Source of the DNA: Macrostomum lignano | Lineage: Eukaryota | Length of the DNA stretch: 64,000 bases | Reading direction: 5' to 3' | Assembly (NCBI GenBank): GCA_002269645.1 | Contig: NIVC01002825.1 | Coordinates: forward strand, 1 to 64,000 | Shown: positions 1-64,000 of the stretch, piece by piece | How the letters are laid out: every line of letters begins with the position of its first letter | Numbering within the stretch: position 1 is the stretch's first letter | Made by a program: the position numbers and the translations under genes | Notes under the pieces: model-generated | Database searches by the model: none | What the model saw: only the letters and a program-made list of their open reading frames with translations | What the model was told of the DNA's origin: nothing

Positions 1-729
1 TTTGAATTCGTCACATGAGACATCGAACTGTCACTACAGTGGCAGCAGTGGGCACATGGTTATGGTTGGATTGGAAAAAGTTCCGATGTTTGCACATGGT
101 TGTGCAATGTTCATGACCCCAACGCACCACTTCGGTAAGGCAAATTCGAACTTGTTATCAAAGTGGAAGGTCTAAGGTTCTGGAACTCGAGCGCTTATCA
201 GGAACTCTAAGCGATTGAGAGTTGCACAAAGCGGTGGGCAATATAAAAAATTTTATCATTGTTTTCAAAGTCAACGAGCTGTTTTGCTTAAATTTTTCTG
301 GCTTTGGACTCTTCAGCTGGGGCTTATCTTGAGGATGTTGACAAAAAATCAGAATGACTTTACAGTAAGATAGTGAAAGCAACAAATAATAAAATAACAG
401 CGCTTCAATTAAATTCTCAAAACCATTTTCTCAACGCAAAAAGTATAGGAAAATCATTTCCTATCATACTGCAATTCACCCGCCAGCAGGGGAGTCAGGT
501 AGCCCTGGGACAAATGAGGCAGCGCCAACTGCATGTAGAGAGAAATCTACTACACCTGCCAATGTGCCAGATGACGACGTTGTACGCCTGATGTACTATT
601 TGAGTTGCATAAGAAATGTACTGCCTGACTGCATGCCAGCCCACCTGACAAACTACTCCAACTACAGCAATCTGAGCCACTGGTAATTGAGATCGCCAAG
701 GCGTTCCCGCCGAGCAAAATGTGAGCACC

Positions 730-1592
730 CGCATAGTGGAAAGAGACTTTCGCGCTGCGACCCCTGGTTCGATTCTGCACGCGGCCACATTCGTTGCTTG
801 TGCATGGAAATTGGCCGAATGGATTATCGAACGATTAACACCCATGGGGGCCGACACCGAAGGCACATAGAGTGTACATGCATGACGATTAGTACACCCT
901 GTGTGAGCGTGTGTGTGAGTGCGTGCCTGCGTACAGTATTGGCGCGCTTGTATGTGCTCAGAAGTCCACAGGGAGAGGTGGGCTAACCCCCCTCGACTTG
1001 TGGGCTAACCCCCCCCCCCTTGGCTGTCCCCTGTCCTTCCTCCGCCATGCGCAGATCCCTGCTTGGACTTAACCGCAGGGACATCAGGGCGGTGACTATG
1101 GCTGTTTTGCCAGGCATCGTCACGTCCAGGGAAAATCCGCAGTGAGGATGCCCCTTCTGCCTTTCCGGTGTCGAGAATGCGGAGTACTTCATCTGTGAGT
1201 GCCCCGCCTTTACTCAGGCAGGCTCACCTACCTCAGCCCAAACCCGGACCTCTCCGACCTTTTCGAGCCCGAGAATCTCTGCCAGCTCGTCCGCTACCTA
1301 AGGGCTACCGGGCGAGCGACAGTCCACCTCTTGGACCCTCCGGAGGGGGACCGCGCTGCGGACACCGGCACCACCGGATCTCCCTGCGCGACACCGCACA
1401 ACTAGCTGCCCGTGGTCGCCAGGGGTTAGCGAAATGGGCGGCAACGCCTCCTCGCTGTTTCCGGACGCACGGAGCCCCCTGCAGCTGAGTCAAGTCAAGT
1501 GCTCAGGAGTCAGCGGAATGGGCAGAATCGCCTCACAACTGGCTGTGGGACGATATCGCTGAGAGTGTTGCGCCAGGTTGCCTCACAACCCT
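730..1592 (+). mobile_element. tRNA-derived SINE family A, copy 1 (730-966 plus 1499-1592), split by a LINE fragment
   Basis: A-box-like TAGTGG and B-box GGTTCGATTC near 733-775. Body TACACCCTGTGTGAGCGTGTG..GCGTACAG..GTGCTCAG is shared with copies near 2975-3275 and 31890-32125. The 3' part resumes at 1499. Confidence 0.7.
967..1498 (+). mobile_element. 5'-truncated non-LTR retrotransposon 3' fragment (R1/Loa/I-like C-terminal zinc knuckle), decayed
   Basis: Encodes [51 protein letters not shown] with a stop and a frameshift. Ends in a (CAAGT)n tail. Flanked by a 13-bp near-identical duplication GTGCTCAG(A/G)AGTC at 954-966 and 1499-1511. Confidence 0.65.
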
Positions 1593-2483
1593 ATAGTCGT
1601 AATTATTTATATTCTAGAAATTCATAGAGTTGCCTCACCCCCAGGTGTGCAGTCAGCAGACTCGATCGATATCACAGTGCTTAGACAGAGGGTGGTTGCG
1701 ACTCCCACTCTGTACTTTTACGGTAGCGTTGCTGTCTCATAAAAGCTGTGTGAAATCTTGGAGCTCATGAAGCTTAATTTTCCACTCGCTCCCTGCGGCT
1801 GCCTCGAGGGCCGACGCAAGCTTGCAGGTCCCTAACTTGCAGGCGCTGACCCACTGAGCAAAGGGTATCCTCCTTTCCTCTCCTTTGCCCTGATCTTTTC
1901 AGCCCCCTAGCTCGTATTTATCAAAGTTGAAAATGCCGGCGAACGATGCGGTGCCTTCCTGAAGTTCACTTCGCTGGAGGAGACGATCAGCGCCCTGGGA
2001 ATTGAAAGTGACGGAGCCACCGTGATGGCTCTCAGACGGCAGGCGTCATCGGAGCACCTGCTCGAAGTGTTTGCCTACGAGGAGGCCTGGGCTCGTAGAA
2101 ACTACTTCGCTGCTCGGCTGAGAAAGATTCTGGAAGAGTAAGTTTTAAAGCCGCTAAAACACACGAATTTCCATCAATCGCACATTTGTATAGTTATAAA
2201 AGATGTTTTGAAATTTGATTATGCCCTATTTTTGTAATCCTAATTTTTAGGAGCTCAAGCTCTTGCACCGTGCTGTAGACCAAGGTACAATAAGAAAGGC
2301 ACAACATATCAAAAGATGAACACTGGATCTGCCTCCTATCAAAAGCAATAACAATTTTTGTGCTGAAAAAATTAAAACCTCCTATCTCTGTAGTGTCTTT
2401 TTCGGCGAAAAGTTGCCTTCAAAACATTTACCATAGATTTCGAGTGTAGCGTCCTATATATATGTTACTTGAGTAGTCCTTGA

Positions 2484-2859
2484 CTAGAAGTTACCGTTGT
2501 ATCAGGACGTAACACTCGTAAATATTGCAAAAATTTTTGAAGGCCCGCTTGTTTGTATATTGGAGCTAATCTTGAAATGCTTGCTCATAACTCTGGATCA
2601 GTTGCACTTTTATCATGCAAAGAGATAATTTGTCGCTAGGTTGTTCGAAATTTTGTACTCTTTAAGACGACACAAAGTTTGGTCCTATCTTCCTACATAT
2701 ACAGGAAGATATATGTAGGAACGGCAGGCGTACAGTGCAGAAATGGCTATACGCAATATTTCATAGAAGTCAAAATGAATTAAGTGTTGCAGTCATTTCA
2801 TGTATTAATCCATAGTCTCGACAAAGTAGCAGACGTCCTGATATAACGGTAACTTCTAG
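2484..2859. mobile_element. MITE-like non-autonomous DNA element, 376 bp
   Basis: 27-bp terminal inverted repeats CTAGAAGTTACCGTT(G/A)TATCAGGACGT at 2484-2510 and 2833-2859 with 1 mismatch; non-coding interior. Confidence 0.65.
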
Positions 2860-2974
2860 CTAGTGGTCCTTGAGTGAGACATTTTTCATAGCTTTCCCTT
2901 TCTAACATAACAGGAAGATGTTACAAAAAGGTCTTACCGGCTACCAAATTTCACTAACAAGACCAACACAGATC

Positions 2975-3275
2975 CCGGGTTCGATTCATTTCACATTCAT
3001 TTGGGGCCTTATGTACACGAAAATTGGCCAGGGGTTGTCGATTCACACCCACGAGGGCCAGCCCCAAAGCACAGAGAGTGTACATGTCTGATGATTAGAC
3101 GTCAATGGGCTGCTGTACACCCTGTGTGAGCGTGTGTATGAGAGCTTGCCCGCGTACAGTACTGGCGCTCTTCTATTGGTGCTCAGGAGTCAGCGGAATG
3201 GGCAGAACTGCCTCACAAGTGCTGGCTGTGGAATGATGTCGCCGAATGCTTTGCACCAGGGTGCCCGGAGCCCTC
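2975..3275 (+). mobile_element. tRNA-derived SINE family A, copy 2
   Basis: B-box GGGTTCGATTC near 2978. Shares CACAGAGAGTGTACATG, TACACCCTGTGTGAGCGTGTG and GTGCTCAGGAGTCAGCGGAATGGGCAGAA with copy 1, and is uninterrupted at the site where copy 1 carries the LINE. Confidence 0.7.
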
Positions 3276-3825
3276 TTACAAATATCGAATATTTAAATTT
3301 TTAATTCATAGGTAATCGTGAACTTACTCTGATGAGTGCACAGCGCCCCTGACTGTACCATACCATCGCCATTGAGAAATTAAAAAATTAGTAAACAAAA
3401 AAAATTAGTCTGAAGCCCTCACTCATTTTGATACCTTGTAAAAGCAGAGACAATGAAGACACCACCCACGAGAAAAGCTGCTTCTTCTGTAAGAATGCAA
3501 GTATTTCCAGTTGCAGTGTGGCCATGAGGTACAAAAAAACAATAAAGAGACGGGTGAAGAGATTCGTGCCAACAAGCGCTTCGACACTTGACCCCCTCTC
3601 CAGTACTACTCGAGTGGGCGTACTCAGGCTGGTCTCATTGAGCAGTTCTTAACTTGGGTCTAAAAGGTTTGCACGCAATTCTTAGTGCGAATATCTTTTG
3701 CTTGGCTGGAGGGTGGGGTCCTGTCAAATTCCTTGAGTTATTTTATAGAATTCCTGTCTAAAAGTTTGTCACCGCTTAAAAAAGCTGTTTATAGATCCGC
3801 CTTGCGCTTCTGTGCTTCAATCTGT

Positions 3826-4325
3826 GTTTCTGTGATCTGTGATTCTGCGAGTCTGTGATTCTGTGATTCTGTGAGTCTGTGAGTCTGTGATTCTGTGATT
3901 CTGTGATTCTCTGATGTGATCTGCGATTCTGTGATTCTGTGATTCTGTGATCTGTGATTCTGTGATTCTGTGATCTGTGATTTTGTGAACTCTGATCTGT
4001 GATTTTCTGATCCGTGATTCTGTGATCTGTGATCTGTGATTCTGTGGTTTTGTGATTTGTGTATCTGTGATCTGTGATTCTGTGATTCTGTGATTCTCTG
4101 ATGTGATCTGTGGTTCTGTGATTTGTGATTCTGTGATTCTGTGATTCTGTGATTTGTGATTCTGTGATCTGTGATTCTGTGGTTCTGTGATTTGTGATTC
4201 TGTGATCTGTGATTCTGTGATTCTGTGATTCTCTGATGTGATCTGTGATTCTGTGATTCTGTGATTTTGTAATCTGTGATCTGTGATTTTGTGATCTGTG
4301 ATTCTGTGATTCTGTGATCCGTGAT
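3826..4325. repeat. Degenerate (TGTGATTC)n / (TGTGATC)n microsatellite
   Basis: Directly visible 7-8 bp periodicity. Confidence 0.9.
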
Positions 4326-4569
4326 TTGTTTTTCTTGCTCAGTTTGGCTTAAGGATTTCTGAGGATCTTCATGCAGGCATATTTTGCCTGCTAAGTTGTA
4401 TCAAAACGTCTGAGAGAGCCTCTATAACCATGTTTGGCCAACTTGGCTGAAAGTATTAGCCAGATATACAGGTAGAAAGTGCCAGCAGACGCCTCCGAGT
4501 TTATTCGGAGTTCACGTGGAGTTCAACGGTACTTTTGCGTAGCTGCCAGCTCAGTGCACAGGACTGCAA

Positions 4570-4669
4570 TTTCACCAGGCCGAAACTTCACATTGCAGAA
4601 ATGGCTTGCACTCTCTTTCGTAACTATCGTAGCTATATTTCGGCAATGTGAAGTTTCGGCCTGGTGAAA
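4570..4669. repeat. Perfect 27-bp inverted repeat (hairpin or miniature MITE)
   Basis: TTTCACCAGGCCGAAACTTCACATTGC (4570-4596) is the exact reverse complement of 4643-4669. Confidence 0.85.
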
Positions 4670-5147
4670 GCGCTCCGTTTTTCTGACGTACTGACAGCGC
4701 ATTTTGTTGCCATGCCGCGTGTTGCAGCTTGAAATACAGAAACAGCGAGTTGGCACAGGGTCGATTCTTAAATCTAAAAGAGATTTTTAGATTTCTCTTT
4801 AAAGGCGTTGTCGCAGTTGATAACAGCTCAGAATTCGCCTCTTATTGAAGAAATTGTTGTGCATATTTTTCTAATTCCAAATTCAAGTGCACTTTATTGT
4901 ACCTGCGCTAAAAAAGTGTTTGGTGAGGATGTCAAGATATTTTTCGTGCATTATCTCCAGGATATTCAAATAAGATTTTGTGAAAAGCACCGGGCTAGCA
5001 AATTTCTCAGTTTAGCCAATAAGAATGCTGAGGAGTCCAGATTGATTAAAATGCATAAATACGCCGGCTCAAAAAGCAGAAATAGCAGATAGAGAAATTT
5101 TATCGACTTGCTTAACTCAACAATCTCTTCAACGGCAAGCAGCAGCA

Positions 5148-5997
5148 ATGGCCGCCCTAGCGCACATGCAGCAGCGCCAGCTGCAGGTTGAGAAAACTGG
5201 CAGCCGAACGACCGTCCCCAACCACAGCGTTGGCCGGCTCATGTACTACCTGAAGTGCATGACGGACGTGCTTGGTGACTGCATTCCAGCACACCTGACC
5301 AACTATTCCAATTGCTACGGGCTGAGCTACTCGGACAGGCAGGTGGTCATCGAGATTGCAAGGGAATATCCGCCAAGCAAGATGTGAGATTTACTGGCTT
5401 TGGATTGGGGTGTTCAGCTGCTTCCCGCATGTCCTCTTGCAACATCCGCGTTGTTGTTACCTGTTACATCCGGGTCATCAAGTATCCCAATTTTACCTGT
5501 TACATCCGGGTCATCAAGTATCCCCATTTTACCTGTTATATCCGGGTCATCAAGTATCCCTATTTTTACCGGCAACCTGCAACCACCCACAGACCGCTCT
5601 TCATTCCTGTTGATGACGCTGGAGACAGCAGCAACGACTTCCTGACGTTCAGCTCCCTGGAGGAAACGATCACAGCGCTGGGCATCCAGGGCGACGGAGA
5701 AGCGATGATGGCACTGAGACGTCAGGTGTCCAACCAGCACCTGTTCAAGGTGATGGTCTACGAGGATGCCTGGGCTCGCAACAACTATTACGGACCACTG
5801 AGGGAGATTCAGCGGGAGGAGGAGCAGAGGCGATACCGGCAGCTGCAGGCCGCTCCCTCGTACGGCAGCAGGAAAAAGTGCGTGAGCTCTCGCGTTAAAA
5901 AATGCTGGACTTCCTATTCACCGCTTAGACCAGAGCAATTAAATTCTTAAGTATCTTATTTTACGCTTTTAGAAGTTCCACCTGTGTCCTGCTGTGA
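5148..5997 (+). CDS. Uncharacterised 181-aa protein with C-terminal polybasic plus CaaX motif (exons 5148-5383, 5593-5877, 5973-5997)
   Basis: Phase-2 GT-AG introns (GTGAGA..CACAG; GTGCGT..TTTTAG) give a continuous frame MAALAHMQQRQLQVEK..RLMYYLKCM..WARNNYYGPL..YGSRKKSSTCVLL*. The same exon phases and a CaaX end occur in the upstream paralog. Confidence 0.75.
5458..5570. repeat. 36-bp tandem repeat, 3 copies, in intron 1 of the CaaX gene
   Basis: CTGTTACATCCGGGTCATCAAGTATCCC recurs at 5461, 5497 and about 5533. Confidence 0.85.
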
Positions 5998-6105
5998 GCT
6001 CGCCAACTCTGCCAGCAAGAAGTAACGGATCTGGGTGTTACATCGACAAATTATAATAGATTTCGAGTAACGCGTTAAAATAATTTACAAACGAAACAAC
6101 AAAAG

Positions 6106-6219
6106 GGGTCGTACTATAAAGCCGTCGTAGCGTAAGTTCGATCGTACATCGGAACTTTTACACTACGAAGATAGGAGCTAAGAACGATCATATCTTACGA
6201 TGGCTTTATAGAACGGGCC
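6106..6219. mobile_element. Small decayed MITE-like element
   Basis: Imperfect terminal inverted repeats of about 22 bp: GGGTCGTACTATAAAGCCGTCGTA versus TACGATGGCTTTATAGAACGGGCC. Confidence 0.4.
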
Positions 6220-7049
6220 ATAAACTCTCTATTTCTACAAGGATCACACTCAAATATTCATTTCAGCGCGTCTTTAAATAGTTTTTACTTTGGTTGGAAA
6301 TGTTTATTGCTTTTTAGAAATTCCTTCTTCACCTCGTGCTTTGTACTTTAATACCTCATTTTCGTTGGCATTTGACCGAGATCATATCATTCCTAAGCAA
6401 GTTTTTTTGTATTAAATTTGTACCAGATTAATTTTTAGATAACATGTAGATTTTTCTGCATAAATTTTTGTAGCTATGTACAATAGTATTATAGTGTAGT
6501 TAGCGGTGTTCGTTTCAAAAGTTTTTTACGTCACATATCGGTGGCTTAAGGCTAAATTTTCGGAGTCTGAAATGCGAGTAATTGCATAAAACAATGGAAT
6601 TCCCTTTTGCTTTCTGAGCTTTTGTGTTGTTAAATGTTTTAGGCAGTTGGGGGCAAACTTTCCGCTTTATGTTTTTTTCTATAAGAACATGAAATTATTT
6701 TTGCTAAAAAATAAAGTTTTAACCTGATGGCTTTGGATGGATCCGATTTAATGCGATGTTTTGAACAATTGAAATCTGTATGCAGGAGGGGTTGTTTGTC
6801 ATTTTGCACATTTACTGCAGGTGTAGGCAAGAGTCAGATGGGTAAAAAGCATTTGCAAAGTCTAAAGAGATGAAAGAAAAAGAAAGAAAATACTTCTCAT
6901 TGTTTCGGCTGGGTTCTGTTGCACCGAGATAGAAAGCTCGCAACCCCCAACTTCATGCAAAAGTTGTGGCAATAATATATTGAGTTCGGAATGCGGGGTA
7001 ATAAATAAACGTAATATTAAAGTGACTATCAACGAATTGAAGGTGCTTT

Positions 7050-7226
7050 TCAAGGAATCGAGGGTGATTATCAAGAAATTGAGGGTGATTATCAAGGAAT
7101 TGAGGGTGATTATCAAGGAATTGAGGGTGATTATCAAGGAATCGAGGGTGATTATCAAGAAATTGAGGGTGATTATCAAGGAATTGAGGGTGATTATCAA
7201 GGAATTGAGGGTGATTATCAAGGAAT
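7050..7226. repeat. 21-bp minisatellite, about 8 copies
   Basis: Unit AGGAATTGAGGGTGATTATCA. Confidence 0.9.
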
Positions 7227-7857
7227 CGAACGCAATCGAAAATTAGTTGTCCAACAAAATTTTATCGCAAATCCAAATGGCCAATAACTTCCATTATGCT
7301 TTTATAAAACCTCTGTAACTTAAGAAAAAAGAGCAAATCTTTTGCGCACTCTCATTTTTCTGATATTTACTTTTGATTAGAAGATTAAACAAAGAAAGAA
7401 AACATCTTGATACCATTGAAGTGTCACACTCGAATGCCTAAGGTATAGAATATCATCACACTTTGTAATAAATAAACAGTTTATTATATCATCTACAGAG
7501 TTGGAAGAATTACAGAACTCAAACAGGATTGCCTGCAATCAAGTTAAAAATGTTTTTTAAGTGTATCGTTGCTGATTAAACTACTTATAGTATTATTGAG
7601 CAAAATTAGTATAGAATGTTTAGAATTCGCAAGATAAAAAGGTTAAATAAAAAGGTTGTATTTGTTATTTATACCACTTTTACAATTAAATAATCTATAT
7701 GGATATATAGAATTGTTTTTGCAAACAAAGCATAACAAACTTTCATAAATTTGATGGAACTCTTTAGAACAACTGATATGTGGAAGACAGAATTGTCTGA
7801 TTGTTATACCGAAGCAAAAAGCTGATCAACATTTGTACTTTTAGTTGCAGTTGTACA

Positions 7858-10800
7858 TCAGGCATCGCCGATCAGGGCCAGAAGAATCTTGCGATAATCG
7901 CCGCTGGTGTCGTCCTTGATCCATTCGGCGAGGCTCTGCCCGAACTCCTTCTGGAAGGCGGTCTTGATCTGAACCATGTCCACCTCGCAGCGGCTGATCA
8001 CGATGCGAAGCAGCGTCTTGTCGTTGGTGCCTGGAGACGAATAGAGGGCGTTGAATAGAGGATGTGCAACCGACAGCTCAGCCGCAGCTATTGCGCGGCG
8101 CATCTGAAGGCTGCTGCGTACGGCTGTTCAGACCAAGGACTGGAGGGTTGCCACACGTACCCTCAATTACCCCAGCTAATGCTGGCACCCATTTTACCGC
8201 TGGGTGAACTGAAGCAATTCAGAGTTGAGTGTCTCGCTCAAGGACAAATTGTTCCAGCGGGATCGCGGATCGAACCCCTGACCCCGTTCAGTCGTGAGTT
8301 CAACGCTCTAACCACTACGCTACAACCCCATCAGACCAATCAGGAATCCAGAGTGTCTCACTCGCTGACTGCGGATCGGTTGTCGCCTTGAATAGTTACA
8401 ACATTAGGACAGATATTTTTGCCATCAACCCCTCCCTTTCACTTAAAGTGACACTTTAAATATAGAAAGTCTGAAAACCTCAAAGTTTTTTTACACAATG
8501 CTCAATTTCTTGAAAAATTTTCCCACATTGCTTGTCACGCTCGCTCGATCCTTTTCTCTCTGATTGAGCATGATTGAGTCACTTACCCAGGCCCTTCATC
8601 GCCTTCTGCAGCGACTTAGCAAAATAGGCCGGCTTGTTCTGAATGCAGCGGACCAGAGTCAGCATGGCGCGGAGCAGGTCGCCAGACATCTCCGCCTTCA
8701 AGGAGTCCTCGAGCGTCTTGCCGGTCAATTTCTCGTATTCGGCAAACAGGGCGCGCAGGTGGGCGTTGTTGTTGCCGCAGAGGATCTCGTTGAACTTGCT
8801 CTCGTCCGTGCCCCACTTGCCGACGCCGGCCTCCTGCAGGGCCTGGGCGTCCTTCTTCACCTGCTCCGGATCGTAGGAGCTGCCCTCCGGCCGGGCGCCG
8901 GTGAGCAGAGACACCAGAATGCGCTTGAAGTGGCCGGATGTGTCCGACATAACGTCGTCCTCAAGTTCGCGATTGTAAGCTGAGTTTGGTGTGCGGTATT
9001 GGAGTCGAAGAGTTGTTAGAAAGTTCATGACTCATTGGGATGGCAATTTTGCACGCTGTTTTTAGTTGTTTTCAGTGCGTGGTGTGTTTCGCCTTTCAGG
9101 GTCAGAGGGTGAGTTTCGTGAGCCAATAGTTGCTGTGTCTATAGTACGTAGTGCATTGTGCCCTTCAGGAGTCAGAGAGCTTTTCTGAACAAATCGTTCG
9201 GTTCCAGTAGATTAACCATCCATCTGGAATGCTTATTTTGGCCAGGGCATACAATATGAATCTGATCACTGAAAGCGGAGCAAACTCACTGGCTTTGTAG
9301 ATTTTCTTGATCTCCTCGATTTGGGCCTGCGTTCTGGTGCAGATGACCTCAATCAGGCAGTCCTCGTCCGTGCCCAGGCCCTTCACCGCCTCGCGAAGCT
9401 CTTTAGCGTCGTACTCGGCCGGTCCCAGGCACAGATTCTGGCAGATCTTGTTGAAATTGCCGCTCAGCTCGCTGTCCAACTCGCGTTTGAGATCTTTGCC
9501 GTATTTCATCTTGAAGGTGCGCACAATTTCCATACGCTGGGTGACGGTCCGATGGCCGAGCACGTTGATGATGCTCTCTTCGTTGGTGCCCAAACCTTTC
9601 ATCGCCTTGCGCAGCTGCTCCGCATCGGCCGCAGCGCTGAAGTTCGGATACGGCTTCAGCGTGCCCTCCTGGACGTACTCCTCCTGCAAGAAGAAGGCCT
9701 CCCCGGCCGGCTCTGGTGGCTTTTCCTCCTTCAGCACAATGGCGTCCGCCTTCTCGTGGTCGGTCTTTTTCACCTGTAGAAAGTGCAATTTTGCAATTTT
9801 TGCAATACTTTCTGCTGCAGACACCGATGACTAATAGAGCACACAGATCTAGTTATTCGCACCTCAGTCTCCACTTTGTGACTTGGCGGCGGCGGCGGCT
9901 TCTCCGCCTTCTTGGGCGGCGGCGGCGGGGGCGGCGGCGCAGGGTCCCTGCTGGCACTCTTTGAGGGAGGCATAAACGGCTTCGGTTTTGGATCCGAGCT
10001 CCGCTTGTTGATTGACTTTGGCGCGTGCAGCGGCTTCTTGTGCCCCGGCTTGGCGATGTGGATGGTCAGTAGGAATGAGTCGTCTGACTCGTCAAGTTCA
10101 GCTGACAGCACCTGCATCGGCAATGTGGAAAACTTCAAGCTTCTCATCGGCTTTAGAGTGACAGGCTCGGCGCGAGCAGGATAAAATTTCTTAGAAATTA
10201 AGACCAATTTGATTATTTCATGAGTAAGCTTACCTTGCCAAATTTCTGGTCCTCAATGGCAGCTTGAAATCCTCCATCTTTCCGCGCGAACTGCAGCAAG
10301 TGCGCGTAGACGTGCTGCAGCTGAGTTTTAAAGTCGCCGTCGCCCTTGCTGACAGGCAGGCAGGGCGGATCGGCGACGATCTTCTCAACCTTCTCAGTCT
10401 TCTTGGACTCGTCCACTAGGCGCCGGATGTCGTCCAGGGTGCTCTTGCGAGTCTCGTCCATGCGCTGCGACAGCTGTTGAGTCAGCTGGTTCAGCTGCTG
10501 CGGAGTCACGCCCTGTTGTGTGTTTTTTTCGCAACTAGTAAGAAAATGTTGTGCCAGCACCAACTTTAAGTAGGTTTTTAAGTATGAGCCCCCCGAGGGC
10601 CCTGACATTTTCACTCTGCAGTGTCCTCCCTCCCGTCCCGGCAGAATTCTAATCTAGCCACTCGTACGCTTGTAGCAAGCTTGGTGGCGGCGGGTCACTG
10701 CCGGCGTGAGCGCGTCAACTTTTACGATATTAGGGCCAATTTTTTCCTACGATTAGAAAAACGTAACGCCTAAAGATGAGACAGTTTTTAGCGCACAGAT

Positions 10801-12054
10801 TTCCCAGATCTGCCTTTATGCTCGTATGGGAAAAGTTTTAAAGAAAAGGTCTGAAATTTTCGTGTTAGGAAGACACTTGGTGGCAATGACATTTAACTTC
10901 AACCGTATCTTAGAGTTATCCAAAAGGTTTTAGCAACAATCTAAATTAGCAACTAGCGATCGTTGACGATATTTATAGATAAAGGCACTTGTTTAAGCAG
11001 GTAAAAATGCCTAAAATCAAAGCATGACAATTTTTGAGCAGCACGTTGAATGGAGCACTTATTACCTGCAGCGAAGGGTCTGGCAAAGCGGGCACGGCGC
11101 TGGGCGGCTGGCCTGGGAAGCCGCCGCGGAAGTTCACATCGTTTGGGGTGCGCACCTCCCAGCCGAGGCCCCCGGTGGGACCGCCCGCTGCGCCGCCTCC
11201 GTACAGGTTGATCTGCGTGCCGGAGTGATTGACAGCTGAAAAGCCCTGGTCAGGCACCGACGAAGCTGAGAGATCGTCAGCCGGGTCTGTCCTTTCCCAG
11301 GCTTCGTACGGACCGCTGGCAGCTGCGGCAGCCGCCGAGGCACCACCAGCACCGGAGCGGCGCAGGCGATCGCGGGAGTTGCTGCGTCTGCCGCCGCCGT
11401 TGCGCCGTCGCGTCCGAAGGCCGTCCTCGAGGTCGCTGTCCCAGCTGGAAAGTTCGACGGGATTTCGAGGATATGAGGGTTAGGGTTAGGGTGTGTGCAC
11501 CTGTATATATATATATATGTTCTCAGAGAAACGACCAATGCACTCAACCCATACTTCAGCAGCTACAACAGCACTAATCGCTCACCCATTAATATCGGAG
11601 TTGCTGACGCTGCTCTGATCAAGGCAGTCGTCGATCTCGTTCCAACCGTGCACATCCTCGCAGTGATAGGTTCGTGAAGTGACGAAACTCTGCTGCTTGG
11701 TGACGCGGTGCATGGCAACCGATTTGACAATGCGTTTGCCCGGCTTCAGGCAGAAAGGAGCCCGGTACTGGAATGTGACCTCGCGACCGTTCAAAAATCG
11801 CTTGTTGGGATCCGGTCGCGTGCCGTCGGTTGTGAAGAAAATGTTGCAGTTGTTGCTCTCTGAAACGTGCAACGGTTGTTTTATAGATAGCCTTCACAAT
11901 TTAAGTGATTAAATCTAACAAAAATCAAAATCAGTAGCGCACCGGTGGACATTTCAATGTAGGTTGAGGTGTCGATGCAGGTGCTGGGCTTGCCATTCAC
12001 GTGGCTCCTCAGCGGCGTAACGACTGGGGCGGCAATTCCGCCTGCGGACGGCAT
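7858..12054 (-). CDS. Annexin with long N-terminal extension containing a DZANK1-like Fn3-associated/CHB_HEX_C domain; 8 exons, 806 aa (12054-11943, 11859-11586, 11444-11066, 10512-10234, 10189-9863, 9773-9290, 8979-8587, 8030-7858)
   Basis: Four annexin repeats with endonexin motifs (KAMKGLGTNE, EAVKGLGTDE, GVGKWGTDE, KAMKGLGTND) and the terminal TSGDYRKILLAL. All junctions are GT-AG and phase-consistent (2421 nt). The N-terminus MPSAGGIAAPVVTPLR..CIDTSTYIEM..NIFFTTDGTRPD..TFQYRAPFCLKPGKRIVKSVA resembles my recollection of the DZANK1 N-terminal domain. Confidence 0.88.
8060..8330 (-). mobile_element. tRNA-derived SINE family B (CORE-like central domain), copy 1, in the last annexin intron
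   Basis: Minus strand has A-box TAGCGTAGTGG and B-box GGTTCGATCC, then TGTCCTTGAGCGAGACACTCAAC..CAGCGGTAAAATGGGTGCC resembling the CORE/MIR segment. A second copy lies at 37218-37491. Confidence 0.75.
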
Positions 12055-13172
12055 CTGAAATGTTAAATAATGGTCGGTATATTGAAGAAACAGGACGTTC
12101 GTCCTGCATGGATGTAAAATTATAGTTTTAAAAATATATTGTTACAAAACTACTGTTGACTTAGTATAAAATGTGCATCACAAAATTCATCATAGCTTAC
12201 TTATTTACTTTTTTGTCATAAAAATCATATTAAATTTCAATTTAAGAGGAAGAATTTACGCTTTGACAATTAAAAATACTAGCTAGTAAACAGAATTCTT
12301 CAAGTACATTCAGTTCTATGAATACAATGTCTATATTTTAGCTATTGTTAATGATCTTGGCTTAAAGCAAGTGATATTAAAAAATACTAAAAAGGAACCA
12401 TAGACAAATTCCAAAGAGCTGATATTTTACATAATTTGACATTTAAAAGTAGCTGTGTGCAAATTATGATGATTTTTATAAATTCAATATAAAGAATTTG
12501 TAAACATCATCATTTAAAGTGATACAAAATAATTCTTTTGCTTTATTTCAAGCTAAATAAGAAAGTTAGAAAAAGTAAAACACAGTTGAAATATTATTTT
12601 AAAAGGACCACCAAGCAACAAAAATTTAAGTTGAGTTAAATGTTAAATCGTTTAATTATAAAGTTTAACTTAAAGATTGTTGGTTTTATATAGCCTGACA
12701 TGACACTGTGAAATGCTACAAATAAAAACAGTAAAATACTTTAAATAAAGCGAAATAAAAAACAAAGTCTATCTTTTCTTGCGTTAATATCAAGGATTTT
12801 TTAAAATTAGAATATAAAGTACTTGTTATTACATTAGCTATCGTAGATATTATACTTTATAGATAAGAAATTCAGAAACAAAAATGATACCGTACACGCA
12901 AGTCAAATTCCCTGCACTACAAAAATACTAAAATTTAATGTACAATTAGTGTGGAAAAATTGTAATAAAACTTTAATGTTGTGCTTTTAATCTGAAACTT
13001 GAGCTGAAAGCATTTTGTAAGAATTCATTGCATAGAGTTTGTTTATATGCATGTTGTCAAGACAAAGTACAAGACAATTTTTAAAAATGAGTTAACAAAC
13101 ATTTATAACTTATCCTATAGATAATTTTGAGTTTTAGAGTTTTCAAGACACTTCTGGTAGTGAATGCAATAA

Positions 13173-13802
13173 ATGGACCCTGGAGCATCAAACTGGGACG
13201 TTTCAAAACGTTATAAAACAGACGTTCTAGTCGGAAATTGGTTTGAAGAACGACTAGTGTACGATAGAAAGAACCATACGCATCCATCGAGCTACAGCAT
13301 CGACTTTCAACAAAGGGGATACCAGCAGCCAGATGTTGTGCTTCGAAGGAACGGCTGGATTCGCTCTAACGGAGTAGGTAAGGAAATACTGCTAGCCCAT
13401 CACGGCGATGCCTACAAGAAAAACTGGATCACTTGGTACGACGAGGACTTCAACGGTCGAGGCTTGCCTAGGAACCCCCCGCTGCGCGACTGGCACTCTG
13501 GCAACATGGCCTGGAGCCCGGAGCGCTCAGACTTCCCCGTCCAGGGCAGCCCGACCAACTGGGGCTTGAAGGAAAGACTAGACAAGCGATGGAATACCAG
13601 TCTACAGGAGCGCTCGACCACGTCAAAGAATGACTTCAGTACTACGTACAACGCGTCATATCTGAAGCCGAGAACGGAGGACCTGCTGGCTGCACGACAG
13701 CCGAGCTTCCTGCCACCAATCAGCGGGAGGATGCCGGCAAACACCGGCAGTCAGGACAAGTTCGAGGAGCCGGCCCAGAAGCTGTCGGTCGTGGCCACCT
13801 AG
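13173..13802 (+). CDS. CFAP107: Cilia- and flagella-associated protein 107 (C1orf158)-like, intronless, 209 aa
   Basis: Motifs W..SKRYKTDVLVGNWFEER, HHGDAYKKNWITWYDEDFN, LRDWHSGNMAWSPERSDFP..PTNWGL and STTYNASY match the C1orf158 family pattern from memory. Confidence 0.8.
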   Translation: MDPGASNWDVSKRYKTDVLVGNWFEERLVYDRKNHTHPSSYSIDFQQRGYQQPDVVLRRNGWIRSNGVGKEILLAHHGDAYKKNWITWYDEDFNGRGLPRNPPLRDWHSGNMAWSPERSDFPVQGSPTNWGLKERLDKRWNTSLQERSTTSKNDFSTTYNASYLKPRTEDLLAARQPSFLPPISGRMPANTGSQDKFEEPAQKLSVVAT

Positions 13803-14167
13803 ACAGCCGCGGTTCTTATACTTTAGCTTGTACAATACCGAACAATCAGCAGCCCTTTGCTATTTGGCCTAATCTTTTTGACAGACTTTTCGCAAATGGA
13901 TATCGAATTTCTGAACGGCAACAAACAGAGAAAAACGTTTTATTTTCACTATTGAACTCTGGCCATGCGTGCGAATCAAATTCAGTTCTTTATGTATAGT
14001 AGATGGCTAAGTGTGAAACGTCACTGCCAGGACCTAGTGCATGTATACGCTTCAACATGAGAACTTGTTACTCGTAACAGTTTGTGCGGCACAGATAGCA
14101 AATATATATTAAAAAGCTCACTCATGCTGCCTTCCTTAGATTATTTATACGCTCGTATTTTCTTGTA

Positions 14168-14735
14168 GCACTTGAAGCAGTGAAATGGATGGATGAAGCA
14201 CTTGAAGCAGTGATATGGATAGATGAAGCAGTGAAATGGATCGATGAAGCACTGATATGGATGGATGAAGCAGTGAAATGGATGGATGAAACAGTGAAAT
14301 GGATGGATGAAGCAGTGAAATGGATGAATGAAGCAGTGAAATGGATGGATGAAGCAGTGAAATGGATGGATGAAGCAGTGAAATGGATGGATGAAGCAGT
14401 GAAATGGATGGATGAAGCAGTGAAATGGATGAATGAAGCAGTGAAATGGATGGATGAAGCAGTGAAATGGATGGATGAAGCAGTGAAATGGATGGATGAA
14501 GCAGTGAAATGGATGGATGAAGCAGTGAAATGGATGAATGAAGCAGTGAAATGGATGGAGGAAGCAGTGAAATGGATGAATGAAGCAGTGAAATGGATGG
14601 AGGAAGCAGTGAAATGGATGGATGAAGCAGTGAAATGGATGAAGCAGTGATATGGATGGATGAAGCAGTGAAATGGATGGATGAAGCAGTGAAATGGATG
14701 AATGAAGCAGTGAAATGGATGAATGAAGCAGCTGT
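14168..14735. repeat. 21-bp minisatellite, about 26 copies
   Basis: Unit GAAGCAGTGAAATGGATGGAT; explains the KWMDEAV ORF. Confidence 0.92.
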
Positions 14736-15599
14736 GAAATGGAACTATTAAAACACTATGTATAGATATAATGGATGGATTAAGTGTACGACGTAGATAA
14801 ATGTGACTTCATTTTGAAAATAAAATAGCAATAACTCCATTTGTTTAATGTTACTGTGCAAAATCTAGATAGATCGAAAATCTGGTTTATTAATTTAAGC
14901 CACAAATTAAAGGCACATTAAAAAATTAAACAATCAAGTTGTCAAGTGTTAGCAAAAATACAATAAGAATTCGAGCAGAAGTACAAGTCGCCTTTGCGGA
15001 AATAAAATTGTCAGTTAATACGTAATTCTAAGATCCGTTGATGGCTTTAGCAGTAATATATATAAGTAGTTTAGCAGGCGTTTCATCAGTAGCAAGTAGC
15101 GATCATGGACAACTGAAGTAGGACGCTGCAGTTGATTTTCTAAGATATGATCTGAAAGGTTCCAGATCATTTCTAAGAAAATGGAGAACAATGTCCTTTT
15201 GCTTCAGCTGTCTATGGTAGAGATAATCTGGATAAAAAACAAGCAAAGCAAAGAAGCTCTAAAAGCGGTTTATGTTCGTCCCTCTTGCCCCTTGTGCCCC
15301 TTCCCGACCCCTTGGCCTGGCCTCCAATATAGAGCTGGATAGGTGACACCCTTGAGGCTTGCAGCCCTATAGGTTTTGCGGTTGCCTGACAGGAGACTCG
15401 CCCTCGGAAACAAGCCTTCCAGACTCGCTCCAAAATTAAGCCATTTCCGAGACTTCTGGGTCCCCCCGCTCTCGGACCGCTTTTTAGTAGTATCCCAAAC
15501 ATTTTCGAAATTCTTTTTTTTCGCGCACTCCCGGGACTTGTCCGCTGGGTGGCGGCTTGGGTGAACTCGGTCCTAGCACTGTCCCTGATTCCACTTTTG

Positions 15600-16012
15600 T
15601 GTTAGCGGTGTCTTAGTCCATAGGTTTGGGTTGGCGGTGTCTTAGTCCATAGGTTTGGGTTGGCGGTGTCTTAGTCCATAGGTTTGGGTTGGCGGTGTCT
15701 TAGTCCATAAGTTAGGGTTGGCGGTGTCTTAGTCCATAGGTTTGGGTTGGCGGTGTCTTAGTCCATAAGTTTGGGTTGGCGGTGTCTTAGTCCATAGGTT
15801 TGGGTTGGCGGTGTCTTAGTCCATAGGTTTGGGTTGGCGGTGTCTTAGTCCATAGGTTTGGGTTGGCGGTGTCTTAGTCCATAGGTTTGGGTTGGCGGTG
15901 TCTTAGTCCATAGGTTTGGGTTGGCGGTGTCTTAGTCCATAAGTTTGGGTTGGCGGTGTCTTAGTCCATAGGTTTGGGTTGGCGGTGTCTTAGTCCATAG
16001 GTTTGGGTTGGC
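15600..16012. repeat. 29-bp minisatellite, about 14 copies
   Basis: Unit GTTGGCGGTGTCTTAGTCCATAGGTTTGG. Confidence 0.92.
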
Positions 16013-16243
16013 AGATTCCCCTGGCCCAGACGCCAGGGTCCAATCTCGGGTATCTCGGGCTATATGCCCCTGGTAGTGCCCCTCAGCGGCAGAGCTCCTC
16101 CCAGTGCTGATCCGCAGGTAGCTCCCGGCTTCCCACCCCGTTTAACAACAACAAAAGCGAATTGAGTCCGACCAATTATAACCTCCAATATTTTAAAGCA
16201 ATCACAGCTTCCAGCATAGTAGTTGATAGTTGATGAAGCTGCC

Positions 16244-19200
16244 TCACACAGCCTCTGTGCCGCTCACCGCCGCAGCGTCAAAGCCGCTGTGCTGCCGTCG
16301 CACCAGCGGGCGGTTCGCTTCGTCAGCTTGAACCCCCGAGGGGCCGCTGCCGCGGCCACCACCGCTGCCTCCTTCGGCGAGCCTGGCTGACCGGATCCGG
16401 GCAAACTTGATTTCCTCTTGCTGAAATTGGCGGGAGATGATGAGCGATCGAATTGTGGTCGGAAGTTTGGGGAGAATTGTTTTGGAATTTTTTTAATATT
16501 GACTGGTTAATGGGAACTAGTTTTGACCTTATTATGAACTAGTTGTGACCTTTGTGAACTAGTTGTGACGTTTGTCAACTAGTTGTGACCTTTGTGAATT
16601 AGTTGTGACCTTTGTGAATTAGTTGTGACCTTTGTGAACTAGTTGTTACCTTTGTCAACTAGTTGTTACCTTTTTCAACTAGTTGTTACCTTTGTCAACT
16701 AGTTGTTACCTTTGTCAACTAGTTGTGACCTTTGTGAACTAGTTGTGAACTAGTTGTGAACTAGTTGTGAACTAGTTGTGAACTAGTTGTGACCTGGTTG
16801 TGAAATAGTTGTGACTTAGTTGTGAACTAGTTAATTTATAGTTTCAGAAAGTTTTTAAGACAAATTAGAGCCATTAGGGATTATTTTAGATTAATATTTT
16901 AAGCACTGATTACTTTAGAATTTACTAAATTTTAAATTTAGCAACATATGATTACCTCATTAAGCTGTTTGAGTCTCTGATCCCCGATCTCCTTCCTGGC
17001 AATTGCCAGAGTTCGATAATAGTGAATGGCGATTCTGCAATTTCAAAGCCAAGAAGAGATCTGCACTAAGGAACTGCACTTTTCAATTCAAAAATGGAAT
17101 TTTAGAGAAGAAATACTCGTATCTTGCCTACTTACAGTAGCGAGATGATCACCACAAATAGAAAGCTGGCCGAGCTGAGATAGTCGATCAGGTGCCGGCC
17201 ATCAGAGCTAAAGCCGGCCACCACATCCTTGATGGGCTGGTAGGCCGTGCCGCCGGTGCGGAATGGGGAACAGCCCTTTGATGTGGAGATCCTGGGAGGG
17301 CGAAAGTGAAGGCCAATGAAACCCTACTCCTGTCACCCTGGTCACTCTGGTCACTCTGGTCACTCTGGTCACTCTGGTCACTCTGGTCACTCTGGTCACT
17401 CTGGTCACTCTGGTCACTCTGGTCACTCTGGTCACTCTGGTCACTCTGGTCACTCTGGTCACTCTGGTCACTCTGGTCACTCTGGTCACTCTGGTCACTC
17501 TGGTCACTCTGGTCACTCTGGTCACTCTGGTCACTCTGGTCACTCTGGTCACTCTGGTCACTCTGGTCACTCTGGTCACTCTGGTCACTCTGGTCACTCT
17601 GGTCACTCTAGTCACTCTAGTCACTCTAGTCACTCTAGTCACTCTTGTCACTCCGACAGAGCTCAACTCACGAAACGATGGCGTATCCTATTGGGAGGAG
17701 GCAGACAAAGTAGGCCAAGAAGAGGGTGACCATGAAGAAGACGGTTGCGCTGGAGTTCTTCATGGGTCGGTCCGGCGGCTTGTACGAGAAATGGCAGGAG
17801 AACTGGCAGAGAAGAAGCAGGCGATTTTCACAAATATGACGCAAATTTCGAAAAAAATGGCATCGATTCCGAAAGTGGCACCTAAATTTTCTTTAAAATG
17901 GCACCTGTTTCCTAAAAATGGCACCGGTTTCCTAAAAATGGCACCGGTTTCCTAAAAAAAGGGCACCGGTTTCCTAACGATGGCAACGGTTTCCTAAAAA
18001 TGGCACCGGTTTCCTAAAAATAACACCGGTTTCCTAAAAATGGCACCGGTTTCCTAAAAATAACACCAGTTTCCGAAAAAACGGCAGGTTTCCTAAAAAT
18101 GGCAATAGTTTCCTAAAAAGGGCATTGGTTTCCTAACGATGGCACCGGTTTCCGAAAACGGCACCGGTTTCCTAAAAATGGCACCGGTTTCCTAAAAAGG
18201 GCACCGGTTTCCTAACGATGGCACTAGTTTCCTGAAAATGGCACCGGTTTCCTACAAACGGCACTAGTTTCCTAAAAGGGCAACGGTTTCCTAACCATGG
18301 CACCGGTTTCCTAAAAAGGGCAGGTTTCCTAAAAATGGCACTAGTTTCCTAAAAATGGCACTAGGTTCCTAAAAAGGGCAGGTTTCCTAAAAATGGCACT
18401 GGTTTCCTAAAATGGCACCGGTTTCCTAAAAAGGGCAGGTTTCCTAAAAATGGCACCGGTTTCCTAAAAAGGGCAGGTTTCCTTAAAAGGGCAGGTTTCC
18501 TAAAAAGGGCAGGTTTCCTAAAAATGGCACCGGTTTCCTAAAAATGGCCCGCTTTCCTAAAAATGGCACCGGTTTCCTAAAAAGGGCACCGGTTTCCTAA
18601 CGATGGCACTAGTTTCCTGAAAATGGCACCGGTTTCCTACAAACGGCACTAGTTTCCTAAAAGGGCAACGGTTTCCTAACCATGGCACCGGTTTCCTAAA
18701 AGGGCAGGTTTCCTAAAAATGGCACTAGTTTCCTAAAAATGGCACTAGGTTCCTAAAAAGGGCAGGTTTCCTAAAAATGGCACTGGTTTCCTAAAATGGC
18801 ACCGGTTTCCTAAAAAGGGCAGGTTTCCTAAAAATGGCACCGGTTTCCTAAAAAGGGCAGGTTTCCTTAAAAGGGCAGGTTTCCTAAAAAGGGCAGGTTT
18901 CCTAAAAATGGCACTGGTTTCCTAAAAAGGGCAGGTTTCCTAAAAAATGGCACTAGTTTCCTGAAAATGGCACCGGTTTCCTAAAAAGGGCAGGTTTCCT
19001 AAAGATGGCAACGGTTTCCTAAAGATGGCACCGGTTTCTTAAAAAGGCATCAAGGTTTTTAATGGCTCTGGTTTCTGAACAATAATTCATTTGTAGCAAC
19101 AAAACATAATAGAATTTGGAGTTTCTGCCGATCAGCTCACCTTCCTCAGGTAGAAGAGCAGGAAGAGCACCACGGAGTTCATCACGGGCAGGAAGGGGCA

Positions 19201-22200
19201 GAACAGCATGCCGAACCAGACAATCACCTGGGCGTACAGGACATCGAGCACAGAGTCGGAAATGTTAAACTCAGGCGGTCCAATCAGCTTGGCGGCTTTG
19301 CATTGGCATTTGCGAGCGATTAGGGACCTGTTTGTGAGGCGAGGGTTTGTCTTTGATCACCTGGCTTGCTAAATCACGTGTGCTGGATTCTGGATGATGC
19401 AATAATCCACTAGAGCTAGAGAGATGAGACATTATATAGAAATACTTTGAGCTTGGATGCAAAATTTGAGATTGATTTTAGAGAATAGAGATTAATAAGG
19501 ATGGGAGATAACAGACGAGAGATAAGAGATAAGAGATTGAGATTAGATTAGAGATGAGAGATTATAGAGATTGAGATTAGAGATTAGAAATCAGAGACTA
19601 GAAATCATAGATTAGAGACAATAGACAAGAGATTGAAATTGAGATTAGATTAGAGATTAGAAATCAGAGATCAGAGATTAGAGATAAGAGATTATAGACT
19701 GCATGTAGAGATTGAAAATAGAAAATTGGAGATTGGAGATTAAAAAGTGGAACTTTGAGAGTGAAGGAGAAAATAAGAATTAGAGAGTAGAGATTAAAGA
19801 TCAGAGACTATAGATAAATTATTACAGATTAGAGATTGAAGATTGGAAATTGGGAAGATTACAAGAAGATTAAACAAAGTAAAAAAGCTCGAAAAGCGAA
19901 CCTGGGCAGCTCAACAACGAAGCACACGACCAGCTGTACGGCAAAGAAGGTGATCTCCAGCTTGTAGAAGGCCTGACCAACGTAGGCCTCCCAGCAGTGC
20001 ACAGCGGAGCACCGGGGCGCCACCCCAACTCCGCAGGTGTCCTTGGTGTCGCAGGTAATTATGGAATAAATCGAAATAACCAGAACGGTTAAACTGGCCA
20101 ACCTGAGAAAGATGCAGCGGCCCAACGTCACAGCCAGCTCAGTGTCCGGGGTGTACTCTTCAAGGCGAGCCAGCAGCTGGAACAGGATCGGCAGGATCGC
20201 CACCAGCAGCGAGATGATCACCATAGGCAGGTACTGGTAGGCCAGGTAGGCGAAGCTGCTCGTGTCCACCCCGGCAGCCGTGGTGTACTCGGCCGAAACC
20301 TTCTGGGCCTGGTAGATGGCAAAGCCGGCGCCGCACAGCAGGCCGAGAACCAGGATGTTCACCAGGACTCGCTTGGCAATCAGGCTGCAGCCGCCGCATC
20401 TGCCAGCTTCCAGCCGTCGCTGCAACAGTCGGTGAAGATCGAGTTCGGCGACCAGGTTGTTGCGAAGGAGCTGTTTGGCCAGGTTGGCAGTCTTGGAGTC
20501 GCTCAGGCCGAAGTCCCAGGCCGAGAGGATGAGCGGCGAGAACCGGGTGGACTTGGACGACACTGACGGCTGGGCGCGCTGGAGCAGCACCTCCTTGAAG
20601 GCGGCGCCAGTTCTGATAGTTGAGGGCGTTTGAGAGGCGAGTGTGAGGATCTTCGGTGGGCGACGGGGCAGATGAGATTATTGCGAAGGGATAATCAGGG
20701 AAAAAATCAGGAAGGGATAATCAGGTAGGGATAATCAGGGAGGGATAATCAGGTAGGGATAATCAGGGAGGGATAAATCAGGGAGGGATAATCAGGTAGG
20801 GATAATCAGGGAGGGATAATCAGGTAGGGATAATCAGGGAGGGATAAATCAGGGAGGGATAATCAGGTAGGGATAATCAGGGAGGGATAATAAGGGAACG
20901 GATAATCAGGGAGGGAATATCAGGTAGGGATAATCAGGTAGGGATAATCAGGGAGGGATAATAAGGGAACGGATAATCAGGGAGGGATAATCAGGTAGGG
21001 ATAATCAGGTAGGGATAATCAGGGAGGGATAATAAGGGAACGGATAATCAGGGAGGGATAATCAGGTAGGGATAATCAGGGAGGGATAATCAGGGAGGGA
21101 TAATAAGGGAACGGATAATCAGGGAGGGATAATCAGGTAGGGATAATCAGGGAGGGATAATCAGGGAGGGATAATAAGGGAACGGATAATCAGGGAGGGA
21201 TAATAAGGGAGAGATAATCAGGTAGGGATAATCAGGGAGGGATAATCAGGTAGGGATAATCAGGTAGGGATAATCAGGGAGGGATAATAACGGAACGGAT
21301 AATCAGGGAGGGACAATCAGGGAGGCACAGTGAGGGAGCTAATGTCAAGCTCATCTCCATCTATAAAGGCGCAGGAGACGGAGTCAAGAGTCTGCAGGCC
21401 GAAACCTCAGCCAAGCAGAAGCAATACGCATGTAGAATTGCACCTTTCGAGCATGAACAACATGCTGATGAAAAAGGCGGCTCCAGTGACGGCGAGGTAA
21501 GCCACGGGCATGTTGTAACTCAATGCTCCAATGCTTAGCGCGGTGGGGAAATAGTAGCCTACGAACAGGATAGTGTTCTCCAGAATGCCCTGCAGAGAAT
21601 TAATAGGTAATACTTCTTTGTAAATCAGCTCTCAATGCCAATGCCAGAAAATATTTTTGTTTTATTAATTTATTTCTTGGAATGGTAACAATTAGTTTAG
21701 GTACAAATAATGTCGAAGAAATTGATACATTTGTTTAAAATGCACAACTAAATTTCTACATGTCTATATTTTACGCTCGAACTTTTTATTAAAGAAACAA
21801 AAAACTGTTTTAAAACCTTTTTAACAAAGGTTTCGACATTTTTAGTTGTATTCTAGGTATTTTTGAGTTAAGCAAAGCATGTAAAAATATGAAAAGTACA
21901 TAAATAACGTGGACATCTTTTTAATCTCTAATATATCCAATACAAAATTTAACAAAAAATTGACACTCAAAACATCAGCTTGCAACATTAAGTCCTTTGT
22001 TTATGAGCGTAAGCATTCTTCTACAAATATATTTGCATTTGAATAAATTAAATCTAGAATTTAAAATTGCAGACCTGTGACTGATACTCTTAAGCACTCA
22101 TTTACTTACACGGAACCACATTAATAATTTTGCGCTATTTTCACGGAACCGAAACACAAAAATCTATACCATCTATTAAAAATATTCCTTATAGACATTA

Positions 22201-25047
22201 TATTTTTGTTTAACTATAATGTTGAATTATGTTATATTATATTAATATTAATATTTCATTATTAATTGTCTTATCTAGCATACTTTTCACATGACATGTA
22301 GGTCCTAGATAGATAGAGACGATCAACCATTTTTAGTATAGTGGACATACGATATTTTACTTTACCATTATACAATATTAGTTACTATTATAGTTTATAA
22401 TGCAATAACTATACGCTTCCGAAAAAATACCGCAAAATTAATTGCGCAAAACGGTCCGTGTAAATAACAAGTGCCTTATATCTGATCTTAGTATATGGGT
22501 TTTGTTTTATTTTTGTTACTTATGTTTACTTTTTAGTCTTTTTTGTTTTCAAACAATATTATAAACTTCTTTAAATACTTGTTTCAAATTATTATTGTCT
22601 ATTGTGTATTTCAATAACGCAATTACATTATAGTAACTTATAGATTAGAATTTACCGTTTTGTCACTTTAATAGACGAAATGTAAAGTAAGGCTTAAAAA
22701 TTCAAATAATCTATTTTTAAAATTCAAATAATCTATTTTTTAAATTCAAATATTCTGTTTTTAAAATTCAAAAAACCTATTTTAAAAATTCCACTGCCTA
22801 ATTTTTGATAGCCGAATAAAATATTCCCTGGAAATAATTCTCAAACTCAATGTTTCCAAATTCATAGAAAACGCTCGGAACTCACCGTGCCCTGAATGAC
22901 GTCCAGAAACCTGGCCAATGAAGCACCTGAACTGATCACCGAGCTCAAATTCGCCGCATAGATTTCTGAGCACAGTCCACTCGCATTGGTCTTTTCCGAA
23001 CTCATCAGGCTGGCCAGCATGCTGCTGTACTGCCCAGAACCCGCCGCCTGCGGTGCAATCACGAACAAGCCAAGCAGAATTGACAGGATTATGTTTAGGG
23101 CGAACAGGGACTTCAGGAATACGAAGAATGACAGCACGCCGCTGCCGTACATGCCTGTAGACGCCGTGTGGGGTATCAGGATGTGAGATTTGGTATCCTT
23201 CCTCTCTGATCCTCTGATCCTCTCTGATCCTCACTGATCCTCTCTGATCCTCTCTGATCCTCTCTGATCCTCTCTGATCCTCTCTGATCCTCTCTGATCC
23301 TCACTGATCCTCTCTGATCCTCTCTGATCCTCTCCTGATCCTCGTGCTCCTCTCTGATCCTCTCTGATCCTCTCTGATCCCTCTGATCCTCTCTGATCCT
23401 CACTGATCCTCTCTGATCCTCTCTGATCCTCTCTGATCCTCACTGATCCTCACTGATCTCTCTGATCCTCTCTGATCCTCTCTGATCCTCTCTGATCCTC
23501 TCTGATCCTCTCTGATCCTCTCTGATCCTCTCTGATCCTTTATATGATCCTTTCTGATCCTCTTTAATGATTTTTGTCCTCTCTGGTCGAGGCCTAATAA
23601 TGTTTTTAACCTTCCAAAGTCCGCAGCGACTTCTGCCACAATGGTATTTCACACCAGCCGCGGGCAGCAGCTGCCAGACTGCGAAAACGAGAAGCAGCTC
23701 TGAAACAGGCATAGAATCTTACTTACTGAGTCATACGAAAAAGTACTTTCTAAGAAACGCAGTCGAAATTTAAATTGGTGCCAAACCTCGTCCTGCTGCC
23801 GCTGGTGCCCACACGATTGAGTTGGTAGCGCGGGCGACGGCATCCCTTGAGAATTAAGAATAAAAAGTCAGAGTTTGGTTGCAGATTGGCATAGTTAACA
23901 CATTGCTATCGTGTTCAATTTGTCAGCACAAACTGGCACTCTAAAATTCTGAAATGGCAAGCCTGTCAATCTTGACTGGCCCAAGCTATTATTCTGATAA
24001 TTCTAGTGTCACGCATAATCAGCTAGTCTACCTGTACACATTAATCACTAAATGCCACCCTGACAGTGATATACTCTGACACAGTCCTCTGACACAGTCC
24101 TCTGACACTGTCACTCTAGTAACTCTAGTAACTCTAGTAACTCTAGTAACTCTAAGTCACTCTGGTCACTCTAGTCACTCTGGTCACTCTAGTCACTCTG
24201 GTCACTCTAGTCACTCTAGTCACTCTAGTCACTCTGGTCACTCTAGTCACTCTAGTCACTCTAGTCACTCTAGTCACTCTAGTCACTCTAGTCACTCTAG
24301 TCACTCTAGTCACTCTAGTCACTCTAGTCACTCTAGTCACTCTAGTCACTCTAGTCACTCTAGTCACTCTAGTCACTCTAGTCACTCTAGTCACTCTAGT
24401 CACTCTAGTCACTCTAGTCACTCTAGTCACTCTAGTCACTCTAGTCACTCTAGTCACTCTAGTCACTCTAGTCACTCTAGTCACTCTAGTCACTCTAGTC
24501 ACTCTAGTCACTCTAGTCACTCTAGTCACTCTAGTCACTCTAGTCACTCTAGTCACTCTAGTCACTCTAGTCACTCTAGTCACTCTGGTCACTCTGGTCA
24601 CTCTGGTCACTCTGGTCACTCTGGTCACTCTGGTCACTCTGGTCACTCTGGTCACTCTGGTCACTCTGGTCACTCTAGTCACTCTAGTCACTCTAGTTCA
24701 CTCTGGTCTCTCTGGTCACTCTGGTCACTCTGGTCACTCTAGTCACTCTAGTCACTCTAGTTCACTCTAGTTCACTCTGGTCTCTCTGGTCACTCTGGTC
24801 ACTCTGGTCACACAGCTCACCGAATTCGCCGTTTCACCGCCAGCGGGACCCCGGCCGCAGCCCGGACAGCGGCCGGAGCGCCAGTGGCCGAGGCATCCCG
24901 CAGCAGCATCCGGTAGACGGGCTGGTACTTCGGCTCGATCCCGAAGGCGGGGTCGGCTGCCACGGCGGCACTTTCGGCCGGCTGAGGTGCAACAGCATGG
25001 CGGCTGCTGTTGAGCGTCAGCATGCTGAGCATTGGTTGTCGCTTCAT
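16244..25047 (-). CDS. Transmembrane channel-like (TMC) protein, multi-exon; confident exons 23154-22886, 21589-21444, 20612-19902, 19327-19141, 17802-17672, 17291-17136, 17034-16956, 16420-16244; 5' exons (about 25047-24821, about 23845-23611) less certain
   Basis: PLAVKRRIR, EIPLWQKSLRTLEG|MYGSGVLSFF, GILENTILFVGYY, SYNMPVAYL, AWDFGL, CWEAYVGQAFYKL, PPEFNISDSVLDVLYAQVIVWFGMLFCPFLP and KGCSPFR are hallmark TMC motifs. Junctions from 23678 downstream are phase-consistent. The subfamily (TMC5/7-like) was not established. Confidence 0.85.
16514..16834. repeat. 20-bp then 11-bp tandem repeats with palindromic AACTAGTT core (TMC last intron)
   Basis: Units AACTAGTTGTGACCTTTGTG and TGAACTAGTTG. 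Confidence 0.85.
17330..17652. repeat. 9-bp (TCACTCTGG/TCACTCTAG)n array in a TMC intron
   Basis: Near-perfect 9-bp periodicity; source of the RVT/GHS/WSL ORFs. Confidence 0.95.
17900..19050. repeat. About 17-21 bp variable minisatellite in a TMC intron
   Basis: Unit GGCACCGGTTTCCTAAAAAT with variants GGGCAGGTTTCCTAAAAA. Confidence 0.9.
19410..19850. repeat. Degenerate (GAGATTA)n low-complexity repeat
   Basis: Recurrent AGAGATT / GATTAGAGATT motifs. Confidence 0.7.
20690..21315. repeat. 14-16 bp purine-rich minisatellite in a TMC intron
   Basis: Units GGGATAATCAGGTA and GGGATAATCAGGGAG. Confidence 0.9.
22109..22460. mobile_element. Possible decayed MITE with CACGGA termini and TA flanks
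   Basis: TA-CACGGAACC at 22107-22117 and GGTCCGTG-TA at 22453-22462; inverted subterminal similarity TAATTTTGCG(C/G)TATTTT. Confidence 0.3.
23200..23560. repeat. 10-bp (TCTCTGATCC)n array in a TMC intron
   Basis: Direct periodicity. Confidence 0.92.
24110..24812. repeat. 9-bp (TCACTCTAG/TCACTCTGG)n array in TMC intron 1
   Basis: Same unit family as 17330-17652. Confidence 0.95.
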
Positions 25048-25601
25048 CTCCAGAAAATTTCAACGCTCTCAACTCTGAACCAAGCGGCCGTGTGGCGCAT
25101 GCATGTAGATTTGTAATGATTTAAGAAGGCTAGCGAGAGCTAAAGTTGATCAATACGATTGTGGGACCCTGAGCAGCAACTCGCCATTGGCTGAGAGCTC
25201 TCTCATTAGAATACCTGTGCCCCCCTCCCTGCACTCTGTTTACTCACCTTAACTCTGTCTGAAAACTTTGTCCAAGCTGTAGAGAATGTACGAGAAAATT
25301 TATGTAATCAAAAGTCTGCATTCTGGCTCTGTTGGGCTCCATAGGAATTGCGCCGCAGACTGGCACAGCAAGCCGTCTTGAGGAAAGATTGACTGAATTT
25401 TTTTTTAAGTGCACATTTTCTAAGCGCTCACTATGCAAACCATGAAGAATATCTGTGATGCATGCGAAAAGTCCGTTGAGTATGTAAATTCAATTGCTAT
25501 ATCCAACCGCACAAAATTAATATATTGAAGAACGATGTACTACTAAGTAGGCAAGAATGCTATCAGTTTTAGAAAAACTCAAGACGGTTTTCCTTCAACT
25601 T

Positions 25602-25890
<289 letters not shown>

Positions 25891-26154
25891 AACAGAGCAT
25901 TTTGCTTCAAATTGCACGTTGGAATTCCTAAAAGAAAATTTCTTTCCCACCCCAGCTGCCCGGTGTATCGATTGGTTAACTTTTCATTCCCTGCTTAGTT
26001 CAGCTCAGCTTCTTTTGTACTCAAGCCACAGCCTGCCCATGCTCAGTCATTGTTGTGCTCAACACAGTCGCACAGTCACCATGGAGACGCTGGCACACAT
26101 AGTCTTCTGGCAGTCTGGGCACAAAAGCCACTTCTAGCTGTTCCCCGCAGTTCG

Positions 26155-26415
<261 letters not shown>

Positions 26416-27460
26416 GAGGCGCATAGCAAACAGCTTGCATACTGCAGTGTTGCGGTCGCTAAGCTGAGTTTTTGTGCACCTATCGCTTCCATATCAATCT
26501 GTCAGTTTTCCAGAGCGCGCAAGTCTTAGAGTTGCTGTGCAAGTTTCATGACAGACAGTTGTCTGCAGAATTGTATTGTATATTTTATTAGCAACGGCAT
26601 GCTAAAAAGTTTTTTTGCAAAGTTCTCTGTCAATGCCTTCCCAAGCGATACTTGTTTGCTTCTCGCATTTGTACTTTTTTTGTAAATCTTTGATAGCCAA
26701 AAAATCTATCAATGGCTGTCTTCTTTGTCTGCTTGAGTGCAACCCGCATTTAGGAGCATTCTTTTATTGTAGAAGTTTTCAAGCAGATCGAAAAGTTAAA
26801 CTTACCTTTACCAAGCTGAGTTTAGCTGAGTTAGAAATGTCTTTCAGTAATCATAAAAGTCTTCTTTCAATACTTTAAAAAAATAGCTGGAACCACTGAT
26901 GTAAAATGTGATCTCTATTGGGTAAATACCGGCGTAAATGGAATGTTTCTTTTTTGCTTTATCGAGCCAGTTTTAACCATAAACTATGCGCTAGACATTT
27001 CAAGTAATTTCTAACTCGTGTGTGTCATCGGCGAAAAACAGACATTAAAAACCACTTTTAGCTACTGATAGTATAATAAATAGCACTTTGCTGATTTATA
27101 CTTTTTTTGATCTGATAAAATTTTAAGCTTTGTTTTTATAAAATTATGCAGATAAAAGTTACAATTAACGTTCAACGCACATAATTAACAAATTTTATAA
27201 TGGAAGGCTGATTGCCGCTAAAAGTACATCCGTTGTTTTTCGTCTAAATCAATTCGGTTAATATTTTCCGGCATTGAATCTTCGTGAAAAAATAGGGCCC
27301 AAAGTTCCTTGGATAACCGCATGATTTTGCATAAAAATAAGAATTATGATTTTTAATGCAACAGGCGATAAAATGACTGACACCTATGAAAAATATTCTT
27401 TGTAAATGGTTTTTAAGTTTTGCTGAATGCAGAAGGAGGAGTTCTTGTCATCTGATTAGA

Positions 27461-43681
<16,221 letters not shown>

Positions 43682-44753
43682 CTTGGCGGTGCGCTGTCCG
43701 CCTTCCTCTAAGCTGAAATGTCCCTAATCTGTTTTCAAAGACAACTAGATTTATTAAAAAAAAGATTTTCGTAGGTAACTATTTTCTGCAGAGTGTTGCA
43801 AATGCCAACCGGAAAAACTTATGCAATTGTTGCTCGATGTGTCTCTCTATCTTGCTTCATATTGGGCGAACTCTGCAAAACTTTTTGAGAAGCTGTTTGA
43901 GCACAAGTCCCAATGCAGTGTTTGCTGTCTCCTGCGTTTTGTGTGTCAGACAATGTGCAGCTATCTCTCTACCCCCATTGTCTCTCTCTCCTTACCTGCC
44001 CTGTGACTTCTTTTGCCAGTGTGCATGCTATGTGTTTGTGTGTAATTTCTTCCTTCTATATTTAGCACATCATGAATTTAACCAGCGGATAGTGGAGACA
44101 CGGCTTAAGTGGGAAAGAATTCATTTTTCTCTCCGAACACACACACTCTCGGGGCTAGAATTGGATTGTAAAGGGTTGGAACTGTTCTTGAGGTGGTCGC
44201 TCTCGCATATATTTATCTAAAAACGTGCTCAAACAGCGGCTGCATCATGGGATTGACGCATGATCTTATTTTTGTCTTCTTCTGGCACAGATGTGTCTTT
44301 AAAGGTGTCTCGTGAAGGATTAAATTTTTTCTGAAGAAATTTTTCTCTGCTAGAAAAGTGCAAATCAATCAGGGTTAGCAAGCAGGTACTGAGCAATTTT
44401 GGCTTTTGTTAAAAGCCTCTGCTCAGTCGGTAGCTCCACAGTGTGACGCGGAGCTGCTCAATGCTAGCACGAGATTGACAATAATGGCTTTTGCACACCC
44501 CACCGATTGCCAATACAAATAATTGAGTCGTCGCGCACTCAGAGGAGGAGTGAGTCAAGCCCCAAGCCATGCCATTCGATGCAATTTTCTCCAGCCGGCA
44601 AAATCTGCAGCTGTTCTCCCCTGAGAGCGATCTCTGAGATGGGATTATATACCAATCCGTTCTGGTCGCTCATGCTTGAGTCTCCAGATCGCTCTCAGTC
44701 GCAATCGCAAAACTGAGCAGACTATTCTACTTAGTTGATTTTGCATAGCAACT

Positions 44754-45089
44754 ATGGGTAGTCACTTGTTGCTAGGCACGCTACTATTGGTAGCCATAGC
44801 AACCGAGCCGGCCCTGGCGGGCAGCATTCGCTGCTACAAGTGCATCGGCTGCAACAAGGTGCACGCGTCGACCAACACTTCAATTGGAGATTTCTGTGTC
44901 AAGTCCATCACTAGGGACTCCGTATCCAGGGACGCTGGCACCGGGGTGTGCGTGAGCTCCGCCATCACGTACTGTTGCTACGAGTGGCTCTGCAATGCGT
45001 CGAGCTCGAATTTAGACTCGAAACAGCGGCGCTACTCGTCAGCTATGGTCTTTGTTGCTATCGCAGTCTTTATTTATTGGCCCGTCTGA
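44754..45089 (+). CDS. Ly6/uPAR (three-finger) family small protein, predicted secreted and GPI-anchored, 111 aa, intronless
   Basis: Hydrophobic N-terminus (MGSHLLLGTLLLVAIA..ALA), IRCYKCIGC start, CCYEWLCN end motif, small-residue site then hydrophobic tail MVFVAIAVFIYWPV*; AATAAA at 45205-45210. Confidence 0.78.
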   Translation: MGSHLLLGTLLLVAIATEPALAGSIRCYKCIGCNKVHASTNTSIGDFCVKSITRDSVSRDAGTGVCVSSAITYCCYEWLCNASSSNLDSKQRRYSSAMVFVAIAVFIYWPV

Positions 45090-45278
45090 CACATCAGCTT
45101 TAAGTGTGATGGAAATCTTTAGTGTGGATAAGCGCTAACAATTTTCTGTCAAAGTGCTGTGCCATGTAATCCACGGACACTAACAAGCGCTAAATTTTAT
45201 CTTAAATAAAGTCGGCTAAGGCTTTTTTATACTCAAATGATCCCGTAATGCTTTTTGTTTAAATTTCGCTTAACTCGC

Positions 45279-48200
45279 TCCATGCTCTCAATCAGTGATT
45301 ATAACTCACCTGTCCATGCCTTCAATCAGTGATTGTAACTCACCTGTCCATGCCCTCAATCAGTGATTATAACTCACCTGTCCATGCCCTCAATCAGTGA
45401 ATATAACTCACCTGTCCATGCCCTCAATCAGTGATTATAACTCACCTGTCCATGCCCTCAATCAGTGATTGTAACTCACCTGTCCATGCTCTCAATCAGT
45501 GATTATAACTCACCTGTCCATGCCCTCAATCAGTGATTATAACTCACCTGTCCATGCCCTCAATCAGTGATTATAACTCACCTGTCCATGCCCTCAATCA
45601 GTGATTGTAACTCACCTGTCCATGCTCTCAATCAGTGATTGTAACTCACCTGTCCATGCCCTCAATCAGTGATTATAACTCACCTGTCCATGCCCTCAAT
45701 CAGTGATTATAACTCACCTGTCCATGCCCTCAATCAGTGATTGTAACTCACCTGTCCATGCTCTCAATCAGTGATTGTAACTCACCTGTCCATGCCCTCA
45801 ATCAGTGATTATAACTCACCTGTCCATGCCTTCAATCAGTGATTATAACTCACCTGTCCATGCCTTCAATCAGTGATTGTAACTCACCTGTCCATGCCTT
45901 CAATCAGTGATTGTAACTCACCTGTCCATGCTCTCAATCAGTGATTGTAACTCACCTGTCCATGCCTTCAATCAGTGATTATAACTCACCTGTCCATGCC
46001 CTCAATCAGTGATTGTAACTCACCTGTCCATGCTCTCAATCAGTGATTGTAACTCACCTGTCCATGCCTTCAATCAGTGATTATAACTCACCTGTCCATG
46101 CCCTCAATCAGTGATTGTAACTCACCTGTCCATGCTCTCAATCAGTGATTGTAACTCACCTGTCCATGCCCTCAATCAGTGATTATAACTCACCTGTCCA
46201 TGCCCTCAATCAGTGATTGTAACTCACCTGTCCATGCTCTCAATCAGTGATTGTAACTCACCTGTCCATGCCTTCAATCAGTGATTATAACTCACCTGTC
46301 CATGCCCTCAATCAGTGATTGTAACTCACCTGTCCATGCTCTCAATCAGTGATTGTAACTCACCTGTCCATGCCCTCAATCAGTGATTATAACTCACCTG
46401 TCCATGCCCTCAATCAGTGATTGTAACTCACCTGTCCATGCCCTCAATCAGTGATTATAACTCACCTGTCCATGCCTTCAATCAGTGATTGTAACTCACC
46501 TGTCCATGCCTTCAATCAGTGATTGTAACTCACCTGTCCATGCCTTCAATCAGTGATTGTAACTCACCTGTCCATGCCCTCAATCAGTGATTGTAACTCA
46601 CCTGTCCATGCCTTCAATCAGTGATTATAACTCACCTGTCCATGCCTTCAATCAGTGATTGTAACTCACCTGTCCATGCCCTCAATCAGTGATTGTAACT
46701 CACCTGTCCATGCCCTCAATCAGTGATTGTAACTCACCTGTCCATGCCTTCAATCAGTGATTATAACTCACCTGTCCATGCCCTCAATCAGTGATTAAAA
46801 CTCACCTGTCCATGCCCTCAATCAGTGATTGTAACTCACCTGTCCATGCCTTCAATCAGTGATTATAACTCACCTGTCCATGCCCTCAATCAGTGATTGT
46901 AACTCACCTGTCCATGCTCTCAATCAGTGATTGTAACTCACCTGTCCATGCCCTCAATCAGTGATTGTAACTCACCTGTCCATGCCTTCAATCAGTGATT
47001 ATAACTCACCTGTCCATGCTCTCAATCAGTGATTATAACTCACCTGTCCATGCCCTCAATCAGTGATTGTAACTCACCTGTCCATGCCTTCAATCAGTGA
47101 TTGTAACTCACCTGTCCATGCCTTCAATCAGTGATTATAACTCACCTGTCCATGCCTTCAATCAGTGATTATAACTCACCTGTCCATGCCCTCAATCAGT
47201 GATTGTAACTCACCTGTCCATGCTCTCAATCAGTGATTGTAACTCACCTGTCCATGCCCTCAATCAGTGATTGTAACTCACCTGTCCATGCCTTCAATCA
47301 GTGATTATAACTCACCTGTCCATGCTCTCAATCAGTGATTATAACTCACCTGTCCATGCCCTCAATCAGTGATTGTAACTCACCTGTCCATGCCCTCAAT
47401 CAGTGATTGTAACTCACCTGTCCATGCCTTCAATCAGTGATTGTAACTCACCTGTCCATGCTCTCAATCAGTGATTATAACTCACCTGTCCATGCCTTCA
47501 ATCAGTGATTGTAACTCACCTGTCCATGCCTTCAATCAGTGATTGTAACTCACCTGTCCATGCTCTCAATCAGTGATTATAACTCACCTGTCCATGCCTT
47601 CAATCAGTGATTGTAACTCACCTGTCCATGCCCTCAATCAGTGATTGTAACTCACCTGTCCATGCCTTCAATCAGTGATTGTAACTCACCTGTCCATGCC
47701 TTCAATCAGTGATTGTAACTCACCTGTCCATGCCTCAATCAGTGATTGTAACTCACCTGTCCATGCCTTCAATCAGTGATTGTAACTCACCTGTCCATGC
47801 CCTCAATCAGTGATTGTAACTCACCTGTCCATGCCTTCAATCAGTGATTGTAACTCACCTGTCCATGCCTCAATCAGTGATTGTAACTCACCTGTCCATG
47901 CCTTCAATCAGTGATTGTAACTCACCTGTCCATGCCTTCAATCAGTGATTGTAACTCACCTGTCCATGCCCTCAATCAGTGATTGTAACTCACCTGTCCA
48001 TGCCTTCAATCAGTGATTGTAACTCACCTGTCCATGCCTTCAATCAGTGATTGTAACTCACCTGTCCATGCCTTCAATCAGTGAATATAACTCACCTGTC
48101 CATGCCCTCAATCAGTGATTGTAACTCACCTGTCCATGCCCTCAATCAGTGATTATAACTCACCTGTCCATGCCTTCAATCAGTGATTGTAACTCACCTG

Positions 48201-51200
48201 TCCATGCCCTCAATCAGTGATTGTAACTCACCTGTCCATGCCTTCAATCAGTGATTGTAACTCACCTGTCCATGCCTTCAATCAGTGATTGTAACTCACC
48301 TGTCCATGCCCTCAATCAGTGATTGTAACTCACCTGTCCATGCCTTCAATCAGTGATTGTAACTCACCTGTCCATGCCTTCAATCAGTGATTGTAACTCA
48401 CCTGTCCATGCCTTCAATCAGTGATTGTAACTCACCTGTCCATGCCTTCAATCAGTGATTGTAACTCACCTGTCCATGCCTTCAATCAGTGATTGTAACT
48501 CACCTGTCCATGCCTTCAATCAGTGATTGTAACTCACCTGTCCATGCCCTCAATCAGTGATTGTAACTCACCTGTCCATGCCTTCAATCAGTGATTGTAA
48601 CTCACCTGTCCATGCCTTCAATCAGTGATTGTAACTCACCTGTCCATGCCCTCAATCAGTGATTGTAACTCACCTGTCCATGCCCTCAATCAGTGATTGT
48701 AACTCACCTGTCCATGCCCTCAATCAGTGATTGTAACTCACCTGTCCATGCCCTCAATCAGTGATTATAACTCACCTGTCCATGCCTTCAATCAGTGATT
48801 GTAACTCACCTGTCCATGCCTCAATCAGTGATTGTAACTCACCTGTCCATGCCTCAATCAGTGATTGTAACTCACCTGTCCATGCCTTCAATCAGTGATT
48901 GTAACTCACCTGTCCATGCCTTCAATCAGTGATTGTAACTCACCTGTCCATGCCCTCAATCAGTGATTGTAACTCACCTGTCCATGCCCTCAATCAGTGA
49001 TTGTAACTCACCTGTCCATGCCTTCAATCAGTGATTGTAACTCACCTGTCCATGCCTTCAATCAGCGATTATAACTCACCTGTCCATGCCTTCAATCAGT
49101 GATTGTAACTCACCTGTCCATGCCTTCAATCAGTGATTGTAACTCACCTGTCCATGCCCTCAATCAGCGATTATAACTCACCTGTCCATGCCCTCAATCA
49201 GTGATTGTAACTCACCTGTCCATGCCTTCAATCAGTGATTGTAACTCACCTGTCCATGCCTTCAATCAGTGATTGTAACTCACCTGTCCATGCCCTCAAT
49301 CAGCGATTATAACTCACCTGTCCATGCCTTCAATCAGTGATTGTAACTCACCTGTCCATGCCCTCAATCAGCGATTATAACTCACCTGTCCATGCCCTCA
49401 ATCAGTGATTATAACTCACCTGTCCATGCCTTCAATCAGTGATTGTAACTCACCTGTCCATGCCTTCAATCAGTGATTGTAACTCACCTGTCCATGCCTT
49501 CAATCAGTGATTGTAACTCACCTGTCCATGCCTTCAATCAGTGATTGTAACTCACCTGTCCATGCCTTCAATCAGTGATTGTAACTCACCTGTCCATGCC
49601 TTCAATCAGTGATTGTAACTCACCTGTCCATGCCTTCAATCAGTGATTGTTAGGGGTGTTCGGGGTTCGGGGTCGGGTCGGGTTTCGGGTCGGGTTTTGG
49701 TACCGGGTTCGGGGTTCGGGGTAGGTGTTCCGGGTCGGGTTCGGGGTTCGGGGTAGGGGTACCGGGTTCGGGGTTCGGGTCGGGTTTGGCCACCGGGTTT
49801 TCGGGGTTTTCGGGGTTTTGAACAATTATCATTCTCAAGAGTATTTTCAAGCACTTTTTTTACTCCTTATGCAAAATCCACAATGCGAAAGATATGCATT
49901 GAGTTTCAGGTACAACTTAAGTTATATTTTACATACAATTTGAAACGGAAATAGCAGATAGAACCATGGATTCATTTACACTTTCTGGTAAATAACGATT
50001 GTCGTTTTTCGACCCATTCAGTCTTGCAGTTGATGATTTAAAAAATTACGTTCAGTAATAATTTTACATGTGCTACGTGTAACATGGTCTGAACTTCTGG
50101 ATTGGATGAGGAAGCTTAAAATTTATAAATACACCATTATTCTCCACGCATCAGTCGCCAATAATCAATTATCACAATGATTACCTACTCATATCAGCAT
50201 ACAATTTTATGTAAAGACGTCACTTTAGTTTTTACATAGCAATTCTGTTATACCACTACTGACTTACTGTTAACTGTAGTCAAAAGTAAAAATAAATATA
50301 TATTTGTGATTAACTCTCCTGTTTCATTGTTTCATTGTTTTATCTGTGCTATCTCTTTATCGCTCTATCTCTACTGATATCTACACTACAGGGTATAATC
50401 TAATTTTATTGTACTCTATTTTTGCAGCTTAAATAAACTCATAGATGTAATATTACTATGAAAGCAATTTCGTTGTAAGTATAGGTACGAAATGGTCCTG
50501 ATTTTAGTTGTGAACTTTCATGTATCTTACTATTAGATCTTGGGTCTTGGTATTCCTTCCATCTCAATCCCAATCCCATTGCAAGAAGTGTTTCATATTT
50601 ATTTTCCTAGTTGTAGAGTAGCTAAGGGAAATAAAACCACAAGGCTAAGTGGTTGAAGCTGTTAAGGCACATCTCAATATATAAAACTGAATTTAAAACT
50701 GAAATTGAAAACTGAAAACTGAAAAATTGAAAACTGAAAACTGAATTTATTAAAATGATTGACCAAAATAAGCGTGAAAATGTTCGGGGTTACGTTCGGG
50801 GTCGGGTCGGGTTTTGGTACCGGGTTCGGGGTTCGGGGTTAGAAGAAATGTTCGGGACGGGGTTCGGTGTTCGGGGTAGGGGTACCGGGTTCGGGGTAAA
50901 CCCCGAACCCCGAAAAAATGGCCGACCCGAACACCCCTAGTGATTGTAACTCACCTGTCCATGCCTTCAATCAGTGATTGTAACTCACCTGTCCATGCCT
51001 TCAATCAGTGATTGTAACTCACCTGTCCATGCCTTCAATCAGTGATTGTAACTCACCTGTCCATGCCTTCAATCAGTGATTGTAACTCACCTGTCCATGC
51101 CTTCAATCAGTGATTGTAACTCACCTGTCCATGCCTTCAATCAGTGATTGTAACTCACCTGTCCATGCCTTCAATCAGTGATTGTAACTCACCTGTCCAT

Positions 51201-54200
51201 GCCTTCAATCAGTGATTGTAACTCACCTGTCCATGCCTTCAATCAGTGATTGTAACTCACCTGTCCATGCCTTCAATCAGTGATTGTAACTCACCTGTCC
51301 ATGCCTTCAATCAGTGATTGTAACTCACCTGTCCATGCCTTCAATCAGTGATTGTAACTCACCTGTCCATGCCCTCAATCAGTGATTGTAACTCACCTGT
51401 CCATGCCTTCAATCAGTGATTGTAACTCACCTGTCCATGCCCTCAATCAGTGATTAAAACTCACCTGTCCATGCCCTCAATCAGTGATTAAAACTCACCT
51501 GTCCATGCCTTCAATCAGTGATTAAAACTCACCTGTCCATGCCTTCAATCAGTGATTATAACTCACCTATTCATGCCCTCAATCAGCGATTGTAACTCAC
51601 CTGTCCATGCCCTCAATCAGTGATTATAACTCACCTGTCCATGCCCTCAATCAGTGATTGTAACTCACCTGTCCATGCTCTCAATCAGTGATTGTAACTC
51701 ACCTGTCCATGCCCTCAATCAGTGATTATAACTCACCTGTCCATGCCCTCAATCAGTGATTATAACTCACCTGTCCATGCCCTCAATCAGTGATTGTAAC
51801 TCACCTGTCCATGCTCTCAATCAGTGATTGTAACTCACCTGTCCATGCCCTCAATCAGTGATTATAACTCACCTGTCCATGCCTTCAATCAGTGATTATA
51901 ACTCACCTGTCCATGCCTTCAATCAGTGATTGTAACTCACCTGTCCATGCCTTCAATCAGTGATTGTAACTCACCTGTCCATGCTCTCAATCAGTGATTG
52001 TAACTCACCTGTCCATGCCTTCAATCAGTGATTATAACTCACCTGTCCATGCCCTCAATCAGTGATTGTAACTCACCTGTCCATGCTCTCAATCAGTGAT
52101 TGTAACTCACCTGTCCATGCCTTCAATCAGTGATTATAACTCACCTGTCCATGCCCTCAATCAGTGATTGTAACTCACCTGTCCATGCTCTCAATCAGTG
52201 ATTGTAACTCACCTGTCCATGCCCTCAATCAGTGATTATAACTCACCTGTCCATGCCCTCAATCAGTGATTGTAACTCACCTGTCCATGCTCTCAATCAG
52301 TGATTGTAACTCACCTGTCCATGCCTTCAATCAGTGATTATAACTCACCTGTCCATGCCCTCAATCAGTGATTGTAACTCACCTGTCCATGCTCTCAATC
52401 AGTGATTGTAACTCACCTGTCCATGCCCTCAATCAGTGATTATAACTCACCTGTCCATGCCCTCAATCAGTGATTGTAACTCACCTGTCCATGCCTCAAT
52501 CAGTGATTATAACTCACCTGTCCATGCCTTCAATCAGTGATTGTAACTCACCTGTCCATGCCTTCAATCAGTGATTGTAACTCACCTGTCCATGCCTTCA
52601 ATCAGTGATTGTAACTCACCTGTCCATGCCCTCAATCAGTGATTGTAACTCACCTGTCCATGCCTTCAATCAGTGATTATAACTCACCTGTCCATGCCTT
52701 CAATCAGTGATTGTAACTCACCTGTCCATGCCCTCAATCAGTGATTGTAACTCACCTGTCCATGCCCTCAATCAGTGATTGTAACTCACCTGTCCATGCC
52801 TTCAATCAGTGATTATAACTCACCTGTCCATGCCCTCAATCAGTGATTAAAACTCACCTGTCCATGCCCTCAATCAGTGATTGTAACTCACCTGTCCATG
52901 CCTTCAATCAGTGATTATAACTCACCTGTCCATGCCCTCAATCAGTGATTGTAACTCACCTGTCCATGCCTTCAATCAGTGATTGTAACTCACCTGTCCA
53001 TGCCCTCAATCAGTGATTGTAACTCACCTGTCCATGCCTTCAATCAGTGATTATAACTCACCTGTCCATGCTCTCAATCAGTGATTATAACTCACCTGTC
53101 CATGCCCTCAATCAGTGATTGTAACTCACCTGTCCATGCCTTCAATCAGTGATTGTAACTCACCTGTCCATGCCTTCAATCAGTGATTATAACTCACCTG
53201 TCCATGCCTTCAATCAGTGATTATAACTCACCTGTCCATGCCCTCAATCAGTGATTGTAACTCACCTGTCCATGCTCTCAATCAGTGATTGTAACTCACC
53301 TGTCCATGCCTCAATCAGTGATTGTAACTCACCTGTCCATGCCTTCAATCAGTGATTATAACTCACCTGTCCATGCTCTCAATCAGTGATTATAACTCAC
53401 CTGTCCATGCCCTCAATCAGTGATTGTAACTCACCTGTCCATGCCCTCAATCAGTGATTGTAACTCACCTGTCCATGCCTTCAATCAGTGATTGTAACTC
53501 ACCTGTCCATGCTCTCAATCAGTGATTATAACTCACCTGTCCATGCCTTCAATCAGTGATTGTAACTCACCTGTCCATGCCTTCAATCAGTGATTGTAAC
53601 TCACCTGTCCATGCTCTCAATCAGTGATTATAACTCACCTGTCCATGCCTTCAATCAGTGATTGTAACTCACCTGTCCATGCCCTCAATCAGTGATTGTA
53701 ACTCACCTGTCCATGCCTTCAATCAGTGATTGTAACTCACCTGTCCATGCCTTCAATCAGTGATTGTAACTCACCTGTCCATGCCTCAATCAGTGATTGT
53801 AACTCACCTGTCCATGCCTTCAATCAGTGATTGTAACTCACCTGTCCATGCCCTCAATCAGTGATTGTAACTCACCTGTCCATGCCTTCAATCAGTGATT
53901 GTAACTCACCTGTCCATGCCTCAATCAGTGATTGTAACTCACCTGTCCATGCCTTCAATCAGTGATTGTAACTCACCTGTCCATGCATTCAATCAGTGAT
54001 TGTAACTCACCTGTCCATGCCTCAATCAGTGATTGTAACTCACCTGTCCATGCCTTCAATCAGTGATTGTAACTCACCTGTCCATGCCTTCAATCAGTGA
54101 TTGTAACTCACCTGTCCATGCCTTCAATCAGTGATTAACTCACCTGTCCATGCCCTCAATCAGTGATTGTAACTCACCTGTCCATGCCTCAATCAGTGAT

Positions 54201-56892
54201 TGTAACTCACCTGTCCATGCCTTCAATCAGTGATTGTAACTCACCTGTCCATGCCTCAATCAGTGATTGTAACTCACCTGTCCATGCCTTCAATCAGTGA
54301 TTGTAACTCACCTGTCCATGCCTTCAATCAGTGATTGTAACTCACCTGTCCATGCCTCAATCAGTGATTGTAACTCACCTGTCCATGCCTTCAATCAGTG
54401 ATTGTAACTCACCTGTCCATGCCTTCAATCAGTGATTGTAACTCACCTGTCCATGCCTTCAATCAGTGATTGTAACTCACCTGTCCATGCCTTCAATCAG
54501 TGATTGTAACTCACCTGTCCATGCCTTCAATCAGTGATTGTAACTCACCTGTCCATGCCTTCAATCAGTGATTGTAACTCACCTGTCCATGCCTCAATCA
54601 GTGATTGTAACTCACCTGTCCATGCCTTCAATCAGTGATTGTAACTCACCTGTCCATGCCTTCAATCAGTGATTGTAACTCACCTGTCCATGCCCTCAAT
54701 CAGTGATTGTAACTCACCTGTCCATGCCCTCAATCAGTGATTGTAACTCACCTGTCCATGCCCTCAATCAGTGATTGTAACTCACCTGTCCATGCCTCAA
54801 TCAGTGATTATAACTCACCTGTCCATGCCTTCAATCAGTGATTGTAACTCACCTGTCCATGCCCTCAATCAGTGATTGTAACTCACCTGTCCATGCCTCA
54901 ATCAGTGATTGTAACTCACCTGTCCATGCCTTCAATCAGTGATTGTAACTCACCTGTCCATGCCTTCAATCAGTGATTGTAACTCACCTGTCCATGCCTC
55001 AATCAGTGATTGTAACTCACCTGTCCATGCCTTCAATCAGTGATTGTAACTCACCTGTCCATGCCTTCAATCAGTGATTGTAACTCACCTGTCCATGCCT
55101 TCAATCAGTGATTGTAACTCACCTGTCCATGCCTTCAATCAGTGATTGTAACTCACCTGTCCATGCCTTCAATCAGTGATTGTAACTCACCTGTCCATGC
55201 CCTCAATCAGTGATTGTAACTCACCTGTCCATGCCTTCAATCAGTGATTGTAACTCACCTGTCCATGCCCTCAATCAGTGATTGTAACTCACCTGTCCAT
55301 GCCTTCAATCAGTGATTGTAACTCACCTGTCCATGCCTCAATCAGTGATTGTAACTCACCTGTCCATGCCTTCAATCAGTGATTGTAACTCACCTGTCCA
55401 TGCCCTCAATCAGTGATTATAACTCACCTGTCCATGCCTTCAATCAGTGATTGTAACTCACCTGTCCATGCCTTCAATCAGTGATTGTAACTCACCTGTC
55501 CATGCCTTCAATCAGTGATTGTAACTCACCTGTCCATGCCTTCAATCAGTGATTGTAACTCACCTGTCCATGCCTTCAATCAGTGATTGTAACTCACCTG
55601 TCCATGCCTTCAATCAGTGATTGTAACTCACCTGTCCATGCCTTCAATCAGTGATTGTAACTCACCTGTCCATGCCTTCAATCAGTGATTGTAACTCACC
55701 TGTCCATGCCTTCAATCAGTGATTGTAACTCACCTGTCCATGCCTTCAATCAGTGATTGTAACTCACCTGTCCATGCCTTCAATCAGTGATTGTAACTCA
55801 CCTGTCCATGCCTTCAATCAGTGATTGTAACTCACCTGTCCATGCCTTCAATCAGTGATTGTAACTCACCTGTCCATGCCTTCAATCAGTGATTGTAACT
55901 CACCTGTCCATGCCTTCAATCAGTGATTGTAACTCACCTGTCCATGCCTTCAATCAGTGATTGTAACTCACCTGTCCATGCCTTCAATCAGTGATTGTAA
56001 CTCACCTGTCCATGCCTTCAATCAGTGATTGTAACTCACCTGTCCATGCCTTCAATCAGTGATTGTAACTCACCTGTCCATGCCTTCAATCAGTGATTGT
56101 AACTCACCTGTCCATGCCTCAATCAGTGATTGTAACTCACCTGTCCATGCCTTCAATCAGTGATTAACTCACCTGTCCATGCCCTCAATCAGTGATTAAA
56201 ACTCACCTGTCCATGCCCTCAATCAGTGATTAAAACTCACCTGTCCATGCCTTCAATCAGTGATTATAACTCACCTGTCCATGCCTTCAATCAGTGATTG
56301 TAACTCACCTGTCCATGCCCTCAATCAGTGATTGTAACTCACCTGTCCATGCCCTCAATCAGTGATTATAACTCACCTGTCCATGCCTCAATCAGTGATT
56401 GTAACTCACCTGTCCATGCCTCAATCAGTGATTGTAACTCACCTGTCCATGCCCTCAATCAGTGATTGTAACTCACCTGTCCATGCCTCAATCAGTGATT
56501 ATAACTCACCTATTCATGCCCTCAATCAGTGAATATAACTCACCTGTCCATGCCCTCAATCAGTGAATATAACTCACCTGTCTATGCCCTCAATCAGTGA
56601 TTAAAACTCACCTGTCCATGCCTTCAATCAGTGATTAAAACTCACCTGTCCATGCCTTCAATCAGTGATTAAAACTCACCTGTCCATGCCTTCAATCAGT
56701 GATTAAAACTCACCTGTCCATGCCCTCAATCAGTGATTAAAACTCACCTGTCCATGCCTTCAATCAGTGATTAAAACTCACCTGTCCATGCCTTCAATCA
56801 GTGATTATAACTCACCTATTCATGCCCTCAATCAGCGATTGTAACTCACCTGTCCATGCCCTCAATCAGCGATTACAACTCACCTGTCCATG
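45279..56892. repeat. 34-bp satellite, about 300 copies, interrupted once by a hAT-type element
   Basis: Unit AATCAGTGATT(G/A)TAACTCACCTGTCCATGCC(T/C)TC; period 34 checked at 55441 to 55475; no spacers. Confidence 0.97.
49651..50939. mobile_element. Non-autonomous hAT-superfamily DNA transposon, 1289 bp
   Basis: Perfect 14-bp TIR TAGGGGTGTTCGGG / CCCGAACACCCCTA; 8-bp TSD GTGATTGT at 49643-49650 and 50940-50947; GGGTTCGG-rich subterminal repeats; AT-rich non-coding interior. Confidence 0.9.
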
Positions 56893-56905
56893 TCGTCATT
56901 GTCCC
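56884..56905 (-). other. Candidate 22-nt microexon abutting the 34-bp satellite
   Basis: Minus strand reads GCTTTGCCTGTTTTGACAG | GGGACAATGACGACATGGACAG | GTGAGTT: a pyrimidine-rich acceptor and a consensus donor. Confidence 0.5.
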
Positions 56906-57339
56906 CTGTCAAAACAGGCAAAGCTCATTTTGAAATGGGATAATGTTGACATGATGGATAATAAATTCCAATGAAATCATCAAAATCATCATCAATAGTC
57001 TTCTGATCGTCTATAGCTGTCAATCATTTTTAGTTGACAATGGAATTGACGACTAACTTTAACTCACTACAAACTTTGAACGGATTCTGTAATTTAAAAC
57101 AAATTATTTCCTTTGAACTTTTTGCCTCTCTGTGATGTTATAAAATGCTACGTTTAAAAATCACAAAGCAGATTGAGAGACGTTTCCACGGACCAACTGA
57201 ATTATTTAACCCCGATAAAGATACGATTATGCAAGCAAAATTTCAACTGGCCATGATGCTGTTGCTGCTGGCATTTCTGCTCTCTGCTCAGCTCGTAAGA
57301 TAACAGGATTTTGAACATTTGTGTGTTTATCGTCTCTTA

Positions 57340-58650
57340 ATACCATAGACACTGATGTTTTGTGTGCTTGTGAGCGCTGCAGGACCATAGACACTGATGT
57401 TTTGTGTGTTTGTGAGCGCTGCAGGACCATTGACACTGATGTTTTGTGTGTTTGTGAGCGCTGCAGGACCATTGACACTGATGTTTTGTGTGTTTGTGAG
57501 CGGTGCAGGACCATAGACATTGATGTTTTTTGTGTTTGTGAGCGGTGCAGGACCATAGACACTGATGTTTTGTGTGCTTGTGAGCGCTGCAGGATCATAG
57601 ACACTGATGTTTTGTGTGTTTGTGAGCGCTGCAGGACCATTGACACTGATGTTTTGTGTGTTTGTGAGCGGTGCAGGACCATAGACATTGATGTTTTTTG
57701 TGTTTGTGAGCGCTGCAGGACCATAGACACTGATGTTTTGTGTGTTTGTGAGCGCTGCAGGACCATTGACACTGATGTTTTGTGTGTTTGTGAGCGCTGC
57801 AGGACCATAGACATTGATGTTTTTTGTGTTTGTGAGCGGTGCAGGACCATAGGCACTGATGTTTTTTGTGTTTGTGAGCGCTGCAGGACCATAGACATTG
57901 ATGTTTTTTGTGTTTGTGAGCGCTGCAGGACCATAGGCACTGATGTTTTGTGTGTTTGTGAGCGCTGCAGGACCATTGACACTGATGTTTTGTGTGTTTG
58001 TGAGCGGTGCTGGACCATAGACACTGATGTTTTGTGTTTGTGAGCGCTGCAGGACCATAGACACTGATGTTTTGTGTGTTTGTGAGCGCTGAAGGACCAT
58101 AGACATTGATGTTTTGTGTGTTTGTGAGCGGTGCAGGACCATAGACACTGATGTTTTGTGTGTTTGTGAGCGGTGCAGGACCATTGACACTGATGTTTTG
58201 TGTGTTTGTGAGCGCTGCAGGACCATAGACATTGATGTTTTTGTGTTTGTGAGCGCTGCAGGACCATAGACAATGATGTTTTGTGTGTTTGTGAGCGGTG
58301 CAGGACCATAGACATTGATGTTTTTTGTCTTTGTGAGCGCTGCAGGATCATAGACACTGATGTTTTGTGTGTTTGTGAGCGCTGCAGGACCATAGACACT
58401 GATGTTTTGTGTGTTTGTGAGCGCTGCAGGACCATAGACATTGATGTTTTTTGTGTTTGTGAGCGCTGCAGAACCATAGGCACTGATGTTTTTTGTGTTT
58501 GTGAGCGGTGCAGGACCATAGACATTGATGTTTTTTGTGTTTGTGAGCGCTGCAGGACCATAGGCACTGATGTTTTGTGTGTTTGTCCTTGCAGGACCAT
58601 AGCCACAGATGTTTTATGTCCTTGTGAGCGGTGCAGGACCATAGACACTG
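57340..58650. repeat. 42-bp minisatellite, about 31 copies
   Basis: Unit ACCATAGACACTGATGTTTTGTGTGTTTGTGAGCGCTGCAGG. Confidence 0.95.
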
Positions 58651-59084
58651 GTTTACTTAACAGTTCAATTATTTTTTTATAATTAATTATTTGTCATAAC
58701 TCTCTTCACGAGTATTTTAACTAAATACAGTCGACCGGTAATCTCAATCGAGTCGGAGGAGGAAGAAGTCCAGCCAATCCTGAAATGCGTCAAGGCCAGG
58801 TGGAGCAGCCGGAGGAGCACAGCTCGTCTGACATTGGCAGCCCGCCGCTCTGCAGCCTGAGCAGCTATTGCGTGAATGACAGGCCGCCAGATGAGTGAGA
58901 TGGCAGCTTGCGTCATATAGACTATTTGGCACCCGCATCTCACTGAAAGGCAGTTATGAGCTCGTAAAATGACGCAAATATATAATATCTGACCGAAGCA
59001 AGGCATCTCGTTAATTGGTTTTTCTCCGAGTACCTGAAGCTCTCGTTATTTGTTTTGTTGTCTTTGAGTTTTCTGCATGTACGA

Positions 59085-60320
59085 GTCTGCCTCTCCTCCC
59101 TGTCTCTTATCTATGAGTCTGCCTCTCCACTCTGTCTCTTATCTATGAGTCTGCCTCTCCTCCCTGTCTCTTATCTATGAGTCTGCCTCTCCTCCCTGTC
59201 TCTTATCTATGAGTCTGCCTCTCCTCCCTGTCTCTTATCTATGAGTCTGCCTCTCCACACTGTCTCTTATCTATGAGTCTGCCTCTCCTCCCTGTCTCTT
59301 ATCTATGAGTCTGCCTCTCCTCCCTGTCTCTTATCTATGAGTCTGCCTCTCCACTCTGTCTCTTATCTATGAGTCTGCCTCTCCACACTGTCTCTTATCT
59401 ATGAGTCTGCCTCTCCTCCCTGTCTCTTATCTATGAGTCTGCCTCTCCACACTGTCTCTTATCTATGAGTCTGCCTCTCCACACTGTCTCTTATCTATGA
59501 GTCTGCCTCTCCTCCCTGTCTCTTATCTATGAGTCTGCCTCTCCTCCCTGTCTCTTATCTATGAGTCTGCCTCTCCACTCTGTCTCTTATCTATGAGTCT
59601 TCCTCTCCTCCCTGTCTCTTATCTATGAGTCTGCCTCTCCACACTGTCTCTTATCTATGAGTCTGCCTCTCCACACTGTCTCTTATCTATGAGTCTGCCT
59701 CTCCACACTGTCTCTTATCTATGAGTCTGCCTCTCCTCCCTGTCTCTTATCTATGAGTCTGCCTCTCCACTCTGTCTCTTATCTATGAGTCTGCCTCTCC
59801 ACACTGTCTCTTATCTATGAGTCTGCCTCTCCACACTGTCTCTTATCTATGAGTCTGCCTCTCCTCCCTGTCTCTTATCTATGAGTCTGCCTCTCCACAC
59901 TGTCTCTTATCTATGAGTCTGCCTCTCCACACTGTCTCTTATCTATGAGTCTGCCTCTCCTCCCTGTCTCTTATCTATGAGTCTGCCTCTCCACACTGTC
60001 TCTTATCTATGAGTCTGCCTCTCCACACTGTCTCTTATCTATGAGTCTGCCTCTCCACACTGTCTCTTATCTATGAGTCTGCCTCTCCACACTGTCTCTT
60101 ATCTATGAGTCTGCCTCTCCACACTGTCTCTTATCTATGAGTCTGCCTCTCCACACTGTTTCTTATCTATGAGTCTGCCTCTCCACACTGTCTCTTATCT
60201 ATGAGTCTGCCTCTCCACACTGTCTCTTATCTATGAGTCTGCCTCTCCACACTGTCTCTTATCTATGAGTCTGCCTCTCCACACTGTCTCTTATCTATGA
60301 GTCTGCCTCCCCGCTCCCTG
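59085..60320. repeat. 32-bp minisatellite, about 38 copies
   Basis: Unit TGTCTCTTATCTATGAGTCTGCCTCTCC(ACAC/TCCC). Confidence 0.95.
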
Positions 60321-60897
60321 TATCATATTTTATTAGTAAAGGAACGTATTAAATACTTAAGACTATTTCAGGCTATAGACGTTTTATGAAACACTGTAAC
60401 CTTTGGTCAATAGTTAGTTAGGAGTTGTTTAAAAATTATTTCGTTGTATAGCTCGTATGTAGCACTTCATGAATATTTTTCGAATTATTATATACGTGAA
60501 TATATATTTTTTAACTTTCTAAAAAACTTTCATAGCAAGGGGTAACAACTGATCGATTCTCAATATCAAATTTGAGATTCCATACAGAAAGTCAAGGAAG
60601 CTCCGGGATATCAGCTCGAATACTTGTACATCAGGATTAGCATTTGAAAGGCTCGATAATAAATACGTGGAATAAAAATTCATTTCAGCTACTAGAAGTA
60701 GGCGAATAGCGCAGCTATTCTGAAGCGATGCAAGCTAGCAAAAATTGAAGTCATATTCTTACTTATTTTAGTTATTTTAAAATTTGAGCGTAACTCTTGC
60801 AGATAAAAAGTCATTTTAGCTTAATAATGTCACAATAAAATTATTTTTTTCTTGACTAGAATGCAAACGATTGTTTTTGTCAGCACCAACTGACATT

Positions 60898-61485
60898 CTC
60901 AAGCCAATCTCTAATCTTAAGCCAATCTCTAATCTCAAGCCAATCTTTAATCTCAACCCAAATCTCTAATCTCAAGCCAATCTCTAATCTCAAGCCAATC
61001 TCTAATCTCAATCCAAATCTCTAATCTCAAGCCAATCTCTAATCTCAAGCCAATCTCTAATTTCAAGCCTAATCTCTAATCTCAAACCAATCTCTAATCT
61101 CAAGCCAATCTCTAATCTCAAGCCAATCTCTAATCTCAACCCAAATCTCTAATCTCAAGCCAATCTCTAATCTCAAGCCAATCTCTAACCTCAACCTAAA
61201 TCTCTAATCTCAAGCCAATCTCTAATCTCAAGCCAATCTCTAAGCTCAAGCCAATCTTTAATCTCAACCCAAATCTCTAATCTCAAGCTAAATCTCTAAT
61301 CTCAATCCAATCTCAAATCTCATGCCAATCTCTAATCTCAAGCCAATCTCTAATCTCAAGCAAATCTCTAATCTCAAGCCAATCTCTAATCTCAAGCTAA
61401 ATCTCTAATCTCAATCCAATCTCAAATCTCAAGCCAATCTCTAATCTCAAGCCAATCTCTAATCTAAAGCAAATCTCTATTCTCA
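60898..61485. repeat. 18-19 bp minisatellite
   Basis: Unit AATCTCTAATCTCAAGCC. Confidence 0.92.
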
Positions 61486-61500
61486 GCTTCATTGTCACAC

Positions 61501-63290
61501 AGCGGCGGAGGAATCGGCGGGTGTCGTCGCCGCTGGCCCGGCGAACTCGATGGTCAGCTCTCTCCGCAGCGTGCCCAGCAGAGCTCGGGTGTCGCTGCCC
61601 GGTCTGGCAGCCAGATGTCGAACGACATCCCATTCGTCGTGATCGGCGGTGGCCGACAAGGCAGTCGCTCTCGACGCCTCGGATTCGTCGTTGCTTTTAT
61701 CGTTGCCGCCGGCGCCGCCGCTGCCGCTGTTGATGTTGACAGCGAAGGTCCGGCTGGATCCAGCAGGACGAGGTTGGACGCTGATCAGTCGAGAGCTGGA
61801 GGCCGCTGGTTCGGGTGGCTGCGGCGGCCGCGGCTCCGACAGGTTCTGACGGCGCAAGTCCTGGGGTTTGGAAAATATGTGGTGTTTTTGGAGAAACTTT
61901 TAGCAATTTCATACTACTGACTTGATGCAGTAGAGTGTTGCGAGAGTTTTTCTATCATGATGCGAATCCACGTGACTGTTAACAAGTTAAAAAGTTCACG
62001 ATTGAGATCATAAGTGACTTTATGAGTGAGGTCATAAGGGACTTTATGAGTGAGATCATAAGGGACTTTATGAGTGAGGTCATAAGTGACTTTATGAGTG
62101 AGGTCATAAGGGACTTTATGAGTGAGGTCATAAGGGACTTTATGAGTGAGGTCATAAGGGACTTTATGAGTGAGGTCATAAGGGACTTTATGAGTGAGGT
62201 CATAAGTCACTTTATGAGTGAGTTCATATCATTTCAATTAAAACTTGCTTTAAGCATATGGAAAAGTAAAAGTAACAACTATGTACTTTAATTTTTTATT
62301 GATATCAAATACTTTAAATAGTCGACTCACCTCCTCAAGCATGGGTCTGAGTTTGGCCAACTGGTCCCCAGTTCGGTAGGGCGAAGGCAGAGTCTGGGCT
62401 CGATGTGCCGTCGACATCTCCAGGCTGTCAATGTCCACTGAAAGTTTTGGTTGTCAAGGCAGTTTATGAAATTATGCTTGAGAATTACTCAGTTAATGGT
62501 AGCGAGGAGGGACTATCGGTGTGGCCCTCTGGTTGGATTCCCTCGGTGCCCCCATAGCCCTCACTCCTGCAAGTATTTATTATGCATGAATATGCTTACT
62601 TGCAACCGCTTCAAATCGGGTATCGTCGCTCTCGGATTTTCGCCTCATTCTGTGGGTTGTTTTTGTTATTTTTTATATCGAAATGGGTCATCACATTGAC
62701 ATCATCTAGCTTGAATAGATCACATGACAGCGATAAGACACTACTAAAATATGATAATTGCGAACTTCGGATTTTTTTTAACTTCTCCTATCTATTTGAA
62801 GTATTTTATAAACAAGTTTTCTTAAACTGTCTATGGAAAACTGACAGTACAGCTACTTACAGTAGATTATATGCAAATTAAGCAAAAACTTACTCGTGCA
62901 AGCCGATCTCGCCTGGAGTTGCTCTGCGCATGAAATTAAAAGAAATATTTGAGGAAAATCAGTGCGAATAATATCAAGAACAAAAAATATTATTTCCTAA
63001 AAATTGCTATGCAGTCTCACTCACTGAGATTGAGCAGTTGCGTCATCAGCATCCGAAGCTTCATCGCTTGATGACTCATCACTGTCTGAACTGCTTGAGT
63101 GCTTCTTCTTTTTCTTTTCCTTCTTTTCCTTTTTCTCCTTCTTTTTCTTCTTTTCTTTCTTTTCCTTTTTCTTCTTTTCCTTCTTCTTCTTCTTCTTTTT
63201 CTTTTTCTTCTCAGAGTCGTCGCTGCTGCTTTCGCTGCCGCTGCCCTCTTTGCGCTTTTTCTTTTTCTTCTTTTTTGAGTCCTCTTCGGG
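61501..63290 (-). CDS. Internal exons of an uncharacterised Lys/Ser-rich low-complexity protein (candidate exons 63290-63025, about 62923-62894, about 62426-62331, 61860-61501); 5' end probably beyond the window, 3' end unresolved
   Basis: GC-rich open segments bounded by AG/GT: PEEDSKKKKKKKRKEGSGSESSSDDSEKKKK..HSSSSDSDESSS, LEMSTAHRAQTLPSPYRTGDQLAKLRPMLEE and DLRRQNLSEPRPPQ..RALLGTLRRELTIEFAGP. Phases can be joined, but no family was recognised. Confidence 0.5.
62000..62222. repeat. 24-bp minisatellite with internal inverted repeat
   Basis: Unit GACTTTATGAGTGAGGTCATAAGG; TTATGA and TCATAA are reverse complements. Confidence 0.9.
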
Positions 63291-63371
63291 CTGGAAGCAG
63301 CAGTCAGAGGGCGTTTCTGTAGCGGCTTATAGTGGACTGTCTTTGTAGTTGTTGAGGGAGAAAATGATCTA

Positions 63372-64000
63372 GTGAGTTTATGAGTGAGTTCATGAGTGAG
63401 TTCATGAGTGAGTTCATGAGTGAGTTCATGAGTGAGTTCATGAGTGAGTTCATGAGTGAGTTCATGAGTGAGTTCATGAGTGAGTTCATGAGCGAGTTCA
63501 TGAGTGAGTTCATGAGTGAGTTCATGAGCGAGTTCATGAGTTAGTTCATGAGTGAGTTCATGAGTGAGTTCATGAGTGAGTTCATGAGTGAGTTCATGAG
63601 TGAGTTCATGAGTGAGTTCATGAGTGAGTTTATGAGTGAGTTCATGAGTGAGTTCATGAGTGAGTTCATGAGTGAGTTCATGAGTGAGTTCATGAGCGAG
63701 TTCATGAGTGAGTTCATGAGTGAGTTCATGAGCGAGTTCATGAGTTAGTTCATGAGTGAGTTCATGAGTGAGTTCATGAGTGAGTTCATGAGTGAGTTCA
63801 TGAGTGAGTTCATGAGTAAGTTCATGAGTGAGTTCATGAGTGAGTTCATGAGTGAGTTCATGAGTGAGTTCATGAGTGAGTTCATGAGTGAGTTCATGAG
63901 TGAGTTCATGAGTGGAGTTCATGAGTGGAGTTCATGAGTGGAGTTCATGAGTGAGTTCATGAGTGAGTTCATGAGTGAGTTCATGAGTGAGTTCATGAGT
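63372..64000. repeat. 12-bp (TGAGTGAGTTCA)n array running off the window end
   Basis: Direct periodicity; source of the THEL/MNSL/MSEF ORFs. Confidence 0.95.

What the first reader, a model, noticed from the sequence alone, without database searches (positions are those of the whole stretch)
5148..5997. Uncharacterised small protein whose prenylation signal sits on a dedicated 25-nt exon
Seen: splicing of three exons gives a 181-aa protein ending SRKKSSTCVLL*. The ORF track misses this because the CaaX box is on a tiny third exon. Established: a basic patch plus CaaL is a geranylgeranylation and plasma-membrane targeting signal, as in Ras/Rho proteins. The protein has no GTPase or other domain I recognise; the conserved core is RLMYYL.C..P.HLTNY.N ... 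WAR.NY. Inference: a membrane-anchored protein family of unknown function, possibly lineage-expanded.
Basis: partly seen in the sequence, partly recalled or inferred. Interest (0 to 1): 0.7.

Follow-up and report, generated by a model that had tools for sequence, protein, structure and literature searches.

The report
Lipid-anchored flatworm protein, undescribed domain family
This is a three-exon gene of the flatworm Macrostomum lignano whose 25-base last exon adds a lipid-attachment (CaaX) signal that the public gene models miss, and its roughly 150-residue domain belongs to a large, unnamed eukaryotic family that usually carries a membrane anchor at its end.

Summary
Exons 5148-5383, 5593-5877 and 5973-5997 join in frame to give 181 aa ending SRKKSSTCVLL*. 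The window is Macrostomum lignano DNA.

The window alone does not prove the micro-exon: three CaaX-like ends lie within 1 kb. Relatives do. The annotated neighbour P0002 has the same three-exon plan with a 31-nt last exon (…SSSGCTLL). A second, decayed window copy has a 28-nt last exon (…SSSSCTVL). A transcript-like contig from a related worm reads core plus CVLL without interruption.

The domain has no Pfam or PDB sequence match. Two confident AlphaFold models (pLDDT 83.5 and 88.4) have no Foldseek neighbour. The family is large: 1019 cluster representatives, from sponge, bivalves, rotifers, flatworm and protists.

Of 265 homologues, 113 end in a strict CaaX, against 5.6 expected. Another 75 end in a hydrophobic tail helix, and others carry LITAF, FYVE or PH modules.

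Best reading: a geranylgeranylated protein on the cytosolic face of a membrane, whose domain acts at the membrane; what it does there is unknown. UniProt's 197-aa read-through models, named "Ras-associating domain", are probably wrong. No transcript data could be checked. Plasma-membrane targeting specifically is not established.

The parts
5148..5383 (+). Exon 1 (236 nt; ATG at 5148). It encodes residues 1-78 plus 2 nt of codon 79, including the family signature G-R-L-M-Y-Y-L and H-L-T-N-Y.
   Evidence: Translation. tblastn of homologues. Donor AGAT|GTGAGA. The junction position matches P0002 (6242|7526) and falls where the transcript-like contig L003 is continuous at nt 281.
5384..5592 (+). 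Intron 1 (209 nt, phase 2). It contains a 36-nt tandem repeat of 3.1 copies at 5457-5566.
   Evidence: Unspliced reading stops at 5385-5387. The repeat is reported.
5593..5877 (+). Exon 2 (285 nt). It encodes residues 79-173 plus 2 nt of codon 174: the rest of the conserved domain (N93, F95, M133, W139, N143-Y144, P147) and a charged helix.
   Evidence: The AlphaFold model has pLDDT above 90 over most of residues 11-100 and 131-165.
5878..5972 (+). Intron 2 (95 nt, phase 2), donor AAAAA|GTGCGT. The public UniProt models read through it to the stop at 5948-5950. There are two alternative donors: 5860 (phase 2, keeps the CaaX) and 5882 (GTGAGC, phase 0, loses it). The acceptor is a tandem TAG|AAG (5973 or 5976), and both keep the CaaX.
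   Evidence: The homologous P0002 donor is GAAG|GTACGC, with the same phase and the same unusual C at +4.
5973..5997 (+). Exon 3 coding part (25 nt): completes Lys174, then Ser-Ser-Thr-Cys178-Val-Leu-Leu and TGA. The Cys codon is at 5983-5985 and the stop at 5995-5997. This is the CaaX box (CVLL).
   Evidence: Paralogue micro-exons of 28 nt (window 2251-2278, CTVL) and 31 nt (L001 8281-8311, CTLL). The CVLL tetrapeptide is fully geranylgeranylated by human GGTase-I in a yeast reporter (PMC11152559).
514..2278 (+). Second copy of the same family in the window: exon 1 514-720, exon 2 1910-2137, 28-nt exon 3 2251-2278 (…EESSSSCTVL*). Exon 1 has two frame breaks, near 540 and near 680, so this is probably a pseudogene.
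   Evidence: The tblastn match splits across frames. The sequence was read directly.

Best explanation
Window 5148-5997 is a three-exon Macrostomum lignano gene. Its product is a 181-aa cytosolic protein with three parts.

- Residues ~10-135 form an alpha/beta domain. It belongs to a large eukaryotic family that has no Pfam model and no relative of solved structure.
- Residues ~137-165 form a charged helix that serves as a stalk, followed by a short disordered Ser-rich and basic linker.
- The C-terminal CaaX box, CVLL, lies wholly on the 25-nt last exon.

Shown: the exon arithmetic; conservation of the micro-exon in paralogues; membership of the family; and enrichment of C-terminal membrane anchors across the family.

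Inferred from established CaaX biochemistry: geranylgeranyltransferase I adds a C20 lipid to Cys178. RCE1 then removes -VLL, and ICMT methylates the new C-terminus. This tethers the domain to the cytosolic face of a membrane.

Inferred from the family's fusions: the domain is a non-enzymatic, membrane-proximal binding or signalling module that needs to sit at a membrane, whichever anchor puts it there. Which membrane, and which partner, are unknown.
For: Gene model
- The join is in frame.
- P0002, a GenBank-annotated paralogue 400 bp to the left of the window, has exons 6001-6242, 7526-7786 and 8281-8311 in L001. Its last exon is 31 nt and encodes ...NSSSGCTLL.
- The second window copy has a 28-nt last exon encoding ...SSSSCTVL.
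- All of these last introns are phase 2. The Cys codon differs synonymously between copies (TGT versus TGC), while the flanks diverge.
- Contig L003 (P0003) carries the core plus SSSGCVLL in one uninterrupted ORF. Its alignment to the P0002 gene is continuous exactly where that gene has intron 1.

Family
- A profile search found 1019 representatives at E<=1e-3 and 589 at E<=1e-10.
- Named members come from Amphimedon, six bivalve genera, Adineta/Rotaria and an MMETSP protist, all labelled 'uncharacterized'.
- Ten of the eleven near-invariant residues are present in this protein.

Anchors
- 113 of 265 homologues have a strict CaaX, plus 12 of CNIL type. Shuffled tails give a mean of 5.6 and a maximum of 12.
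- 75 have a hydrophobic helix at the C-terminus.
- Fusions include zf-LITAF-like, FYVE (two proteins), PH, and a transmembrane segment followed by an LRR region.

Topology: there is no signal peptide or transmembrane segment (maximum KD19 0.72).

Chemistry: GGTase-I targets CaaL/I/M, and CVLL was 100% modified in a yeast reporter (PMC11152559). [quoted passage not shown]
Against: - No M. lignano transcript or junction read was available.
- The exact 181-aa sequence is absent from a collection of 15 billion proteins.
- The GenBank annotation of this contig calls P0002 but no gene at this locus.
- GTGAGC at 5882 is the better consensus donor. It would shift the frame and remove the CaaX.
- Two of the four copies in the cluster are decayed, and another M. 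lignano paralogue, P0014, has lost the CaaX.
- About a quarter of homologues show no anchor, although many of those are truncated or multi-domain.
- No catalytic or binding site, partner or phenotype is known, so 'binding module' is inference only.
Confidence: 0.72

Rival explanations
1. The public model is right. Intron 2 is retained and the product is the soluble 197-aa protein ending ...SRKKCVSSRVKKCWTSYSPLRPEQLNS, so the downstream CVLL is a coincidence.
For: Two UniProt entries (A0A1I8J2K3 and A0A1I8HEV3) carry this model. CaaX-like ends arise by chance at three sites within 1 kb.
Against: The read-through tail has no counterpart in any homologue. The two UniProt copies differ by two conservative changes across the 173 shared residues, but by two radical changes within the 24-residue tail. 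That fits non-coding sequence, though the numbers are small. Paralogues and relatives splice to a CaaX micro-exon at the same position and phase.
Confidence: 0.1
2. The stronger donor at 5882 (GTGAGC) is used with the 5973 acceptor. This gives about 201 aa ending ...RKKCKFHLCPAVSSPTLPARSNGSGCYIDKL, with no lipid anchor.
For: GTGAGC fits the donor consensus better than GTGCGT.
Against: That frame has no homology to any relative. The homologous donor in P0002 is also GT-R-C-G-Y, in phase 2. The CaaX plus immediate stop is kept in phase 2 in all three copies.
Confidence: 0.08
3. The gene is a silent or decaying duplicate in a tandem cluster. The frame is intact only because the duplication is recent, and no protein is made.
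For: The cluster holds a copy with two frame breaks and a copy lacking exon 2. No gene is called here in the GenBank annotation. No transcript-derived protein for this gene is in the collection.
Against: All three exons are open. Ten of the eleven near-invariant family residues are kept. The gene differs by about 50% from its neighbours, so it is not a recent copy, yet it is still intact. A second, near-identical intact copy exists, differing only by conservative changes. Missing Logan data is uninformative, because the annotated P0002 has none either.
Confidence: 0.12
4. It is a Ras-association (RA) domain protein, as UniProt names it: a ubiquitin-fold Ras effector.
For: The automatic UniProt name. 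One protist member has an N-terminal ubiquitin domain fused to it.
Against: There is no Pfam RA or ubiquitin hit at E<=10 for this protein, nor at E<=1 in any of 130 members. Both confident models are helix-rich alpha/beta structures, and no RA or ubiquitin-like chain appears among the Foldseek matches.
Confidence: 0.03

Closest known systems
MUB / UBL3 (membrane-anchored ubiquitin-fold proteins)
   Same: Small cytosolic proteins made of one globular domain and a C-terminal CaaX box. Prenylation tethers the domain to a membrane, where it recruits partners such as E2 enzymes or MARCH substrates (PMC4996978, PMC9001657).
   Different: The domain here is not a beta-grasp. It has no Pfam hit and no structural neighbour. 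This family also uses tail-anchor helices, LITAF, FYVE and PH modules as alternatives to CaaX.
Rho/Ras hypervariable region plus CaaX (for example the CDC42 CaaX tetrapeptide, CVLL, recalled from memory)
   Same: The tetrapeptide CVLL is the same, preceded by a few basic residues. It is a GGTase-I substrate class (PMC11152559).
   Different: There is no P-loop and no G-box motifs, and no Ras Pfam hit. The basic patch is three residues and is not conserved in the paralogues.
OAS1 p46 (CaaX supplied by a splice-dependent terminal exon)
   Same: Use of the last exon decides whether the protein carries a CaaX and goes to endomembranes (PMC8357416, PMC7612834). Here, retaining intron 2 or shifting the donor would likewise give an anchor-less form.
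   Different: No alternative isoforms have been shown here. The domains are unrelated.
Tail-anchored and LITAF-domain proteins
   Same: The domain faces the cytosol and is held by a C-terminal hydrophobic element. 28% of family members have such a helix, often with a Cys-rich flank, and some have a zf-LITAF-like module.
   Different: The window protein itself has no hydrophobic segment (maximum KD19 0.72). It relies on a lipid instead.

Membership tests
CaaX prenylation substrates (GGTase-I class) | Cys exactly four residues from the C-terminus | tested here: met
   Cys178 of 181 in the spliced product. This depends on use of a phase-2 donor (5878 or 5860).
CaaX prenylation substrates (GGTase-I class) | Aliphatic a2 and X = Leu/Ile/Met | tested here: met
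   The box is CVLL. GGTase-I targets CaaL/I/M, and CVLL was 100% modified by human GGTase-I in a yeast reporter (PMC11152559).
CaaX prenylation substrates (GGTase-I class) | C-terminus exposed to the cytosol (no signal peptide or transmembrane segment) | tested here: met
   Maximum Kyte-Doolittle 19-residue mean is 0.72, and the N-terminal 25 residues average -0.67.
CaaX prenylation substrates (GGTase-I class) | Isoprenoid actually attached, and localisation dependent on the Cys | not testable with these tools
   Needs metabolic labelling or a Cys-to-Ser localisation test.
Unnamed 'LMYYL' domain family (this work) | Signature residues A-x-L-M-Y-Y-L, S-P-D, N-x-F, M, W-x-x-x-N-Y-x-x-P in order over about 150 residues | tested here: met
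   Ten of eleven near-invariant columns are present; A29 is Gly. The single-sequence search reaches distant members at E = 2e-12 and 2e-9.
Unnamed 'LMYYL' domain family (this work) | C-terminal membrane-targeting element after the domain | tested here: met
   CVLL in this protein. Across the family, 113 strict CaaX, 75 hydrophobic tails, and LITAF, FYVE and PH fusions.
Ras-association (RA) domain proteins (the UniProt name) | Match to RA domain profiles, and a beta-grasp fold | tested here: not met
   No Pfam RA hit at E<=10, and none in 130 members. The models are helix-rich and have no RA or ubiquitin-like neighbour. The PROSITE profile that probably produced the name could not be run.
Ras/Rho small GTPases | P-loop GxxxxGK[ST] and NKxD motifs, and a Ras Pfam match | tested here: not met
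   The motifs are absent, and there is no Pfam hit.
MUB / UBL3 | Ubiquitin-fold domain directly followed by a CaaX | tested here: not met
   A CaaX is present, but there is no ubiquitin-family Pfam hit and no beta-grasp neighbour.
SNAREs (N-terminal domain + helix + C-terminal anchor) | SNARE motif of about 60 residues | tested here: not met
   Only 2 of 130 members give a weak SNARE hit (best E 0.0036). The helix here is about 29 residues.

The most novel reading that the evidence does not exclude
The roughly 150-residue 'LMYYL' domain is a previously undescribed eukaryotic fold that works only when held at the cytosolic face of a membrane. Evolution has attached it to at least five different anchors: CaaX with or without palmitoyl-Cys, a tail-anchor helix, LITAF, FYVE and PH. 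It has also been placed as the N-terminal part of proteins with a transmembrane segment and an LRR region, a layout that would suit a receptor. On this reading it would be a new membrane-proximal signalling or adaptor module. In Macrostomum, putting the anchor on its own micro-exon would let splicing switch between a soluble and an anchored form.
Probability: 0.3. Interest if true: 0.7.

Novelty: new variant of a known kind. Interest (0 to 1): 0.5.

Why it matters
Three things follow.

First, the finding corrects the public models of this gene. Those models read through the last intron and so hide the one feature that predicts where the protein sits.

Second, it brings to light a large family: at least 1019 clusters at 50% identity, found in sponges, molluscs, rotifers, flatworms and protists. 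The family has no Pfam model, no relative of solved structure and no Foldseek neighbour, yet it gives confident AlphaFold models. It is a candidate new domain family, possibly a new fold.

Third, the way unrelated C-terminal membrane anchors replace one another yields a concrete, testable statement about function: the domain must act at a cytosolic membrane face. M. lignano has transgenesis, mRNA injection and RNAi, so the prediction can be tested directly.

On the other side, prenylated proteins are about 1-2% of eukaryotic proteins, and domains of unknown function are common. Without a phenotype or a partner this remains a moderate-interest lead.

Tried and rejected
- Pfam scan of the spliced protein at E<=10 gave only a spurious PA2794-like_C hit. 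A Pfam scan of 130 members at E<=1 gave no recurrent family.
- PDB sequence searches, with the single sequence and with a profile, gave nothing meaningful.
- Foldseek of two models against the PDB, and of one against BFVD, gave a best E of 0.17-0.59 and TM no higher than about 0.24. The Hsp90-N and reverse-transcriptase rows are noise.
- Exact look-up of the 181-aa product: not in the collection. Look-up of the 197-aa model on contigs: not on record.
The read-through model P0001, identical over residues 1-173, was used instead.
- Neighbouring genes on homologue contigs L008 and L009 were scanned to infer function or organism, with no Pfam hits. Going by similarity to the Adineta protein, L002 and L008 are probably bdelloid rotifer DNA.
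- Literature: the motif 'LMYYL' returned nothing relevant, and 'Macrostomum lignano + prenylation' returned only the membrane-tag toolkit.
- SNARE-like, RA, GTPase and MUB readings were considered and rejected (see the membership tests).
- A chance-level test within the window showed that the window alone cannot establish the micro-exon.

Full report
**1. What is in the sequence**

The region is eukaryotic. The ORF starting at ATG 5148 stops at 5385-5387 if read straight through. Joining 5148-5383, 5593-5877 and 5973-5997 gives 546 nt: 181 codons plus TGA, ending ...AAPSYGSRKKSSTCVLL*.

Both introns are GT...AG. Their sites are AGAT|GTGAGA...CCCACAG|A and AAAAA|GTGCGT...TTACGCTTTTAG|A. ATG 5148 is the first in-frame ATG after an upstream stop. 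The mechanical ORF list shows only the two fragments.

**2. Source and public annotation**

A single-sequence search found a 100%-identical 197-aa UniRef protein from the flatworm Macrostomum lignano (P0001). It is named 'Ras-associating domain-containing protein'. It is the read-through model, ending ...SRKKCVSSRVKKCWTSYSPLRPEQLNS. A second UniProt copy, P0006, is the same kind of model.

Window 1-5599 is the reverse complement of GenBank contig NIVC01001794.1 (assembly GCA_002269645.1). The match is 99.96% identical, with two single-base indels outside genes. In that GenBank annotation only the neighbouring paralogue P0002 is called; nothing is called at the window gene. The exact 181-aa product is in no public collection searched.

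**3. Is the micro-exon real?**

The window alone cannot say. I enumerated all GT donors after the last conserved residue and all AG acceptors within 1 kb. That gave 152 combinations with a short terminal piece. Ten of them end in a loose CaaX, at three distinct sites (CVLL, CFVL, CFFL). In addition, the donor at 5882 (GTGAGC) fits the consensus better than the one at 5878 (GTGCGT), and it would shift the frame.

Comparison decides the matter.

- *Annotated paralogue.* P0002 lies 400 bp to the left of the window on the other strand. Its exons in L001 are 6001-6242, 7526-7786 and 8281-8311. The last exon is 31 nt, follows a phase-2 intron and encodes ...RNSSSGCTLL*. The only exon combination that reproduces the deposited protein uses donor GAAG|GTACGC. 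That is the same unusual GT-R-C-G-Y form as 5878.
- *Second window copy.* The copy at 514-2278 has a 28-nt last exon (2251-2278) encoding ...SSSSCTVL* after a phase-2 GTAAGT intron.
- *Aligned micro-exons.* The three micro-exons keep the Ser-rich run, the Cys (TGT or TGC), x-aliphatic-Leu and an immediate stop. The DNA on either side has diverged.
- *Transcript-like contig.* P0003 comes from a 996-nt Logan contig (L003) and is about 75% identical in DNA to P0002. It carries the core plus ...SSSGCVLL in one uninterrupted ORF. Its alignment to the P0002 gene is continuous at nt 281, exactly where that gene has intron 1. It therefore behaves as a spliced transcript of a related worm.
- *The two UniProt copies.* They differ by two conservative changes in the 173 shared coding residues, but by two radical changes in the 24-residue read-through tail. 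This is weak evidence, but it fits the tail being intronic.

Residual ambiguity remains. Donor 5860 is also phase 2 and would drop YGSRKK. The acceptor is a tandem TAG|AAG (5973 or 5976). All of these variants keep the CaaX.

**4. The family**

There is no Pfam hit at E<=10 and no PDB sequence hit. A profile of five members, searched against 1.84 billion representatives, found 1019 proteins at E<=1e-3 and 589 at E<=1e-10.

Named members come from the following:
- bivalves: Ruditapes, Pinctada, Mizuhopecten, Sinanodonta, Potamilus and Magallana gigas;
- bdelloid rotifers: Adineta and Rotaria;
- the sponge Amphimedon;
- an MMETSP protist.

All are labelled uncharacterised. Near-invariant columns are A-x-L-M-Y-Y-L, P76, N93-x-F95, M133, W139 and P147. 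The window protein keeps ten of the eleven. No conserved Cys, His, Asp, Glu, Ser or Lys set suggests catalysis.

**5. C-terminal ends**

I classified 265 homologues, leaving out the two read-through models.

| C-terminal end | Number |
|---|---|
| Strict CaaX | 113 |
| CNIL-type | 12 |
| Hydrophobic helix within the last 50 residues, often with a Cys-rich flank | 75 |
| Neither | 65 |

Shuffling each tail gives a mean of 5.6 strict CaaX and a maximum of 12 in 500 shuffles. About half of the CaaX members have one to three extra Cys just upstream, which are candidate palmitoylation sites. Many of the 'neither' group end within 20 residues of the domain, so they are truncated or, as here, missing a last exon. 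Others are multi-domain.

The multi-domain members carry these additions:
- a PH domain, with an N-terminal ubiquitin domain (P0056);
- FYVE (P0124, P0136);
- zf-LITAF-like (P0225, P0236, P0242);
- ZZ (P0090, P0050, P0139);
- a transmembrane segment followed by a DUF285/LRR region (P0058, P0121).

Apart from ZZ, every partner is a membrane-targeting or membrane-spanning element. This is the strongest functional clue: the domain is repeatedly selected to sit at a cytosolic membrane face.

**6. Structure**

Two AlphaFold2 models were made.

| Model | Alignment | Mean pLDDT | pTM |
|---|---|---|---|
| P0001 (identical to the window protein over residues 1-173) | 107 sequences | 83.5 | 0.75 |
| Oyster member P0038 | 130 sequences | 88.4 | 0.83 |

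In the P0001 model most of residues 11-100 and 131-165 score above 90. Both models show a short N-terminal strand or hairpin, four or five helices, a small sheet and a long C-terminal helix. That helix spans 137-165 in P0001 and 134-171 in the oyster protein.

Foldseek found nothing against the PDB (best E 0.41 and 0.17, TM no higher than about 0.24) or against BFVD (best E 0.59). AlphaFold DB was not available, so 'new fold' remains a possibility rather than a result.

**7. Mechanism**

The protein has no signal peptide and no transmembrane segment. GGTase-I targets CaaL/I/M boxes. The very tetrapeptide CVLL was fully modified by human GGTase-I in a yeast reporter (PMC11152559). From established CaaX processing I infer geranylgeranylation of Cys178, removal of -VLL and carboxyl-methylation, which would tether the domain through its helical stalk.

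The second signal is weak: R-K-K, net charge +3 over the last 14 residues, and no upstream Cys. It is not conserved in the paralogues. A single prenyl group without a second signal generally leaves proteins on endomembranes; this rests on established knowledge and was not tested here. I therefore do not endorse plasma-membrane targeting specifically.

[quoted passage not shown] A direct test is therefore available (PMC12633465).

**8. Comparison with known systems**

- *How it works.* It resembles MUB/UBL3, which is a small domain plus CaaX that recruits partners at a membrane (PMC4996978, PMC9001657). Its tail resembles that of Rho-family proteins. In gene structure it resembles OAS1 p46, where the use of a terminal exon decides whether a CaaX is present (PMC8357416, PMC7612834).
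- *Membership.* It fails the tests for RA domains, small GTPases, MUBs and SNAREs. The UniProt name is unsupported.

**9. Local expansion**

The cluster holds four copies:
- the window gene, which is intact;
- window 514-2278, with two frame breaks in exon 1;
- P0002, intact and annotated;
- a copy lacking exon 2 (L001 9640-9882 plus 12808-12840).

These are shown. Another contig has two more copies. One of them, P0014, keeps the three-exon plan with a 19-nt last exon but ends ...ALQMD, without a CaaX. The family is locally expanded and turning over, but it is not lineage-specific.

**10. Verdict**

The finding is a mis-annotated member of a large, undescribed family of membrane-anchored domains. 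Interest is moderate at 0.5. The domain and its interchangeable anchors make a good lead, but no function, partner or transcript evidence is in hand.

Noticed in passing
window 514-2278 (+): A second copy of the same family: exon 1 514-720, exon 2 1910-2137, and a 28-nt CaaX exon 2251-2278 ending SSSSCTVL*. Exon 1 has two frame breaks, a GA-type insertion near 540 and another near 680. It is probably a pseudogene, unless both assemblies share indel errors.
   Followed up: partly
window 5457-5566: A 36-nt tandem repeat of 3.1 copies at 95% identity, inside intron 1 of the gene (TTACCTGTTACATCCGGGTCATCAAGTATCCCAATT).
   Followed up: no
window 7022-7226: A 21-nt tandem repeat of 9.8 copies. It produces long spurious ORFs on both strands (6862-7246).
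   Followed up: no
window 2433-2445 and 6056-6068: An identical 13-mer, ATAGATTTCGAGT, lies about 155 nt and 59 nt downstream of the stop codons of the two window copies. 0.07 matches are expected by chance. It may be a shared 3'-UTR element or a remnant of the duplication.
   Followed up: partly
window 8061-8283 and 37193-37440; L001 7911-8186 and 12448-12700: A dispersed repeat of about 250 bp at 84-90% identity. It also sits inside intron 2 of P0002 and of the neighbouring partial copy, and is probably a small mobile element.
   Followed up: no
window 9165-9824 (-), 13173-13802 (+), 30645-31472 (-), 19859-20590 (-), 63017-63922 (-): Exon-sized ORFs with Pfam hits to annexin, CFAP107, the C2 domain, a TMC fragment and MgtE_N. 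These are ordinary animal genes that flank the cluster.
   Followed up: partly
L010 5001-5713 and 2399-2999 (NIVC01001655.1): Two more M. lignano paralogues in tandem. The annotated one (P0014) keeps the three-exon plan with a 19-nt last exon but ends ...LLRALQMD, so it has lost the CaaX.
   Followed up: partly
P0012 (468 aa), P0013 (314 aa): Close relatives of the Macrostomum group that carry three and two tandem copies of the domain in one protein, ending CLIQ and CIIQ.
   Followed up: no
L002 393-1079 and 1433-2110; L008: Two intronless tandem paralogues with Cys-rich regions and transmembrane tails, on metagenome scaffolds. They are most similar to Adineta steineri proteins, so the scaffolds are probably bdelloid rotifer DNA sitting in a 'metagenome'.
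   Followed up: partly
L009 2358-4937: Next to an AT-rich, intronless family member (P0010) lies an ORF of more than 860 aa. It has a hydrophobic N-terminus and several hydrophobic, Cys-rich segments, and no Pfam hit. The source organism is unknown.
   Followed up: no
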